From the NCBI GenBank assembly GCA_002305115.1, contig DBQF01000005.1, positions 1 through 53,430 on the forward strand: a stretch of 53,430 bases of DNA, written 5' to 3'. Made by a program: the position numbers and the translations under genes. The notes below the pieces were generated by a model. That model saw nothing but the letters and a program-made list of their open reading frames with translations, had not been told where the DNA came from and did not search any database. The stretch comes from a candidate division WWE3 bacterium UBA1401. GTDB lineage: Bacteria; Patescibacteriota; WWE3; UBA101185; UBA10185. Below, one piece after another: positions 1-53,430 of this stretch; position 1 is the stretch's first letter, and each line of letters begins with the position of its first letter.

Positions 1-428
1 CCTGCTGAAAGCGGTTTACGACCCGAAGGCCTTCATCCCGCACGCTGCGTCGCTGCGTCAGGCTTTCGCCCATTGCGCAAGATTCCCAATTGCTGCCTCC
101 CGTAGGAGTGAGGCCCGTGTCTCAGTGCCCCTCTGCCCGTACATCCTCTCAGACCGGGTATCCGTCATTGCCTTGGTGGGCCATTACCCCACCAACTAGC
201 TGATAGACCATAGGCTCATCCCTAACCAGAAACCCCGCTAAGCGGGGAGACCTTTAGAGTTGCCTCACCATTGGGTATTATCAAGGGTTTCCCCAAGTTA
301 TCCCCAAGTTAGGGGTAGATTCCTATGTATTACTCAGCCGTTCGCCACCCGCCAAAGGCGGGTTCGACTTGCATACTTTAGGCACGCCGCTAGCATTCAT
401 CCTGAACCAGGATCAAATTCTCATAATT
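1..428 (-). rRNA. rrs: 16S rRNA gene, 5' portion (truncated by window start; 5' end approximate)
   Basis: EUB338 site GCTGCCTCCCGTAGGAGT at 92-109. 27F-like site AGAATTTGATCCTGGTTCAG at 421-402 on the - strand. Conserved GCAAGTCGAA...TGGCGAACGG around a short h6. Confidence 0.98.
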
Positions 429-527
429 ATGAAAACTAATATCCCAACTGCACAGTGCTATAAAGCACGGCATAACTGGTTCAATTGAACCAGCCTGCCT
501 GCGCAGGCAGGGATCAAATTCTCATAA
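403..527. repeat. Duplicated 16S 5' end in the leader; the upstream copy is interrupted by a perfect 18-bp palindrome
   Basis: tgaaccag-gatcaaattctcataa at 403-426 recurs as tgaaccag (486-493) + cctgcctgcgcaggcagg (494-511) + gatcaaattctcataa (512-527). Confidence 0.9.
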
Positions 528-550
528 AAAACATTCTTTTCACTTCCAGT

Positions 551-562
551 TTGTCAAAGTGC
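551..562 (-). promoter_or_regulatory. boxA-like antitermination element in rRNA leader
   Basis: GCACTTTGACAA on the - strand between promoter and 16S; resembles the boxA consensus. Confidence 0.45.
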
Positions 563-579
563 AGAGCTTTGCATCGGTT

Positions 580-608
580 AATTTAACAATAATACTTCCA
601 GAAGTCAA
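580..608 (-). promoter_or_regulatory. sigma70-type rRNA promoter
   Basis: - strand TTGACT (608-603), 17-nt spacer ending TGt, TAAATT (585-580), directly upstream of the 16S leader. Confidence 0.8.
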
Positions 609-609
609 C

Positions 610-1911
610 CTATTCTACGCTTACAGTTTCAATGCTATCCGTCTTTAGTAACTTCCCTAATGTTTTTGGCATTAACGTCTTATTCTGTATGGGAAGACAG
701 GTGACAAGCACAATATGTAAAGCATTATATTCCGGCCAAGTGTGTACTGTAAGGTTAGATTGGGATAAAACGTAGGTTAGAGTAAGCCCCTTACCCTTAA
801 ATTTCGTTATCTTTGTGTCCACAACCGAAAGCTTGTGCAGCTTACAAAAATCTCCAAAAACTTTAGTCAGCATTTTTTTAGACTCTACAACTCTTGAAGG
901 AACATTTCTGACTTTGAACACATAGTGATCAACATAAGGGAATGTGTCTTCCACATCTTTCTCGTATGTGTAAATAGTAGTACTAACAGGCTTTTCAGGA
1001 ATGTAAGTCTGTGGAGTTACTTTTAATATATATAAAGAACTCGCACTGCCAATAGATTCTGCTCCAAAGTATCTATTAAACTTATCAATTCTGTCTTCTA
1101 CCAGAAAATTATAATCATTGATTACTTCTTGAATTTTTAAAGTCTTTTCCGGAGATTTAAAGCTATTACCAAAGCATAAAAATAAGTATTTGTTATAACC
1201 CTCCCCCAAAAGCTCCAAACTTCTGCGTACAAAGAGATCAATACCAGATCTAGTATAAGGCGGATCAGTCATTACTACATCAAACCTGGCAGTATAGTTT
1301 TCGGAAATATTTTCTCTGGCATCGTACTTAACAGTTTGAACATTCTTAATACCCAAATCAGAGCATATCTTTGTTACGGAGCTTAAGATGTCATCATCTA
1401 TGTCAAAGACTGTTATGGAACCAAACTTGTCTGTCATTAACGCGAGAGTAATTGAAACTAAATCATCATCTCCGATAAGAGCAATAGCCTTGTCTTCCAC
1501 CATACCCTTGTCCATTAAAACTTTAGCTTTAGACACAGAAGTTTTAATTGTAGCAAAAAACTGGTCATACTCTCTCTTTGGTTCTAATTTATACTTCTTC
1601 CGAATGGTGCTAAGCTTTTGTTCTAAATCAAAATCCTGATATTCTAATAATGTCCATTTGTAGGGCTTTAGATCTAAATCTTTAGGTAAGCCATCAGGCT
1701 TGAAGGTTATTGCATCACCGGTCGGGCTTTCTAAAAAATTGGCAACAGAAACTTTAAAACTGCGCAAAGTCTCTTTTGGCAAGCCCGTGGCTCTAATTAG
1801 CTCAGAACTGCTAATACCCGGATTTTCCTTTATTAAATACAAAATTCCGGCTAGTTCCGCCTTTTTGAGGTAAGGGTTTTTCAATTGAAGTCTGGTTAAC
1901 ATGTCCGACAC
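610..1911 (-). CDS. BpsA/DUF43-like aminopropyltransferase fused to a C-terminal pyruvoyl AdoMetDC (SpeD/SpeH-like) domain
   Basis: IGDDDLVS, FDID and FDVVMTDPPYT motifs (BpsA/DUF43 family). C-terminal LSQ-SNLTVHTWPE...VTC matches the AdoMetDC LAE-SHxxxHTWPE...FTC pattern. Alternative ATG start at 1902. Confidence 0.8.
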   Translation of the reverse strand: MSDMLTRLQLKNPYLKKAELAGILYLIKENPGISSSELIRATGLPKETLRSFKVSVANFLESPTGDAITFKPDGLPKDLDLKPYKWTLLEYQDFDLEQKLSTIRKKYKLEPKREYDQFFATIKTSVSKAKVLMDKGMVEDKAIALIGDDDLVSITLALMTDKFGSITVFDIDDDILSSVTKICSDLGIKNVQTVKYDARENISENYTARFDVVMTDPPYTRSGIDLFVRRSLELLGEGYNKYLFLCFGNSFKSPEKTLKIQEVINDYNFLVEDRIDKFNRYFGAESIGSASSLYILKVTPQTYIPEKPVSTTIYTYEKDVEDTFPYVDHYVFKVRNVPSRVVESKKMLTKVFGDFCKLHKLSVVDTKITKFKGKGLTLTYVLSQSNLTVHTWPEYNALHIVLVTCLPIQNKTLMPKTLGKLLKTDSIETVSVE

Positions 1912-1924
1912 GTTGGAATAATAA

Positions 1925-1949
1925 CATATTCTAGCTAAACTAGAATATG
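1925..1949. promoter_or_regulatory. Perfect 10-bp inverted repeat between divergent genes, with TAGAAT on both strands
   Basis: catattctag-ctaaa-ctagaatatg. Confidence 0.55.
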
Positions 1950-1989
1950 CCCCCTTGCCTTCTGCCTAAATACCGTTTAAAGTTCCGGC

Positions 1990-4278
1990 ATGAAGTATAT
2001 ACCAATGCTCATTGCACTATGCCTTGTTATAATTATATCTCCTAAAACGTTTGCTCAAGAACCTGTTTACGAAAACATACTAAATATAATGCATCTATCA
2101 AGTATAGAGCCCACACCTTTTGGTATATTGGTTGGAGAAAATAACGGAGCCTTCTGGATGACACCTAGACCCTACAACAGCATTTATCTCACAAGAGACT
2201 TAGGAGCTACTTGGGAAAAACTTAACTTCTCAGACATAGGCGTAACAGACATTAGTTATGAAAACGGCACTATCTATGCCGTTTCCTACTACAGCGCAGG
2301 AACAAAAGCAAGCGGGGCTTATTATTCCGATGATCATGGAGTTACGTGGACATATATTGGCAGACCTACTTCAGCCAAAAAAATACTTGCCTACAAAGGA
2401 GTTCTTTATTACGGAGGCAGTGGCGGCTTATGGCTGTCTAGAGATAAAGGTACAACCTGGGAAGTACAAATACCGGGTCAAGTTTACTCACTAGCAGCGC
2501 ATGAAGGAACTGTTTTTGTTGGCTTACTCACTAGCACATACAGATCAGTAGACAATGGACACGCGTGGCAAAAACTGGAACACCTAAACGGCATAACGGT
2601 AGATAGCTTTGCAGGATATAACAACATATTAATGGGTTCAACTCGAAACTTAGGTATTTATATATCTACTGATTATGGAGCAACATGGCACATACTTGAA
2701 TCATTAAAAGATCAATATGTACGACAGGTTGCAGCGCTTAACAACAAATTCTTTGCGGCCAGACAAATCGGTAATTCAATTAGTTACGAGATTTTGGTGT
2801 CAACAGACTACGGAAATAGCTGGCAATATACAGGCGTATCAACCGAAAGATTTGTTATGGATATGGCAGCATTTCATGGTGAACAAGAAAAGATCTTGGC
2901 TATTGACCAGTATAATGGAGTCTACGCCAGTGACATTCCCAGCTTTGTGGAAACAAAACCCTTATTGGCTATCCCCTGGCAGTACCAAGACGAAAACGAG
3001 CTTATAACCAGAATAACCGCCTACTTTGACCACCAATATCCCTTACTGGGTTATTGGAGATACCCTGAACCATCTATATATAAAGAAACAACACTAAATT
3101 ATCTGGGAAATGAAGATAAGGAACCCTATCTGTATTACAGTTCGCACGACGGCACAGACTTCTGGCTTCCCTACGGCACCCCTATTACGGCGGCTGCTTC
3201 CGGATGGGCAGAATACTTCACATGCGGCGGATGTGGGCACTCCATTAGAATAAAACACCCCAGCGGTTACGAAACTATATATATGCACTTTCAAAACGAA
3301 GGCTTAGTAACTACCAGCAGCATACCACTATGGGTGAATGAAGGTGAGCAGATTGGCGTTGTGGGCATGACAGGAAATACTACAGGCCCACACCTTCATT
3401 TTGCTGTTATTAAAGATCAAGACCCAGACGGCAGAGTAGACCCGTTTGGTTGGCAAGGCTCTGCCCTTGCAGATCCATGGTGGGGGCACACCTGGACAGA
3501 TAGCTTAGGCACACACACCGGAGCAAAGAGCATTTATTTATGGAAAGTATATCCACAAGAAATCAGAGATTACATTAATAGCACAATCAAGACTGTGGAA
3601 TTCCAAAATAAAAAAGTAACTATACAGACAGATGAAAGCTTAACAGTAATAATAAAGCCTTATATTATGCCCATACTTTATAAGTACCAGAATAATTTGG
3701 CATATGTATTTAATACTTCGTTTGTAATTAATCTAGTAGATTATCTAGGCAAAACAAAAGACACACTTGCCAAGGCAGCCACTTTGGAAATAGCGCTGCC
3801 AGCAGAAATAATTGATAAGTTTGTTAGAGATACACTTAAAATAAACTTCTTCAGCGAAACAACCAACACCTGGGAAGAACTACCTACTATTCTAGACGAG
3901 GCAGCCTCAACGGTAAGGGCACAAACAACCCACTTCAGCAAATTTGCAGTGTTTGGTAAAAAACTTGTCACCCCACCTGAAACAACACATACTCTTGAAG
4001 GGGCAACTGAAAAAGGCTGGTTTACAACCTACCCAGTCCTTAGCTTGGCAACTAGTGACCCCACAGACACAATTTTCTTTGCAACGGAAAATGAAGTGTG
4101 GCACACATATACCCAGCCGGTCACACTAGAAAAAGAGGGTAAATACACACTTTCTTATAGGGCAATGGATACAGCAGAAAACATCGAGTCAGTAAAAACA
4201 ATTATAGTTAGAACAGATACACAAGGCGTGTTTAAAAAAACTTTAAAAATAGTTAATTCAGAATTTAACCTGCAATAA
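1990..4278 (+). CDS. Secreted BNR/YCF48-like beta-propeller + M23 metallopeptidase + HFS-motif beta domain + OmpL47-like Ig domain
   Basis: Signal peptide. Repeated SxDxGxTW boxes. M23 zinc motifs HDGTD (3145-3159) and HLH (3391-3399). THFS at 3928-3939. C-terminal YRAMDTAENIE pattern. Confidence 0.8.
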   Translation: MKYIPMLIALCLVIIISPKTFAQEPVYENILNIMHLSSIEPTPFGILVGENNGAFWMTPRPYNSIYLTRDLGATWEKLNFSDIGVTDISYENGTIYAVSYYSAGTKASGAYYSDDHGVTWTYIGRPTSAKKILAYKGVLYYGGSGGLWLSRDKGTTWEVQIPGQVYSLAAHEGTVFVGLLTSTYRSVDNGHAWQKLEHLNGITVDSFAGYNNILMGSTRNLGIYISTDYGATWHILESLKDQYVRQVAALNNKFFAARQIGNSISYEILVSTDYGNSWQYTGVSTERFVMDMAAFHGEQEKILAIDQYNGVYASDIPSFVETKPLLAIPWQYQDENELITRITAYFDHQYPLLGYWRYPEPSIYKETTLNYLGNEDKEPYLYYSSHDGTDFWLPYGTPITAAASGWAEYFTCGGCGHSIRIKHPSGYETIYMHFQNEGLVTTSSIPLWVNEGEQIGVVGMTGNTTGPHLHFAVIKDQDPDGRVDPFGWQGSALADPWWGHTWTDSLGTHTGAKSIYLWKVYPQEIRDYINSTIKTVEFQNKKVTIQTDESLTVIIKPYIMPILYKYQNNLAYVFNTSFVINLVDYLGKTKDTLAKAATLEIALPAEIIDKFVRDTLKINFFSETTNTWEELPTILDEAASTVRAQTTHFSKFAVFGKKLVTPPETTHTLEGATEKGWFTTYPVLSLATSDPTDTIFFATENEVWHTYTQPVTLEKEGKYTLSYRAMDTAENIESVKTIIVRTDTQGVFKKTLKIVNSEFNLQ

Positions 4279-5320
4279 TTCCACCACCCAAACACTCGTC
4301 ACCTAGATAAAAAACAGCGCTTTGACCCGGAGCCACACCAAAAACAGGATCGGCTAGTGCTACTTTATTTGTTTCATCAAGCACAGCAGCATAAATTTCA
4401 CCCAAGTGCCTTATTCGCACACCACATGTGAGGGGTAATTCAGGAACATTTGCTATCCAGTGTAAATCCTCTACCAAAAACTCATTCCTTAAAACTTCCT
4501 TAGTAGGGCCAACAAAAAGCTGGTTGCGTTCAACATTTTTGCCAACCACATACATAGGCAGCCCAGTATAAATATCAAGCTTAAACCCATGCCGCTGGCC
4601 AATAGTATAAAACCATACTCCTTCATGCTTACCTATTACATTACCTTCTACATCCAGAACATCCCCCTCTTTTACTTCCAGCTTTTTCTTTAGAAATTCC
4701 TTAATGTCAACTTCTCCTATAAAACAAATCCCCACACTATCCGGTTTATCAAAGTTGTGCAAACCTGCTTCTTTGCCAAGCTCACGCACTTCTTCCTTAT
4801 ACATGGCACCAACGGGAAAGATTGCTTTAGAAAGTTGTGCCTGGTTGAGTGGGTATAAAAAATAAGACTGGTCTTTAGAGCTATCTATTCCTTTAAATAA
4901 GTGAAATTTACCATCTTTCTCAGTTACTCGAGCATAATGGCCGGTAGCAATAGCATTGAAACCATTGTTCATAGCCCAATCTAAAAATAAACCGAACTTT
5001 ATCTCTTTATTGCACATGATATCGGGGTTAGGGGTACGACCGGAAGCATACTCTTTATAAAAGTATTCTATTACTTTGGTTTTGTATTGCTCAATAAAGT
5101 CTAAATAAACAAATTTAATGCCAAGATGAGCACATACTTCCACAGCGTCTTTGCGCTCTTCGTCGGCTTTGCAGCCATCTGCTCTTGCTTCCCAACATTG
5201 CATATAGACACCTGTGATGTCATAGCCTTGTTCTTTAAGAAGATATGCAGAAACGGCAGAATCTACACCTCCGCTTACACCCACAGCTATTTTTTTGTTG
5301 CTAATGTTTGTTTTTTCCAC
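4265..5320 (-). CDS. mnmA: tRNA-specific 2-thiouridylase
   Basis: SGGVDS, NPDIMCNKEIKF, KDQSYFL and DSVGICFIG motifs. Start placed at GTG 5320, 6 nt after TGcTATAAT. Confidence 0.96.
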   Translation of the reverse strand: MEKTNISNKKIAVGVSGGVDSAVSAYLLKEQGYDITGVYMQCWEARADGCKADEERKDAVEVCAHLGIKFVYLDFIEQYKTKVIEYFYKEYASGRTPNPDIMCNKEIKFGLFLDWAMNNGFNAIATGHYARVTEKDGKFHLFKGIDSSKDQSYFLYPLNQAQLSKAIFPVGAMYKEEVRELGKEAGLHNFDKPDSVGICFIGEVDIKEFLKKKLEVKEGDVLDVEGNVIGKHEGVWFYTIGQRHGFKLDIYTGLPMYVVGKNVERNQLFVGPTKEVLRNEFLVEDLHWIANVPELPLTCGVRIRHLGEIYAAVLDETNKVALADPVFGVAPGQSAVFYLGDECLGGGIIAG

Positions 5321-5349
5321 GGGGGAATTATAGCAGGAATGGCCATCAG

Positions 5350-5823
5350 CTATAACTCGCAGCGGGAAACGGCACTTTGCATCGCATTTACAAGACATTT
5401 AATAATATCCAAAGCTTCTTCATAAGAAAGCCGTCTAAAATTATGAGGGAAATAATGGAATACCAGATTGCGTCCACGCTTCCAGATAGCCCAAAGCTCC
5501 TCTGCCACATCCTTAGCCCCGGGTATGCCCTTAAGCCTCTTGTAAACAGAAAACTTCTTGCGCATAAACATTGGGTTCAACACCCTACCTATTCTTAATG
5601 CATCACCATAATACTCATCTTCCCTAATCAAATCCAAATCCAGAAAAAACCGCTTTAAAAACCCTTCGTACGCTTTGGAAAAAGGAAAAACCAAATAAGA
5701 ATAATCTGAAACTGTCCGGCTATCTGAGACACTAGAAAGCAAGTGTTCACCATCGGTAATTAGTCCGCGTAAATCATCAGACAAATAATCCCAAAGTGCT
5801 GAATTCTTATCTAGTATTTCCAT
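5350..5823 (-). CDS. Stand-alone HEPN-domain protein resembling the RNase LS (RnlA/LsoA) C-terminal domain
   Basis: DYSYLVFPFSKAYEGFLK plus HEPN Rx4H motif RNLVFH (5472-5455). Confidence 0.6.
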   Translation of the reverse strand: MEILDKNSALWDYLSDDLRGLITDGEHLLSSVSDSRTVSDYSYLVFPFSKAYEGFLKRFFLDLDLIREDEYYGDALRIGRVLNPMFMRKKFSVYKRLKGIPGAKDVAEELWAIWKRGRNLVFHYFPHNFRRLSYEEALDIIKCLVNAMQSAVSRCEL

Positions 5824-8284
5824 GTCTTACTAAGTGGTGCCTAAAGTTCCACTTCATAAACTCTACTACTAAAAACAGTAGCACCGAGCCCAAAACAACT
5901 AAGAACCAATAATTGCCGGGTGAAACAACTTCAAAGAAGTTTCTGAACGGCGGGGCTGCAAAGGGTAAAACTTGCATAACAATACCTATAAGTACCGCAA
6001 ATACCAACCATCTATTGGCAAATATTTTTTCTTTCCAAAATGGGTCCTGCAAAGTCCGCACAGAAAATACGTAAATTAGGGAATTAAAACCTACGGTAGC
6101 AAACGCAACGGATCGGGCAAGTATGGCGTCTTTGCCTGAGGCATAGTAGGAAATGACAAAAAGAGCAAACGCAAAAATACCACCAGAAATAGAAACAATA
6201 GCAATTAACTTTTTCATCCACAGAGAAATCAGATTTTCTTCTGGAGAACGGGGGCGTCGCTGCATAATACCGGAGGCCTTGGGATCTATAGTAAGGGCAA
6301 GCCCGGGAAATCCATCTGAAACCAGATTAACCCACAAAATCTGAGCAGCAGTTAGGGGTAAGGGTAACCGTAAAACCAAAGAAGTTACAACCACAAAAAT
6401 TTCCACAAAAGCATCACTCATTAAGTAAAGCACTACCTTGCGAATGTTATCAAAAATCCCTCTACCCTCTTCTACAGCTGAAACAATGGTAGAAAAACTG
6501 GAATCCAACAAAATTAAGTCTGCAGATTCTTTAGCTACATCAGAAGCTTCATTCACCACAATACCGATGTCTGCTTGAGAAAGCGCAGGCGCGTCATTAA
6601 CACCATCACCCATCATCGCCACCACTTCCCCATTATTTTTCAGCAAATTAACTATCTTTAGTTTCTGGTCCGGCTTAGTGCGTGCGAAAAGCATCACACT
6701 TCCGGATTTTACTCTCTGGCCTAATTCTTCATCTGACAGTTTTTCCAGATCCGTACCCAAAATAATATCCGTGGGCTCTACGGCAATTTCCAGTTGATGT
6801 AACACCGCAAGCGCGGTATTTGCATAATCGCCTGTAATAACCATTAACCCAATACCCGCATCCCTCGTTCTTCTTAAGGCATCTTTAACGTCTGGCCTGA
6901 CAGGGTCAGTAAACGCAAGTAAGCCCACCCATTCCAGATCAGATTTAACATCATGAATTTCCAAGTTCTTCTTGCTAAACGGCACTATTTTTCTTGCCAT
7001 ACCGATAATACGCTTACCTTCCATAGAAAGTTCTTCGATACGCCTTTTCAAGTTAACCTTCTCATCTTCCGATAATCTGGCATATTCCATAAGCACTTCG
7101 GGGGCACCGTTTACAAACAACATATTGTTTTCCTTACTCCAATTTGTAAGACAGGCAAAAAATTGTACGGCAGAGGAAAAGGGCAAACTATCCAATCTGT
7201 TGTGCCGCTTTTTTAAGTCTTTAACGTCTTGAATTTTTCCATTACCCCATTCCCAGGCGGCCACAACTACCGGATCATCCATATCGTTTGCCACAAGAGC
7301 CTGAAGCGCAAGTTCTATTTCATCACCAATGGCATTTACTACTTGCATTTTGCCTTCTGTAAGAGTTCCTGTTTTATCTACACAAATAGTAGTTACGCCA
7401 CCCAGAGTTTCGGCAGACACCAAATTCCTGACTAAACCTTTTCTGGCTAGAATACGCTGCATACCAATAGCCAAAACAACAGTTAAGGCAACTAACAGGC
7501 CTTCGGGAATTGCGGACACAGCGAGTGCTACCGAAGTGGTAAAAATATCGGTAGGATTCTCACCCAGCAAAAGTCCCACTACAAACACAAAAATTGTTAA
7601 GCCAAGTACTAATACAGAAAGTTGTTTACTAAACTTCTTCAATTGTTCTCTTAACGGGGTATCTTCGCTAATTTCCGAGACACTTTTGGCTATTTTACCC
7701 ATTTCCGTATCAGCCCCTGTAGACAAAATAGCTACCTTGGCAGATCCGGCTGTAACAACCGTACCCATAAATACTTTATCTTCCTGCTTTTTTTCTACCG
7801 GTACAGATTCACCGGTAAGAATAGCTTCCGAAGTAAAAAACCGAGTAGCCTCAACAATAATTCCATCGGCGGGAACTTTATCTCCTTGATGAAGCAAAAC
7901 AATATCGCCTACAACTAACGTTGCCACTTCGATAGTTTTAATCTCACCGTCTCTAATAACTCGAACGTGTGGATGTAAAAGCTTTTTTAATGCCTCTAAG
8001 GCTTTACCTGCTTTACGTTCCTGGAAATAACCCAATCCAGTATTAATAAATACGGCCAGGAAAATAATGATACTATCTGTAAGTTCACGTAAAGCTAAAG
8101 TTATCCCACCGGCAACCAATAACACATACACAAGTGGGCCTTTAAGCTGGGCAATGAATATTGCTAAATTACTTGGGGGTGGAGATTCAGGCAACGCATT
8201 GGGCCCTTGCTCCTTAAGTCTACGGTCCGCCTCCTGAGAGGTCAGCCCATTTTCTAAATCCAGGCTTTCTAGGAGTTTATACAT
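5807..8284 (-). CDS. Cation-transporting P-type ATPase (P2, Ca2+-type)
   Basis: TGES, AIPEGL, DKTGTLT and GDGVNDAPAL motifs. Confidence 0.95.
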   Translation of the reverse strand: MYKLLESLDLENGLTSQEADRRLKEQGPNALPESPPPSNLAIFIAQLKGPLVYVLLVAGGITLALRELTDSIIIFLAVFINTGLGYFQERKAGKALEALKKLLHPHVRVIRDGEIKTIEVATLVVGDIVLLHQGDKVPADGIIVEATRFFTSEAILTGESVPVEKKQEDKVFMGTVVTAGSAKVAILSTGADTEMGKIAKSVSEISEDTPLREQLKKFSKQLSVLVLGLTIFVFVVGLLLGENPTDIFTTSVALAVSAIPEGLLVALTVVLAIGMQRILARKGLVRNLVSAETLGGVTTICVDKTGTLTEGKMQVVNAIGDEIELALQALVANDMDDPVVVAAWEWGNGKIQDVKDLKKRHNRLDSLPFSSAVQFFACLTNWSKENNMLFVNGAPEVLMEYARLSEDEKVNLKRRIEELSMEGKRIIGMARKIVPFSKKNLEIHDVKSDLEWVGLLAFTDPVRPDVKDALRRTRDAGIGLMVITGDYANTALAVLHQLEIAVEPTDIILGTDLEKLSDEELGQRVKSGSVMLFARTKPDQKLKIVNLLKNNGEVVAMMGDGVNDAPALSQADIGIVVNEASDVAKESADLILLDSSFSTIVSAVEEGRGIFDNIRKVVLYLMSDAFVEIFVVVTSLVLRLPLPLTAAQILWVNLVSDGFPGLALTIDPKASGIMQRRPRSPEENLISLWMKKLIAIVSISGGIFAFALFVISYYASGKDAILARSVAFATVGFNSLIYVFSVRTLQDPFWKEKIFANRWLVFAVLIGIVMQVLPFAAPPFRNFFEVVSPGNYWFLVVLGSVLLFLVVEFMKWNFRHHLVRHGNTR

Positions 8285-8306
8285 TATCTTATGCTATCAT
8301 AAAATC
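8285..8306. promoter_or_regulatory. 22-bp bidirectional extended -10 promoter for two putative leaderless genes
   Basis: + strand TGc-TATCAT-N6-ATG(8307); - strand TGa-TAGCAT-N6-ATG(8284). Confidence 0.7.
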
Positions 8307-9251
8307 ATGTCACCTCTACTATATGTGGCTATAATCTTTATTTCAGCTTTTGTACTTATCAAAGCTGTTACACTGTTTATCGGCTCTTCAACAAAACTAG
8401 CTAAACACTTAGGCATTTCAGAATTCACTATCAGTTTCTTACTAGTTGCTATAGCCACTTCCCTTCCAGAAACAGTAGTAGGCATAACATCCGCCATAAA
8501 TGATAAAACGCTACTAGCCTATGGTGACGCAGTAGGTGCAAATATTAACTTGATAACCCTTATCCTTGCGGCACCTCTCCTATTAGGTACAACAATTTCC
8601 ACCAGATTTGTAATAAATTCTAAAGACGTCTATTACTCTATTCTCTTTGCCTTTTTGCCAATATTTCTAGCCATCGATGGAAAAATTTCCAGAGTAGACG
8701 GCATAATTCTGTTAGGATCTTACCTTGTATACACCTTTACAGTCATCAGAAGAAGCAGAGGCCTGGAAAAGCTTTTAAAAACGTTTGACCATACCAATTT
8801 GGTGAAGGAAGGCTTCTTGTTTCTTGTATCTTTAGTACTACTGCTAGGCGCCAGCGAGGGTATTGTGAAATCTGCTTTGCGCATAAGTGGCTCACTTGGC
8901 TGGGAAATCGGGTTTGTAGGGTTAACACTCACAGCGTTTGGCACATCACTACCAGAACTTGCATATGCTATTGGAACTATAAAAAGAGACCAGCAAGATG
9001 AAGTCTTAGGAAATGTGATTGGAAGTGTAGTGGTAAACTCCACATTTGTGCTGGGAATTACTTCCATGATTAGACCTATAATCCTAAAAGGGACAGACTT
9101 TGGCGCTTCCACAATTTTGTTCTTAATAGTGGCGTTACTATTATTTCTGAACTTTTCCAAAAGTAAACAAAGACTGGATAGAAAAGAAGGCGTTATACTC
9201 TTTGTTTTATATGTGACCTTTATTGTACTGCAATATAAGCTTCAGGGGTGA
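8307..9251 (+). CDS. Na+/Ca2+ antiporter (CaCA, YrbG-like)
   Basis: Two alpha repeats (ATSLPE...GAN and GTSLPE...GNVIGS); about 10 TM helices. Confidence 0.93.
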   Translation: MSPLLYVAIIFISAFVLIKAVTLFIGSSTKLAKHLGISEFTISFLLVAIATSLPETVVGITSAINDKTLLAYGDAVGANINLITLILAAPLLLGTTISTRFVINSKDVYYSILFAFLPIFLAIDGKISRVDGIILLGSYLVYTFTVIRRSRGLEKLLKTFDHTNLVKEGFLFLVSLVLLLGASEGIVKSALRISGSLGWEIGFVGLTLTAFGTSLPELAYAIGTIKRDQQDEVLGNVIGSVVVNSTFVLGITSMIRPIILKGTDFGASTILFLIVALLLFLNFSKSKQRLDRKEGVILFVLYVTFIVLQYKLQG

Positions 9252-9751
9252 TCGGTGAAAGTAGCTAAGTTATAAAAGTCTAGAAATAGCTGCTCTACAG
9301 GAAACACGAGCGCGTTATACTTATAATCTTCTCCAAACGTTAACTTCTCAACCGCAATAGAGGTAGTATTTAATTTTAAATCAAACTCTCTTACAGGTGA
9401 CCCGGTCCCGGGTGCTACGAAAACTTTCACATAATTATAGTTTTTCCAGACATCAGCAGCTTCGGCAACTACACCCTTGCCTTCTGTAGTACCCCCACCA
9501 ATGGTCTTCCATCTGTATCCTGAATCTACAGCTGCAGTGCACACATCTTTCTCTTCACACAAATAAATATTTAAATCCCAAGTTCCCTGGATAGATGCTA
9601 CTTCTACACCAAACCCGGGCTTTAAATTTTTAGCCATGATAGATGTTGCACCTTTAATGTTGGAATTGGGAAACATAGTGTAGCCAAAGTAGGCGGCAAT
9701 AAGTAAAAAAAGGACAAAAAGAACCACGATGGCAGATTTCTTATTGGGCAT
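9242..9751 (-). CDS. Hypothetical membrane-anchored/exported protein
   Basis: 169-aa ORF with an N-terminal hydrophobic helix; no recognised family. Confidence 0.7.
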   Translation of the reverse strand: MPNKKSAIVVLFVLFLLIAAYFGYTMFPNSNIKGATSIMAKNLKPGFGVEVASIQGTWDLNIYLCEEKDVCTAAVDSGYRWKTIGGGTTEGKGVVAEAADVWKNYNYVKVFVAPGTGSPVREFDLKLNTTSIAVEKLTFGEDYKYNALVFPVEQLFLDFYNLATFTDHP

Positions 9752-9806
9752 AAATCCATTGTGAAGTAAAACCGAAAATTAATCAAGGGTCTTGTATAAT
9801 AAGCCC

Positions 9807-10958
9807 ATGGAAAAACCAAAAGTTGCACTAGTACATGACTACCTTGTGCAGTATGGCGGCGCGGAAAAAACTTTGGAGGCTGTGGCTGAATTATTTCCGG
9901 AAGCACCTATCTATACAGGCATATATAATCCAAAAAGCTTATCTAAGGCTTTACAGCAAAGAAAAGTTATTGCAGGTGATAATTCATTGATCAGAAAGTT
10001 TCCAAAACACTTAACCTTTCTAATGCCCTATGTATTTGAACATTTTGATCTGCGAGACTATGACCTGATTATTTCCGATGGAACTGCCTGGCCTAAAGGC
10101 GTGCTTACCACCCCCTCCCAACTTCATATTAGCTACATTCACACACCACCAAGATTTCTATATGGCTACTCAGTGGAAAACCCGCAGCGGTTTAAGTGGT
10201 ATTACAAACCTGCTATTACAGTAATAGATCACTTTCTAAGAATATGGGACTATAACGCCGCCCAACGGCCGGATTATCTGGTGGCGAATTCGTTTGAAAT
10301 TCAAAGACGTATTAAAAAATACTACGCGCGGGATGCTACCGTGATTTATCCTCCGGTAGAATCAAACTTTAAAGCACCCACCACAAAAAACCCCCTGCAA
10401 AAACCTTATTACATAACTGTAGGGAGATTAGCTGCCTATAAAAACACAGACCTGTTGATTTCAGCATTTAACTGTCTGGGCTTACCTTTAGTGATTGTTG
10501 GAACGGGCAGGGAAGAAAAAAAGCTTAGATCAATAGCACAAAACAACATTACCTTTACGGGAAAAGTAAGTGAGAGTGAGAAGCATGAACTTTTAGCAAA
10601 TTCTCACGGGTTTATCTTCCCGGTAGAAGACGAGGATTTTGGCATAGTGCCAATAGAAGCGATGGCTCATGGCAAACCGGTACTGGCACATAGGTCTGGA
10701 GGACCTCTAGAAACAATTGAAGAAGGTAAGCATGGAGAATTCTTCGACACTCTTACAGAAGAATGTTTAATTAAAGCCATTAAAAACTTCGATGCCAACA
10801 TTAGAGCTAACAAGTATAATGCTGAGGCGATACGGGTGCACGCTCAACAGTATAGTAAAGAAGGGTTTCAGCAGGAATTTAGCAAATTCGTAGAAGAAAA
10901 ATGGGAGGAACATGCCCGAGTTACCAGAGGTCCAGACAATAGTAACTGTTCTCAATGA
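9807..10958 (+). CDS. Glycosyltransferase family 4 (WbaZ-like)
   Basis: HDYLVQYGGAEK start and EDFGIVPIEAMAHG (Ex7E). Start at ATG 9807, 6 nt after TATAAT. Confidence 0.92.
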   Translation: MEKPKVALVHDYLVQYGGAEKTLEAVAELFPEAPIYTGIYNPKSLSKALQQRKVIAGDNSLIRKFPKHLTFLMPYVFEHFDLRDYDLIISDGTAWPKGVLTTPSQLHISYIHTPPRFLYGYSVENPQRFKWYYKPAITVIDHFLRIWDYNAAQRPDYLVANSFEIQRRIKKYYARDATVIYPPVESNFKAPTTKNPLQKPYYITVGRLAAYKNTDLLISAFNCLGLPLVIVGTGREEKKLRSIAQNNITFTGKVSESEKHELLANSHGFIFPVEDEDFGIVPIEAMAHGKPVLAHRSGGPLETIEEGKHGEFFDTLTEECLIKAIKNFDANIRANKYNAEAIRVHAQQYSKEGFQQEFSKFVEEKWEEHARVTRGPDNSNCSQ

Positions 10959-11733
10959 AAAAATAGCAGGATACAAGATCAAAAAAGTTGAAACGCTAGG
11001 GCCTTTTCAAGTTTTCCCGTCACGAGAAACCTTTAGACAAGAACTAGAAGGAACTATCATTACCCAGATACAAAGAGTAGCCAAAAATATCGTTTTCAAT
11101 CTGGATAGCAACAACTACTTAGTAATTCACCTAGCCATGACCGGCCAAATCTTATTCCAAAAAACGGGGGAACCAAAACCTACTCATACACGAGTTGTTT
11201 TCACCATAACTAAGAACGATAAAAAAATAGACTTAAACTATCTAGATACGCGCATGTTTGGAAAAGTAGAACTATTAACAGAAAAAGAATTCCAAGCACT
11301 TACGGCCAAGTACGGGCCGGAGCCCCTAGATAAAACCCTAACACCTGAACACTTCCTGAAATCACTACAGACAAAAAAAACTACTATCAAAAATATTTTG
11401 CTAGATCAAAGTGTAATCGCAGGCGTAGGCAATATTTATGCTACAGATGCTTTATTTATGGCGGGAATAAACCCAAAAACTTCAACCAAAGAATTAACTT
11501 TAAAAGCTGCAACGAAATTACTAGCTGCGTTGCGCGCTATTCTTACCGAAAGTATTGAGCACAGAGGTTCAACTTTGTCAGATAAGATGTACGTCGACCC
11601 CTTTGGGAGACACGGTAAACACCAGCATTATTTTAGAGTCTATGGCAAAAGAATTTGCGCTATTTGTAACGGCGAAGTAGTTTACGAAAAAGTAAACGGC
11701 AGAGGAACTTATTTTTGCCCTAAGTGCCAATGA
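10912..11733 (+). CDS. mutM: Formamidopyrimidine-DNA glycosylase
   Basis: MPELPEV, HLAMTG, GVGNIY and C-terminal CxxC...CPKCQ zinc finger. Confidence 0.97.
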   Translation: MPELPEVQTIVTVLNEKIAGYKIKKVETLGPFQVFPSRETFRQELEGTIITQIQRVAKNIVFNLDSNNYLVIHLAMTGQILFQKTGEPKPTHTRVVFTITKNDKKIDLNYLDTRMFGKVELLTEKEFQALTAKYGPEPLDKTLTPEHFLKSLQTKKTTIKNILLDQSVIAGVGNIYATDALFMAGINPKTSTKELTLKAATKLLAALRAILTESIEHRGSTLSDKMYVDPFGRHGKHQHYFRVYGKRICAICNGEVVYEKVNGRGTYFCPKCQ

Positions 11734-12770
11734 AACTTGAATCCCTGGAACTAACCAACTATAGAAATCATCAGAAACTGAAGCTGAACTTTATGGAAAA
11801 CACTACTCTTATCACAGGGCCAAACGGTAGCGGCAAGACAAATATTCTGGAAGCTATCCATCTTCTTTCCACAACCAAACCGTTTCGCGGCAAGTATGAT
11901 AAAGACATCATCAGTCACGAAACAAATTTTGCCAGAATAGAAGCTTTAGTGAACGAAACCAAACTGGAATTTGTTATTATGACTAATCCAAGATTTGACA
12001 ATGCGTCTATAAAAAAGGTCAAAGTAAACGGCGTAGCCAAAACGCTTTACGGCTTTGCAAGTGCGCTAAAAAGTGTTTTGTTTTCACCTGAAAACATAGA
12101 GCTTATAACCGCCTCCCCTAGCCACAGAAGAAAATATCTAGATAGCGTGTTAAGCCAGGTAAGTGTTGACTACAAACGGGCGCTACATGATTATACTAAG
12201 GCTGTTAGGCAAAGAAATAAACTACTGGAAACTATTAATGAGACAGGTAGAGGCCTGGATCAGCTGGAATTCTGGGATGCCAAAGTTGTAGCTCTTGGAA
12301 TAACTATTCAAGAGCATCGCACTAACCTTTTTACGTTTATGCAAGAAACATTAACAACCAAAGTGCATGAAATTGACCCCAGTATGGAACTACAGCTGTG
12401 TTATGCGCAAAGTGCAATATCCAAAGACAGAATTACAAGTATCAGGCAAAAAGAGATTTGGGCAAAAAGAACTTTGGTTGGTCCGCATAGAGATGACTTT
12501 TTGTTTTTGCTTGAGGATAAAAACTTAGCGGAATTTGGTTCACGCGGGCAGCAACGTACTGCTATTTTAGCACTAAAACTTGGGGAAATAGACTTCATAG
12601 AGAATCAAACCAATGAAAGGCCGATTTTACTGCTAGATGATGTTTTTTCGGAATTTGACGAAGCGCACAAAGAAGCCGTGCTGACTGTTTTAGATAAGCA
12701 GCAGACGGTTATTACGAGTACAAATCCTATAGATGCTTTATATGATTATCAACAAGTGCAGCTGAATTAA
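11730..12770 (+). CDS. recF: DNA replication/repair protein RecF
   Basis: GPNGSGKTN, GPHRDD, SRGQQR and LLLDDVFSE motifs; ATGA overlap with mutM. Confidence 0.96.
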   Translation: MKLESLELTNYRNHQKLKLNFMENTTLITGPNGSGKTNILEAIHLLSTTKPFRGKYDKDIISHETNFARIEALVNETKLEFVIMTNPRFDNASIKKVKVNGVAKTLYGFASALKSVLFSPENIELITASPSHRRKYLDSVLSQVSVDYKRALHDYTKAVRQRNKLLETINETGRGLDQLEFWDAKVVALGITIQEHRTNLFTFMQETLTTKVHEIDPSMELQLCYAQSAISKDRITSIRQKEIWAKRTLVGPHRDDFLFLLEDKNLAEFGSRGQQRTAILALKLGEIDFIENQTNERPILLLDDVFSEFDEAHKEAVLTVLDKQQTVITSTNPIDALYDYQQVQLN

Positions 12771-12779
12771 CGTTCCCCT

Positions 12780-12926
12780 AAAATGACCTGGAGTGAAGTA
12801 TATCAAAACATGTTATTCCTGGTGAGAAGTCACTAAGCGCGCCAACCACTGGACGAACTTCCACACAAGATGCAGCCAGTATTTCGTCTATGACGGCTGC
12901 CTTTCTAAGATCATCTCTCTTCTGTT
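12780..12926 (-). ncRNA. Candidate structured ncRNA, unidentified
   Basis: TGt-TATAGT promoter (12941-12933) with no plausible ORF downstream. A closing stem and two internal hairpins; G-U pairing favours the - strand. Confidence 0.35.
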
Positions 12927-12965
12927 GTGGCTACTATAACACACTCTAGGATAAAGCTATAAGCA

Positions 12966-12978
12966 GGGTCCGACCTTT
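12966..12978. repeat. REP-like palindrome, family B (AAGGTC-C-GACCTT), copy 1
   Basis: gggtccgaccttt. Confidence 0.7.
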
Positions 12979-13038
12979 CTTGGGCAAAACGCTGTTGCAA
13001 CAACACTGGAGTAAAACAGTAAATCAACAAAAAAGCGT

Positions 13039-13075
13039 GGAAAGGTCCAACCTTCCTACGGCAGACAGGCCTTCC
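13039..13075. repeat. REP-like family B copy 2 plus a family A variant between ccttcc duplicates
   Basis: ggaaaggtccaaccttcc (13039-13056), then tacggcagacagg flanked by ccttcc at 13051-13056 and 13070-13075. Confidence 0.65.
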
Positions 13076-13081
13076 TTTCAC

Positions 13082-14050
13082 TTACCTCAGCTCATACCTA
13101 GAATTCTTGGTTTTGCCTCGCTTAACCACCACACCCTTTTCCATAAGATCCTTCAAATCCCGAAGCACCGAGTCTTCCGAAATATCCGGAAAGATAGTAG
13201 CAAACTGCTTATTTTGCAAAAGGCCATAATCCTGCAAATACTCAATAATCCTTGCTTGCCTGTCTGATATATCAACCTTCCCACTAGCTTTAGCAATTTT
13301 AGTATCACGTGATAGTAATAGAACCTTCTCTTTTAGATTAACCGCTTCACTAGCAACAGCCCGTACAAAAAACTCAAGCCAGGCAGTTAAATCGTCATCA
13401 ACAGTAACTAAAGACTTCGTATAATCCGCCAAATACCGCTGATAGTAATTTTCCACACATATAAACCCTTTGAAATCATATTTATCTATCTTTACAGAAA
13501 TTAAACTAACAAAATTTGCTACCACACTGTTGGCTGCATCAAACGGCGCTATTTTTTCTAAGGTTGCCTTTAAAATGCCAGCTTTTATAAGCGGATGGGT
13601 ATCTTTAGCATCTAGGCTGGTGTACCAGTCTGTAAGCTCACCAATCTCTGCCAGGATTTCCTCCGGAATCACCTTGCCTTCTACGTATCTACTCCTATAA
13701 ACAGGCGGGTTACCTGTAAGGGTTTTATATAACTGCTTTATGTCTTCTTCCTCAATATCAGAAGCAGTACTTATTAGGTTTACCAACTCCAAGGCATTAA
13801 TAAGACTAAGAATTTCTTTGCTGGCAGAAGGCTGCGCCAAATCGTCAAGGGCTTTTTTGATAGTTTTGTCATCTAGTGTTGCACCTAGGTCTTTTAACTG
13901 GCTTCCCAACAATAAAACGGAAGCTTCTTTCACCAACTGCTTTTCCCACATGGGTAAGATTGTGGTGTTATCAATAATAGCTTTGGCGTATTCGCTGGAA
14001 GCTATATTCTTGAGTATTCCTCCAGTTATGGCATATTCGGGAATGTACAT
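13082..14050 (-). CDS. Fic-fold protein with degenerate active site and C-terminal winged HTH
   Basis: IAPFDAANSVVAN sits where HPFxDGNGRxxR is expected. C-terminal SEDSVLRDLKDLMEKGVVVKRG wHTH. Confidence 0.8.
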   Translation of the reverse strand: MYIPEYAITGGILKNIASSEYAKAIIDNTTILPMWEKQLVKEASVLLLGSQLKDLGATLDDKTIKKALDDLAQPSASKEILSLINALELVNLISTASDIEEEDIKQLYKTLTGNPPVYRSRYVEGKVIPEEILAEIGELTDWYTSLDAKDTHPLIKAGILKATLEKIAPFDAANSVVANFVSLISVKIDKYDFKGFICVENYYQRYLADYTKSLVTVDDDLTAWLEFFVRAVASEAVNLKEKVLLLSRDTKIAKASGKVDISDRQARIIEYLQDYGLLQNKQFATIFPDISEDSVLRDLKDLMEKGVVVKRGKTKNSRYELR

Positions 14051-14059
14051 TTAGATAAT

Positions 14060-14081
14060 TCTCGCATATTTCCCGCAGATT
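14060..14081. promoter_or_regulatory. Tandem 11-bp direct repeat, candidate autoregulatory operator
   Basis: tctcgcatatt / tcccgcagatt (9/11 identical), beginning 10 nt upstream of the Fic-HTH start codon. Confidence 0.45.
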
Positions 14082-14122
14082 TAGAAGCACCTTGCCCTCA
14101 AAACATTACATAACGTTACATA

Positions 14123-14139
14123 GAAAGGTCCGACCTTCC
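14123..14139. repeat. REP-like family B copy 3
   Basis: gaaaggtccgaccttcc. Confidence 0.7.
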
Positions 14140-14150
14140 ATTAAGGCCAG

Positions 14151-14180
14151 CCCGCCGTAGCCCCTAAGGGCGAAGGCGGG
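14151..14180. repeat. Palindromic repeat, family C (CCCGCC-GTAG...GAAG-GCGGG)
   Basis: cccgccgtagcccctaagggcgaaggcggg abuts the TATAAT of lig. A related inverted copy lies at 49519-49546. Confidence 0.75.
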
Positions 14181-14192
14181 TATAATGCACAT

Positions 14193-15959
14193 ATGCAATT
14201 CTCAAGACTCGCCAACTACCTGCAACAACTCGAACAAACCTCCAAAAGATTGGAAATTACGGACATCTTAGCCAAACTCCTAGCGGAACTCTCCCCAGAA
14301 GAAACCGACAAAGCTCTATACCTCACCCTAGGCTACCTAGACGCACCCTTTAGAAAAGAAACCTTTAATATTGCCGACAAAATGATGATCCGCATACTAA
14401 GCCAGGCTTATGCAAAAAAAGAGCAAAGAGTTGAAAAAATATATGGTCAAACTGGGGACCTTGGAGATGTAGCCCTAAAGCTAGCACCGGAAACACCACC
14501 TCAAGACTTAACAATACTTGAAATTCACAACAAGCTGCTTTCTATCGCACAAGCTCAAGGGACAGGATCGCAAGATACAAAAGTAAACAAAACTGCAGAA
14601 TTACTAAGCAAGGTAAATCAACTTTCGGCAAAATATATTGTGCGAATAGTCTTAGGTACCACGCGGCTTGGCTTCACTGAACTTACCATTATAGATGCCC
14701 TTTCAGTACTACTTAATAACGATAAATCTTATAAACAGAAAATTGAAGCGCACTACAATATGCACCCGGATATAGGGATTATTGCCAAGAAAATCAAAGA
14801 AGGAGGCATTGATAACATAGAAGATATACAGGTGGAACCCGGAGTGCCAATATTGTCACAGAAACCTCAGCGCTTACCTGACATCCAAGAAATTATTGAA
14901 AAAATGGGCGGAAAAGCGTGGGCTGAGTACAAACTTGATGGCACTAGAGTTCAGCTACATCTAGATAGAGCAAAAAAACTCCCTAAAGAAGCGCAAGGAT
15001 TATTTGATGAAGCCGAAGGTGTTTTTATAAAGACATTTACCAGAAACTTAGAAGAAACTACGCACCAATTTCCAGAAATTATTACCGCTGCGAATAAACA
15101 AATAAATGCAGATTCTGTGATCTTGGACGGCGAAGCTATTGCCTACGAGGCAGATACCGGCAAGTTCTTAACCTTCCAGGAAAGTATTAAGCGCAAAAGA
15201 AAGTATGATGTAAAAGAAATTGCCAAAGAGTTCCCTCTTAGATACTACGTTTTTGACATCCTTTACCATAACGGGAAATGTACTATGGATATGACGCTTA
15301 CCCAAAGAAGGCAGCTTCTCGAAACGGTAATTGAGGTAGGAAACACTCTAAAACTAAGTGACTATAAAATATGCGAAACTGCAGAAGAACTTAAAGACTT
15401 CTTTGACAAGGCTAAAACTAAAAACCTGGAAGGGTTGGTAATTAAAAACCCCAAATCTACTTACCAGGCAGGGGCAAGATCATACGCCTGGATAAAACTC
15501 AAAAAGGGCGCTACTGAACTAGTTAGTGATGACTTTGACTGTGTGATTCTAGGTTACTACTACGGAAAAGGGGCCCGGTCAGGTTTTGGCATTGGCGGGT
15601 TTTTGGCAAGCGTATACGATGGTAAAGAAAATAAGTTTAAAACACTTACCAGGGTAGGTACTGGCCTGAAAGATAATGAATGGGTAGAGCTAAAAGAACA
15701 AGCCGACAAACTGAAATTAACTAAAGCACCCAAAAACGTAGAAGTGAAAAAAGAACTTATACCAGATGTGTGGGTACAACCAAAGCTTATGGTAATACTA
15801 AAGGCAGATGAAATAACTAAGTCACCTATGCATACAGCAGAGTATGCCCTAAGATTTCCCAGGTTTGTTGGCTATAGAACAGACAAAAAGCCAGAGGACG
15901 CCACATCGGTAGATGAGGTGGCGGAGTTGTACAAATCTCAAAAAAGAGGATACTATTAA
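14193..15959 (+). CDS. lig: ATP-dependent DNA ligase (archaeal/eukaryal type with N-terminal DNA-binding domain)
   Basis: EYKLDG, ILDGE, VFDIL, EGLVIK, WIKLK and ALRFPRF motifs. Confidence 0.96.
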   Translation: MQFSRLANYLQQLEQTSKRLEITDILAKLLAELSPEETDKALYLTLGYLDAPFRKETFNIADKMMIRILSQAYAKKEQRVEKIYGQTGDLGDVALKLAPETPPQDLTILEIHNKLLSIAQAQGTGSQDTKVNKTAELLSKVNQLSAKYIVRIVLGTTRLGFTELTIIDALSVLLNNDKSYKQKIEAHYNMHPDIGIIAKKIKEGGIDNIEDIQVEPGVPILSQKPQRLPDIQEIIEKMGGKAWAEYKLDGTRVQLHLDRAKKLPKEAQGLFDEAEGVFIKTFTRNLEETTHQFPEIITAANKQINADSVILDGEAIAYEADTGKFLTFQESIKRKRKYDVKEIAKEFPLRYYVFDILYHNGKCTMDMTLTQRRQLLETVIEVGNTLKLSDYKICETAEELKDFFDKAKTKNLEGLVIKNPKSTYQAGARSYAWIKLKKGATELVSDDFDCVILGYYYGKGARSGFGIGGFLASVYDGKENKFKTLTRVGTGLKDNEWVELKEQADKLKLTKAPKNVEVKKELIPDVWVQPKLMVILKADEITKSPMHTAEYALRFPRFVGYRTDKKPEDATSVDEVAELYKSQKRGYY

Positions 15960-15962
15960 AGC

Positions 15963-16307
15963 ATGGAACAACAAACTAACCAAGAAAAGCCATATAATAT
16001 TGATTCAAATATTGAAGCGGCACTTTCCTATATTCCACTTGTAGGGATTGGTGTTTTCGTCATGGAGAAAGAAAATAAATTTGTAAGGTTTCACGCTTTG
16101 CAGTCTATTTTCTACTGGGTGGCAGTACTTATCGCGCAGAGCATTGCTTCGACGTTAACTGTTGTTTTTATTGGTATTATTTTAGTGCCTTTAGTTGGAA
16201 TAGCAGCAGTAGCAGGCTGGGTGTTTATGATGTGGAAAGCATACAATAAGGAAGAGTACGAACTACCTTTTATTGGTAAGATAGCAAAAGAACAAGCGTA
16301 TAAATGA
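15963..16307 (+). CDS. DUF4870-like small membrane protein
   Basis: AALSY...VRFHALQS...KAY...YELPFIG pattern. Confidence 0.8.
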   Translation: MEQQTNQEKPYNIDSNIEAALSYIPLVGIGVFVMEKENKFVRFHALQSIFYWVAVLIAQSIASTLTVVFIGIILVPLVGIAAVAGWVFMMWKAYNKEEYELPFIGKIAKEQAYK

Positions 16308-16582
16308 ACTCCATCAAAGACATTTTGAATAAAAAAGAGCTAAAGGGTGACTTTAGGAATAAGTATGAGTTTCAGGCATATGGCAATAGGCTGGCGGAAG
16401 AAATGGGTGAGCCTCAGAGACGGAGCCTGTATATTAGGCTGGCAAAAACTGTGGACAGGAACTTGCTGGAAGTGGCAAGGGAATATGTTATGCGTTCTGA
16501 AAACGCAACAACGAAGGGAAAGTTGTTCATGTGGAAGCTGGCACAACTCAGGAAAGGGAAAGAAACAACTGACACCTTATAA
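16304..16582 (+). CDS. Hypothetical protein (92 aa)
   Basis: Start overlaps the previous stop (ATAAATGA); plausible helical protein. Confidence 0.75.
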   Translation: MNSIKDILNKKELKGDFRNKYEFQAYGNRLAEEMGEPQRRSLYIRLAKTVDRNLLEVAREYVMRSENATTKGKLFMWKLAQLRKGKETTDTL

Positions 16583-16599
16583 TTCTACACTAGTGTCCC

Positions 16600-16666
16600 C
16601 CCGAGGCTAAAGCCTCGGGTTAGTAAAGGAGTGACCCTCCCCTTAACCGCAGGCTTTAGCCTGCGG
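16600..16666. repeat. Inverted doublet of GGCT(AA/TT)AGCC hairpins (family D, IS200/IS605-end or REPIN-like)
   Basis: cccgaggctaaagcctcggg (16600-16619) and ccgcaggctttagcctgcgg (16647-16666). Confidence 0.75.
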
Positions 16667-16732
16667 ATCTATACAGGTATACTCCTCTGATCTGGGATGA
16701 CAAGAATTAAGTTTTAATCTACAATTTTACTA

Positions 16733-17278
16733 ATGCTAAAAAAGCTCTTTGGCTACTACAAAGTACCCTTTCTCATTACTCTTACTCTTTCAGTTGTGTT
16801 GGTAGCTTTAGGGGTGGAAAAAGAAATTACAACTATTGTGCTCATACTGGCAGGTACTATCTTAGGTACTTTTGTACTAGATCTTGATTACTTTCTTAGT
16901 GCTTATTTTCTCGAACCAACTTCGGATTTTGCCAAAGACTTGAGAAGTTATATCAAACACAAAGACTTTGGCAATGTATTCAGCTATATCTACCACCACA
17001 GAGATGACATTAAAGACAAAACTTTAAATAGTATGATCTTCCAGATAGTTTTAGCAGGCGCTTCTTTGCTTGTAGTTTCATCAGAAACCACAATTCTACT
17101 CAAAGCACTAGTTATTTCAGCATTTGCAAACTCTCTGTACAGGATGGCAGAGCATATATTCGAACATAAAACACAGGATTGGTTCTGGGCATTAAAAACA
17201 CCTCCTACTACCCAAACACTGCGTTACTATTCTGCAATACTTTTAAGCATACTCATCCTTAGTTTAGGGTTATTCTAG
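16733..17278 (+). CDS. Hypothetical integral membrane protein
   Basis: 181 aa with several TM segments; TACAAT-N7-ATG. Confidence 0.8.
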   Translation: MLKKLFGYYKVPFLITLTLSVVLVALGVEKEITTIVLILAGTILGTFVLDLDYFLSAYFLEPTSDFAKDLRSYIKHKDFGNVFSYIYHHRDDIKDKTLNSMIFQIVLAGASLLVVSSETTILLKALVISAFANSLYRMAEHIFEHKTQDWFWALKTPPTTQTLRYYSAILLSILILSLGLF

Positions 17279-17281
17279 CAA

Positions 17282-17920
17282 GTGTACGGACCCCTAATAG
17301 CCCTAGCTATACTTATTGCTACCCTTACCGCAGAACAGTTAGCTAGAATAAAGAAGCTTAACACCGAATTAATATGGCAAGCTTTGATTTGGGTCATTGT
17401 AGCAGGCGTCGTAGGCGCGAGGCTATACCATGTAGTAGATTATTGGGATTATTACATTCAGAATCCATTACAAATTGTGCAAATTCACAAAGGAGGCTTA
17501 GGCATATTTGGAGCTTTCATTGCCGGAAGTATTGCACTTATTATTTTTCTTAAGATAAAAACCCAAGATGTTCTTGACTGGCTAAATGTTTTTGCTGTGG
17601 TACTTCCATTAGGACAAGCCATTGGCAGGTGGGGCAACTATTTTAATAAAGAGCTTTATGGCAGAGGACCTATACCGTTTTTTGCAGCAGAATCATTCCT
17701 CAATTTGATCTTGTTTTGTGTCTTATTTGTAAACTTCAGAAAGCAATCGGAAAAGTCACTTGCTTTATATCTCATTGGCTACGGCATCATCAGGTTTCTT
17801 TTAGAATTTTGGAGACAGGATAGCTGGAGAATAGATAGCATAAATATAGCTCAAATTATTTCCACAGCATTTCTCATTACGGGAAATGCATTGCTTTTTC
17901 TTTTTAATAGAAGAGTTTAA
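17282..17920 (+). CDS. lgt: Prolipoprotein diacylglyceryl transferase
   Basis: GARLYHV, GGLGIFG, QAIGRWGNYFN and RFLLEFWR motifs. Confidence 0.95.
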   Translation: MYGPLIALAILIATLTAEQLARIKKLNTELIWQALIWVIVAGVVGARLYHVVDYWDYYIQNPLQIVQIHKGGLGIFGAFIAGSIALIIFLKIKTQDVLDWLNVFAVVLPLGQAIGRWGNYFNKELYGRGPIPFFAAESFLNLILFCVLFVNFRKQSEKSLALYLIGYGIIRFLLEFWRQDSWRIDSINIAQIISTAFLITGNALLFLFNRRV

Positions 17921-20900
17921 TAAAGCGATTTTGATTTTGCCCTACCTTTAACCATTCTGTACAGAGTTAGCATAACAGTTAAAGTGGCTAGTGTAAGAAC
18001 AGCAGGTTTCCAGAAGCGCCCCAACAAAGTCTTCTGATCCAGCTTAACTGTAACCATCATTTCTTCCGATGTTCCATTGATATAAACAGTTTTTGTACGG
18101 CTAAATTCGGAAGTTGATAGCTGTAGCTCGTGTTGTCCGGGGTCAACCTGTTCAAAAATTACATACCCATTGGAATCTGTAACAGCCTCTTGAACCTTGG
18201 AGTGTAAAGTAACTTTAACCCCCGCAGCCGGCTGGCCGTTAACAAGTACCTGCATCCTAATATAATAAGTCTTGAAAACTTCTTCAGCACTTTTGTCACC
18301 AATTTCTTCGGGAGTTTCCTCAAGTACTTTTGATACAGCCTCACCCAAGACACTGAAGATAGTTTCCCGCTTTGTACTAGCCTCTACAATACTAGACCAT
18401 TCACCTTCTTCTCCTTTTACAGCAAAGTAGTAAGTTGTTCCAGAAGCCAATCCATCAATCTGGTATTTGATAACTTTACTGGAATCATTTTCTGTGAAAT
18501 TGTAACTGATAGCGTTTTCATCCTCTGCAGAAACACCATAAGCTACAGTGTAGTTAGCGCAAACTGTATCACGTAAATCTACATGCAGAATAACGCTGCG
18601 ATAGGAACGCTCAATGGTAGTTATAGTGGGCCCCGAGAACGGGGAATTATAACTACAGCTGGAATCTTCATGTTCTGAAGACCCCTCTTCTTCAGTATCT
18701 TCTTCTTTTCCGGTATCTCCTGAAGTAGCTGGTGCGGGCTCTTCCGCAGGAGGCTCCACGGATACAGGCTCTTCCACAGGCAGTGCAGGAATAACTGCGA
18801 TTGTTTCGTCTGTATCTGTGTCTTTCTCATCCTTTCTTTTATCGTTACCCCTTTCACTACTTGTAGCAAAAGAGGTGTCGTCATCGATAATAGTATAAGA
18901 AAAGGATGCATTACCGCCTAAAGTAGCATTAACAGGATTGCTTAAAGTAATAACTACGGTTTCATTACCCTCATGTGAAGAGTCATCGTTTATCTGCATA
19001 TCAACAGTAGCTGTAAGTTGCCCTGCCGGAATTGTAACGCTGCCTGCAACTAGAGCATAGTCAGCATTATTGCCACGTCCGCGAGCATTACCTCCCGTTG
19101 CGGCATAATCAACCGTAACATCGGAAAAGTAGGCTACATCTAAAGCAATTTCCAAAACCACAGTTCTATCATTTTCCGAACCGGAAGAAGACGCACGTGT
19201 AAAGTTAACAGGCGGAAGAGTGTCATTCTCTTCAATAGAGTAAATATGGCTACTATTTCCAAGTAATGCATTTTGAGAGTCACTTAAGATCAGCTCAACT
19301 GTTTCATCATCCTCATAGTATGTTCTGTCATCTACAACTCTCAAATCTATATAAGCGCTCTGCTCACCAGCTCTAATAGTGACAGTACCGGAAGTAGCTT
19401 GATAATCTACAACTGGTGAAGCTGTTCCGCTAATTACTTCGTAAGCAACTGTAGTGTCAACTGCAGAAAGATTAGACAAACTAACTTCCACATTACCTGT
19501 AGTAGATTCCAAGCCGGAAGAAGCAACTTGAGTAAAGCCTACCGTTGGCACTGGATCATCATCTTCAATGGTATATCTAAAGGTATTGTTTTGGGTTAGG
19601 AAGTTATTTACAGGATTTGTGAGAGTTAGAATTACAGTTTCATCACCTTCGAATGTGGCATCCGCAGCCAAGTTCAACAAGATAGTACCACTAGTAGCGC
19701 CCGCAGAAATGGTCAACGCGCCTGAAAGTTCGTCAAAGTCTGTACCAGCTGTTGCCGTGCCGGATACTGTATAAGCTACTGTAGTATCTGTTGCGGATTC
19801 GGTAGAAAGCGTAACAGGCACGGATACACGGTTGTTGCCTTCGGAGCCAGAGGATGAAGTAAGCACAAAACTTGCCAAAGGACTTGGGTCATCATCGGTA
19901 ATAGTCAGTGTATGGATGGAAGCAGCCCCAAGTATTGCCCCTGAAGGATTATTCAACGTTATGACAGCAGTTTCGGCACCTTCATAAATAGCGTCATCAA
20001 CAAGAGTTACTGGAATAACGGCACTCGTTTGGCCAGCAGGAATAGTAAGCATTCTATTTGCCAGAGTAAGATCTACAGATTGGCCAGTGGTAGAAACAGT
20101 ACCGCCAGCGACACTGTAAGAAACAGCTACATCAGATTGAGAAGCTTCTGCAAGTTCGATCGCGAGTGAAACCTCGCCTGCATCTTCTGCAGCACTGGAA
20201 GTACTTTCCCTAAACTGAAGTGCGGGAGGTTGATCACTTGCTCCTATTGTATATATTAAAGTACTATTTGCCCCTAGTTCGGCTCCTTGAGGGCTAGACA
20301 AGGCAATTTCTATAGTTTCAGCATCTTCCTGCTCCGTGTCGTCTATTACCTCAAAGGTAATTGTTCCAGAGGTAGAACCTGCCGGAATTATAAGTGTGCC
20401 AGCAGTAAAGTTATAGTCTGCATTACGCCCGCGTTCTCTGGCAGTACCTCCTGTCACGGCATAATCTACAGTTACTGGATTATCCGCAACAAAGGAAAGA
20501 GCCACATCAAGCGTTACTAACCCATTAGCTTCACTGCCTGAGGACGTAGCGGAAGTAAATTGTACAGCAGGAAGCGCCTTAGTAAAGGTAGCCACGGAGA
20601 TACCGGAGGGCTGTAAGTCATCTCTGAAGGAACGCGCTCTAACTGTAGTGTCTTGAGAAATGGTGAAGCTTGAAGTATACAAAGTAGAATCTGTGGTCGG
20701 GTCAGAAGCGTCTAGGGTGTAATAAATAGCAGCACCTGAAGTGGCACTGGTTAGTGTAATTGAAGTGGTTTCCACAAAAGTACCTCCGTTAGGTGAAATG
20801 GCAGGAGCTGCCGCCTGGGTAGTAGTTACGGTTACCTGATTAGCTGATCGTATTGACTTTTCTGGAGCATCTACCAAGTAAGCTTCAAAATAATATTCAG

Positions 20901-23900
20901 GATTACTCGCTGTACAAATACCGGCAATATTGCCATCACACTGCCACTCAGCTAGCCAGGAAACAACGGCAGTACCGTTCACAAAAGTAACGTTGGCCGG
21001 GTTAACCGCTACAGGATCTCTTCCTGTAATACCATCATCTTCATAGACATTGAAGCCGACAGCTAAATCATCACATCGATCCCCTTGCACGGTAAAAGCC
21101 ACCGCACCGCCAATACCAGTAGAAGTTGGATTAAGACTGGCGGAAGTCAAACTGCAAGTAGCAATCGTGTGAGGGTCATTAGCCAAAATTGTATAAGTAT
21201 GGGTCGTTGTTGTGCCTAAGGTAGATGCTACTGGATTGGAAAGAGTAATCTCAATGGTTTCAGCCTCTTCCCTAAGGTCATCGTCAGTTATTGTTAGGTT
21301 AATAAAGCCAGTAGTACTGCCCACAGGAATAGTGAGAGCACCGGCAGTTAAATTGAAATCAGTACCGGCAGCCGCTGTACCTCCTGTGGCAGCATAGCTA
21401 ACTGTCACAGCAGAATCTGTGGCATAAGATAGAACTACTGGAATATTAACTTGCGCTAAAGATTCATTACCCGAAGCAGAGGCAGAGCTAAAGGCAATAG
21501 TTGGCAAAACAATAGTGCGTTCAAAAACTGCTTGTGTTACATCTGAAGGCGCAAGATCATTTCTAAAAGCTCTAGCTCTAATAGTTATTGTGTCCGTAAT
21601 AGTTAATGGTTGGGTGTATAAAGCTGAACTGGTTGTGGGTTCAGACCCGTCTAAGGTGTAGTAAATAGCAGCACTTTCAGTATTAGTTTGTAAAGTTACT
21701 TGCGTGGAACCGGTAAAGCCTCCGCCATTGGGGACAAAGGTTACCGCAGCTACCTGAGTATTGGTTACAGTTAGCTGGTTGGTTGAAGTTATAATCTTAG
21801 TAGCATCAGAAACAAGTGTGGCCTCAAAACCATATTCCGGAGAACCCGCAGTGCAGATGCCTACAACATTGCCGTCACACTGCCACTCTACTATCCAAGA
21901 AGTAGTAGCAGTACCGTTTACAAAGGTAGCAGCTGAGGGCTGAACTGAAGCTGCATCTCTTCCTAAGGCTCCATCATCTTCAAATACATTGAAACTTACA
22001 GCATCACCATTACAATTTGTACCGGTTACTACTAAATTGACATTGCTTCCTTGAGCTATGGTGGTTTGCGCAAAGTTAGCACCTGTAAGTTCGCATTCTA
22101 AAGGTAGGGGTGGTTCTACTGTCCCATTTTCTTCACCAGCCTCAATAGCAGTAACCAGATTTTGGATATAGAATAAATCTCCCCTTTCAAACGCCGGAAC
22201 ATCTATGTATTTAACTAACTCTTCATATGGTTCTTTCAAAACAAAAGCTTTAGCCTTAAACAGACCATCGTAATCATAATTATGCCTGACAATATCTTCG
22301 TTGTAAGTTTCCTCAAAATTAGTTACAAACCAGTAAGGCGCATCATGAATATATTCATTCAGCGCTTCCTCAACCTTGGAAAGAGCATGGGTATTTAGAT
22401 AATCACCAAGTTCAGGTGTAAGGTAAGTGAAGTTACGGGAAGTAGCAAACACCTGTCCCCAATCGTGTGAATCGGGTCCCCAGGGATTGTCTTTTTCAAA
22501 ATTATTGGCTCTAAGTGCTAACAGTCTATTCATTTCTGCAACTTTATCAGTAGATTCCGGGTAACCAGCTAACTTTTCCATCTCCAAATAACCATGATAT
22601 CCGGCAATCCAGGCATTAAGCGCAAATGGGAAGGTATCAAAAACAGCATCTTCAGGAGGTGTCCAAAACCTGACTTTTAGGTCATCAAATATTCGGCGGG
22701 CAAAAGCTTGGTCACCACTGCCAAATGCTTCTACATACTTCCACATTTCATAAAATGTATAAGGATTCCATTTCCAGTCAGGCCCCGTCCATCCGTCAAA
22801 GTGCATAACACTGTAGGCACTGGGACCATTACTTATCTCTATACCGGCCATAACTTCCGGGGGATAAATAAAGTCTGACCTGTCTGTACCATCTCTCCAA
22901 CCTACATCCGTAAAAGAAGCGGGAGAATAATTTTGATACTCCCTATCCAAATATTGAGCAATAGCCTGCTTAGCGTCTAAGGAAACGTGGTGAGAAGCTA
23001 AACTTAAGGCATAAAAAACATCAGCAGGATTGTGAAAATAATCCTGAAAATCATCTCCCCTAATATTGTCTGCTCCAGCATAAGCTAACATTCCAGGTGT
23101 ATATCCAGGCCTTAAGTGACCTGCAGCTATAATTTTGCTCACCTCTTCATTAAGTTTCGTTTTTAGGTCAGATACTTTTGGAATATTAAAATTTGAGGAA
23201 ACCTCTACAGGTTGAGCAAGAGCTAAAGGAGAATTTGCAGAACCCCCTGCAGACCAAGCAATAATTGCGTTTCCATTAAACACATAAACTTTACCCCGAT
23301 AAGGAATGGGAGGATTAGGCCCACCATGACTACCATATACTCCATTCCATCCGCCATATACTTGTACAGCATTAGCCTCAAAAGTACCGGTCATTTGCGA
23401 GGCATATCCTGGGATAAGACTACTAATGTTATAGCTGTGATAAATCCAACTTCGATCAGCAGGCATATCTGTAACATCAAAGGCACCCCCCATACGATCG
23501 CAACAAAGATTCCAGTAAATCACATTGCCCCCCATTGAATAACCTACCGGTTCATCTCCCTGACCTCTAAAAGTTCCTTCAGGAATAGTTATGGTATCAG
23601 CTCCTAACTGCCACCCAGCTATACCATCCTGATAACTCTGATCAGAGAAATTATTAGAAGTATAAATTGTATTATCAGGGCCTACTATGGCAGGAAAGTG
23701 CTGGCCTGAGTTAGTCCCAAAGTTTAGTAAAGGAGCATAATCAGTGCTACCATCGCTATCAACGTCAAAAGTAACTTCATCACCATTTGTTACATCTAGC
23801 AAATAAAACGAACGACGGTCAGGTCTTTCCTCCAGATAATTTACAGCATTAGTTGTTCTCATAAGCCCCTCAGCTACCACCTCACCCATAGGATGCTCAT

Positions 23901-26900
23901 AGCCAATATCATATTTTGCATACCAACCATAAGGAGTTAATGGTTGCGCATTTGGAGCTCTATATCCCCTTGCTGCCGGTAACATAGCAGTATTATCTAC
24001 AATGGTTGGCCAGTAAGAGTGGAAACCCCAGGAAGGCAACTTATTAGATTTCCAAACCAGGTCACCGGAAGTGTCTAGGCCATAAGCAAATGCATCATCT
24101 GAGGCAAAAACAATTACCTCATCTTTGTATGCTGCAGAAAAATGAATAGGCCCATCGGTCTTATATCTCCAGCGCAAACTGCCATCATTAGCATTAAGGG
24201 CATAGAAATATTCATCTCTATTTCCGACGTAAACTACACCGTCTACTACCAATGGGTTGGTATCAAACCCTGCCTCTGCTTCGTAAGTCCAGACTACTTG
24301 GTTGTTCACCCTATATCCGGTATCACTATCTGTGGGTAGAGATGATGCATCTGGATTGGATCTTATGGCGTGCATTTTATTATCAAACCCACCAACATAC
24401 AGCATATCTCCTACTACTGTAGGGGAATGGCCTAAAGGCATTTCTGTAGGATAAACCCAAGCTATGTCACCATTGGCAGCATCAAAGGCATAGAGCCCGG
24501 CTGAGGTAGAAACATACAAAAGCCCGTTAGAAGCAATAATCTGAGCTTTATAGGGAATATGCGCACCAATTGGTCGGTACCAGTCTGGGTTTAATGCTCC
24601 TCGCACTTCTTCTGAAACCCACGAAGTACGCTGGGGGTTAGCACCAGCCATATACCAAGCTCCTGCTTCAACTTCACCATTAATCACAAAACTAGCTTCC
24701 ACAGTTTCACTAGGCGTAACTCCTGTACTAAATGCCTTTGCTTTAACGGTAGTACTCCCTGTTAAGGTAAATGGCGCAGTATATAAACTAGAACCTTGAT
24801 CAGGCTCAGAACCACCAATAGTGTAGTAAATATTAGTAGCTAGCGCAGTACTGCCTACTCCAAGAGTTACCTGCACGGCATTATCAAAAGTGCCCCCATT
24901 AGGGGAAATAGTGGGGGCAGGCGCTTGAGTTAGAGCAGTAACCACAAGCTGAGAAGTACTAGTCACCTGAGAACCAGAAATAGCCGCCGTTGCCACAAAA
25001 CTGTATTCAGGGTCACCTGCTGTGCAAATCCCTAGTAAGTTCCCATCACACTGCCATTCTGCTATCCAGGTAGCACTTCCTGTACCATTAACCATAGTTA
25101 TCGGGTCGGGCTGTATAGTTGCCAAGTCGTAGCCACCCACATCATCTTCCCTAACCTCAACATTTACCGTTTCACCCGTACAATTCGTGCCGGTTACACT
25201 TAAAGTGACAGGAGTTCCCGCTGCTACACTAACCTGATCAAAAGCAGCAGAAGTTAACGTACAAGTGCCGGTTGGTTCCGGAGCATACAACTTAACCGCA
25301 ACATCTGTCTGCAAATTACTAACAGATAAGTTATAAACACCACTTGCACCTACAGTCACCTGTTCACTACTGGAAATTTCGCCCGTGCGTGTATTCCACC
25401 ATTCTAGTGTATAAGTACTGGCAGGCAGATTGGAAATCGACAACACTGCACTAGCAGGAGAAGCAGAAACTCCGTCCACCCGGTTCTTCCAAGTATCAGC
25501 AGCATTATCTATCCATAACAACACCTTTCCATTAACCGAATCTCTGGAACCCCAAGCCCTAATATTTCCGGAAACAGCACTGGTGCCAATTTGCAAATTA
25601 CCTGTAAGATCAGTTCCAATAGTTTCGTAATGACCATTATTAACAGGTTCCCCCGTCATAAACTTGTCATAAGTGGCATAAATCTTCTGGGTGCTATAAG
25701 TATCATTTGGATAAGCCCCGTTAGTAGCAAAAAGCCTAGGGTACCATTCACCGTCGCAAGTATATCCAAGAGTACCTACATGTGCCCATACCTTCTTGTG
25801 GTAATAGGTACCCGTAGGTTCTGTAGCAACTTCCGGATGCTGTGGTTCTGTTCCAGTTTCCGCCACACCGCATTCACCACGCACAATAGGCTTGCCATAG
25901 CTAAATTGATTTTCATACTCAACAAACCTTAAAGCGCATTGGCGCTCATAGGCGGCAGAATCATTCCAAATAGTGCTAATAAGCTCGGTGTTATTACTAT
26001 TAGTATTGGAATACCAGTGTTTATCTGCATAATCAATGTAGGGTTTGTAATCAGCATTGCTCCAATAATCATTTATCCACCACCCCCAGAAGGAGTTAGA
26101 CATAAGTACGTGTCTAGGTGAAAGGTCATAGATGTATTTGGAAAAGGCAAATCCCGCATTGTAACTCTCCTGCGTATTATCATTTTCATTAGCTAATTCC
26201 AAAGAATGTAGTGCCGGGGAATAAGACCACCTAGCAATAAAGTATCTGCTGTAAGCATTTTCATACCAGCGGGTAGCCTGCCCTGGGGCGGAATAGAAAT
26301 TATTAGGGCATCTACCCCACCCACATTGATACCAGCTTCCAATAGAGCCATCCGCCTGGAAAAGATTCAGGATAGCGTCATTTTTATGGAACATGGTTAG
26401 CTTGTGATAAATACCATTCTCTTCAGAGAGCTTAAATACCTCATCCAAACCTGCGGCAGCACGCTGATCAATATAGTTATATGTATCCGGGTCACCTCTA
26501 ATAAACATGTTGGCACTCCAAATACCTGGCGACTCTTCCCTTTGCAGACTCATAGAGTGAATTCTAATCTTACCCGTCTGAGTAGTATTAAATGGTGTGG
26601 GGGCATCTGAAGATACATACAACCCATGCATATACGCCCTGATAAAAGTTTGGTTAGTGTTTGTGAATTCTCTTTCATAGTAATACCAACCATCCTGCTT
26701 ATAGTCACAGGTTTGGCCTTGGGACTCATGATAGGTACTAGTAGCAGAACAAACATCAAACCGGCCAAGTACACCTAAATCAGCTCTAATAGCTTGATCA
26801 CCTTCAACCTTGGCATAGAAACTTAGCTTATACGTAGAACCGGGTACTAGAGGTACACTTTGCCCTGTGTAGTAGTAGGGCCTAAAACTAAACTTCTTAC

Positions 26901-29900
26901 CACGCACTACATCCGGGTCATCGGGTGTGGAACCAGCACTGCCGAACGCCCAAGAAATTTCGAGTCTGTCACCATAAGGAGATACCATGAAATTAGCACC
27001 CTCACCCGTAGGGAACCAGCGCAAGAATTTCACACCGCTAGTACTAAGATTAGCAAGGCTACTTCTAACACCTGCCAAAGTATTAAACTGCACGTCTTCA
27101 AAAGTCACTAACGGATAAGTAAAAGGCGTGCCATCAGCAAATTCAAAGAAGCGTGTATCGGTTTTGCTAAGCTGCACAAAACCTTTGTTATCAGAAACTA
27201 CCGAAACAAAACTATTTTCAGCAGATTCTTGCGTGCCCGCAGCATCAGTAGCTCTAATCTTAAATGTCCAACTGCCTGCTAATTCTGGGGTATAGCGGCA
27301 ACGCCAATCGGGGCTGCCGGTGGGAAGCAGGGCAATAGTGTTTCCAGAACCAACCTCTTCTACGGGCTGATAATAGAAACAAGGAACCGTAACGGCATTT
27401 GTCCAATCGGAAACACCGGGTTCCAGTACTAACATATCTACAGTTATGCCTTCACCGGAAGTAATACCCACAGGGGCCTCTGCGTCGTACGGGAAATAGG
27501 GATTGGTAGCAACTGTATCTATATCAAAAGAGACTTCAAATTTGTCATAAGTAGGAATATCTCCACTAGTTACTTTTGTAATATTAGAAATTTGTGGGCC
27601 ATCTCCTGCAACAGGTGTTACCTGAAGTTGATTAGTGGAAGCAATAGTTACAGTAGCGTCGGAAACTAGAGCGGCTTCGAAAATATATTCAGGATTACCT
27701 GCCGTACATATGCCACCAATATTGCCGTCACACTGCCATTCTGCCACCCAAGAAGTTGTAGCCGTACCGTTGGCAAAAATGGCGTTGGCTGGCTGAGTTA
27801 TAGCTGTATCTCTACCTAAAACGCCATCATCTTCATATACCATGTAACTAATTGCTTGATTGTCGCAACTGGTGCCGGTTATAGTGAGGGTAACGGTACT
27901 GCCTGTTGTGGCAGTGGTTTGACCAAAGGTAGCATCTGTAAGGGTGCATGGTTCCACTGCAGAGGCATCACCTGCCTCTATCGCTGTTACTAGGTTTTGG
28001 ATATAGAATAAGTCTCCTCTCTCAAATGCTGGTACATCTATGTACTTTACTAGTTCTTCATATGGCTCATTGAGTATTAGTGCCTTGGCCTGGAAGAGCG
28101 CATTGTAGTCATAATTATGTCTGTTAACCTCCTCACCGAATGTGGCATCAAAATTTGTCACGAACCAGTAAGGCGCTACAGATTGATATTCAATTAAAGC
28201 CTCAGCTAACTGGTCAGGAATTCGTTCATTCAAATAGCCTGCCAACTCAGGAGTAAGAAACATGAAATTCGAAGCAACTGCAAATGTTTGGATATAGTTA
28301 CCATATTCAGTTCCTCCCTCAGGGCCATTCCAGGTATTATTTTTTGTGAAGGTAGAAACCCTTAACTCAAGCAGCCTATTCAGTTCAGAACGGATAGAGG
28401 AAGATTCAGGGTAACCGGCAAGTTTTTCCAATTCCAAATAACCCCAATACCCATCAATCCAGGCATTTAATGCGTGAGGAAATAATATTAAAGTGGCATC
28501 ATCGGGAGGAGACTGCAGTCTGCTTTTGTTTTCGTCAAAAAGCTGTGAGGCGTTTCCAACCGCCTGAGCGTATTTCCATAAATTATAAAAAGTATAAGGG
28601 GGCCAATCCCAACCATCCCAAAAATTAGCATTCCTATAACCCATGTTATATAAACTGGCGTTAGGCCCAACTGTCTCCTTTACCGCTGCTATTTCCGGGG
28701 GGTCAATAAAGTCATCTCGCGAAGTGCCATCGGCCCATCCAACGTGTTGATAGTCATATGGAGGATAGGTTTCATATTCAGATTGTAAATATGCCTTTAC
28801 TTCCTGTTGAAGATCACTAGATAAATAAGGTAACGCTTTAGATAGTATATAAAGCGTGTCAGTTACATTAGCCCAATAATCAACTAAGACTCCTCCATAA
28901 GTAACTCCATCCGCGGCAAAATGCCCTACTGAATATCCGGGTTGCAGGTGTCCTGAGACAAGAATTTTTTCTATCTCTTCGGTCAGCCTGGTTTTTAAAT
29001 CAGCCACACTTGGGATAGCTGTACTTGCATCCGCCGCAACGATCTGAGCAGTAGCTAGAGGTGAATCGGCCGAACCATCAGAAGACCAGGAAAATAAGAC
29101 ATTACCTAAGTGTACAAGAACTCTACCATTGTAAGGAACAGGTGGGTTTTGCGTTCCAGGGGTGCCATAAACACCATTGTAATTTTTATAAACCTGGAAC
29201 AAATTATCCCAGTCGGTTTCATTCATTATCAAATCGTAACCAGGAGCAACAGCTAATCTACCATATTTATCGGATGCTAAATTATAGCTAAAGTGATTCC
29301 ATACAGAAGGCTTGCTAGAAGAAACATCAAGCGACCCCATACCTCTAGAGCAACATTTATTCCAAAAAACAACGTTACCTCCCATAGAAACCGCAATAGG
29401 CTCATCAGGAGAAATAACAGGTATCCTGTTTGTAATATAGTTGGCATGCAAGGGCCAGCCGCTTATACCATTGGAATATTGACTTTCAGCAAACATGTTC
29501 GGAGTAAAAACCGTGTTAGTCTGGCTTACCACAGCAGGATAACGTTGGCCTGAGGCAGTACCAAACCACATTAAGGGAGCATATTCAGGGTTAGAGTCAC
29601 TATCAAAGTCATAAGTCTTTTCTTTACCTGTAGTTATGTCTAGCACATAGTAAGAACGTCTCCAGGGTTTCTCTTCCAAATACTGCATTGCTCTGGTTGC
29701 ATCCATCGAACCATCTGGCAGTATTTCACCCATATTTGCCTGTAGGCCTTCTGTCAAAAAGTCAGGTGCCCAATAGCCATAGTCCCATTTACCATCATTA
29801 CCATTAGGTGTAAAAGCACCCTGGCCGTAACGATAGCCACGCGCAGCAGGAAAGATCACAGCGTCCTCAACTATTACCGGCCAAAAAGTATAAAAACCGT

Positions 29901-31872
29901 GAGAGGGCAACTTATCAGACTGCCACACCAAATTACCAGAAGTATCAAGCGCATAAGCATGGGCGTCATTAGAAGCAAAATAGAGAGTATTATCTTTGTA
30001 GGCTGCCGAAAAGTGAATAGATCCATCGGTTTTATAACGCCAGCGCAGACTGCCATCAGTAGCATCTATAGCATAAAAGTACTCGTCTCTATTACCTGCA
30101 TACACTACACCGTCTACTACTAAGGGATTAGTGTCAAACCCGGCACCTGCTTCATATGTCCAAACAACTTGATCATTTATTCTGTGGCCAGTATCACTAT
30201 CTGTTGATAAGGTGGAAGTGTCCGGATTAGCTGTAAGAGCGTGCATTTTATTATCAAAACCACCAACGTACAAAGTATCTCCTACTACAGTGGGAGAGTT
30301 ACCTAAGGGCATTTCTGTTGGATATACCCAAACAACTTCCCCAGTGTTTACATCAAAGGCATAAAGCCCCGCAGAAGTTGACACATAGGCCAAATTGTTG
30401 GCTGTAATCACTTGTACTTTGGAAGGAATATAAGCATCTATTGGTCTGTACCATTCCGGGTGCAACTGACCTGTTACCTCTTCAGATACCCAGGAAGTTC
30501 TTTGGGGGTTAGCCCCAGACATATACCAGGAATCGGAAGCATTAGGCACAACCGAAACTTCATCGTCATTTAAAATAGTATAGGTATAAGTATCTGCAGC
30601 TAAAGTGGCATTAATAGGACTTGTCAGAGTGATTTGAATAGTCTCATCAGATTCCACATTTGTATCATTCACTACAGTTAACGGAATACTTCCCGAAGTA
30701 GCTCCGGCGGCAATAGTAGCGATGCCTGAGGCCAGCGTATAATCAGCCCCATCTCCAGTAGCAGTGCCCCCGGTAACAGCATAATTAACAGTGACGTTAG
30801 AACTTGCAGCCGAAGACAAACCGAGCGGGATGGAAACAGAAGTGACAGACTCATTCCCAGAGGAACTAGAACCGGAAAAGCCTACTGTAGGCTCAGGAGC
30901 AGGGGTAACCTGGGAAATACCATCCCACCCGGCAAGCCTAGCCATCATCCACCAAAAAGCAACACCTTTGCGGTAACAGTTGAAGTAATGCGAATGTGAA
31001 CAGTGCCAGGGAGATTGGCCAACAGATTCCTGAACACACCCGGGTTCATTAGGGTGATTTGCACACCATGCTTCACACCAGTTATTACAAACCCCCTCTG
31101 AAGTACACCAATTACATTCGTCAGTAGTATTAGTGTAATAAGTATCATCCGGATCGTAACTTTCTATATCCGCAAAATCAAACAAAACCTTACCGTTAGC
31201 CTTAGCATAATCTCTTAACATATCATTATTTCTTCTTAAAACAGAGCCAACATTATCTTGGGTACCATCAGTATGCCCAGTCATTAAAATAAAGCGCATA
31301 TCGGGATAGTCTTCTTCCAACCTGTCTAGGGCATTAAGGTAATTTTGAACCGTCGTTGTACTGTTCCAGCTTTGCTCACCACACCAAGACCACATACTGA
31401 AATCAAAGTTACCTGTTCCTACTACAGCCCTTGTTCTATCTAAACCAGATGTGCCATCCCAATAATCGTTGGGGCTAATATAAGTTTCCGGTGGATTGCC
31501 GTCATACACACGTAAAGCTAGGGGAGTTTCTATAGGGGGTAAATCCGGTGTAGCAGGATCTTCTCTAACTGCTACCGAATAAAGTTGCGGATCCTTCTTT
31601 TCTAAAACCAAGGCACCGTAGATAAGTTGGCTGCCATGGGAAGTATGCGCATAGTGCAAAGTAAGTTCCTTGGCCTTATCCAGCCAGTAGGACGGGATCT
31701 TCGTGATATCAGTACACGTATGGTCAATAATAATGGCATTTGAAGACGGGTCAGAACTAGTCTGAGCTTTAGCAGGGGGAACTTGAGACAAACTAATAAC
31801 CAACAACAATAAAGCTGCCGAGTATACAACTGATTTAACTACTATCCGTGCGGCAGGCGCTTTTTTTTCCAT
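17917..31872 (-). CDS. Giant (~4651 aa) modular cell-surface protein: signal peptide, uncharacterised N-terminal domain, 2x PQQ-like propeller + helical units, DUF5060 + clan GH-A hydrolase, 4x Cys-containing Ig-like module, 3x chitobiase-C/FN3-like, 7x Calx-beta, FN3, carboxypeptidase-regulatory-like domain, C-terminal TM anchor
   Basis: Uninterrupted ORF. Signal peptide ending AKA-Q. Repeats are visible in the translation. ANE and RGECG catalytic-type motifs. Hydrophobic C-terminal helix plus basic tail. Start taken as ATG 31872. Confidence 0.9.
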   Translation of the reverse strand: MEKKAPAARIVVKSVVYSAALLLLVISLSQVPPAKAQTSSDPSSNAIIIDHTCTDITKIPSYWLDKAKELTLHYAHTSHGSQLIYGALVLEKKDPQLYSVAVREDPATPDLPPIETPLALRVYDGNPPETYISPNDYWDGTSGLDRTRAVVGTGNFDFSMWSWCGEQSWNSTTTVQNYLNALDRLEEDYPDMRFILMTGHTDGTQDNVGSVLRRNNDMLRDYAKANGKVLFDFADIESYDPDDTYYTNTTDECNWCTSEGVCNNWCEAWCANHPNEPGCVQESVGQSPWHCSHSHYFNCYRKGVAFWWMMARLAGWDGISQVTPAPEPTVGFSGSSSSGNESVTSVSIPLGLSSAASSNVTVNYAVTGGTATGDGADYTLASGIATIAAGATSGSIPLTVVNDTNVESDETIQITLTSPINATLAADTYTYTILNDDEVSVVPNASDSWYMSGANPQRTSWVSEEVTGQLHPEWYRPIDAYIPSKVQVITANNLAYVSTSAGLYAFDVNTGEVVWVYPTEMPLGNSPTVVGDTLYVGGFDNKMHALTANPDTSTLSTDSDTGHRINDQVVWTYEAGAGFDTNPLVVDGVVYAGNRDEYFYAIDATDGSLRWRYKTDGSIHFSAAYKDNTLYFASNDAHAYALDTSGNLVWQSDKLPSHGFYTFWPVIVEDAVIFPAARGYRYGQGAFTPNGNDGKWDYGYWAPDFLTEGLQANMGEILPDGSMDATRAMQYLEEKPWRRSYYVLDITTGKEKTYDFDSDSNPEYAPLMWFGTASGQRYPAVVSQTNTVFTPNMFAESQYSNGISGWPLHANYITNRIPVISPDEPIAVSMGGNVVFWNKCCSRGMGSLDVSSSKPSVWNHFSYNLASDKYGRLAVAPGYDLIMNETDWDNLFQVYKNYNGVYGTPGTQNPPVPYNGRVLVHLGNVLFSWSSDGSADSPLATAQIVAADASTAIPSVADLKTRLTEEIEKILVSGHLQPGYSVGHFAADGVTYGGVLVDYWANVTDTLYILSKALPYLSSDLQQEVKAYLQSEYETYPPYDYQHVGWADGTSRDDFIDPPEIAAVKETVGPNASLYNMGYRNANFWDGWDWPPYTFYNLWKYAQAVGNASQLFDENKSRLQSPPDDATLILFPHALNAWIDGYWGYLELEKLAGYPESSSIRSELNRLLELRVSTFTKNNTWNGPEGGTEYGNYIQTFAVASNFMFLTPELAGYLNERIPDQLAEALIEYQSVAPYWFVTNFDATFGEEVNRHNYDYNALFQAKALILNEPYEELVKYIDVPAFERGDLFYIQNLVTAIEAGDASAVEPCTLTDATFGQTTATTGSTVTLTITGTSCDNQAISYMVYEDDGVLGRDTAITQPANAIFANGTATTSWVAEWQCDGNIGGICTAGNPEYIFEAALVSDATVTIASTNQLQVTPVAGDGPQISNITKVTSGDIPTYDKFEVSFDIDTVATNPYFPYDAEAPVGITSGEGITVDMLVLEPGVSDWTNAVTVPCFYYQPVEEVGSGNTIALLPTGSPDWRCRYTPELAGSWTFKIRATDAAGTQESAENSFVSVVSDNKGFVQLSKTDTRFFEFADGTPFTYPLVTFEDVQFNTLAGVRSSLANLSTSGVKFLRWFPTGEGANFMVSPYGDRLEISWAFGSAGSTPDDPDVVRGKKFSFRPYYYTGQSVPLVPGSTYKLSFYAKVEGDQAIRADLGVLGRFDVCSATSTYHESQGQTCDYKQDGWYYYEREFTNTNQTFIRAYMHGLYVSSDAPTPFNTTQTGKIRIHSMSLQREESPGIWSANMFIRGDPDTYNYIDQRAAAGLDEVFKLSEENGIYHKLTMFHKNDAILNLFQADGSIGSWYQCGWGRCPNNFYSAPGQATRWYENAYSRYFIARWSYSPALHSLELANENDNTQESYNAGFAFSKYIYDLSPRHVLMSNSFWGWWINDYWSNADYKPYIDYADKHWYSNTNSNNTELISTIWNDSAAYERQCALRFVEYENQFSYGKPIVRGECGVAETGTEPQHPEVATEPTGTYYHKKVWAHVGTLGYTCDGEWYPRLFATNGAYPNDTYSTQKIYATYDKFMTGEPVNNGHYETIGTDLTGNLQIGTSAVSGNIRAWGSRDSVNGKVLLWIDNAADTWKNRVDGVSASPASAVLSISNLPASTYTLEWWNTRTGEISSSEQVTVGASGVYNLSVSNLQTDVAVKLYAPEPTGTCTLTSAAFDQVSVAAGTPVTLSVTGTNCTGETVNVEVREDDVGGYDLATIQPDPITMVNGTGSATWIAEWQCDGNLLGICTAGDPEYSFVATAAISGSQVTSTSQLVVTALTQAPAPTISPNGGTFDNAVQVTLGVGSTALATNIYYTIGGSEPDQGSSLYTAPFTLTGSTTVKAKAFSTGVTPSETVEASFVINGEVEAGAWYMAGANPQRTSWVSEEVRGALNPDWYRPIGAHIPYKAQIIASNGLLYVSTSAGLYAFDAANGDIAWVYPTEMPLGHSPTVVGDMLYVGGFDNKMHAIRSNPDASSLPTDSDTGYRVNNQVVWTYEAEAGFDTNPLVVDGVVYVGNRDEYFYALNANDGSLRWRYKTDGPIHFSAAYKDEVIVFASDDAFAYGLDTSGDLVWKSNKLPSWGFHSYWPTIVDNTAMLPAARGYRAPNAQPLTPYGWYAKYDIGYEHPMGEVVAEGLMRTTNAVNYLEERPDRRSFYLLDVTNGDEVTFDVDSDGSTDYAPLLNFGTNSGQHFPAIVGPDNTIYTSNNFSDQSYQDGIAGWQLGADTITIPEGTFRGQGDEPVGYSMGGNVIYWNLCCDRMGGAFDVTDMPADRSWIYHSYNISSLIPGYASQMTGTFEANAVQVYGGWNGVYGSHGGPNPPIPYRGKVYVFNGNAIIAWSAGGSANSPLALAQPVEVSSNFNIPKVSDLKTKLNEEVSKIIAAGHLRPGYTPGMLAYAGADNIRGDDFQDYFHNPADVFYALSLASHHVSLDAKQAIAQYLDREYQNYSPASFTDVGWRDGTDRSDFIYPPEVMAGIEISNGPSAYSVMHFDGWTGPDWKWNPYTFYEMWKYVEAFGSGDQAFARRIFDDLKVRFWTPPEDAVFDTFPFALNAWIAGYHGYLEMEKLAGYPESTDKVAEMNRLLALRANNFEKDNPWGPDSHDWGQVFATSRNFTYLTPELGDYLNTHALSKVEEALNEYIHDAPYWFVTNFEETYNEDIVRHNYDYDGLFKAKAFVLKEPYEELVKYIDVPAFERGDLFYIQNLVTAIEAGEENGTVEPPLPLECELTGANFAQTTIAQGSNVNLVVTGTNCNGDAVSFNVFEDDGALGRDAASVQPSAATFVNGTATTSWIVEWQCDGNVVGICTAGSPEYGFEATLVSDATKIITSTNQLTVTNTQVAAVTFVPNGGGFTGSTQVTLQTNTESAAIYYTLDGSEPTTSSALYTQPLTITDTITIRARAFRNDLAPSDVTQAVFERTIVLPTIAFSSASASGNESLAQVNIPVVLSYATDSAVTVSYAATGGTAAAGTDFNLTAGALTIPVGSTTGFINLTITDDDLREEAETIEITLSNPVASTLGTTTTHTYTILANDPHTIATCSLTSASLNPTSTGIGGAVAFTVQGDRCDDLAVGFNVYEDDGITGRDPVAVNPANVTFVNGTAVVSWLAEWQCDGNIAGICTASNPEYYFEAYLVDAPEKSIRSANQVTVTTTQAAAPAISPNGGTFVETTSITLTSATSGAAIYYTLDASDPTTDSTLYTSSFTISQDTTVRARSFRDDLQPSGISVATFTKALPAVQFTSATSSGSEANGLVTLDVALSFVADNPVTVDYAVTGGTARERGRNADYNFTAGTLIIPAGSTSGTITFEVIDDTEQEDAETIEIALSSPQGAELGANSTLIYTIGASDQPPALQFRESTSSAAEDAGEVSLAIELAEASQSDVAVSYSVAGGTVSTTGQSVDLTLANRMLTIPAGQTSAVIPVTLVDDAIYEGAETAVITLNNPSGAILGAASIHTLTITDDDPSPLASFVLTSSSGSEGNNRVSVPVTLSTESATDTTVAYTVSGTATAGTDFDELSGALTISAGATSGTILLNLAADATFEGDETVILTLTNPVNNFLTQNNTFRYTIEDDDPVPTVGFTQVASSGLESTTGNVEVSLSNLSAVDTTVAYEVISGTASPVVDYQATSGTVTIRAGEQSAYIDLRVVDDRTYYEDDETVELILSDSQNALLGNSSHIYSIEENDTLPPVNFTRASSSGSENDRTVVLEIALDVAYFSDVTVDYAATGGNARGRGNNADYALVAGSVTIPAGQLTATVDMQINDDSSHEGNETVVITLSNPVNATLGGNASFSYTIIDDDTSFATSSERGNDKRKDEKDTDTDETIAVIPALPVEEPVSVEPPAEEPAPATSGDTGKEEDTEEEGSSEHEDSSCSYNSPFSGPTITTIERSYRSVILHVDLRDTVCANYTVAYGVSAEDENAISYNFTENDSSKVIKYQIDGLASGTTYYFAVKGEEGEWSSIVEASTKRETIFSVLGEAVSKVLEETPEEIGDKSAEEVFKTYYIRMQVLVNGQPAAGVKVTLHSKVQEAVTDSNGYVIFEQVDPGQHELQLSTSEFSRTKTVYINGTSEEMMVTVKLDQKTLLGRFWKPAVLTLATLTVMLTLYRMVKGRAKSKSLY

Positions 31873-31983
31873 AACTGCCCTATATGTAGGGGCACTACAC
31901 AATTATGATACATAGTATATGGAATACACAAACAAGTTGCAATTGCCATTACAGGCTAACCAAGCTTCTGTTATTATAACTAT

Positions 31984-32439
31984 ATGCAACTTTATATAGC
32001 ATCAGATCATGGTGGGTTTAATTTAAAGGAGGCCATCATAAAATTTCTGACTTCCAAAGGCATAGCAGTAACAGATATGGGGCCATACATACCTGAACCA
32101 AGTGATAACTACCCAGACTACGTACTTCCCGTAATGAAAAATCTGCAAGAAGACACCACAGCTAAAGCAATTCTCATCTGCAGAAATGGTGTGGGTGTAA
32201 GTATGCTAGCCAATAAATTTAAAGGTATAAGAGCAGCACTTTCTTGGAATGCACAACATGCAAAATCAGCAAGACTAGATGATAACAGCAATGTATTGGC
32301 CTTACCGGCAGATTATATTTCTGAATTAGAGGCGCAAGAAATTGTGCAAGCATGGCTAACCACAGAATTTAGCGGTGAAGAAAGACATGTAAAAAGATTA
32401 CAGGAGGTTTCACGTTATGGTAGTTCCGGGAATATTTGA
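31984..32439 (+). CDS. rpiB: Ribose-5-phosphate isomerase B
   Basis: ASDHGGF, DNYPD, ILICRNGVGVS and RHVKR motifs. Confidence 0.95.
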   Translation: MQLYIASDHGGFNLKEAIIKFLTSKGIAVTDMGPYIPEPSDNYPDYVLPVMKNLQEDTTAKAILICRNGVGVSMLANKFKGIRAALSWNAQHAKSARLDDNSNVLALPADYISELEAQEIVQAWLTTEFSGEERHVKRLQEVSRYGSSGNI

Positions 32440-33043
32440 ACAAACATTAACAGAAGTACAAACCAGGCTTGACCTAATAACCAAGTATATCGATGTGGCA
32501 CAAGTCGATATAGCTGATGGTGTGGCAGTAAACGGCAAAACTCTCACCGGGTTTGAAACAGTTAGCAGACTTAACACTTCCCTAAACATAGATTTACACC
32601 TTATGGTGCTGCACCCGACAGACTATCTGGTAAGAAAACTGCCTTTTATAGAGAAAGTGTGCGCGCAAGTGGAACCTCACTTTGATAAAAAGCACTTTAT
32701 AGAAGAAGCAAAGAGATTATTTTATAAAGTAGGATTATCTTTAAACCCGGAAACATCGGTTACAGAAATTTATCCTTTTCTAGATCAGCTTGATTATGTA
32801 CAATTCATGGCGGTAGTACCGGGGGGTCAAGGCAGAGTATTCGAAAACCATGTTTTGGAAAAAATCAGACAGCTAAGGCAAGTAGACAAAATAATCACTA
32901 TTCAGGTAGATGGCGGAATAACCTTGGAAAACGTTAAAGAAGTTTATACTGCTGGTGCTGATGATGTGGTGGTGGGCTCAGCAATTTTCGGGCAACCAGA
33001 TCCGGTAAAAGCCTTAGTTAACTTTAAGGAGCAAAACATATGA
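32417..33043 (+). CDS. rpe: Ribulose-phosphate 3-epimerase
   Basis: QVDIADG, DLHLMV, QFMAVVPGGQG and VDGGI motifs. Confidence 0.93.
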   Translation: MVVPGIFEQTLTEVQTRLDLITKYIDVAQVDIADGVAVNGKTLTGFETVSRLNTSLNIDLHLMVLHPTDYLVRKLPFIEKVCAQVEPHFDKKHFIEEAKRLFYKVGLSLNPETSVTEIYPFLDQLDYVQFMAVVPGGQGRVFENHVLEKIRQLRQVDKIITIQVDGGITLENVKEVYTAGADDVVVGSAIFGQPDPVKALVNFKEQNI

Positions 33044-33609
33044 AAAAGATAGCATTCTTAGGCGGGTCATCTTGGCAGGAAGGTGACCAGGTTTATCAAG
33101 ACGCATACACTACAGCCAAATTACTAACACAGAATGGATTTCAGGTGGTAAATGGGGGTGGCCCCGGCGTAATGAGAGCAGCAACTTTAGGGGCAAAGGC
33201 CGCGGGAGCAACTAATGTTTTGGCGGTAACGTATCACCCTAATAAGCACAAGAAAAATTACGAAGGCATAGACCCTAATAATCCGTTTGATGAAGAGGTT
33301 GTAACGCTTGACTACTTTGATAGAACCAAGGTTATGCTGCAAAACACAGATTTGCATATTGTGTTTAACGGCAGTACCGGCACCATTAGTGAGTTTGGAA
33401 TGACCTGGGCAAGTTCTAGAATTCATGAAAGTAACAATAAGCCAATTGTGTTGTTTGGAGAATTTTGGAACCATATTCTGGATGTTTTTCGGGAACACAT
33501 GCTTGTGCGGCCGGGCGAAGAGAATTTGTGCAAAATCTGTACAAAACCCGATGAGGTGCTAGCCTATGCTATTCAAATGTTAGGCAAGGCTGCCATCACA
33601 AGGCTTTAA
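33040..33609 (+). CDS. LOG/SLOG family protein (putative nucleotide monophosphate nucleosidase)
   Basis: NGGGPGVM, FDR and GSTGTISE (variant of PGGxGTxxE). Confidence 0.85.
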   Translation: MKKIAFLGGSSWQEGDQVYQDAYTTAKLLTQNGFQVVNGGGPGVMRAATLGAKAAGATNVLAVTYHPNKHKKNYEGIDPNNPFDEEVVTLDYFDRTKVMLQNTDLHIVFNGSTGTISEFGMTWASSRIHESNNKPIVLFGEFWNHILDVFREHMLVRPGEENLCKICTKPDEVLAYAIQMLGKAAITRL

Positions 33610-34122
33610 CTACCCCTCTCCCCAAAGCACTACACTATCAAGCTGATCCTGCATAAACTTCCTGAACGTATCCTCCGCCACTTTCACATCACTACCTAAA
33701 TCCGGAGGGTAAAATGGCGACTCACTAAAACATCTATATGTCACCCCTCCAAACACCATATGCAAAACCACTCCTTCCCTGCGCTTATCATCTTTCACCG
33801 CCACATCAACCAACCATTCGGGCACCCCGGGAATAGTCTCCGCATAGCCTTCAAAAGGCGCAGTATAGTAACTTATAAAAGGCGCACCGTCTCTTGGTTC
33901 AATAAAGAAGTTATATCTCTTGGGGCCTCTTATTTCTCCTAACTCATAAAAATTAATAGCTGCGCTACCCGTTTTGAAACTTGCAATCAAGTCATCAAGA
34001 TTTACCGGTAAGGGTTTTTCCAAAGCCAGATGCATTTCCGGATGTTTAGCCATTAACTGCTTTAGTGTCTCGGTTTTTTCAGGAGATTTTTGGATAGGTT
34101 TGAGTAGGTTTAATATAGACAT
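33610..34122 (-). CDS. Hypothetical protein (170 aa)
   Basis: Clean ORF with TACAAT-N7-ATG; no family recognised. Confidence 0.7.
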   Translation of the reverse strand: MSILNLLKPIQKSPEKTETLKQLMAKHPEMHLALEKPLPVNLDDLIASFKTGSAAINFYELGEIRGPKRYNFFIEPRDGAPFISYYTAPFEGYAETIPGVPEWLVDVAVKDDKRREGVVLHMVFGGVTYRCFSESPFYPPDLGSDVKVAEDTFRKFMQDQLDSVVLWGEG

Positions 34123-34162
34123 AGTACTAATTGTACCGAACTTTCATGCTATACTCATGTGG

Positions 34163-34993
34163 ATGCCCCAAGCTGCCACTAACCCCACATTAAAGGAATT
34201 AGAACTCATCGCCGTAAATATTCGACGCGCTATTATTGGCATGATAACTCAAGCACAGTCTGGCCACCCGGCAGGAGCACTAGGCACCACAGATATTATC
34301 ACTGCGTTATATTTTTGTGAGCTTAAACCCGAAGACGACTTTATACTTTCTAATGGCCATATCTGTCCGGTTCTTTACGCGGCTCTTGCCGCAAAAAGTA
34401 TTATTGATTCGCGGGAATTAGCTACGTTCAGACAAATAAATACCAGATTGCAAGGTCATCCGCACAACACAGAACTTCCGGAACTTGCAACTTCAAGCGG
34501 GCCACTTGGCCAAGGCTTATCGCAGGCAATAGGTATGGTATTAGCCAACAAATTGGATAACAAACACGGGCACGTTTTTTGCATGATAAGTGACGGGGAA
34601 CTTCAGGAAGGCCAAACCTGGGAGGCACTTATGTACGCAGGCGTAAACCAACTAGCGGGCTTAACAGTTATAGTAGACAGGAATCATATTCAGATAAGTG
34701 GAAATACAGAAGATGTGTTGTCACCAGAGCCTTTAACAGCAAAGCTGGAAGCATTTAATTGGGCTGTTATTGATATAAACGGCAATAATATGGCAGTTAC
34801 ACTGAAAGCTCTGAAAGAAGCAAAAGCAGACAATCTTCCAACTGCTATAATAGCTAATACTATTCCCGGCAAGGGTGTAGAATTTATGGAGTATCAATTT
34901 AGTTGGCACGGCAAAGCTCCGAGTAAAACTGAGGCAGAACAGGCTCTTAAGGAGCTTGATACTCTGGAAGCACGTGTTAGGAGTAAGTCATGA
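34163..34993 (+). CDS. Transketolase, N-terminal subunit
   Basis: SGHP, LSNGH, LQGHP, GPLGQG and SDGELQEG motifs. Start moved to ATG 34163, 7 nt after TGcTATACT. Confidence 0.95.
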   Translation: MPQAATNPTLKELELIAVNIRRAIIGMITQAQSGHPAGALGTTDIITALYFCELKPEDDFILSNGHICPVLYAALAAKSIIDSRELATFRQINTRLQGHPHNTELPELATSSGPLGQGLSQAIGMVLANKLDNKHGHVFCMISDGELQEGQTWEALMYAGVNQLAGLTVIVDRNHIQISGNTEDVLSPEPLTAKLEAFNWAVIDINGNNMAVTLKALKEAKADNLPTAIIANTIPGKGVEFMEYQFSWHGKAPSKTEAEQALKELDTLEARVRSKS

Positions 34994-35535
34994 ACAAACA
35001 ACAAACTAACTATCACAGACAAGCAGGTAATATTTTGCCTGTAGTAGTTATAGTGGGATTAATCTTGGGAGCAGGCTACCTTTTAATGGGTGAAGACTTC
35101 AAGCTTCCCAAACTAGCTGGCGAGCCAAAGCTTGAACGCATCGAAGGCTTTCCAAGAAAAATTTATATTACAGACGGTAGTGAAAGGGACAAAAAGCGGG
35201 AAGTTATCACAAGTGAAGAAGAGCTTACACAGTTTCTTAACGAAGTAGATGACACAGGACAGATTCAGTTTAATAGCGCCGTAAACTTCAACAGAGAATA
35301 TTTACTTGCGGTGTCCACTAACCTACTTGATGAAGACGGCCATGGTTTTAAGATCAAAAAAATCCTTAAAGACACAAAAGATAAGAGCCTTACAGTAGTT
35401 TTGGAAAGAAAAGACCCTGACGATAGTTGTGAAGTAGAAATGGATCCAAATATTTGGGTGGACTTTGCAAAGATCGATAAAACAGACTGGAAAATAGAAT
35501 TTGAGATTGTCAAAAAAGTTGAACCGTGTGACTAA
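34990..35535 (+). CDS. Membrane-anchored protein with PrcB-C-like domain
   Basis: N-terminal TM. VITSEEEL..F...VNFNREYLLAV...IKKI...C...P pattern resembles the PrcB C-terminal domain. Confidence 0.55.
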   Translation: MNKQQTNYHRQAGNILPVVVIVGLILGAGYLLMGEDFKLPKLAGEPKLERIEGFPRKIYITDGSERDKKREVITSEEELTQFLNEVDDTGQIQFNSAVNFNREYLLAVSTNLLDEDGHGFKIKKILKDTKDKSLTVVLERKDPDDSCEVEMDPNIWVDFAKIDKTDWKIEFEIVKKVEPCD

Positions 35536-36472
35536 CACTACTACCCAACAAAACTGCCATAACTTCTCCACACGAGATGGATTTGGTGAAGCTATTGTGC
35601 AAGCAGCGAAACAAGACCCTAATATTGTAGTTGTAACTGCAGACTTAACCGAATCCACCAGAGTAGAAGAGTTCGCCAAGACATACCCGGAAAGATTTTT
35701 TCAAGTTGGTGTAGCTGAACAAAATCTCGCTGGTATAGGTGCAGGGCTAGCCCTTAAAGGCAAGACTGTATTTATTACCTCATTTGGTGTTTTTAGCCCC
35801 GGTAGGAATTGGGACCAGATCAGAATATCGATTTGTTATAGCAATGCCAATGTAAAAATTGTAGGTTCACATGCAGGCATTGCCACCGGGCAAGATGGAG
35901 CAACACATCAAGCACTGGAAGACATTGCATTAACTCGGGTACTTCCCAATATGACAGTTGTTTCTCCATGTGATTATCTGGAAGCTAAAAAGGCCACCAG
36001 GGCCCTGGCCAGGCATAAGGGCCCTGCTTATCTTAGGCTTTCCCGCCCAAAGACACCCCTGCTTACAAAGGACGAAACCAAATTCGAACTAGGCAAAGCA
36101 TATATACTTCAAGAAGGCACAGATGTAACAGTAGCAGGCTGCGGGCCAATACTGGCAGAAGTCTTAACAGCGGCAGAACAGCTAACAGAGCTGTCTATAG
36201 AAATCATTAACTGCCCAACTATCAAACCACTTGATCAGGCAACACTACTTACCTCGGTTAAAAAAACGGGCAAAGTTGTAGTTGTGGAAGATCACCAGGT
36301 GGCAGGGGGCTTAGGAAGTGCTATTGCGGAACTGTTGGCGCAAGAATTTCCCGCTAAGATGAGCTTTATTGGCATGCGAGATACTTTTGGGGAATCTGGA
36401 AGCTATGAAGATTTGCTAAAAAAATATAAAATGAATAGCGAGGCAATACAAAAAGCCATTCTAGCTATATGA
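35528..36472 (+). CDS. Transketolase, C-terminal subunit
   Basis: TRDGFGE, ADLTEST, VGVAEQN, GQDGATHQ and VVVEDH motifs; GTG start inferred. Confidence 0.95.
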   Translation: MTNTTTQQNCHNFSTRDGFGEAIVQAAKQDPNIVVVTADLTESTRVEEFAKTYPERFFQVGVAEQNLAGIGAGLALKGKTVFITSFGVFSPGRNWDQIRISICYSNANVKIVGSHAGIATGQDGATHQALEDIALTRVLPNMTVVSPCDYLEAKKATRALARHKGPAYLRLSRPKTPLLTKDETKFELGKAYILQEGTDVTVAGCGPILAEVLTAAEQLTELSIEIINCPTIKPLDQATLLTSVKKTGKVVVVEDHQVAGGLGSAIAELLAQEFPAKMSFIGMRDTFGESGSYEDLLKKYKMNSEAIQKAILAI

Positions 36473-37407
36473 AAACTGTAGACCTGCTCACAATTGGAGA
36501 TTGCTCAATAGATTTATTCATGCAACTTGACGGTAACTTCGTAGCTCAAAGCACCGAAACCAGAATAAGTTTCTTACACGGCAGCAAAGTTCCAGTTGAA
36601 TCATTTGAAACTTCTATTGCCGGCAACGCCTGTAATGTAGCCATTGCCTGTACTCGCCTCGGCATGAAATGTGCTATCTATACCGAACTCGGAGACGACG
36701 CAAACGCCGATAGAATAATAACCGAGCTTACCAACGCAAAAATAGATACTTCATGCTGCATAAGAAACGAAGGTACCCCCACCAATGTACACGCCATTAT
36801 TGTGCACGAGGGCGAACGAACCATATTTTCTTATCATGAAAAAAGAAATTACAAGATCTACAACTGGCCCATACCTAAGTGGGTCTTTTACTCGTCTTTA
36901 GCGAAAGGCTTTGATGACTTCCAGAAAAAGTTAGTGCAGTACTTAAAGCTAAACCCAAGAATCGGCATTGCATTTAATCCCGGCACTCAGCAGTTACGGG
37001 AAGGGGTAAAAGCCTTAGAAGAAATGCTGGAACTGACAGATGTTTTATTTGTAAATAAAGAAGAGGCACAAATGCTTGTAGGTAAAAGTGCAAGTTTGGA
37101 AACACTACACACCAAACTGCAAGAACTAGGCCCAAAACTTACGGTAATTACAGATGGCGCAAACGGCTCAAGCGCTTCGGACGGAGTGAAAATGGAAAAA
37201 GTGGGAATTATTGAAAGCAAGAAAAAAATCCTGGACAAAACTGGCGCGGGTGATGCCTATGCTGCAGGGTTCATTACAGCCTTGCACCACCACAAGTCTA
37301 TGAAGGAAGCCATGTTGTGGGGCGCAAGAAATTCATCTAGTGTGATAAGGGAAATTGGCGCAGTAAAGGGTCTGTTGAATTTATCAGCAATTCAGACTAA
37401 GAATTAA
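36469..37407 (+). CDS. PfkB family carbohydrate kinase
   Basis: AGNACNVA, NKEEA and DKTGAGDAY motifs. Confidence 0.93.
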   Translation: MKTVDLLTIGDCSIDLFMQLDGNFVAQSTETRISFLHGSKVPVESFETSIAGNACNVAIACTRLGMKCAIYTELGDDANADRIITELTNAKIDTSCCIRNEGTPTNVHAIIVHEGERTIFSYHEKRNYKIYNWPIPKWVFYSSLAKGFDDFQKKLVQYLKLNPRIGIAFNPGTQQLREGVKALEEMLELTDVLFVNKEEAQMLVGKSASLETLHTKLQELGPKLTVITDGANGSSASDGVKMEKVGIIESKKKILDKTGAGDAYAAGFITALHHHKSMKEAMLWGARNSSSVIREIGAVKGLLNLSAIQTKN

Positions 37408-38251
37408 GCCGCTCCTTACAGAACTCCGTGACTATTTGCTCTAATACACTTACCCTTTCGCGCAAGCTCTCTAAATCTTGGGAAGTTATAGAATAATCAA
37501 GCTTATACCTGGCATCTATGTACGCTTTACGCAGCAATTCAAACAACTTTCTTTGGTCTTCTTCCTTTTTAGGGAAAACTTGCGCAACTTCGGGCACCTC
37601 CTGAATTAGTAGATGTTCTATTTTGGCTAAGTTGTGAGTTTTCGGCTTATAGCCGGTAGCAACAAGCAAAAGTGCTGTGTACAAAGCTTCAACTGCCTGA
37701 TGCAGGTGAAAGGCGGCATTGCTGTGCTCACCGTCTTCCATATTATGTTGATAATCCTTTAAAAAAGTTTGAGCCTTCCCAACCCAGAAGGCATAATTCT
37801 GTTTTGCCAACACTCGCTGCTGGTTTTCATCAAGCTCCCCCGGCTCCGATAATTTAACATTCCCCGAGTCAAAGAGTACCAGGCCCTCTCTGCGAATGTC
37901 TGTATAAAAATAATTACCCTCCAAAATGCGAGCATTGACAAAGTGAATGGTATCAACCACTAGGTTTACCGAAGTAATGATGTCTTCGTCAGCGTCAATG
38001 GCCTGCTCGATAGAATTCCATAGACCAAAGTTTTGTTCTAGCTGGGAATTTTTGACAATAACCAGAAGATCAAAGTCACTTTCATATTCATAGGTGACTC
38101 CTGCTTCTTTATACCGATCCGAAACCCAGTCACCACGGGCGTAACTTCCAAAAAGGATAATGAATTCCACGTCTACTTTAGCAGTTATATAATCTACAAT
38201 TTTAACGAGCTCTGTTTGTTTGTGGGAGGGAATGTGGCTTGGAAATTGCAT
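37397..38251 (-). CDS. Fused minimal nucleotidyltransferase-HEPN protein
   Basis: LFGSYARG...SDFDLL (MNT); AAFHLHQAVE...KTHNL...KAYIDARY (HEPN). Confidence 0.88.
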   Translation of the reverse strand: MQFPSHIPSHKQTELVKIVDYITAKVDVEFIILFGSYARGDWVSDRYKEAGVTYEYESDFDLLVIVKNSQLEQNFGLWNSIEQAIDADEDIITSVNLVVDTIHFVNARILEGNYFYTDIRREGLVLFDSGNVKLSEPGELDENQQRVLAKQNYAFWVGKAQTFLKDYQHNMEDGEHSNAAFHLHQAVEALYTALLLVATGYKPKTHNLAKIEHLLIQEVPEVAQVFPKKEEDQRKLFELLRKAYIDARYKLDYSITSQDLESLRERVSVLEQIVTEFCKERLNS

Positions 38252-38293
38252 ATTACGGCTATTGTAGCAAAGCAGTGTATACTAGAAAAGGCT

Positions 38294-39271
38294 ATGTTAT
38301 TTCTTAGGCGTAACTTACCTATCTGGCTTGCCGGAATTAGTTTGCTTGCCATACTACTGGCAGTGATCATTGGCTATGGCAAAAGACCGGTTAATGGCCC
38401 AGACTTAACTGAAGTACAAGAAGAGGAACTTATTGCCGGGCACACTTTTGTTAAAGGTAACTATCAATCCAACAACACACTAGTCATGTTTTGCGATTTA
38501 TATAACAGCATGTGTGCTGATTATTTCCGGTTTATTGAAAGTTTGTACGAAGAACACAGCGGAAATTTAAAAGTTGCCTTTAGGCACTTCCCTCTCGCAG
38601 ATGAAACTGCTGCTAAAGCAGCACAAGCTGCGGGTGAGCAAAATGCTTTCTGGGAATTTATTGAAAAAGTATTTGGCAGCCAGGAGTATTTATCGCAAGA
38701 GAAACTTCTAAGCATAGCAGAATCTTTAGGCATTGACGTACAGAAATTCCAGGAAGATGCGCAAAGCCTGTACGTGCAAGATCAAATTGCTAAGGATAAA
38801 GAATATTTAACTAAAGTAGGGTTTATGAATTTACCTGTGTTTTTCCTTAATGGCAAAAAGTTAACCTTTGGCAGCACAGCAGACATTAAAATGCAGGTAG
38901 AAAAAGAACTTACCAGGAGTATGGCATTTACTACTCCGGAAACGGATATACCCGCAGAGGATCAGGCAGAAGAACAACCGCAAACAACCGCACCTATACA
39001 AACAATGGAACCTTTGCAAATTACTTTTTCGGAAAACGGATGGGAACCACAAAGAGCCACAGGCTATGCCGGCCAGATAGTAAAGTGGACAAACTTAACT
39101 TCCCAACCAATAATTCTGAAGCAGTTAATTTATAAGTTTCCTGAGTTGCAAGGCGGCAAAGAAATAGGACCAGGCGAGACGTTTGAGTTTAAGTTATATG
39201 GAGAAAAGTTGTGGCGATACATAGAAAAGAATAGTGATAACTGGGCGGATATTTATATTAAGGAAAAGTAA
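38294..39271 (+). CDS. Membrane-anchored DsbA/thioredoxin-fold protein with non-canonical active site and a cupredoxin-like C-terminal domain
   Basis: FRHFPL, AAQAAGEQNAFWE and LPVFFLNG. CDLYNSMC replaces DFxCPxC. Start at ATG 38294. Confidence 0.8.
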   Translation: MLFLRRNLPIWLAGISLLAILLAVIIGYGKRPVNGPDLTEVQEEELIAGHTFVKGNYQSNNTLVMFCDLYNSMCADYFRFIESLYEEHSGNLKVAFRHFPLADETAAKAAQAAGEQNAFWEFIEKVFGSQEYLSQEKLLSIAESLGIDVQKFQEDAQSLYVQDQIAKDKEYLTKVGFMNLPVFFLNGKKLTFGSTADIKMQVEKELTRSMAFTTPETDIPAEDQAEEQPQTTAPIQTMEPLQITFSENGWEPQRATGYAGQIVKWTNLTSQPIILKQLIYKFPELQGGKEIGPGETFEFKLYGEKLWRYIEKNSDNWADIYIKEK

Positions 39272-39314
39272 CTCCGATGACTGATCAAAGGAGCGATAGT
39301 AAAATTCACATATG

Positions 39315-39360
39315 CCGCAGGCTTTAGCCTCGGGGAAGCTCTTTACCTACTGGCAGGTAA
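39315..39360. repeat. Family D hairpin plus family A-like hairpin between convergent genes (possible bidirectional terminator)
   Basis: ccgcaggctttagcctcgggg (39315-39335); ttacct-actggc-aggtaa (39343-39360). Confidence 0.6.
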
Positions 39361-39371
39361 GATTATTAAAA

Positions 39372-40010
39372 CTAATCAAACGTAAACGCAGACGGACACA
39401 CCTTATTCAGTACACATTCTGCACAATTAGGCTTGCGGGCAGTACACACATACCTGCCATGCAGCACCATCGCGCCTGAAAAATTTCGCCAATACTCTCT
39501 TGGCACTAACTTCATAAGATCCTGCTCTATCTTCTTTGGATCCGTCTCCTCTGTTAACCCCAAACGGCCTGAAACTCTAGAAACATGCGTATCCACCACA
39601 ATACCTTCGGCAATATCCCACAGTTCATTTAAAATCACATTAGCACTTTTTCGCGCAACACCCGGAATTTTTGTAAGCTCTTCAATAGTTCTGGGAAGCT
39701 CACCACCAAACTCCGAAAGCATCACCTGACCTGCTTTTTTTAGCCTTTCAGCTTTACCTTTGTGAAAATTCACCCCATAAATAGCCTCAGTTAGTTCAAC
39801 TATATCTGCATTAGCTAAAGCTTCCCAGGTAGGATATTTTGAAAACAAATCGGGCGTAACCTGATTTACTTTTTTGTCTGTAGTTTGCGCAGAAAGCATT
39901 ACTGCTACAGCCAGCTGCATTTCATTTGCAAAGTGCAATTCTGTTTTTGGAGCGTTGTATGTTTGCTTTAGCAACTCGGCAATTTTTTTAGCTTGGCTTT
40001 GTTTATCCAT
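39372..40010 (-). CDS. nth: Endonuclease III
   Basis: LSAQTTD, HhH IPGVARKSA, VVDTHV and Cx6Cx2Cx5C 4Fe-4S motif. Confidence 0.97.
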   Translation of the reverse strand: MDKQSQAKKIAELLKQTYNAPKTELHFANEMQLAVAVMLSAQTTDKKVNQVTPDLFSKYPTWEALANADIVELTEAIYGVNFHKGKAERLKKAGQVMLSEFGGELPRTIEELTKIPGVARKSANVILNELWDIAEGIVVDTHVSRVSGRLGLTEETDPKKIEQDLMKLVPREYWRNFSGAMVLHGRYVCTARKPNCAECVLNKVCPSAFTFD

Positions 40011-40083
40011 AGCATCAAGTATAGCGTACTTGCGAAATTACTTTGTTTAGGGTACTGTTGAACTAGACAAAATATAATTTCCC

Positions 40084-40174
40084 GGCCCAAAGGGCTTGGG
40101 GGTTATCAAGGAGAGAATCGAGGGTACTTTGCAATTTGCTCATATGATGTGATCAGATTGCAGGGTATCCTCTT
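40084..40174 (+). ncRNA. Candidate ~90-nt small RNA
   Basis: TATAAT at 40073-40078, a 5' hairpin, and a 16-bp stem with 3 G-U pairs followed by TTTT. Confidence 0.35.
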
Positions 40175-40175
40175 T

Positions 40176-40940
40176 TCATGTTTTCAGAGTAAGAAACATT
40201 TGTTGCCACTCTTGCGGGGAAATGTTTTGCGCTCGCAGTTTTCCATCTATCCCAACTTTTGCCAGTTCTTCTTTAGTAAACGCCTTATTGAGCATTTTGC
40301 GTGGGTGAGCAAAACCTTTGTGTAAAAATCCCTCATAGTCATCAATAGAATTAGCCGCAATTAGAGAGGGCTTAGCAGTAAGCTTAATTACAGCCCCATC
40401 TACATTGGGTCTGGGATCAAAATAGTCTCTTGACACATCAGTAACATAACTGCAATCGTAGAAGCTTTGAACGTATGAAGAAAGGTAGGTAGCTTTTGGG
40501 GGCTTTGCGCACAGCTTCTGGGCTACCTCTTTTTGCACAAGATACACACATAGCTCAGCCCTTACTGACATGCGAATAGCTCTATGAATAATTGGGGAAG
40601 TTATGTAAAACGGCAATGAACCTATTATTTTGTACTCTTCAGGAGGGCTGAACTTGGGCAACCAGTCAAGAATATCGGCTTGAACAACTTCCACATTGCT
40701 ATTTACTAAAAACATGGCGTTAAGTTTGCCAATAAAGCGTTCATCTATTTCTACGACATAAATTTTTCCGGAAGCTGCAGCCATTCTATCTGCAAGAAGT
40801 TGAGTTAGTGCTCCCAATCCGGCACCTATTTCTATAACGGTGTCTGTAGGTACAAGGTCAAGGGCATCAACCATTTGGTAAACTACGGTACTATTAATAA
40901 GGAAGTTTTGACCTAAATTCTTTATAGGGTTATAAAGCAT
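40176..40940 (-). CDS. rsmA: 16S rRNA m6,2A dimethyltransferase
   Basis: LGQNFL, EIGAGLG, SLPFYITSPI and QKEVA motifs. Confidence 0.96.
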   Translation of the reverse strand: MLYNPIKNLGQNFLINSTVVYQMVDALDLVPTDTVIEIGAGLGALTQLLADRMAAASGKIYVVEIDERFIGKLNAMFLVNSNVEVVQADILDWLPKFSPPEEYKIIGSLPFYITSPIIHRAIRMSVRAELCVYLVQKEVAQKLCAKPPKATYLSSYVQSFYDCSYVTDVSRDYFDPRPNVDGAVIKLTAKPSLIAANSIDDYEGFLHKGFAHPRKMLNKAFTKEELAKVGIDGKLRAQNISPQEWQQMFLTLKT

Positions 40941-40957
40941 TACTAAAAGTATACTCT

Positions 40958-41440
40958 ATGCAAAATGTTTTTGTAGCGCTGGAAAATATCAGAAGTTTAT
41001 ATAATGTAGGTGCAATTTTGCGCACTTGCAGTTTTTTTGGCATTAATAATGTGATTTTAGTGGGTTATTCGGGAAGTTATACTACGCCGGGAGGTAAGAA
41101 GCTATTGCATGAAAAAGTTGCAAAAACTTCTTTAGGCGCATACCAGAACATGACTATTACTTTTCTTAAAAATTCTGCTGACTTAATTGCTTTTGCTAAA
41201 TCTAAAAACTTAAAGGTTCTCGCGGTGGAACAAAGTGAGAAAAGTGTTCCGTTACACTTATGGAAACCAAAACAGGATTGTGTAATAGTTCTGGGTAATG
41301 AAAAGGAAGGTGTGAGCAAGGAAATTCTTGAGGCGGCAGATAAGGTTTTGGAAATTTCCCGTTACGGGAGACACAACTCTCTGAATGTTTCCACCACCGC
41401 CGGAATTGTTTTATATCACTTGGCTACTAATCCCAACTAA
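40958..41440 (+). CDS. SpoU/TrmH family RNA methyltransferase
   Basis: NIRSLYNVGAILR, VLGNEKEG and SLNVS motifs. Confidence 0.93.
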   Translation: MQNVFVALENIRSLYNVGAILRTCSFFGINNVILVGYSGSYTTPGGKKLLHEKVAKTSLGAYQNMTITFLKNSADLIAFAKSKNLKVLAVEQSEKSVPLHLWKPKQDCVIVLGNEKEGVSKEILEAADKVLEISRYGRHNSLNVSTTAGIVLYHLATNPN

Positions 41441-43373
41441 AATCATTCCTGCGCCAGTCCATATCATCCATAAAATCTACTTCTTTTCTTCTGCCATGCC
41501 CACCCCCATTACTTCCAAACACCTTATCTCCCAAGCTCTCAAGTAACTCTTGTGGAATCTCGTCAATAAACCGGCTGGGCAGATTACTTTGAATGTTCCC
41601 AAAGTACAACCTGCTATGCGCACCGGTTAAGAACACTTTCTCTTTAGCTCTTGTTATAGCTACATAACATAATCTGCGCTCTTCTTCCAGTTCGTGAATA
41701 TCCATCATAGACTGCGAATGCGGAAACAACCCTTCTTCCATTCCAATAATAAAAACTACTGGAAATTCCAAACCTTTAGCTGCATGCACAGTCATCAAAG
41801 TCACTGCGTTAAGTTCAAACGCAGAAGGCTTATTGGCACTTTCAATCAGAGACACATTTTCTAGAAAAGCGGATAATTCCACAAATTGTGAAGCTACAGA
41901 CCTAAGTTCTTTAATGTTTTCTATCCGGTAAACACTTTCTTCAGATTTATCGTCTAGCCAACGAATATAGCCTGTGTCTTCAATTACCATATCCATTAGT
42001 TCAACTGTTGCTAAATACTCAGCTTTAGCCAGCCAGGGTTTTATGGGAAACTTTGCTATTGTTTCAATAGCGTCCAAATCCCAGTCTGTTTCTTTTAGCG
42101 ATTCAAGCGTTTTCTGGCCTACACCTCTGGGCGGCACATTAATAATTCTTTCCCATGAAACAGAATCTTTGGGGTTATAAATAACTCGTAAAAACGCAAT
42201 AATATCTTTAACTTCCTTACGGGAATAAAATCTTAAACCCCCAATAATTTTGTATGGAATATTGTTTTTAATAAGAGCCTCTTCCATATTTCTTGATTGC
42301 GCATTTGTTCTGTATAAAACCGCGATATCTTTGTAATCACGCCCATTGCCTAACTCTCCAATAATTTGATTAACTATAAAACTAGCTTCTTCTTTGTCAC
42401 TACGCCCTCTGTAAGAAATTATCTTGTCACCTGCCCCATTTTCCGTCCATAAATCTAAGGGAATATGCGTAGAATTATTTTTGATAACACTTTTTGCTGC
42501 GTCCAGAATGTTTTGAGTGGAACGGTAATTTTGTTCTAAGTTGTAAACTACCGCATCAGCATAATCTTTTTGGAAGTTTAAGATGTTCCTAAAATCCGCG
42601 CCCCTAAAAGAATAAATAGCCTGAGACATATCTCCCACCACAAAGATGTTTTTATAAGCATCTGCCAAAAACTGGGTTATTACATACTGAGCCTTGTTGG
42701 TGTCTTGATATTCATCGACCAGAATGTATAAAAAGGCTTTTTGATACTTTTCCAATATATCCGGGTTAGCTTGAAACAGGTTAACAACTTCTACTAATAA
42801 ATCATCAAAATCTAAAGCATCATTTTTCTTAAGCCGTTTTTGATATTCCGGATAAATTTTGGCAACAGTCCTTTGGAAATAACCTTGGGTAAACCCTGCA
42901 TAATCGTGCGGGCTAATAAGTTCGGATTTAGCACCGGAAATTGTAGCTAGCACAGCCCTGGGCGCAAATTTTTTAGCGTCGATACCAAAGTCTTTAATAA
43001 TGGCTTTAATTAGAGCTTGCTGATCATCTGTATCGTAAATTACAAAAGAAGGTGGAATGCCATTCACATAACCGTCTTTTCTTAGTATTTTGGCACACAC
43101 CGAATGAAAAGTACCTGCCCAAGGTAGTTTTCTCTCATCAACAAGCAAATCCTTTACTCTGATTTTGATTTCATCAGCGGCTTTGTTAGTAAAAGTTACG
43201 CACAAGATATTGCTTTCGTTAATAGCCTGGGTTTCCAATAAATAGGCAACACGGTGTGTTAATACACGGGTTTTACCACTACCGGGGCCGGCTACTACAA
43301 GAGCAGGGCCTTCGGTGTGCTGTACTGCAGCTATTTGCTGAGAATTTAGGTTTGTGAATATATGGTCGGGCAC
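41427..43373 (-). CDS. pcrA: UvrD/PcrA helicase
   Basis: AGPGSGKT, VDEYQDTN, QNYRS, LYRTNAQS and EERRLCYVAITRA motifs. Confidence 0.95.
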   Translation of the reverse strand: MPDHIFTNLNSQQIAAVQHTEGPALVVAGPGSGKTRVLTHRVAYLLETQAINESNILCVTFTNKAADEIKIRVKDLLVDERKLPWAGTFHSVCAKILRKDGYVNGIPPSFVIYDTDDQQALIKAIIKDFGIDAKKFAPRAVLATISGAKSELISPHDYAGFTQGYFQRTVAKIYPEYQKRLKKNDALDFDDLLVEVVNLFQANPDILEKYQKAFLYILVDEYQDTNKAQYVITQFLADAYKNIFVVGDMSQAIYSFRGADFRNILNFQKDYADAVVYNLEQNYRSTQNILDAAKSVIKNNSTHIPLDLWTENGAGDKIISYRGRSDKEEASFIVNQIIGELGNGRDYKDIAVLYRTNAQSRNMEEALIKNNIPYKIIGGLRFYSRKEVKDIIAFLRVIYNPKDSVSWERIINVPPRGVGQKTLESLKETDWDLDAIETIAKFPIKPWLAKAEYLATVELMDMVIEDTGYIRWLDDKSEESVYRIENIKELRSVASQFVELSAFLENVSLIESANKPSAFELNAVTLMTVHAAKGLEFPVVFIIGMEEGLFPHSQSMMDIHELEEERRLCYVAITRAKEKVFLTGAHSRLYFGNIQSNLPSRFIDEIPQELLESLGDKVFGSNGGGHGRRKEVDFMDDMDWRRNDFSWD

Positions 43374-43442
43374 ATGCGTATGATATCACGTAATTGAGCT
43401 TTGGGTCTGGCAAACCTGCCACAAGCATGCTTAAATAACCAC

Positions 43443-43856
43443 ATGAAACTTGCCACCATCATACCCCTAGCCATCCTGCTCATTGGCCTTGTCATACTCC
43501 TCAAGAAAGGCTCATATGAGGAACGCGAATTCGAAATAAACGGAAAAAAACTTACTGTGGAAATTGCCGATACCGAAAAAAAACGTGCCAAAGGCTTAAT
43601 GTTTAGAACTCATTTGGATTACGATAAAGGCATGCTATTCATTTTTCCCACAGAGAGTAAACACAAATTTTGGATGGCTAACACCAAAATTCCTCTAGAT
43701 ATGATCTGGCTGGATAAGAATTTCGAGGTGATTCATGTGGAAAAAAATGTGCCCCCGTGCACTAGTAAGGTTTTAGTGAATTGCCCCAGCTACGGCCCAG
43801 AAACTCCGGCAAAGTATGTGCTGGAGGTGAATGCGGGGTGGTGGAAAGAAGAATAG
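43443..43856 (+). CDS. DUF192 family protein
   Basis: VEIADT...GLMFR...GMLF...WMANT...LDMIW...YVLEVNAG. Confidence 0.92.
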   Translation: MKLATIIPLAILLIGLVILLKKGSYEEREFEINGKKLTVEIADTEKKRAKGLMFRTHLDYDKGMLFIFPTESKHKFWMANTKIPLDMIWLDKNFEVIHVEKNVPPCTSKVLVNCPSYGPETPAKYVLEVNAGWWKEE

Positions 43857-44020
43857 CCTTTACAGCTTTAGATGCCACAAATATACTTAGATACGTGAAA
43901 GATATCATTGAAAAACAAGAAAAATTAGAACTTGAAGAAATCCTCAGAAATCTTCAAAAAACTTTGATGCAGTTAGATAAACAAAATACTGCAGAAACAG
44001 TTAACTCTATAATTCCATGA
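43838..44020 (+). CDS. Small helical hypothetical protein coupled to the Fic-ART gene
   Basis: GGAGG at 43823-43827, GTG at 43838 or 43841; stop overlaps the next ATG (ATGA 44017-44020). Confidence 0.5.
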   Translation: MVERRIAFTALDATNILRYVKDIIEKQEKLELEEILRNLQKTLMQLDKQNTAETVNSIIP

Positions 44021-46140
44021 ATGAAGGCGAACAACGCTTTATACCACCAGTCGAGTCAGAGAGGGTAAAACCTGAAAAGGGAGACGAAAGAATCTCAAGC
44101 ATTGAAACTGCAATTGAAGGAATTAATCAGAGGCTGGATAGGTTACGGAGACAGGCCAGAGAAACATTAGTACCCGGCGAAAGAATTAGGAACGAATGCC
44201 GAAGAATGGAATGCGCACTGGGTTTAAGAAGCGTGACAGACAAAGCATTGGAAACAGTTTTATTCATCGATCCCCCCTTTTATAAGGGTGCAGCCCTAAG
44301 AGGAGATGAACACCCTGAGGAATTATTTGGGCTTGAAAGTTACAAAGGGTGGCTTGAGGCAAGGCTCTATATGAGAGGTATCGATAAACTAACCCCAGCA
44401 GTTATTAAGCAGGCACATAAATTATTAATGCAGGGCATGAGAAGTATAAGGCCTGGAGAATATAGAAATATGGGCGCTGTAGGGGGAGATTACACAGAAA
44501 AAGGAAAACCTGTCAATGTTGGCTCTAAACAGTTAGCTGTTCTTCAGGGATCGCCATTAACACAATTTGACATCCTAGATGCAGGATCAGAAGGTAACAC
44601 TCGGGGCTACATAATATACCCCTCTGCAGAAAGAAGAGATACTATAAGAAAAGCCATTGCTTGGTTATCTCCGGAAAGAAGTGAAAAATTAACCAGCACC
44701 GTAGTAACAGAACAACGATTGATTGAATTTCTTGTAGAAGAAGCCGTGGAAAAATATGAACATAGAGAAAACACAAGCAATACTGATGAATATTCAGCAG
44801 CACTGTTGCAAAGAGATATTGTTTCAATTCATCCGTTCGAAGACGGAAATGGGAGGTTATCGCGGCTATTAATGAATTGGGCTCTGGAAAAAAAAGGCAA
44901 GATGCCATGTTACCTTGAGAATCCAGGCCAAGATATGTTACTGGATGAAAAGGAATGGGAAAGAACGGTAAAACAAGGCGTTTCGGATTACAATTTATAT
45001 CTTGTAACATCTGAATATGCACCTTTAGGAAAACCTAGAACTCCACGTGAAGTATTTTTCACTAGGCAAGTGTGCGATTACTACGACATTGTTCATAGCA
45101 AGAGACAGATACAACCAAGGCCGGAAGCCCAACTAGTATATGAAGAACAAAAAGCTTCTCTGGATCAATTCGAGCTGGATGCAGTACAGTTTACAGAGTC
45201 AACTGGATATATCTATAACCCAGCAAACCTGGTAAATGGAGATACAGAAAGGGATGTTGAAAAGATATATGTAGGGGGCTTAATACCAGAGAGCTATAGG
45301 GAAAATTGGGGAATAACAGCAACAGATGTTGAAAAAACTTATGTTGAAGGCACAACACTATATAGGGGAGGCTTGGTAGAAGATTATAGTGAACCTGAAG
45401 ATGTATTGGCATTGTTCGAAGGAGCTGTAGGATTAAGTAGCTCGTACAGAGCATGTTTTGAAGCGGGTATATCCCCTATGTCTATAAAGGGCATCAGTAG
45501 GAGCATGATATTAGAAACTATGGACACCTATAATGGAATCGTTGCAAACGATTGGTTAACTAAGCACAGAAGTAAACCCTTCCAGGAATTCATGGATAAA
45601 GAACTGCATAAAATAGGTCCTGAAAATAGATATCTTGGAAAAGCAATTGAGGATGGGGAATATATGGAAGCTTTAGTAGGGGCACATATATACAGCGCTA
45701 GAGAAATCAGAATTTCTCCTTTCGTAAGTACAAGCACAGCCAAAGAGACATCAGAATGGTGGGCTGGAAGATATAGGGGACGAAATAATGTAGGGCTCTT
45801 AATGGAACTTTCGGTACCAAAACGAGGCGTGTTGATAAGTGAAAATCTAGATAGAAATGGGCTACAGCTGCCAGAACCCGTAACAAAAATAGCATCCCAC
45901 GAGGACGAGTTCCTACTTGTAGGAGGTATCGACCCTAACGCAATAAAGGAAGTGGAAATTATCAAAAACAGCGAGAGAACCCAAAACCGTACTATTTGTA
46001 GGGCAAGAAGAATAGCAAAAAGAGTTGTAATTCTAGATATCTTTGAAACCAAAGAAAGAAGATATTATGAGTTTGACAGGCAAGGAGATTTACAAATAAC
46101 TAAAATAGAAACACTACCTGATGAGAAGTTAAGCAGCTAA
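44017..46140 (+). CDS. Fic domain + cholera-toxin-like ADP-ribosyltransferase fusion
   Basis: HPFEDGNGRLSR (H272). LYRG (R450), AH (H557), PFVSTS (S571) and HEDEFLLVGGI (E629/E631). Confidence 0.8.
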   Translation: MNEGEQRFIPPVESERVKPEKGDERISSIETAIEGINQRLDRLRRQARETLVPGERIRNECRRMECALGLRSVTDKALETVLFIDPPFYKGAALRGDEHPEELFGLESYKGWLEARLYMRGIDKLTPAVIKQAHKLLMQGMRSIRPGEYRNMGAVGGDYTEKGKPVNVGSKQLAVLQGSPLTQFDILDAGSEGNTRGYIIYPSAERRDTIRKAIAWLSPERSEKLTSTVVTEQRLIEFLVEEAVEKYEHRENTSNTDEYSAALLQRDIVSIHPFEDGNGRLSRLLMNWALEKKGKMPCYLENPGQDMLLDEKEWERTVKQGVSDYNLYLVTSEYAPLGKPRTPREVFFTRQVCDYYDIVHSKRQIQPRPEAQLVYEEQKASLDQFELDAVQFTESTGYIYNPANLVNGDTERDVEKIYVGGLIPESYRENWGITATDVEKTYVEGTTLYRGGLVEDYSEPEDVLALFEGAVGLSSSYRACFEAGISPMSIKGISRSMILETMDTYNGIVANDWLTKHRSKPFQEFMDKELHKIGPENRYLGKAIEDGEYMEALVGAHIYSAREIRISPFVSTSTAKETSEWWAGRYRGRNNVGLLMELSVPKRGVLISENLDRNGLQLPEPVTKIASHEDEFLLVGGIDPNAIKEVEIIKNSERTQNRTICRARRIAKRVVILDIFETKERRYYEFDRQGDLQITKIETLPDEKLSS

Positions 46141-46174
46141 GTAGTACCAATATAAGGGTAATAAGCTACCTTAA

Positions 46175-47131
46175 TTAAAGTAAATCATGCGCTACTTCCA
46201 CCCCAAGCAGGCCAAACCCCCAGTCCAGCATCAACACCATATCACCCTTCCTATCAACACTATTTAGCACCACCCCAACAACTTCCCTGCCCTCATTCTC
46301 CGCGTATGTAACCAAACAAAGACCGGCTTCTTCCGTAAACCCAGTCTTCACACCTTTAACTCCAGGATAGGTTGTTAACAAATTAGTCTGGTTATACAGA
46401 TACATATACTTATGGCCATCACTTGCAAGTTCCTTCTCAACTGTAGCCACAATCTTTTTAAACTCCGGATTTTTGAGTGCATAACGGGTTAACTTTGCTA
46501 AATCCAGCGGTGTGCTATAAGTAGCATTGTCTAGCCCACTTGGGTCAGCAAAATACGTGTTTTTCAAACCCAGTTCCTTGGCTTTTATGTTCATCCAGTC
46601 AATAAACGTATCCACATCACCCGCTACTCCTTCTGCAATAGCGTACGCTGCGTCATTTCCGGAATGTAAAATAAGCCCATATAACAACTCTTCCAGCAGG
46701 TAAATCTCCCCCGCACTAATTTGCATGCTATTTTCCCCCACAGACGCAGCATCTTCCGAAACAAACAACTTATCATCAATCTTTTTATGCTCTAGTGCCA
46801 CAACGGCAGTCATTATCTTTGTCAGGCTGGCAATTTTATATTGTTTGGAAGCATATTTTTCAAACAGAATGGTACCTTCATTTATATCAACAACCACTCC
46901 CGCAGACCCGGCAATATCGGGTTGATTGGTTAAAATATAGGAAGAAGTTACTTTCCAATAGGGTTCGCTGTCATAAGAAACCAACAAAGTTTCTTCGTAG
47001 CTTTTCCGGGTGCCTTCGGGCATAACTAAACCTGTTACTAACAGGCTTGATCCTTGAGCCCGGCTAGCTATAATGTCATACCCAGCCAAAATAACCGCCA
47101 CTAAGCCAATTACAATAAAAAACCTCTTCAT
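46175..47131 (-). CDS. D-alanyl-D-alanine carboxypeptidase (peptidase S11)
   Basis: SLTK, SGN and KTG motifs; N-terminal anchor. Confidence 0.94.
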   Translation of the reverse strand: MKRFFIVIGLVAVILAGYDIIASRAQGSSLLVTGLVMPEGTRKSYEETLLVSYDSEPYWKVTSSYILTNQPDIAGSAGVVVDINEGTILFEKYASKQYKIASLTKIMTAVVALEHKKIDDKLFVSEDAASVGENSMQISAGEIYLLEELLYGLILHSGNDAAYAIAEGVAGDVDTFIDWMNIKAKELGLKNTYFADPSGLDNATYSTPLDLAKLTRYALKNPEFKKIVATVEKELASDGHKYMYLYNQTNLLTTYPGVKGVKTGFTEEAGLCLVTYAENEGREVVGVVLNSVDRKGDMVLMLDWGFGLLGVEVAHDLL

Positions 47132-47151
47132 AACATGTTAGAATACCTGAT

Positions 47152-48564
47152 ATGGAAACTGTTTACAAAAAAGTGTTTGTTACAACCGCAATCGACTATG
47201 CCAATGCTACTATTCACATTGGCCATGCGTACGAAAAAGTACTGGCTGATGCTATAGCCAGGTATTATCGTGCAAAAAAAGGTGAAAATAACGTATACTT
47301 CACAACCGGTACTGACGAACACGGTATTACTAACCAGCAAGCCGCTGAAAAAAGAGGTATAACCCCACAAGAACACGTCCAAGACATTTCAAGTCAAGAC
47401 CAGGCTGAAATTGACAGCTTAAATGTTTCCTACACCCGCTTCTTCAGAACCACCAGCGAAGACCACAAACACAAAGCACAAGAATTCTTCACCAAATCTA
47501 TGGAAAACGGTGACATCTATAAGAGCGCTTATAAAGGATTGTATTGTGAAGGATGTGAAGCCTACAAAACGTTATCCGAACTCACCGAAGACTGCAAATG
47601 CCCGCTGCATCCCACCAGGCAAATTCAGGAGTACGAAGAAGAAAACTACTTTTTCAAGTGGAGTAAGTACGAGGGATTCTTAAAAGAATTAATAGAAACC
47701 AATCAATTGCAAATTTTGCCAGGAGGCCGAAAAAAAGAGATGCTCGCCTTTATAGAAAACGGCATCCAAGATATTCCCATCAGTAGACCTACCTACAAAT
47801 TGTCCTGGGGTATACCTGTGCCAAATGACCCGGAACAGGTTATTTACGTATGGTTTGATGCACTTATTAATTATGTAACTTCAGGCGAGGCTAATGGTTT
47901 TTGGGATGACGATACCTATATTATTCATTTTGTAGGCAAAGATATTGCCAGATGGCACACTCTTTTGTGGCCGACTATGCTTAAAAGCGCAGGGTACAGA
48001 TTACCAAACACTGTGTACGTTCATGGCTTTATTAACCTGGAAGGCCAAAAGATCAGCAAATCTAGAGGTAACGTTATACGGCCTTCGGAACTTGTGGAGA
48101 AATATGGAACAGATGCAGTTAGATATTATTTCTTAAAACACGGGCCAATAACAGAAGATGTAGATATTTCGATAAAGCACTTTGAGGAAGTATATAACGC
48201 CGATTTAGCCAATGGTTTGGGCAATACCACCGCCAGGCTTGCAAAGCTGGCCGAAAAAGCCAAGTTAAGTCTAGATATTTCTCCAAAGTTTACGCTTGAA
48301 ATTAAAGACTTTAGGGTAGACTTGGCTATAAATGAACTTCAGCAGAAGTTAACAGAGCTTGATAAACACATAAACGAAAACACTCCGTGGGCCATTGAAG
48401 ATGAAACCAAGCTTAAAGAAGTGCTTACCACCGAAATTACACAACTAGTAAATATTGCAGAAAATCTCAAACCCTTTATTCCTGAAACAGTTACCAAAGT
48501 ACAGACAACGTTTTTAGAAGGCCCGATAAAAGCCCCGGAACCTTTGTTTCCCCGAATTTCCTGA
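47152..48564 (+). CDS. metG: Methionine-tRNA ligase (short form)
   Basis: HIGH, GTDEHG, CEGCE, YVWFDAL and KISKS motifs. Confidence 0.97.
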   Translation: METVYKKVFVTTAIDYANATIHIGHAYEKVLADAIARYYRAKKGENNVYFTTGTDEHGITNQQAAEKRGITPQEHVQDISSQDQAEIDSLNVSYTRFFRTTSEDHKHKAQEFFTKSMENGDIYKSAYKGLYCEGCEAYKTLSELTEDCKCPLHPTRQIQEYEEENYFFKWSKYEGFLKELIETNQLQILPGGRKKEMLAFIENGIQDIPISRPTYKLSWGIPVPNDPEQVIYVWFDALINYVTSGEANGFWDDDTYIIHFVGKDIARWHTLLWPTMLKSAGYRLPNTVYVHGFINLEGQKISKSRGNVIRPSELVEKYGTDAVRYYFLKHGPITEDVDISIKHFEEVYNADLANGLGNTTARLAKLAEKAKLSLDISPKFTLEIKDFRVDLAINELQQKLTELDKHINENTPWAIEDETKLKEVLTTEITQLVNIAENLKPFIPETVTKVQTTFLEGPIKAPEPLFPRIS

Positions 48565-48576
48565 TACAATCTAGGT

Positions 48577-49032
48577 ATGCTGTTAGCTAAGAATAGGAAA
48601 GCTTTATATAATCATGAAATTCTGGAAAAGTTTGTGGCAGGACTAGTACTTAAAGGTTATGAGGTTAAGGCTATCAGAGAAGGTAATGTTAGTTTTGAGG
48701 GTGCATATATTGTAGTTAGGGGAAAAACCGCCTGGCTTGTAAATTTAACCATCAGCAAATACTCAAAACAAAGCCAAGATGTTCCGGAAGCTGAGCAGCG
48801 CCGGGACAGACAGCTGATTTTGCATGAGCAGGAAATAAATAAGCTTAGGCAGGAAGTTAGCCAGAAAGGTAAAACAGCAATTCCCTTAGCTTTATTGCTG
48901 CAACATAATTTGGTAAAATTGGAGCTGGCAATAGTAAAGGGCAGGAAAGAATACGAGAAGAAAGAAGTTACAAAGAAACGTCAGATTGAACGGGATTTGC
49001 AACGTGAACGTAAGGGGATGTACGGGCTTTGA
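48577..49032 (+). CDS. smpB: SsrA-binding protein
   Basis: NRKA, GLVLKGYEVKAIR and KGRK motifs; the last 19 nt overlap the tmRNA. Confidence 0.96.
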   Translation: MLLAKNRKALYNHEILEKFVAGLVLKGYEVKAIREGNVSFEGAYIVVRGKTAWLVNLTISKYSKQSQDVPEAEQRRDRQLILHEQEINKLRQEVSQKGKTAIPLALLLQHNLVKLELAIVKGRKEYEKKEVTKKRQIERDLQRERKGMYGL

Positions 49033-49405
49033 TTGAAAGCACTTTGAAATACAAAAGCAAGCCTAGTTTGTTAGCAACTAGCAAAAACTAACACAAGATA
49101 CATGCCGACAGTTTTTCTGAAGACATGGAGCCTGCATTAGTAGGCGCTATGGCTTAAGGTTTTACCTTTAAGCCTGGCCCGGGTTCTTCTTCCCTAGAGG
49201 AGAGCTTTGGGTCTTATAAAACTAGGGTGAGGGAGCTTAACAGCCCAGGTAAGTTTCCAAGAGCGTAGAGCTCAATACTAATGGGCACATGAGAGGTTTT
49301 AGGTTTGCCAAAATACCTTGCTTCTCATTATAATTTTTGGCTAAGCTTGTAGATTTTTGTGTTTGGTCTTTCAAGACGGGGGTTCAACTCCCCCCATCTC
49401 CACCA
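49014..49405 (+). ncRNA. ssrA: tmRNA; tag ORF 49104-49157 encodes (A)ADSFSEDMEPALVGAMA
   Basis: 5' GGGGATG pairs with 3' CATCTCC-A-CCA, including G3-U70. T arm GGGGG-TTCAACT-CCCCC. Resume context AUACAU-GCC and an Ala-ending tag. Confidence 0.93.
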
Positions 49406-49569
49406 TTCTTCGCAGCGAAGCAAGAAGAATGTCCTGCGAAGCCCTTTAGGGCGAAGTAGGACAATCAACTCTATCATCTGCTACGAATGGCACAGCCATC
49501 TTCGGCGAAGAATGTCCTCCCGCCTTCACCAAGGTTACGGCGGACAAGGCGTGTACTAGAGCACAGCCA
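49404..49569. repeat. Palindrome-rich repeat cluster directly after the tmRNA 3' end
   Basis: Two units of cat(t)cttc...gaagaatgtcct plus a family C hairpin (49404-49461, 49497-49548). cgaatggcacagcc at 49484-49497; gcacagcca again at 49561-49569. Confidence 0.8.
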
Positions 49570-49623
49570 CGTCAAATAAACAATGTATCCGGCAATACTA
49601 ATTGGTATAATTCCCATGCGTAT

Positions 49624-49977
49624 ATGGTCTATATAATCCAAAGTATAAACTTCCCTAAAAACACATACATCGGCTATACCACAAATATCAATAAAAGATT
49701 ACAAAAACATAACCAAGGAGGTTCTTATCACACTTCCAAGTACAAACCATGGAAGTTACTATACTTCTCAGCTTTTGCTACTAAAAAACTAGCATTGGAT
49801 TTTGAAAAATACCTAAAGTCTTCCTCTGGAAAGGCTTTTACTAGGAAAAGGTTGATAGGAGTTAAGAAAGGAATTCCACAACCTCTTCTGCCAATGCATC
49901 CTCATACCCCACATACTGATGATGTGCCCCCTCCAGCAAAACCACCTCACAATCCTTCGTACATAGGACGGGCCTAG
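49624..49977 (+). CDS. Small GIY-YIG nuclease with a probably non-homologous C-terminal extension
   Basis: VYIIQS...YIGYT...RLQKHN...FEKYLKSSSG. Confidence 0.88.
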   Translation: MVYIIQSINFPKNTYIGYTTNINKRLQKHNQGGSYHTSKYKPWKLLYFSAFATKKLALDFEKYLKSSSGKAFTRKRLIGVKKGIPQPLLPMHPHTPHTDDVPPPAKPPHNPSYIGRA

Positions 49978-50026
49978 GTGTAAACAGCAACTTTTCCCAA
50001 CAAATCAACGAAGAAGATAAATAAAG
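49862..50026 (-). pseudogene. Possible C-terminal fragment of an alpha/beta hydrolase
   Basis: 54-codon open frame with no start, ending EVVLLEGAHHQYVGYEDALAEEVVEFLS*. It overlaps the GIY-YIG extension. Confidence 0.35.
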
Positions 50027-50169
50027 TCAGGGACGAGCCCTAGATCCAACTAACCATTTATTGATCCATCAGACATATATTGAGAATAACCAAAGGGCGG
50101 GCCTGCCCTACTGAAACCTATCTAGAACTCGTATTACTTCTGCCAGCGGTATTACCCAGACTCGTGGTA

Positions 50170-50202
50170 TTGACGCTCGCACAGGTAATACTGTATTATT
50201 AC
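50170..50202 (+). promoter_or_regulatory. Promoter with overlapping inverted-repeat operator for the TA operon
   Basis: TTGACG (50170-50175)-N18-TATTAT (50194-50199). Inverted repeats taatac-t-gtatta and gtaata-N6-tattac. Confidence 0.6.
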
Positions 50203-50205
50203 ACC

Positions 50206-50445
50206 ATGACATACACTAGTACAGTAACGCAAAAAGGCCAAATAACCCTTCCAAAAGCTTTAAGGAACAAGCTTAATATTAAAACAAGAGAGAAAGTCAT
50301 TATAAAATTAAAGGAAGATTGCATCGAAATAACACCAACCTCTGATATATTGAGCATTGCAGGATTCCTAAAAAACAAAGTTAAAGTTTCAAAAAACATT
50401 TTGGAAGCCAGAGAAGCCCTGGAAAACAAGTATGACCGTGTCTAA
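50206..50445 (+). CDS. AbrB/MazE/SpoVT-family antitoxin (VapB-like)
   Basis: STVTQKGQITLPKALRNKL; start at ATG 50206. Confidence 0.92.
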   Translation: MTYTSTVTQKGQITLPKALRNKLNIKTREKVIIKLKEDCIEITPTSDILSIAGFLKNKVKVSKNILEAREALENKYDRV

Positions 50446-50875
50446 AAAAGCTTACTTTATAGATACAAATATTTTTCTACGAGCTCTTATAAAGGATGAT
50501 ATTAAAAGCTTCGCAAAAGTTATCTTACTCCTAGAAAACATAAAAAATAACAAGATTCAGGCATATTCCTCAAGCATAGTAATAGCTGAAATAGTTTGGA
50601 CTCTTAAATCATTTTACAAACTCTCGAAAGAAGACATTATTAAAGCAGTTGATAGCATACTAAATTTGAAGGGGTTAAATTTCATAGAAACGCAAAACAT
50701 TACAGAAGCACTAACTATGTACAAAGACAATAATGTTAAGTTTACCGACTGCCTTATCTATTCGAGTCTAGATACAACTAAGGATTGGTATGTTGTATCT
50801 TGTGATACTGATTTTGATAAATTAGGCACAAAAAGAGTAGATCCGGCAGATTTGCAAAATGAGCAGCCTTCTTGA
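50432..50875 (+). CDS. PIN-domain toxin (VapC-like)
   Basis: FIDTNIFLR, AEI, DCLI and SCDTDFD acidic PIN motifs; overlaps the antitoxin. Confidence 0.92.
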   Translation: MTVSKKAYFIDTNIFLRALIKDDIKSFAKVILLLENIKNNKIQAYSSSIVIAEIVWTLKSFYKLSKEDIIKAVDSILNLKGLNFIETQNITEALTMYKDNNVKFTDCLIYSSLDTTKDWYVVSCDTDFDKLGTKRVDPADLQNEQPS

Positions 50876-50902
50876 CTTCCCATTCTGCTATACTAAACCC
50901 AT

Positions 50903-51862
50903 ATGTCCAAGGCAACCAACGGATACATTCTGCTAACCGGAACTGCAAACATCCCCCTTGCGCAAGAAATCGCAAGAATCCTAGACAAACAGCTCTACGA
51001 ACCAGTCAGCTTTTTTGCTGATGGAGAGATTAAAGTCACACTTCCCATAACGGCCAGAAACATGCACGTGGTCATCATTCAGCCCACGTGTGGACCGGTA
51101 AATGATCACGTAATGGAGTTACTTTTAATGATAGATGCGGCAAGAAGGTCATCGGCACTGGAAATTTCCACTATTATTCCCTACTTTGGCTACAGTCGGC
51201 AAGACAGAAAAGATGCGCCACATGTACCCATAAGTTCCGCAATGGTAGCCAACTTGATTGAATATACCGGCGCAGATAGAATTGTTACCCTGGATATCCA
51301 CTCAGATCAACAACAAGGTTTTATCAAAGGTTCGTGGGACAACTTGTACGCCAGCCACACATTAATTCCCTATCTAGAAAAGAAGAAATTAACCAACTTG
51401 ATAGTAGCATCACCAGACAAAGGCGGAGCAGCTAGAGCAAGTGCCTATGCTAAAAGAATGGGAGCAGATGGTATTGCAATTGTATACAAAGAGCGGGATA
51501 CAAGTGTGAAAAACGTCTCGAAAGCGCTTGATATGATTGGAAATGTAAATGGGAAAAATGTGCTACTGGTAGACGATATTATCGATACAGCGGGTTCAAC
51601 AAAAAATGCGGCAAAGCTGCTTAAAGCACGAGGCGCAAAAAAGGTTATTGTCGCAGCTACACATGGCCTGTTTTCAGGAAGTGCCGCAGAAAACCTTTCG
51701 GATGAAGCTTTGGATGAAGTTATTATAACTAATACTGTCCCTGTCAGGAAGGAGATATTAGAAAATCCCAAGGTTTCGGTAGTATCAGTTGCGCCGTTTT
51801 TGGCTGAAGTCATAAGAAGAACACATGAAGGCATCTCCCTAAGCCCAGAGCTGATTGATTAA
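50903..51862 (+). CDS. prs: Ribose-phosphate pyrophosphokinase
   Basis: FADGEI, PYFGYSRQDR, DIH, SPDKGG and VDDIIDTAGS motifs. Confidence 0.97.
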   Translation: MSKATNGYILLTGTANIPLAQEIARILDKQLYEPVSFFADGEIKVTLPITARNMHVVIIQPTCGPVNDHVMELLLMIDAARRSSALEISTIIPYFGYSRQDRKDAPHVPISSAMVANLIEYTGADRIVTLDIHSDQQQGFIKGSWDNLYASHTLIPYLEKKKLTNLIVASPDKGGAARASAYAKRMGADGIAIVYKERDTSVKNVSKALDMIGNVNGKNVLLVDDIIDTAGSTKNAAKLLKARGAKKVIVAATHGLFSGSAAENLSDEALDEVIITNTVPVRKEILENPKVSVVSVAPFLAEVIRRTHEGISLSPELID

Positions 51863-52413
51863 CCTACTCTAAAAGTATTCCTGCCACCATTCTTTGCTTC
51901 ATACAAAGCCTTGTCTGCTCGATCAATCAGAGCATTAACATTATCATCTTGAGAGCTCTGAGGATCAAATGTAGCAATTCCAATACTTACCGTTACGGTA
52001 ACTGAATGTTTTTTTGACTTAATCACGTTTTCGGAAACAACTTTTAACAACCTTTTAGCTAAAAGCGTTGCTCCCAATTCTCCCGTGACGGGAAGTATTA
52101 CCAAAAACTCTTCTCCCCCATATCTGCCAATAATATCGGCCTTTCTTAAATTGGTGGAAAATACTTGTGCAGTACTTTTAAGAACTGCGTCTCCTGTAGA
52201 ATGACCATAAGTGTCATTTACTTTTTTGAAGTGATCTATATCGAGCATCATTACCGTTAAGGGAAGTTTATACCTACGGCTTTGATCAAATTCCATTTCT
52301 GCTAATCTTAAGATTAAGTCACGAATGTAGACTCCTGTAAGACTGTCAAGATAAAAAGTATTAAACTTAGTAATTTGGTATAGAAAGCGATAAAGATCGT
52401 GCTTAAGGCTCAT
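51859..52413 (-). CDS. Stand-alone GGDEF diguanylate cyclase
   Basis: DSLTG, DIDHFKKVND, RKAD I-site, RYGGEEF and ADKALYEAK motifs. Confidence 0.93.
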   Translation of the reverse strand: MSLKHDLYRFLYQITKFNTFYLDSLTGVYIRDLILRLAEMEFDQSRRYKLPLTVMMLDIDHFKKVNDTYGHSTGDAVLKSTAQVFSTNLRKADIIGRYGGEEFLVILPVTGELGATLLAKRLLKVVSENVIKSKKHSVTVTVSIGIATFDPQSSQDDNVNALIDRADKALYEAKNGGRNTFRVG

Positions 52414-52465
52414 TAGTTAAGCTTAACATAACATAAAAAAGCGTGGTAATATACGAAAGTCACAT

Positions 52466-52555
52466 GGAGGGTTGGCAGAGTGGCCTAATGCAGCGGTTTG
52501 CTAAACCGCGCCCGCTTTTGTGGGCTCACAGGTTCGAATCCTGTACCCTCCGCCA
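52466..52555 (+). tRNA. tRNA-Ser(GCT)
   Basis: GGAGGGT/ACCCTCC acceptor, GCGGT-TTGCTAA-ACCGC anticodon arm, long variable arm, encoded CCA. Confidence 0.97.
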
Positions 52556-52680
52556 GGCACCATTCGCTGCGCTCGGCGCCTGGCAAGCCAGTGGAATTAC
52601 TACAAGTGTTACAAAAAAGGCTTCCGGGTGCCTAGTCGGGTGCCGAATGGTACCCGACACTACTTCGAATGGCACAGCCT
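52556..52680. repeat. Repeat/hairpin cluster after tRNA-Ser sharing a motif with the post-tmRNA cluster
   Basis: cgcctggcaagcca (52577-52590), hairpin gtcgggtgcc-gaat-ggtacccgac (52635-52658), and cgaatggcacagcc (52666-52679), identical to 49484-49497. Confidence 0.7.
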
Positions 52681-52737
52681 CCTGTGCATAAAGCACTATC
52701 TCGACAAACTCCTCCCTATCTAATACAATTTAACCAA

Positions 52738-53331
52738 ATGAATATCTATGATGTTACCAATTTCCTGGGGGTGACAAACACCAAAGACAAAGAACCAAAT
52801 CCTGCGGCAAATCCAAGATTTAATTTAGAAACTGCCGGAGAAAAGAAGACATTGTACAAATGGGAAGCTCCTTCCAGAATTCAGAAAAAAGGCTTTGATC
52901 AAAAAACAGTCAAGACCATGCTGATCATCTTTTCTGTTGTAGCACTTTTGCTGATTATCATGCAGGAATTTTTCCTAATACTGGTAATTGCGAGCCTGGC
53001 ATTTGTCAGTTATATTCTTACAGCCACGCCCCCTGAAACATTAACCTTTGAGCTTAGCACACATGGGGTTAATTACAGCGGACAGTTTTATTACTGGAAT
53101 GATTTAAAGTCTTTCTTTATTACTCAAAATGACGATGGCAGCTTCATGCTTAATATTGATGTACTTAACCAGTTGCCGGGCAGGTTGTTCATGATAATAA
53201 AAAGTGAGGATAAGGAGGCGATCAGGGAAATAGTTAATAGATACCTGCCGGAAATGGAAGGTCCACCAACTACTGTTTTAGATAAAGCGATGAATAGCGT
53301 GAAGGATAAGTTTGATCTTTCCGGCAAATAA
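52738..53331 (+). CDS. Hypothetical membrane protein (possibly DUF5673-like)
   Basis: Central two-TM hairpin. Start moved to ATG 52738, 8 nt after TACAAT. Confidence 0.7.
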   Translation: MNIYDVTNFLGVTNTKDKEPNPAANPRFNLETAGEKKTLYKWEAPSRIQKKGFDQKTVKTMLIIFSVVALLLIIMQEFFLILVIASLAFVSYILTATPPETLTFELSTHGVNYSGQFYYWNDLKSFFITQNDDGSFMLNIDVLNQLPGRLFMIIKSEDKEAIREIVNRYLPEMEGPPTTVLDKAMNSVKDKFDLSGK

Positions 53332-53365
53332 AATTCCAGTTTTTTAGTATAATACTAACGTTTGA

Positions 53366-53430
53366 GTGCCCGTAGTTCAGCGGATAGAACGCAACGTTGC
53401 GGACGTTGAGGTCGGGGGTTCGAGTCCCTC
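53366..53430 (+). tRNA. tRNA-Arg(GCG), truncated by window end
   Basis: GTGCCCG 5' strand, GTTC/GAAC D stem, CAACG-TTGCGGA-CGTTG anticodon arm, GGTTCGAGTCC T arm. Confidence 0.93.

Follow-up and report, generated by a model that had tools for sequence, protein, structure and literature searches.

Fusion of a BpsA-like module with a class 1b S-adenosylmethionine decarboxylase-like domain beside the 16S rRNA gene of a WWE3 bacterium

What is made by a gene that joins, in a single reading frame, a relative of the N4-bis(aminopropyl)spermidine synthase BpsA (EC 2.5.1.128) to a relative of S-adenosylmethionine decarboxylase (AdoMetDC, EC 4.1.1.50)? The gene in question comes from a tiny-genome WWE3 (Patescibacteria) bacterium. 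In the window (the whole stretch of DNA analysed, 53,430 nt), the ORF occupies 610..1911 on the minus strand, stop codon included, and encodes 433 aa from a GTG at 1911; the ATG at 1902 (residue 4) would give 430 aa. It matches a database cluster of 430 aa, P0001, at 100% identity. Pfam places PF01861 (BpsA_C) at residues 96–299 (1015..1626, minus strand; E 1.1e-38, 133.3 bits against a cut-off of 27) and PF02675 (AdoMet_dc, class 1b) at residues 329–430 (622..927, minus strand; E 2.6e-13, 50.7 bits against a cut-off of 25). The latter domain scores 43.9 with the NCBIfam equivalog TIGR03330, under the cut-off of 75.65. Pfam reports no PF01564 match in the fusion protein; the weak PF01564 match of this genome is a separate gene on contig C2. 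A PDB sequence search returned BpsA of Thermococcus kodakarensis (Tk-BpsA, 5xnc) at 4e-22 and AdoMetDC of Thermotoga maritima (1tlu) at 1e-4, and the AF2 model of the whole protein has a pLDDT of 90.

The preliminary description of this DNA had proposed such a fusion, and the proposal stands: both domains are above their cut-offs, and the same two-domain protein is found in at least 120 database clusters. It is present in 70 of the 85 genomes of the window's family, and this breadth argues that the fusion is not a product of chance. The joining of a BpsA-like module to a class 1b AdoMetDC domain is real and lineage-wide. A 55%-identical homologue, P0005, belongs to a fusion cluster of 298 members, mostly from WWE3. 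Sister families have the two halves as neighbouring, separate genes at 10 loci, in varying orientation, and split pairs of adjacent genes also occur in two families outside the class.

Fusions of AdoMetDC with SpeE-type aminopropyltransferases are already known. In the bacterial class 1b examples both activities have been shown, and animal spermine synthase is derived from them (PMC12803844). As in the protein described here, an enzyme that makes dcSAM and one that uses it share one polypeptide. However, the transferase there is PF01564 and the AdoMetDC is N-terminal, whereas here the transferase is PF01861 and the AdoMetDC is C-terminal. The AdoMetDC-aminopropyltransferase fusion would thus have arisen a second time, with another transferase family and in the opposite domain order. 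The BpsA-type fusion is uncharacterized; a literature search that included Patescibacteria and WWE3 found no paper describing it.

We propose, with a probability of roughly 0.7, that the gene encodes a bifunctional enzyme in which a self-processing AdoMetDC feeds dcSAM to a BpsA-like aminopropyltransferase. The 49-kDa proenzyme would cut itself between Gln384 and Ser385 (757..762, minus strand), yielding two chains, one of 43.8 kDa with the BpsA-like module and the first half of the decarboxylase fold, the other of 5.5 kDa (5.47), at the N-terminus of which Ser385 would become a pyruvoyl group. The pyruvoyl domain would decarboxylate S-adenosylmethionine (SAM) to dcSAM, which the BpsA-like Rossmann domain could use next door, its GDDD motif holding the aminopropyl group and D116, D216 and Y281 lining the acceptor site. 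An amine, most likely a di- or polyamine, would accept the aminopropyl group, with release of MTA, and the product may be linear or branched. Such an activity would assign a function to the DPPYT branch of what was formerly DUF43.

The C-terminal domain shares the fold of T. maritima AdoMetDC (SpeD, TM0655; 1tlu/1vr7/3iwb), with a TM score of 0.80 and an rmsd of 1.9 Å to 1vr7. Gln384-Ser385 aligns with T. maritima Glu62-Ser63, and S385, H390 and C405 align with S63, H68 and C83, all three essential in the T. maritima enzyme; the Glu before the Ser is not listed as essential (PMC10407285). The segment from the HTWPE motif (residues 390–394, 744–730) through Cys405 (699–697) covers 697..744 on the minus strand. 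His390 is predicted to act in processing and Cys405 as proton donor, while Glu394 stands at the position where the Glu that follows His in HTWPE-type motifs binds ribose hydroxyls (PMC1282579). The Pro of this motif separates bona fide AdoMetDC from arginine decarboxylase (ADC) (PMC10407285). In an alignment of 120 homologues, from which all conservation counts are taken, S385 (759–757), W392, E394, H399 and C405 are invariant, H390 is present in 119 sequences and P393 in 117.

There are also differences from the T. maritima enzyme. The cleavage-site context is LSQ-S-N, compared with ISE-S-H in T. maritima, as had been pointed out for this one protein, and the substitution extends through all 120 homologues: Ser385 is preceded by Asn, Thr, Ser or Gln but in no case by Glu, and is followed by Asn or Ser, not by His. 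H399 is an invariant specific to this clade. Val401 replaces an Asp found in T. maritima and in 105 of the 120 homologues, and a 325-aa module precedes the domain in the same chain. A cut before Ser385 would create a shorter alpha chain of 49 residues (385–433). The preliminary description had this chain released, but it should remain bound, because in the AF2 model (TM 0.80 to 1vr7) its strands belong to the beta-sandwich. Self-processing of a class 1b SpeD domain within a larger protein is known from the SpeD-SpeDC double-pyruvoyl fusions (PMC10407285).

The altered surroundings of the cleavage site might instead mean that the domain has been neofunctionalized like SpeDA or SpeDC and decarboxylates arginine or ornithine, supplying the acceptor and not the donor. 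The change from E-S-H to x-S-N (N or S) in 120/120 homologues is consistent with this, as is the score under the NCBIfam equivalog cut-off. Candidate phyla radiation bacteria commonly have SpeD homologues that act as ornithine decarboxylase (ODC) or ADC, and the presence of two SpeD homologues, which is seen in 11 relatives, has been used as a flag for neofunctionalization (PMC10407285). In these 11 relatives, however, the ODC-diagnostic residues sit on the standalone copy, which has all four (Q..F..T..Y in IQESHxSxHTF..VTxDxYSC). At the positions of the diagnostic Gln, Phe, Thr and Tyr, assigned here by alignment since PMC10407285 shows them in a figure only, the fused domain has S383, W392, H399 and V403, and thus none of the four. 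It also keeps the Trp, Pro and Glu of HTWPE, of which the Pro speaks against the ADC type, and an arginine or ornithine decarboxylase would leave the genome without a dcSAM source for a GDDD-type transferase. An altered decarboxylase specificity, raised earlier for this protein, is therefore not borne out, and we regard it as very improbable.

The standalone paralogues were detected by the Pfam model only; phmmer with the fused C-terminal domain missed them. They show that SpeDC-type proteins occur in the window's own family, and some adjoin a deoxyhypusine-synthase-like gene, which suggests a polyamine setting for the fusion. The fusion itself differs from the SpeD-SpeDC proteins in that its pyruvoyl domain lacks the Gln/Thr/Phe/Tyr signature and is joined to a transferase instead of another decarboxylase.

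It could also be argued that the AdoMetDC-like domain has no catalytic role and serves for structure or dimerization, like the N-terminal domain of animal spermine synthase, and that the BpsA-like domain obtains dcSAM elsewhere or uses SAM directly. There is precedent in an AdoMetDC-aminopropyltransferase fusion whose AdoMetDC activity has been lost and whose AdoMetDC domain persists as a means of dimerization (PMC12803844); the neighbours of the cleavage site are non-canonical, and three of the split AdoMetDC partners lack the Cys. Against this, purifying selection of the strength seen at Ser385, Trp392, Glu394, Cys405 and His390 would be unexpected in a scaffold, and the genome holds no other PF02675 homologue, so that a purely structural role seems most unlikely.

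With only one PF02675 homologue in the host genome, the fusion is the only candidate source of dcSAM. No SAM synthetase (MetK) was found in this genome (89.7% complete), nor in 81 of the 85 genomes of the family. SAM is therefore probably imported from outside, and it counts against the proposed function that the supply would rest on a putative transporter. The preliminary description suggested a one-gene pathway acting on scavenged polyamines. In favour of this, no SpeDC-type, agmatinase-family or deoxyhypusine-synthase-like gene was found in the host genome; on the other hand, the genome has an MTA/SAH-nucleosidase-like gene, a lysA/ODC-like PLP decarboxylase, which could supply a diamine, and a weak SpeE-like gene, so the pathway may not be confined to one gene. 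Given that no MetK was found, SAM seems to be the most evident of the scavenged inputs. That WWE3 bacteria apparently keep a polyamine step, when the majority are unable to make SAM, bears on what reduced cells must take from their surroundings. Neither of the two decarboxylase and transferase candidates was retained as a conserved partner of the fusion. The lysA/ODC-like gene is present in only 8 of 134 genomes. The SpeE-like gene (232 aa, 30 bits, GGGT in place of GGG(D/E)G) occurs in 119 of 134 genomes of the class, including some without any AdoMetDC.

The remainder of the protein is in the same Pfam family as BpsA, for which structures are available from T. kodakarensis (5xnc/5xnf/5xnh), Thermus thermophilus (6j27) and P. 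furiosus (2qm3). Foldseek searches with the AF2 model recovered 2qm3 (5.8e-21) and 5xnc (1.7e-20) over about 340 columns, almost the whole length of the BpsA chain; the match of residues 1–340, at E 1e-20, includes the N-terminal domain. This domain (approximately residues 1–60; 1732..1911, minus strand) is helical and winged-helix-like, as in the BpsA structures, with four helices in the model and a weak Pfam match to HTH_24 at residues 23–49. The Rossmann-fold catalytic domain, identified by Pfam, alignment and Foldseek, contains a GDDD motif (residues 147–150; 1462..1473, minus strand) that aligns with Gly157-Asp160 of Tk-BpsA. In Tk-BpsA, D159 and D160 position the aminopropyl group of dcSAM (PMC12979288), and the motif is indispensable for catalysis. 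G147, D149 and D150 are invariant in the homologues, and D148 is replaced once, by Glu. The positions of these motifs and of those in the AdoMetDC domain were recomputed and all agree with the values first reported.

A second motif, DPPYT (residues 216–220; 1252..1266, minus strand), is present in 120/120 homologues, and its D216 aligns with Asp225 in the DPPET of Tk-BpsA; the T. thermophilus protein has DPVEG. D116 and the invariant Y281 (120/120) correspond to Tk-BpsA D126 and Tyr290. On the acceptor side, Tyr219 of DPPYT replaces Tk-BpsA Glu228, and at the position of Glu259 there is Asn249, which is not conserved among the homologues. As neither of these acceptor residues is retained, the acceptor may differ from spermidine, which BpsA converts with dcSAM into a branched polyamine. 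Tk-BpsA Tyr316 has no alignable equivalent; a candidate is Y314 in the IYT motif (residues 313–315; 967..975, minus strand). This motif marks the C-terminal end of the BpsA-like module, since split homologues end 2–3 residues later. A further difference from BpsA is the host, a small-genome Patescibacteria bacterium and not a thermophile.

The GDDD motif is linked to the presence of an AdoMetDC partner. In one family (f7), none of 10 genomes has a PF02675 homologue, and the BpsA-like gene has GD(Y/F)D, not GDDD, in all 10. This co-variation is confined to one clade and so amounts to a single evolutionary event. The Rosetta-stone argument of the preliminary description, that DPPYT-type DUF43 proteins are aminopropyltransferases, holds, and is strengthened by this co-variation and by the conserved split pairs. 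The natural contrast between GDDD and GD(Y/F)D provides a ready test of what makes the family use dcSAM.

A further alternative is that the substrate of the Rossmann module is a macromolecular amine, such as an rRNA or tRNA base or a protein, and the module an N-methyltransferase or aminopropyltransferase. Such an activity would account for the place of the gene beside the 16S rRNA gene, a conserved synteny, and for the DPPY motif typical of amino-methyltransferases; we take DPPYT to resemble motif IV, (D/N)PP(Y/F), of N6-adenine and glutamine methyltransferases. The rRNA m6A methyltransferase METTL5 and DIMT1 are the next structural neighbours of the AF2 model after BpsA in Foldseek, there are weak sub-threshold Pfam and NCBIfam matches to RsmB, RsmD and N6-adenine methylases, and the N-terminal domain is winged-helix-like. 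However, the structural matches to BpsA are stronger by ten orders of magnitude and extend over the N-terminal domain as well, and this winged-helix domain belongs to ordinary BpsA proteins. Every methyltransferase family falls below its cut-off in Pfam and NCBIfam, GDDD occupies the place of the glycine-rich motif I and goes together with an AdoMetDC partner, and the split gene pairs have no neighbouring rRNA genes. We therefore give this reading very little credence.

The linker between the two modules, E317-D322 (946..963, minus strand; consensus E-x-x-x-E-E in the homologues), is acidic and predicted to be flexible, with a pLDDT of 66–70 around residues 310–330. Split BpsA-like homologues stop right after IYT and lack the acidic cluster. 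BpsA has a free, flexible acidic C-terminal tail that carries the aminopropyl group in a ping-pong mechanism; this is absent here, and the short linker leads into the AdoMetDC domain. A more speculative and rather doubtful extension of the main reading is that the linker serves as a covalent aminopropyl carrier, like the acidic tail of Tk-BpsA, and passes this group from the decarboxylase on to the transferase site. The host, a SAM-auxotrophic and non-thermophilic episymbiont, would then make a polyamine that is branched or unusual in some other way, and the fixed position of the gene next to 16S rRNA would couple polyamine supply to ribosome synthesis. If true, branched-chain polyamines would be no speciality of thermophiles.

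Among 16 related loci, 12 have the gene immediately upstream of 16S rRNA. In the window, which begins inside the 16S rRNA gene, Rfam assigns the 5' part of a bacterial 16S rRNA to 1..428 on the minus strand, with the 5' end at 428. A spacer of 181 nt (429..609, minus strand) separates it from the stop codon; a scan of this spacer for a terminator found none. The gene had been described as lying next to the rRNA promoter. The 16S synteny is real, but the promoter is a consensus match only: a sigma-70-like TTGACT-17-TAAATT is present at 608–580, and such matches are no commoner here than in shuffled sequence. The leader within the spacer is strongly structured (z = -3.9), and in it the 16S 5'-terminal sequence occurs a second time.

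The fusion gene occupies 610–1911 on the minus strand. Translation from its GTG start codon would yield 433 aa; starting at the ATG three codons further on yields 430 aa, the length of the identical database protein, P0001. Two Pfam domains exceed their gathering scores, BpsA_C (PF01861; residues 96–299, 133 bits) and AdoMet_dc (PF02675; residues 329–430, 50.7 bits), and there is a weak winged-helix match at residues 23–49. This confirms the two-domain fusion noted in the preliminary description, whose positions for the GDDD (1473–1462) and DPPYT (1266–1252) motifs and for Ser385 (759–757) were all exact on recomputation. An AlphaFold2 model, based on an alignment of 82 homologues, has a mean pLDDT of 90.2, and its sole soft stretch (around residues 310–330) joins the two modules. 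In Foldseek searches, model residues ~1–340 match the BpsA structures 2qm3 (5.8e-21) and 5xnc (1.7e-20), the latter being the Thermococcus kodakarensis enzyme (Tk-BpsA), as well as the Thermus enzyme 6j28 (8e-17). The C-terminal domain matches the T. maritima AdoMetDC (TM 0.80, rmsd 1.9 Å over 107 columns). A PDB sequence search with the fusion protein agrees (5xnc, 4e-22; 1tlu, the T. maritima enzyme, 1e-4).

Residue conservation was counted in 120 homologues, mostly of 46–62% identity, with one fragment aligning at 63%. In the BpsA-like half, G147, D149, D150 and the whole of DPPYT are invariant. The GDDD motif aligns with residues 157–160 of Tk-BpsA, where it is indispensable and D159/D160 hold the aminopropyl moiety of dcSAM in position (PMC12979288); D116, D216 and Y281 align with Tk-BpsA D126, D225 and Y290. 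In Tk-BpsA the acceptor amine is activated by D225, E259, Y290 and Y316 (PMC12979288). Two acidic acceptor-side residues of that enzyme are not retained, E228 being replaced by Tyr219 and E259 by Asn249, and the acceptor therefore need not be spermidine.

In the decarboxylase half, Ser385, Trp392, Glu394, His399 and Cys405 are present in all 120 homologues, His390 in 119 and Pro393 in 117. The T. maritima AdoMetDC residues S63, H68 and C83, which are essential for self-processing and catalysis (PMC10407285), have their aligned counterparts in Ser385, His390 and Cys405. The proline sets genuine AdoMetDC apart from homologues of the arginine decarboxylase type (PMC10407285), and a Glu four residues past the His has been assigned a role with the ribose hydroxyls (PMC1282579). 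Ser385 is preceded by Asn, Thr, Ser or Gln, never Glu, and followed by Asn in 114 homologues and by Ser in six, never by His. Judged from these alignments, x-S-N is fixed throughout the fused clade, and it affects no residue listed as essential. Cleavage in E. coli SpeD occurs at Lys-Ser, and in the human enzyme the pyruvoyl Ser is followed by Ser; both flanks of this residue thus vary among active enzymes.

The preliminary description had also raised the possibility of altered decarboxylase specificity. This is argued against by a second, standalone PF02675 protein (133–169 aa, 86–100 bits) found in approximately 20 genomes of the class, 11 of which also encode the fusion. Ten extracted examples (L046–L055, e.g. 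L050:3088–3504) share the motif IQESH(I/V)S(I/V)HTF ... (V/I)T.D.YSC. They carry the Gln, Thr, Phe and Tyr diagnostic of the pyruvoyl ornithine decarboxylase SpeDC, which is common in candidate phyla radiation bacteria (PMC10407285), at positions that we assigned by alignment, whereas Trp, Pro and Glu of the HTWPE motif are missing from them. Since the signature residues differ, where the two homologues coexist the standalone protein looks like an ornithine decarboxylase and the fused domain like an AdoMetDC. Next to the standalone gene lie, among others, a deoxyhypusine-synthase-like gene (two genomes, G096 and G072), an EamA transporter (G078 and G056) and an alanine-racemase-fold PLP decarboxylase (G072).

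The fusion protein has a match in 99 of 134 genomes of the class. Within the family of UBA1401 (70 of 85 genomes) nearly all matches are full-length fused genes, and a few such genes occur in two sister families; homologue names and an Atlas cluster of 298 members point to candidate division WWE3. In other families the match is split into a BpsA-like gene (~320–340 aa) and an AdoMetDC-like gene (~120 aa). In all 10 split loci extracted the two genes are neighbours: five have the BpsA-like gene followed by the decarboxylase gene on one strand, often overlapping, one has the reverse order and four are convergent. All 10 BpsA-like proteins contain GDDD, with DPPYT in nine and DSPYT in one. They stop 2–3 residues past a conserved IYT motif, exactly where the acidic linker of the fusion starts. 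PF01861 exceeds its cut-off in 22 of 401 sampled genomes of the phylum, 18 of them within the class, and in two families outside the class a DPPYT-type gene of the same kind is overlapped at its downstream end by a gene for an AdoMetDC-like protein. These comparative data support well both a functional link between the two modules, for which the fusion had been put forward as evidence, and the prediction that a self-processing AdoMetDC is joined here to a BpsA-type aminopropyltransferase.

Three split AdoMetDC-like partners (L019, L020 and L024) lack the catalytic Cys, which is Gly in two and Ser in one; two of the three have an E-S-S site, and the activity of all three is doubtful. G454, a genome from another Patescibacteria family, has three PF01861 copies, one of which (L036) encodes a 399-aa protein with GDDD but with TDPTPT replacing DPPYT and no adjacent AdoMetDC-like gene.

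In one family of the class (f7), all 10 genomes encode a short BpsA_C protein of ~205 aa without the N-terminal domain (L056–L065), and none has a PF02675 homologue. GDYD or GDFD replaces GDDD in all 10 proteins, while DPPYT and (I/V)YT are kept; MetK is found in seven of the genomes. Loss of the middle Asp, the residue that holds the dcSAM aminopropyl group in Tk-BpsA, thus coincides exactly with absence of an AdoMetDC partner. Because this co-variation comes from a single clade, it counts as a single event; it is still consistent with GDDD-type members depending on partner-made dcSAM, and the short protein may use SAM instead.

Class 1b AdoMetDCs fused to SpeE-type aminopropyltransferases, with both activities present, are known, and animal spermine synthase descends from such a fusion (PMC12803844). 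The present protein differs in having a BpsA-family transferase and the opposite domain order, and so arrived at the same combination of activities independently. Literature searches found no published description of a BpsA–AdoMetDC fusion.

The UBA1401 genome (846 kb, 6 contigs, 89.7% complete) contains a single PF02675 homologue, the fusion itself. Neither bacterial (TIGR01034) nor archaeal (PF01941) SAM synthetase was found in this 89.7% complete assembly, nor an arginase/agmatinase family member or a deoxyhypusine-synthase-like gene. Across the family, MetK is of bacterial type in two of 85 genomes, of archaeal type in two and not found in 81, including single-contig genomes of 94–99% completeness; its absence is a family trait. 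SAM is therefore probably imported, via a putative transporter. Also encoded are an MTA/SAH-nucleosidase-like protein, whose score of 77.8 bits falls short of the equivalog cut-off, and a weak SpeE-like protein of 232 aa. A 382-aa lysA/ODC-like PLP decarboxylase (nearest lysA; 179 bits, below cut-off) lies downstream of a 304-aa LPG_synthase_C-like gene, with a 4-nt overlap (contig C2:361556–363613; L035:1132–3191). In the closest relative, G106, an LPG_synthase_C-like gene adjoins the SpeDC-type gene instead, and one decarboxylase may have replaced the other. Neither the PLP decarboxylase, which is rare (8 of 134 class genomes), nor the SpeE-like gene, which is nearly universal in the class regardless of AdoMetDC, accompanies the fusion consistently.

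The fusion had been placed next to the rRNA promoter. Adjacency to the 16S rRNA gene holds: the window begins inside this gene, which lies on the same strand with its 5' end at position 428, and a 16S rRNA gene is the next one after the fusion, again on the same strand, in 12 of 16 family loci scanned with Rfam. The proposed promoter hexamers at 608–580 are just a consensus match. The gap is 181 nt here and ~250–950 nt in relatives; the closest relative (61% identity) lacks the arrangement. Many further fusion genes are found 0.5–1.2 kb from the edge of a contig, which is what breakage of assemblies within the rRNA would produce. No rRNA gene adjoins any of the split-gene or partner-less loci examined, so the arrangement is specific to the fused clade. 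Within 410–537, the 5'-terminal sequence of 16S rRNA (TTATGAGAATTTGATCC, RNA strand) is repeated ~110 nt upstream in the leader, flanking two perfect palindromes (494–511 and 471–488), and folding of the leader is much stronger than that of shuffled sequence (z = −3.9). In one relative (G131), a group I intron (RF00028, 61 bits; L027:277–615) interrupts the 16S rRNA gene.

Divergent from the fusion, 1990–4278 (plus strand) encodes a 762-aa protein. Inspected by eye, its N-terminus resembles a signal peptide, and it shows repeats of a BNR-like D-x-G-x-T-W motif and an HxxxD...HLH region similar to M23 peptidases. Elsewhere in the window are a tmRNA (49014–49405; tag ADSFSEDMEPALVGAMA), a tRNA-Ser(GCT) (52466–52555) and a further tRNA at 53366, cut by the window end.

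Follow-up and report, generated by a model that had tools for sequence, protein, structure and literature searches.

An smpB reading frame that ends inside ssrA in a WWE3 bacterium, and a probable ssrA promoter within smpB codons

In Escherichia coli, the messenger RNA for the rescue factor ArfA is cleaved by RNase III, so that a non-stop arfA mRNA is translated and its product is tagged and degraded whenever tmRNA-SmpB is active. ArfA therefore serves as a ‘backup’: its truncated, untagged protein is released, and becomes active, when trans-translation fails. A second system of related logic involves SmpB itself. One of the commonest neighbours of smpB is the tmRNA gene, ssrA (PMC4131195), and in ‘Candidatus Carsonella ruddii’ the two genes overlap (Mao et al. 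2009, as cited in Hudson, Lau and Williams 2014, Front Microbiol 5:421, PMC4131195). Hudson et al. (2014) pointed out that maturation of the Carsonella tmRNA should leave a non-stop smpB mRNA, which would be a substrate for its own product, and that the overlap was found nowhere else among 2031 genomes (PMC4131195). The original prediction for the locus described here pointed to the Carsonella case and supposed that nothing similar had been noted for the CPR; both points hold, since the Carsonella overlap is documented as above and a full-text literature search returned no published description of an smpB/tmRNA overlap in the CPR. The concept of a non-stop smpB message is thus already published, and only the lineage (CPR, with intact components) is new to the literature.

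The window analysed here, which is the whole stretch of 53,430 nucleotides from contig DBQF01000005.1 of the WWE3 bacterium UBA1401 (assembly GCA_002305115.1), contains a single tmRNA gene, placed by ARAGORN at 49014-49405 on the forward strand. Identical ends are returned by Infernal with the Rfam model RF00023 (111.3 bits against a gathering score of 47, E 3.7e-44, model positions 1-374 of 374). In the acceptor stem, 5' GGGGATG (49014-49020) pairs with CATCTCC (49395-49401), including a G3-U70 pair, and is completed by the discriminator A and an encoded CCA; this 3' portion (49395-49405) lies approximately 380 nt past the 5' strand. The heptamer GGGGATG is unique in the smpB-ssrA stretch and is therefore the sole possible 5' partner of the acceptor strand. 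The tag reading frame (49104-49157, forward strand; gene positions 91-144) begins with the resume codon GCC, runs for 17 codons to a TAA stop, and encodes ADSFSEDMEPALVGAMA, ending in ...VGAMA. The gene accordingly displays a full-length, one-piece match to RF00023, a tRNA-Ala-like acceptor stem, and a tag with a resume codon, a stop and a hydrophobic end.

Upstream and on the same strand, an open reading frame of 151 codons (48577-49032) encodes SmpB (Pfam PF01668, 148 bits, with residues 4-146 on profile positions 2-142 of 143). When the protein is aligned to solved SmpB chains, K146 falls on residue 156 of the 160 in E. coli SmpB, with the basic C-terminal tail included. The third base of codon K146 is G49014, which is also G1 of the tmRNA; codons 147-151 (GMYGL) and the TGA stop (49030-49032) correspond to tmRNA positions 2-19. 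The two genes consequently share 19 nt (49014-49032, forward strand), comprising the 5' acceptor strand and the nucleotides that follow it, exactly as originally proposed. The five codons in the overlap lie beyond the Pfam profile and past the conserved part of the tail, and no data on the loss of only the last five to six residues of SmpB were found in a published review. The genome (846 kb in 6 contigs, 89.7% complete) carries one smpB and one tmRNA, together with two full-size class-I release factors, and TGA is accordingly taken to be a stop. In the public annotation this SmpB is only 132 amino acids long, with an apparent start at an internal GTG (codon 20; window 48577-48636). Alignment to relatives, and the presence of a -10 element six nucleotides before the upstream ATG, support the 151-residue form starting at 48577 over the shorter call.

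A survey of the class placed this junction in context. RF00023 was used to search 134 class genomes, 114 of which had a tmRNA, and the DNA upstream of each was scanned for smpB with a hidden Markov model built from the first batch; smpB lay directly upstream of ssrA, on the same strand, at 94 loci. The spacer between the smpB stop and tmRNA G1 forms a continuum, from -19 nt (the window), -19, -18, -8 and -8, through 3 (four loci), 5 (two loci), 11, 12, 12, 14 and 15, and onwards to 729 nt. Measured across WWE3 in this way, overlap is found at five of the 94 smpB-ssrA loci; the five represent as many genera within a single family, occupy all three reading frames between them, and encode SmpB proteins that are 53-66% identical. 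One of these genomes (G132) has an overlap of 18 nt and two congeners with spacers of +15 and +27 nt, and another shares both the frame of the window and its K-G-M joint. Relative to its relatives, the junction alignment indicates that the window lacks approximately 36-48 nt, a stretch that takes in the five final codons, the stop and the spacer. Among the best 120 database homologues of SmpB, many C-termini are translated tmRNA 5' sequence (...WG, ...RG, ...GDDRI, and ...GM plus three residues), the G132 protein being one of them. Overlaps of this kind therefore keep arising and are tolerated, yet among relatives they are sporadic rather than conserved, which speaks against the earlier suggestion of a selected arrangement.

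The same data bear on whether the junction is genuine. A deletion or collapse in this metagenome-assembled genome might have created a false joint between smpB and ssrA, and the assembly (six contigs, incomplete by about a tenth) has no close relative with which to check it, the best SmpB match being only 69% identical. Such an artefact is nevertheless highly improbable. Homology of the smpB frame to relatives extends as far as K146, and the tmRNA is complete and has a perfect acceptor stem. Comparable junctions exist in four other genomes (one of them with the same frame and joint), and many SmpB proteins in the databases have C-termini that derive from tmRNA sequence. The same homology through K146 led to the rejection of a frameshift or sequencing error as the origin of the overlap.

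Two further observations from the survey concern tmRNA genes elsewhere in the class. In six genomes of one family (G033, G055, G057, G058, G060 and G062) the matches to the tmRNA model extend over only about 135 nt, with scores of 53-68 bits, and the tmRNA of that family may be strongly reduced, permuted or in two pieces. Separately, two genomes carry a second full-length tmRNA away from smpB (L055, on contig 97 of G006, and L074, on contig 75 of G080), with the 5' ends GGGGGTG and GGGGACG; these could represent contamination, a copy carried by a phage, or a genuine second gene.

The smpB gene appears to possess a promoter of its own. As noted in the original prediction, the arrangement TGaTACAAT-N6-ATG is present at 48562-48579, where the candidate extended -10 element (48562-48570, forward strand) ends 6 nt before the start codon and takes its TG from the TGA stop codon of the upstream neighbour, metG (methionyl-tRNA synthetase; 47152-48564, forward strand). 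Of 93 relatives, 47 (four of the five overlap loci among them) have a -10 hexamer that ends 5-8 nt ahead of the smpB start. Because so little room is left between the -10 and the ATG, the smpB mRNA would be leaderless, an interpretation that the pattern in relatives supports.

This type of promoter is not restricted to smpB. The window contains 12 TGNTANAAT sites, a total that shows no excess over shuffled sequence (12 against 13.5), so that any information lies in where the sites fall with respect to start codons; six of the 12 lie 6-12 nt before the start codon of an open reading frame of 117-470 amino acids (metG, smpB, a GIY-YIG gene and three others). On the strength of that placement, the extended -10 is considered to be a working, largely leaderless promoter type of this organism. 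It is illustrated by the element TGtTAGAAT of metG (47136-47144, forward strand), which ends 7 nt before the metG ATG. That gene thus apparently has its own leaderless-type promoter (47136-47154), and a -35/-10 pair reported by a generic scan at 47047-47074 is probably not the relevant one. Five other TGNTANAAT sites (12564-12572, 17272-17280 and 17396-17404 on the reverse strand; 2025-2033 and 34843-34851 on the forward strand) have no long open reading frame starting 4-14 nt downstream, and could be promoters of small RNAs or of antisense transcripts, or else chance matches.

Past the CCA of the tmRNA, the interval 49406-49977 opens directly with a run of GC-rich inverted repeats containing repeated ‘gcgaag’ and ‘gaagaatgtcct’ units. 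Downstream of these repeats lie a TGGTATAAT promoter (49603-49611) and then the small GIY-YIG nuclease gene (49624-49977). Together, the repeats and the nuclease gene may constitute a mobile element at the 3' end of the tmRNA gene.

The question of where transcription of ssrA begins is central to any reading of the overlap. Relatives with longer spacers have an evident ssrA promoter, either an extended -10 (TGnTAnAAT) or a TATAAT, whose hexamer ends 11-48 nt before G1; the window is devoid of the near-G1 promoter, with its -10 in the spacer, that is typical of those relatives. The original prediction saw no obvious -10 inside smpB either, and supposed on that account that the two genes are probably co-transcribed. 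That observation is probably wrong: a perfect extended -10, TGGTAAAAT, is found at 48911-48919 on the forward strand, on smpB codons L112-V-K-L115, and is kept at synonymous sites in 31 relatives. Its hexamer ends 95 nt upstream of tmRNA G1, with a predicted transcription start near 48924-48928. (A simple sigma-70 scan reported no promoter inside smpB; its result was set aside, because such a scan requires a -35 hexamer that extended -10 promoters do not have.)

Several properties of this element suggest that it is more than a by-product of the protein sequence. The corresponding TG(G/A)TAAAAT is found at the homologous smpB codons in 31 of 70 family loci, all of them in the family of the window, whereas 3.1 carriers would be expected from the codon usage of the same smpB genes across those 70 loci. 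The amino-acid motif at the 9-mer site, (L/M)(V/I)K(L), is near-universal across the class, and in the 31 carriers other conserved residues have scrambled synonymous codons (positions for K are 50-83% AAA, and positions for L use five or six different codons). Since the other synonymous sites of the same genes have been scrambled to this degree, the exact 9-mer does not appear to have been merely inherited.

The internal element and the spacer promoter also tend to replace one another. Among the 31 loci with the internal motif, 28 have no -10 within 8-50 nt of G1 (including eight of the ten carriers with spacers of at least 30 nt), while 46 of the 63 loci that lack the internal motif do have a -10 in that interval, often the identical 9-mer. 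The internal motif is found in all five overlaps, in 20 of the 23 loci whose spacer does not exceed 24 nt, and in 11 of the 71 loci with longer spacers. What is present inside smpB is therefore an extended -10 of TGnTAnAAT consensus, conserved beyond coding need and largely exclusive with a promoter in the spacer, with the kinship of the genomes incompletely controlled in these counts.

The limits on that comparison are specific. The carrier group is defined by the motif itself, so that the contrast between carriers and non-carriers is partly circular, and the 9-mer sits on conserved amino acids in genomes that may form a single clade. A tree of SmpB (149 columns) is largely unresolved; the best tree needs 10 changes of promoter type, and a single origin is compatible with the data. 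An independent-pairs test of motif against spacer provided one well-supported pair only and hence had no power. The distance from the candidate -10 to G1 (95 nt) is also far above that of the spacer elements in relatives, and the implied leader is correspondingly longer. Taken together, the sequence comparisons nonetheless indicate that ssrA probably has its own promoter within smpB, at TGGTAAAAT, and that roughly one in three of the WWE3 genomes surveyed apparently carries an ssrA promoter in smpB codons 112-115. A literature search of titles and abstracts found no published ssrA promoter inside smpB.

Many relatives (L005, L017, L018, L021, L030, L042, L050, L051, L054 and others) have, directly before G1 and downstream of the -10, a leader motif of 12-15 nt, GTAC-N-TTTAAAAA-N-AT, which may be a conserved RNase P leader or an initial transcribed sequence. 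The window is without this motif.

With these elements in hand, a course of events for the locus can be proposed. A leaderless smpB mRNA would be made from TGaTACAAT-N6-ATG and would run on through ssrA, since there is no room for a terminator between the two genes and none can be placed between the smpB stop and the 3' end of the tmRNA. Most tmRNA would probably come instead from the internal extended -10, as a precursor whose leader of about 88 nt would be removed by RNase P at G49014. Any long smpB-ssrA transcript would be cut by RNase P at the same bond, which would leave an smpB mRNA ending in ...CGU-AA, with no stop codon. A transcript becomes a substrate for RNase P only after ssrA has been transcribed in full, because the 3' acceptor strand lies so far past the 5' strand. 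Ribosomes that finish before that strand has been made and the message cut would consequently yield full-length SmpB, while those arriving later would stall after R145 and require rescue by tmRNA-SmpB; the resulting product, SmpB 1-145 with the tag attached, would presumably be degraded. From what is established about RNase P and trans-translation, we infer both transcription starts, the read-through, the cleavage of the long transcript and the tagging; the absence of a regulatory role is likewise an inference.

The same scheme offers an account of how the overlap may have arisen. Once the promoter is inside smpB, the spacer would carry no signal and could be deleted; TGA triplets in the conserved 5' end of the tmRNA (GAUGA, UUUGA and GAUUGA) would catch the smpB frame within a few codons. 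The reading favoured here, with somewhat better than even confidence, is that the overlap marks the far end of spacer erosion in a lineage of WWE3 with its ssrA promoter in smpB, and that its effect on smpB messages is a tolerated cost of compaction and not a selected switch. Overlaps in five genera could also mean, however, that the layout is mildly useful.

Some of the machinery that processing and rescue would require is represented in the genome. An RNase P RNA of bacterial type A is found on contig 2, with a full-length alignment (E 4e-29) and a score of 91.8 bits, just under the Rfam gathering score of 100, and ClpP is present. The remainder of the search returned absences or a sub-threshold match, each within a genome that is 89.7% complete: ArfA was not found; for ArfB, the RF-1 domain occurs only in the two full-size release factors; and for RqcH, the match to the NFACT_N domain is sub-threshold at 26 bits. 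No RNB domain (RNase R or RNase II) was found in the same 89.7%-complete genome, which may reflect either a real absence or the missing portion of the assembly. The partner that usually degrades non-stop mRNAs is RNase R, and its absence, if real, would matter for the fate of a non-stop smpB message. A terminator scan detected no intrinsic terminator after ssrA.

These results bear on the feedback loop of the original prediction, in which smpB and ssrA are obligatorily co-transcribed, each matured tmRNA destroys one smpB message, and the tagging of SmpB forms a selected, arfA-like loop that sets the balance of SmpB to tmRNA. Part of that proposal is sound: an RNase P cut at G49014 would remove the smpB stop, because transcripts that reach the stop have entered ssrA, and the RNase P RNA is present. 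The proposal also gains from the reality of the overlap and the missing terminator space, from the presence of ClpP and a normal-looking tag, from the recurrence of overlaps in five genera, and from the same logic having been described for Carsonella by Hudson et al. 2014 (PMC4131195). The conserved extended -10 inside smpB can, however, supply tmRNA independently, so that tmRNA need not come from smpB transcripts; overlap is sporadic (5/94), and spacers of 3-27 nt persist in close relatives, the congeners of one overlapping genome among them.

For the arfA analogy to hold, untagged truncated protein would have to be set free when trans-translation runs low. With neither ArfA nor ArfB found and only a sub-threshold match to RqcH, no tmRNA-independent route for the release of an active truncated product was identified in this 89.7%-complete genome, and the yield of full-length SmpB would then be set by the timing of cleavage relative to translation, not by SmpB activity. 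Cut messages would give no usable SmpB at any level of SmpB, and hence would act as a fixed ‘tax’ and not as feedback. A selected loop built on obligate co-transcription is accordingly judged improbable. A more elaborate variant, considered slightly less probable again, is a ‘stoichiometry governor’ in which SmpB binds the nascent tRNA-like domain of the co-transcript and speeds its folding and cleavage by RNase P, so that excess SmpB shuts off its own message; if that were true, cut messages would be cleared by the very complex that they encode, and the arrangement would amount to true negative feedback.

At the other extreme, the overlap may have no practical consequence. Transcripts of smpB might be rare compared with those from the internal promoter, and might be translated to the stop before the 3' strand of the tmRNA is made; ribosomes on the first 19 nt may in addition block folding, so that almost no non-stop smpB mRNA would ever be translated. 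The stretch of about 380 nt between the stop and the 3' acceptor strand would indeed give coupled ribosomes a window of time, and SmpB and tmRNA are otherwise intact in the five lineages that tolerate the overlap. Against this, once a message has been cut, any further initiation on it leads to a stalled ribosome. RNase P acts quickly in model bacteria, where an mRNA also goes through many rounds of translation. An overlap entirely free of consequence is therefore regarded as unlikely, although it is a more serious contender than the selected loop, and a tolerated cost of spacer erosion is still preferred. A regulatory role for the overlap is possible and is without support in this analysis.

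If processing does occur as proposed, the message of a single smpB gene would be made stop-less by the maturation of its partner RNA, which amounts to a constant load on trans-translation, and that load would fall on a cell in which no backup rescue factor was detected. An ssrA promoter within smpB codons would, for its part, explain both the vanishing spacers and the database SmpB proteins whose C-termini are tmRNA sequence. The apparent embedding of the promoter, in about a third of the class, is probably a more useful observation than the overlap itself, with value for annotation and for evolutionary work.

Comparison with the described systems clarifies which features are shared. The usual smpB-ssrA pair with a separate ssrA promoter resembles the window in its same-strand adjacency, in an apparent sigma-70-type extended -10, and in a 5' end generated by RNase P. 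In that common layout, however, the ssrA promoter occupies the spacer, whereas in approximately a third of WWE3 genomes it would lie in smpB codons 112-115, and five of them have no spacer.

The resemblance to arfA is that an endonucleolytic cut would make the mRNA of a rescue factor non-stop and its product a substrate for trans-translation. The cut itself differs, being made by RNase III at a hairpin in arfA and, as proposed here, by RNase P at a tRNA-like end. The more important difference is that the truncated product in WWE3 would be SmpB itself, so that a failure of trans-translation would not free it, and no alternative release factor was found.

The closest counterpart is Carsonella, where, as in the window, the smpB frame enters a tmRNA gene on the same strand; as in WWE3, the overlap is confined to some of the strains. 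In the window, the smpB stop lies inside the mature tmRNA, on the same strand, and RNase P is available (with its RNA match just under the gathering score). The Carsonella system is decaying, whereas the window encodes a full-length SmpB, with its tail reaching E. coli residue 156, and a tmRNA with a strong full-length match. In WWE3, moreover, the overlap recurs among relatives (at five of 94 loci) and is accompanied by a candidate ssrA promoter inside smpB, a feature that is undescribed for Carsonella. WWE3 lineages are free-standing and their components are intact, and the feedback idea of 2014 can therefore be tested in them in a cleaner setting than Carsonella provides.
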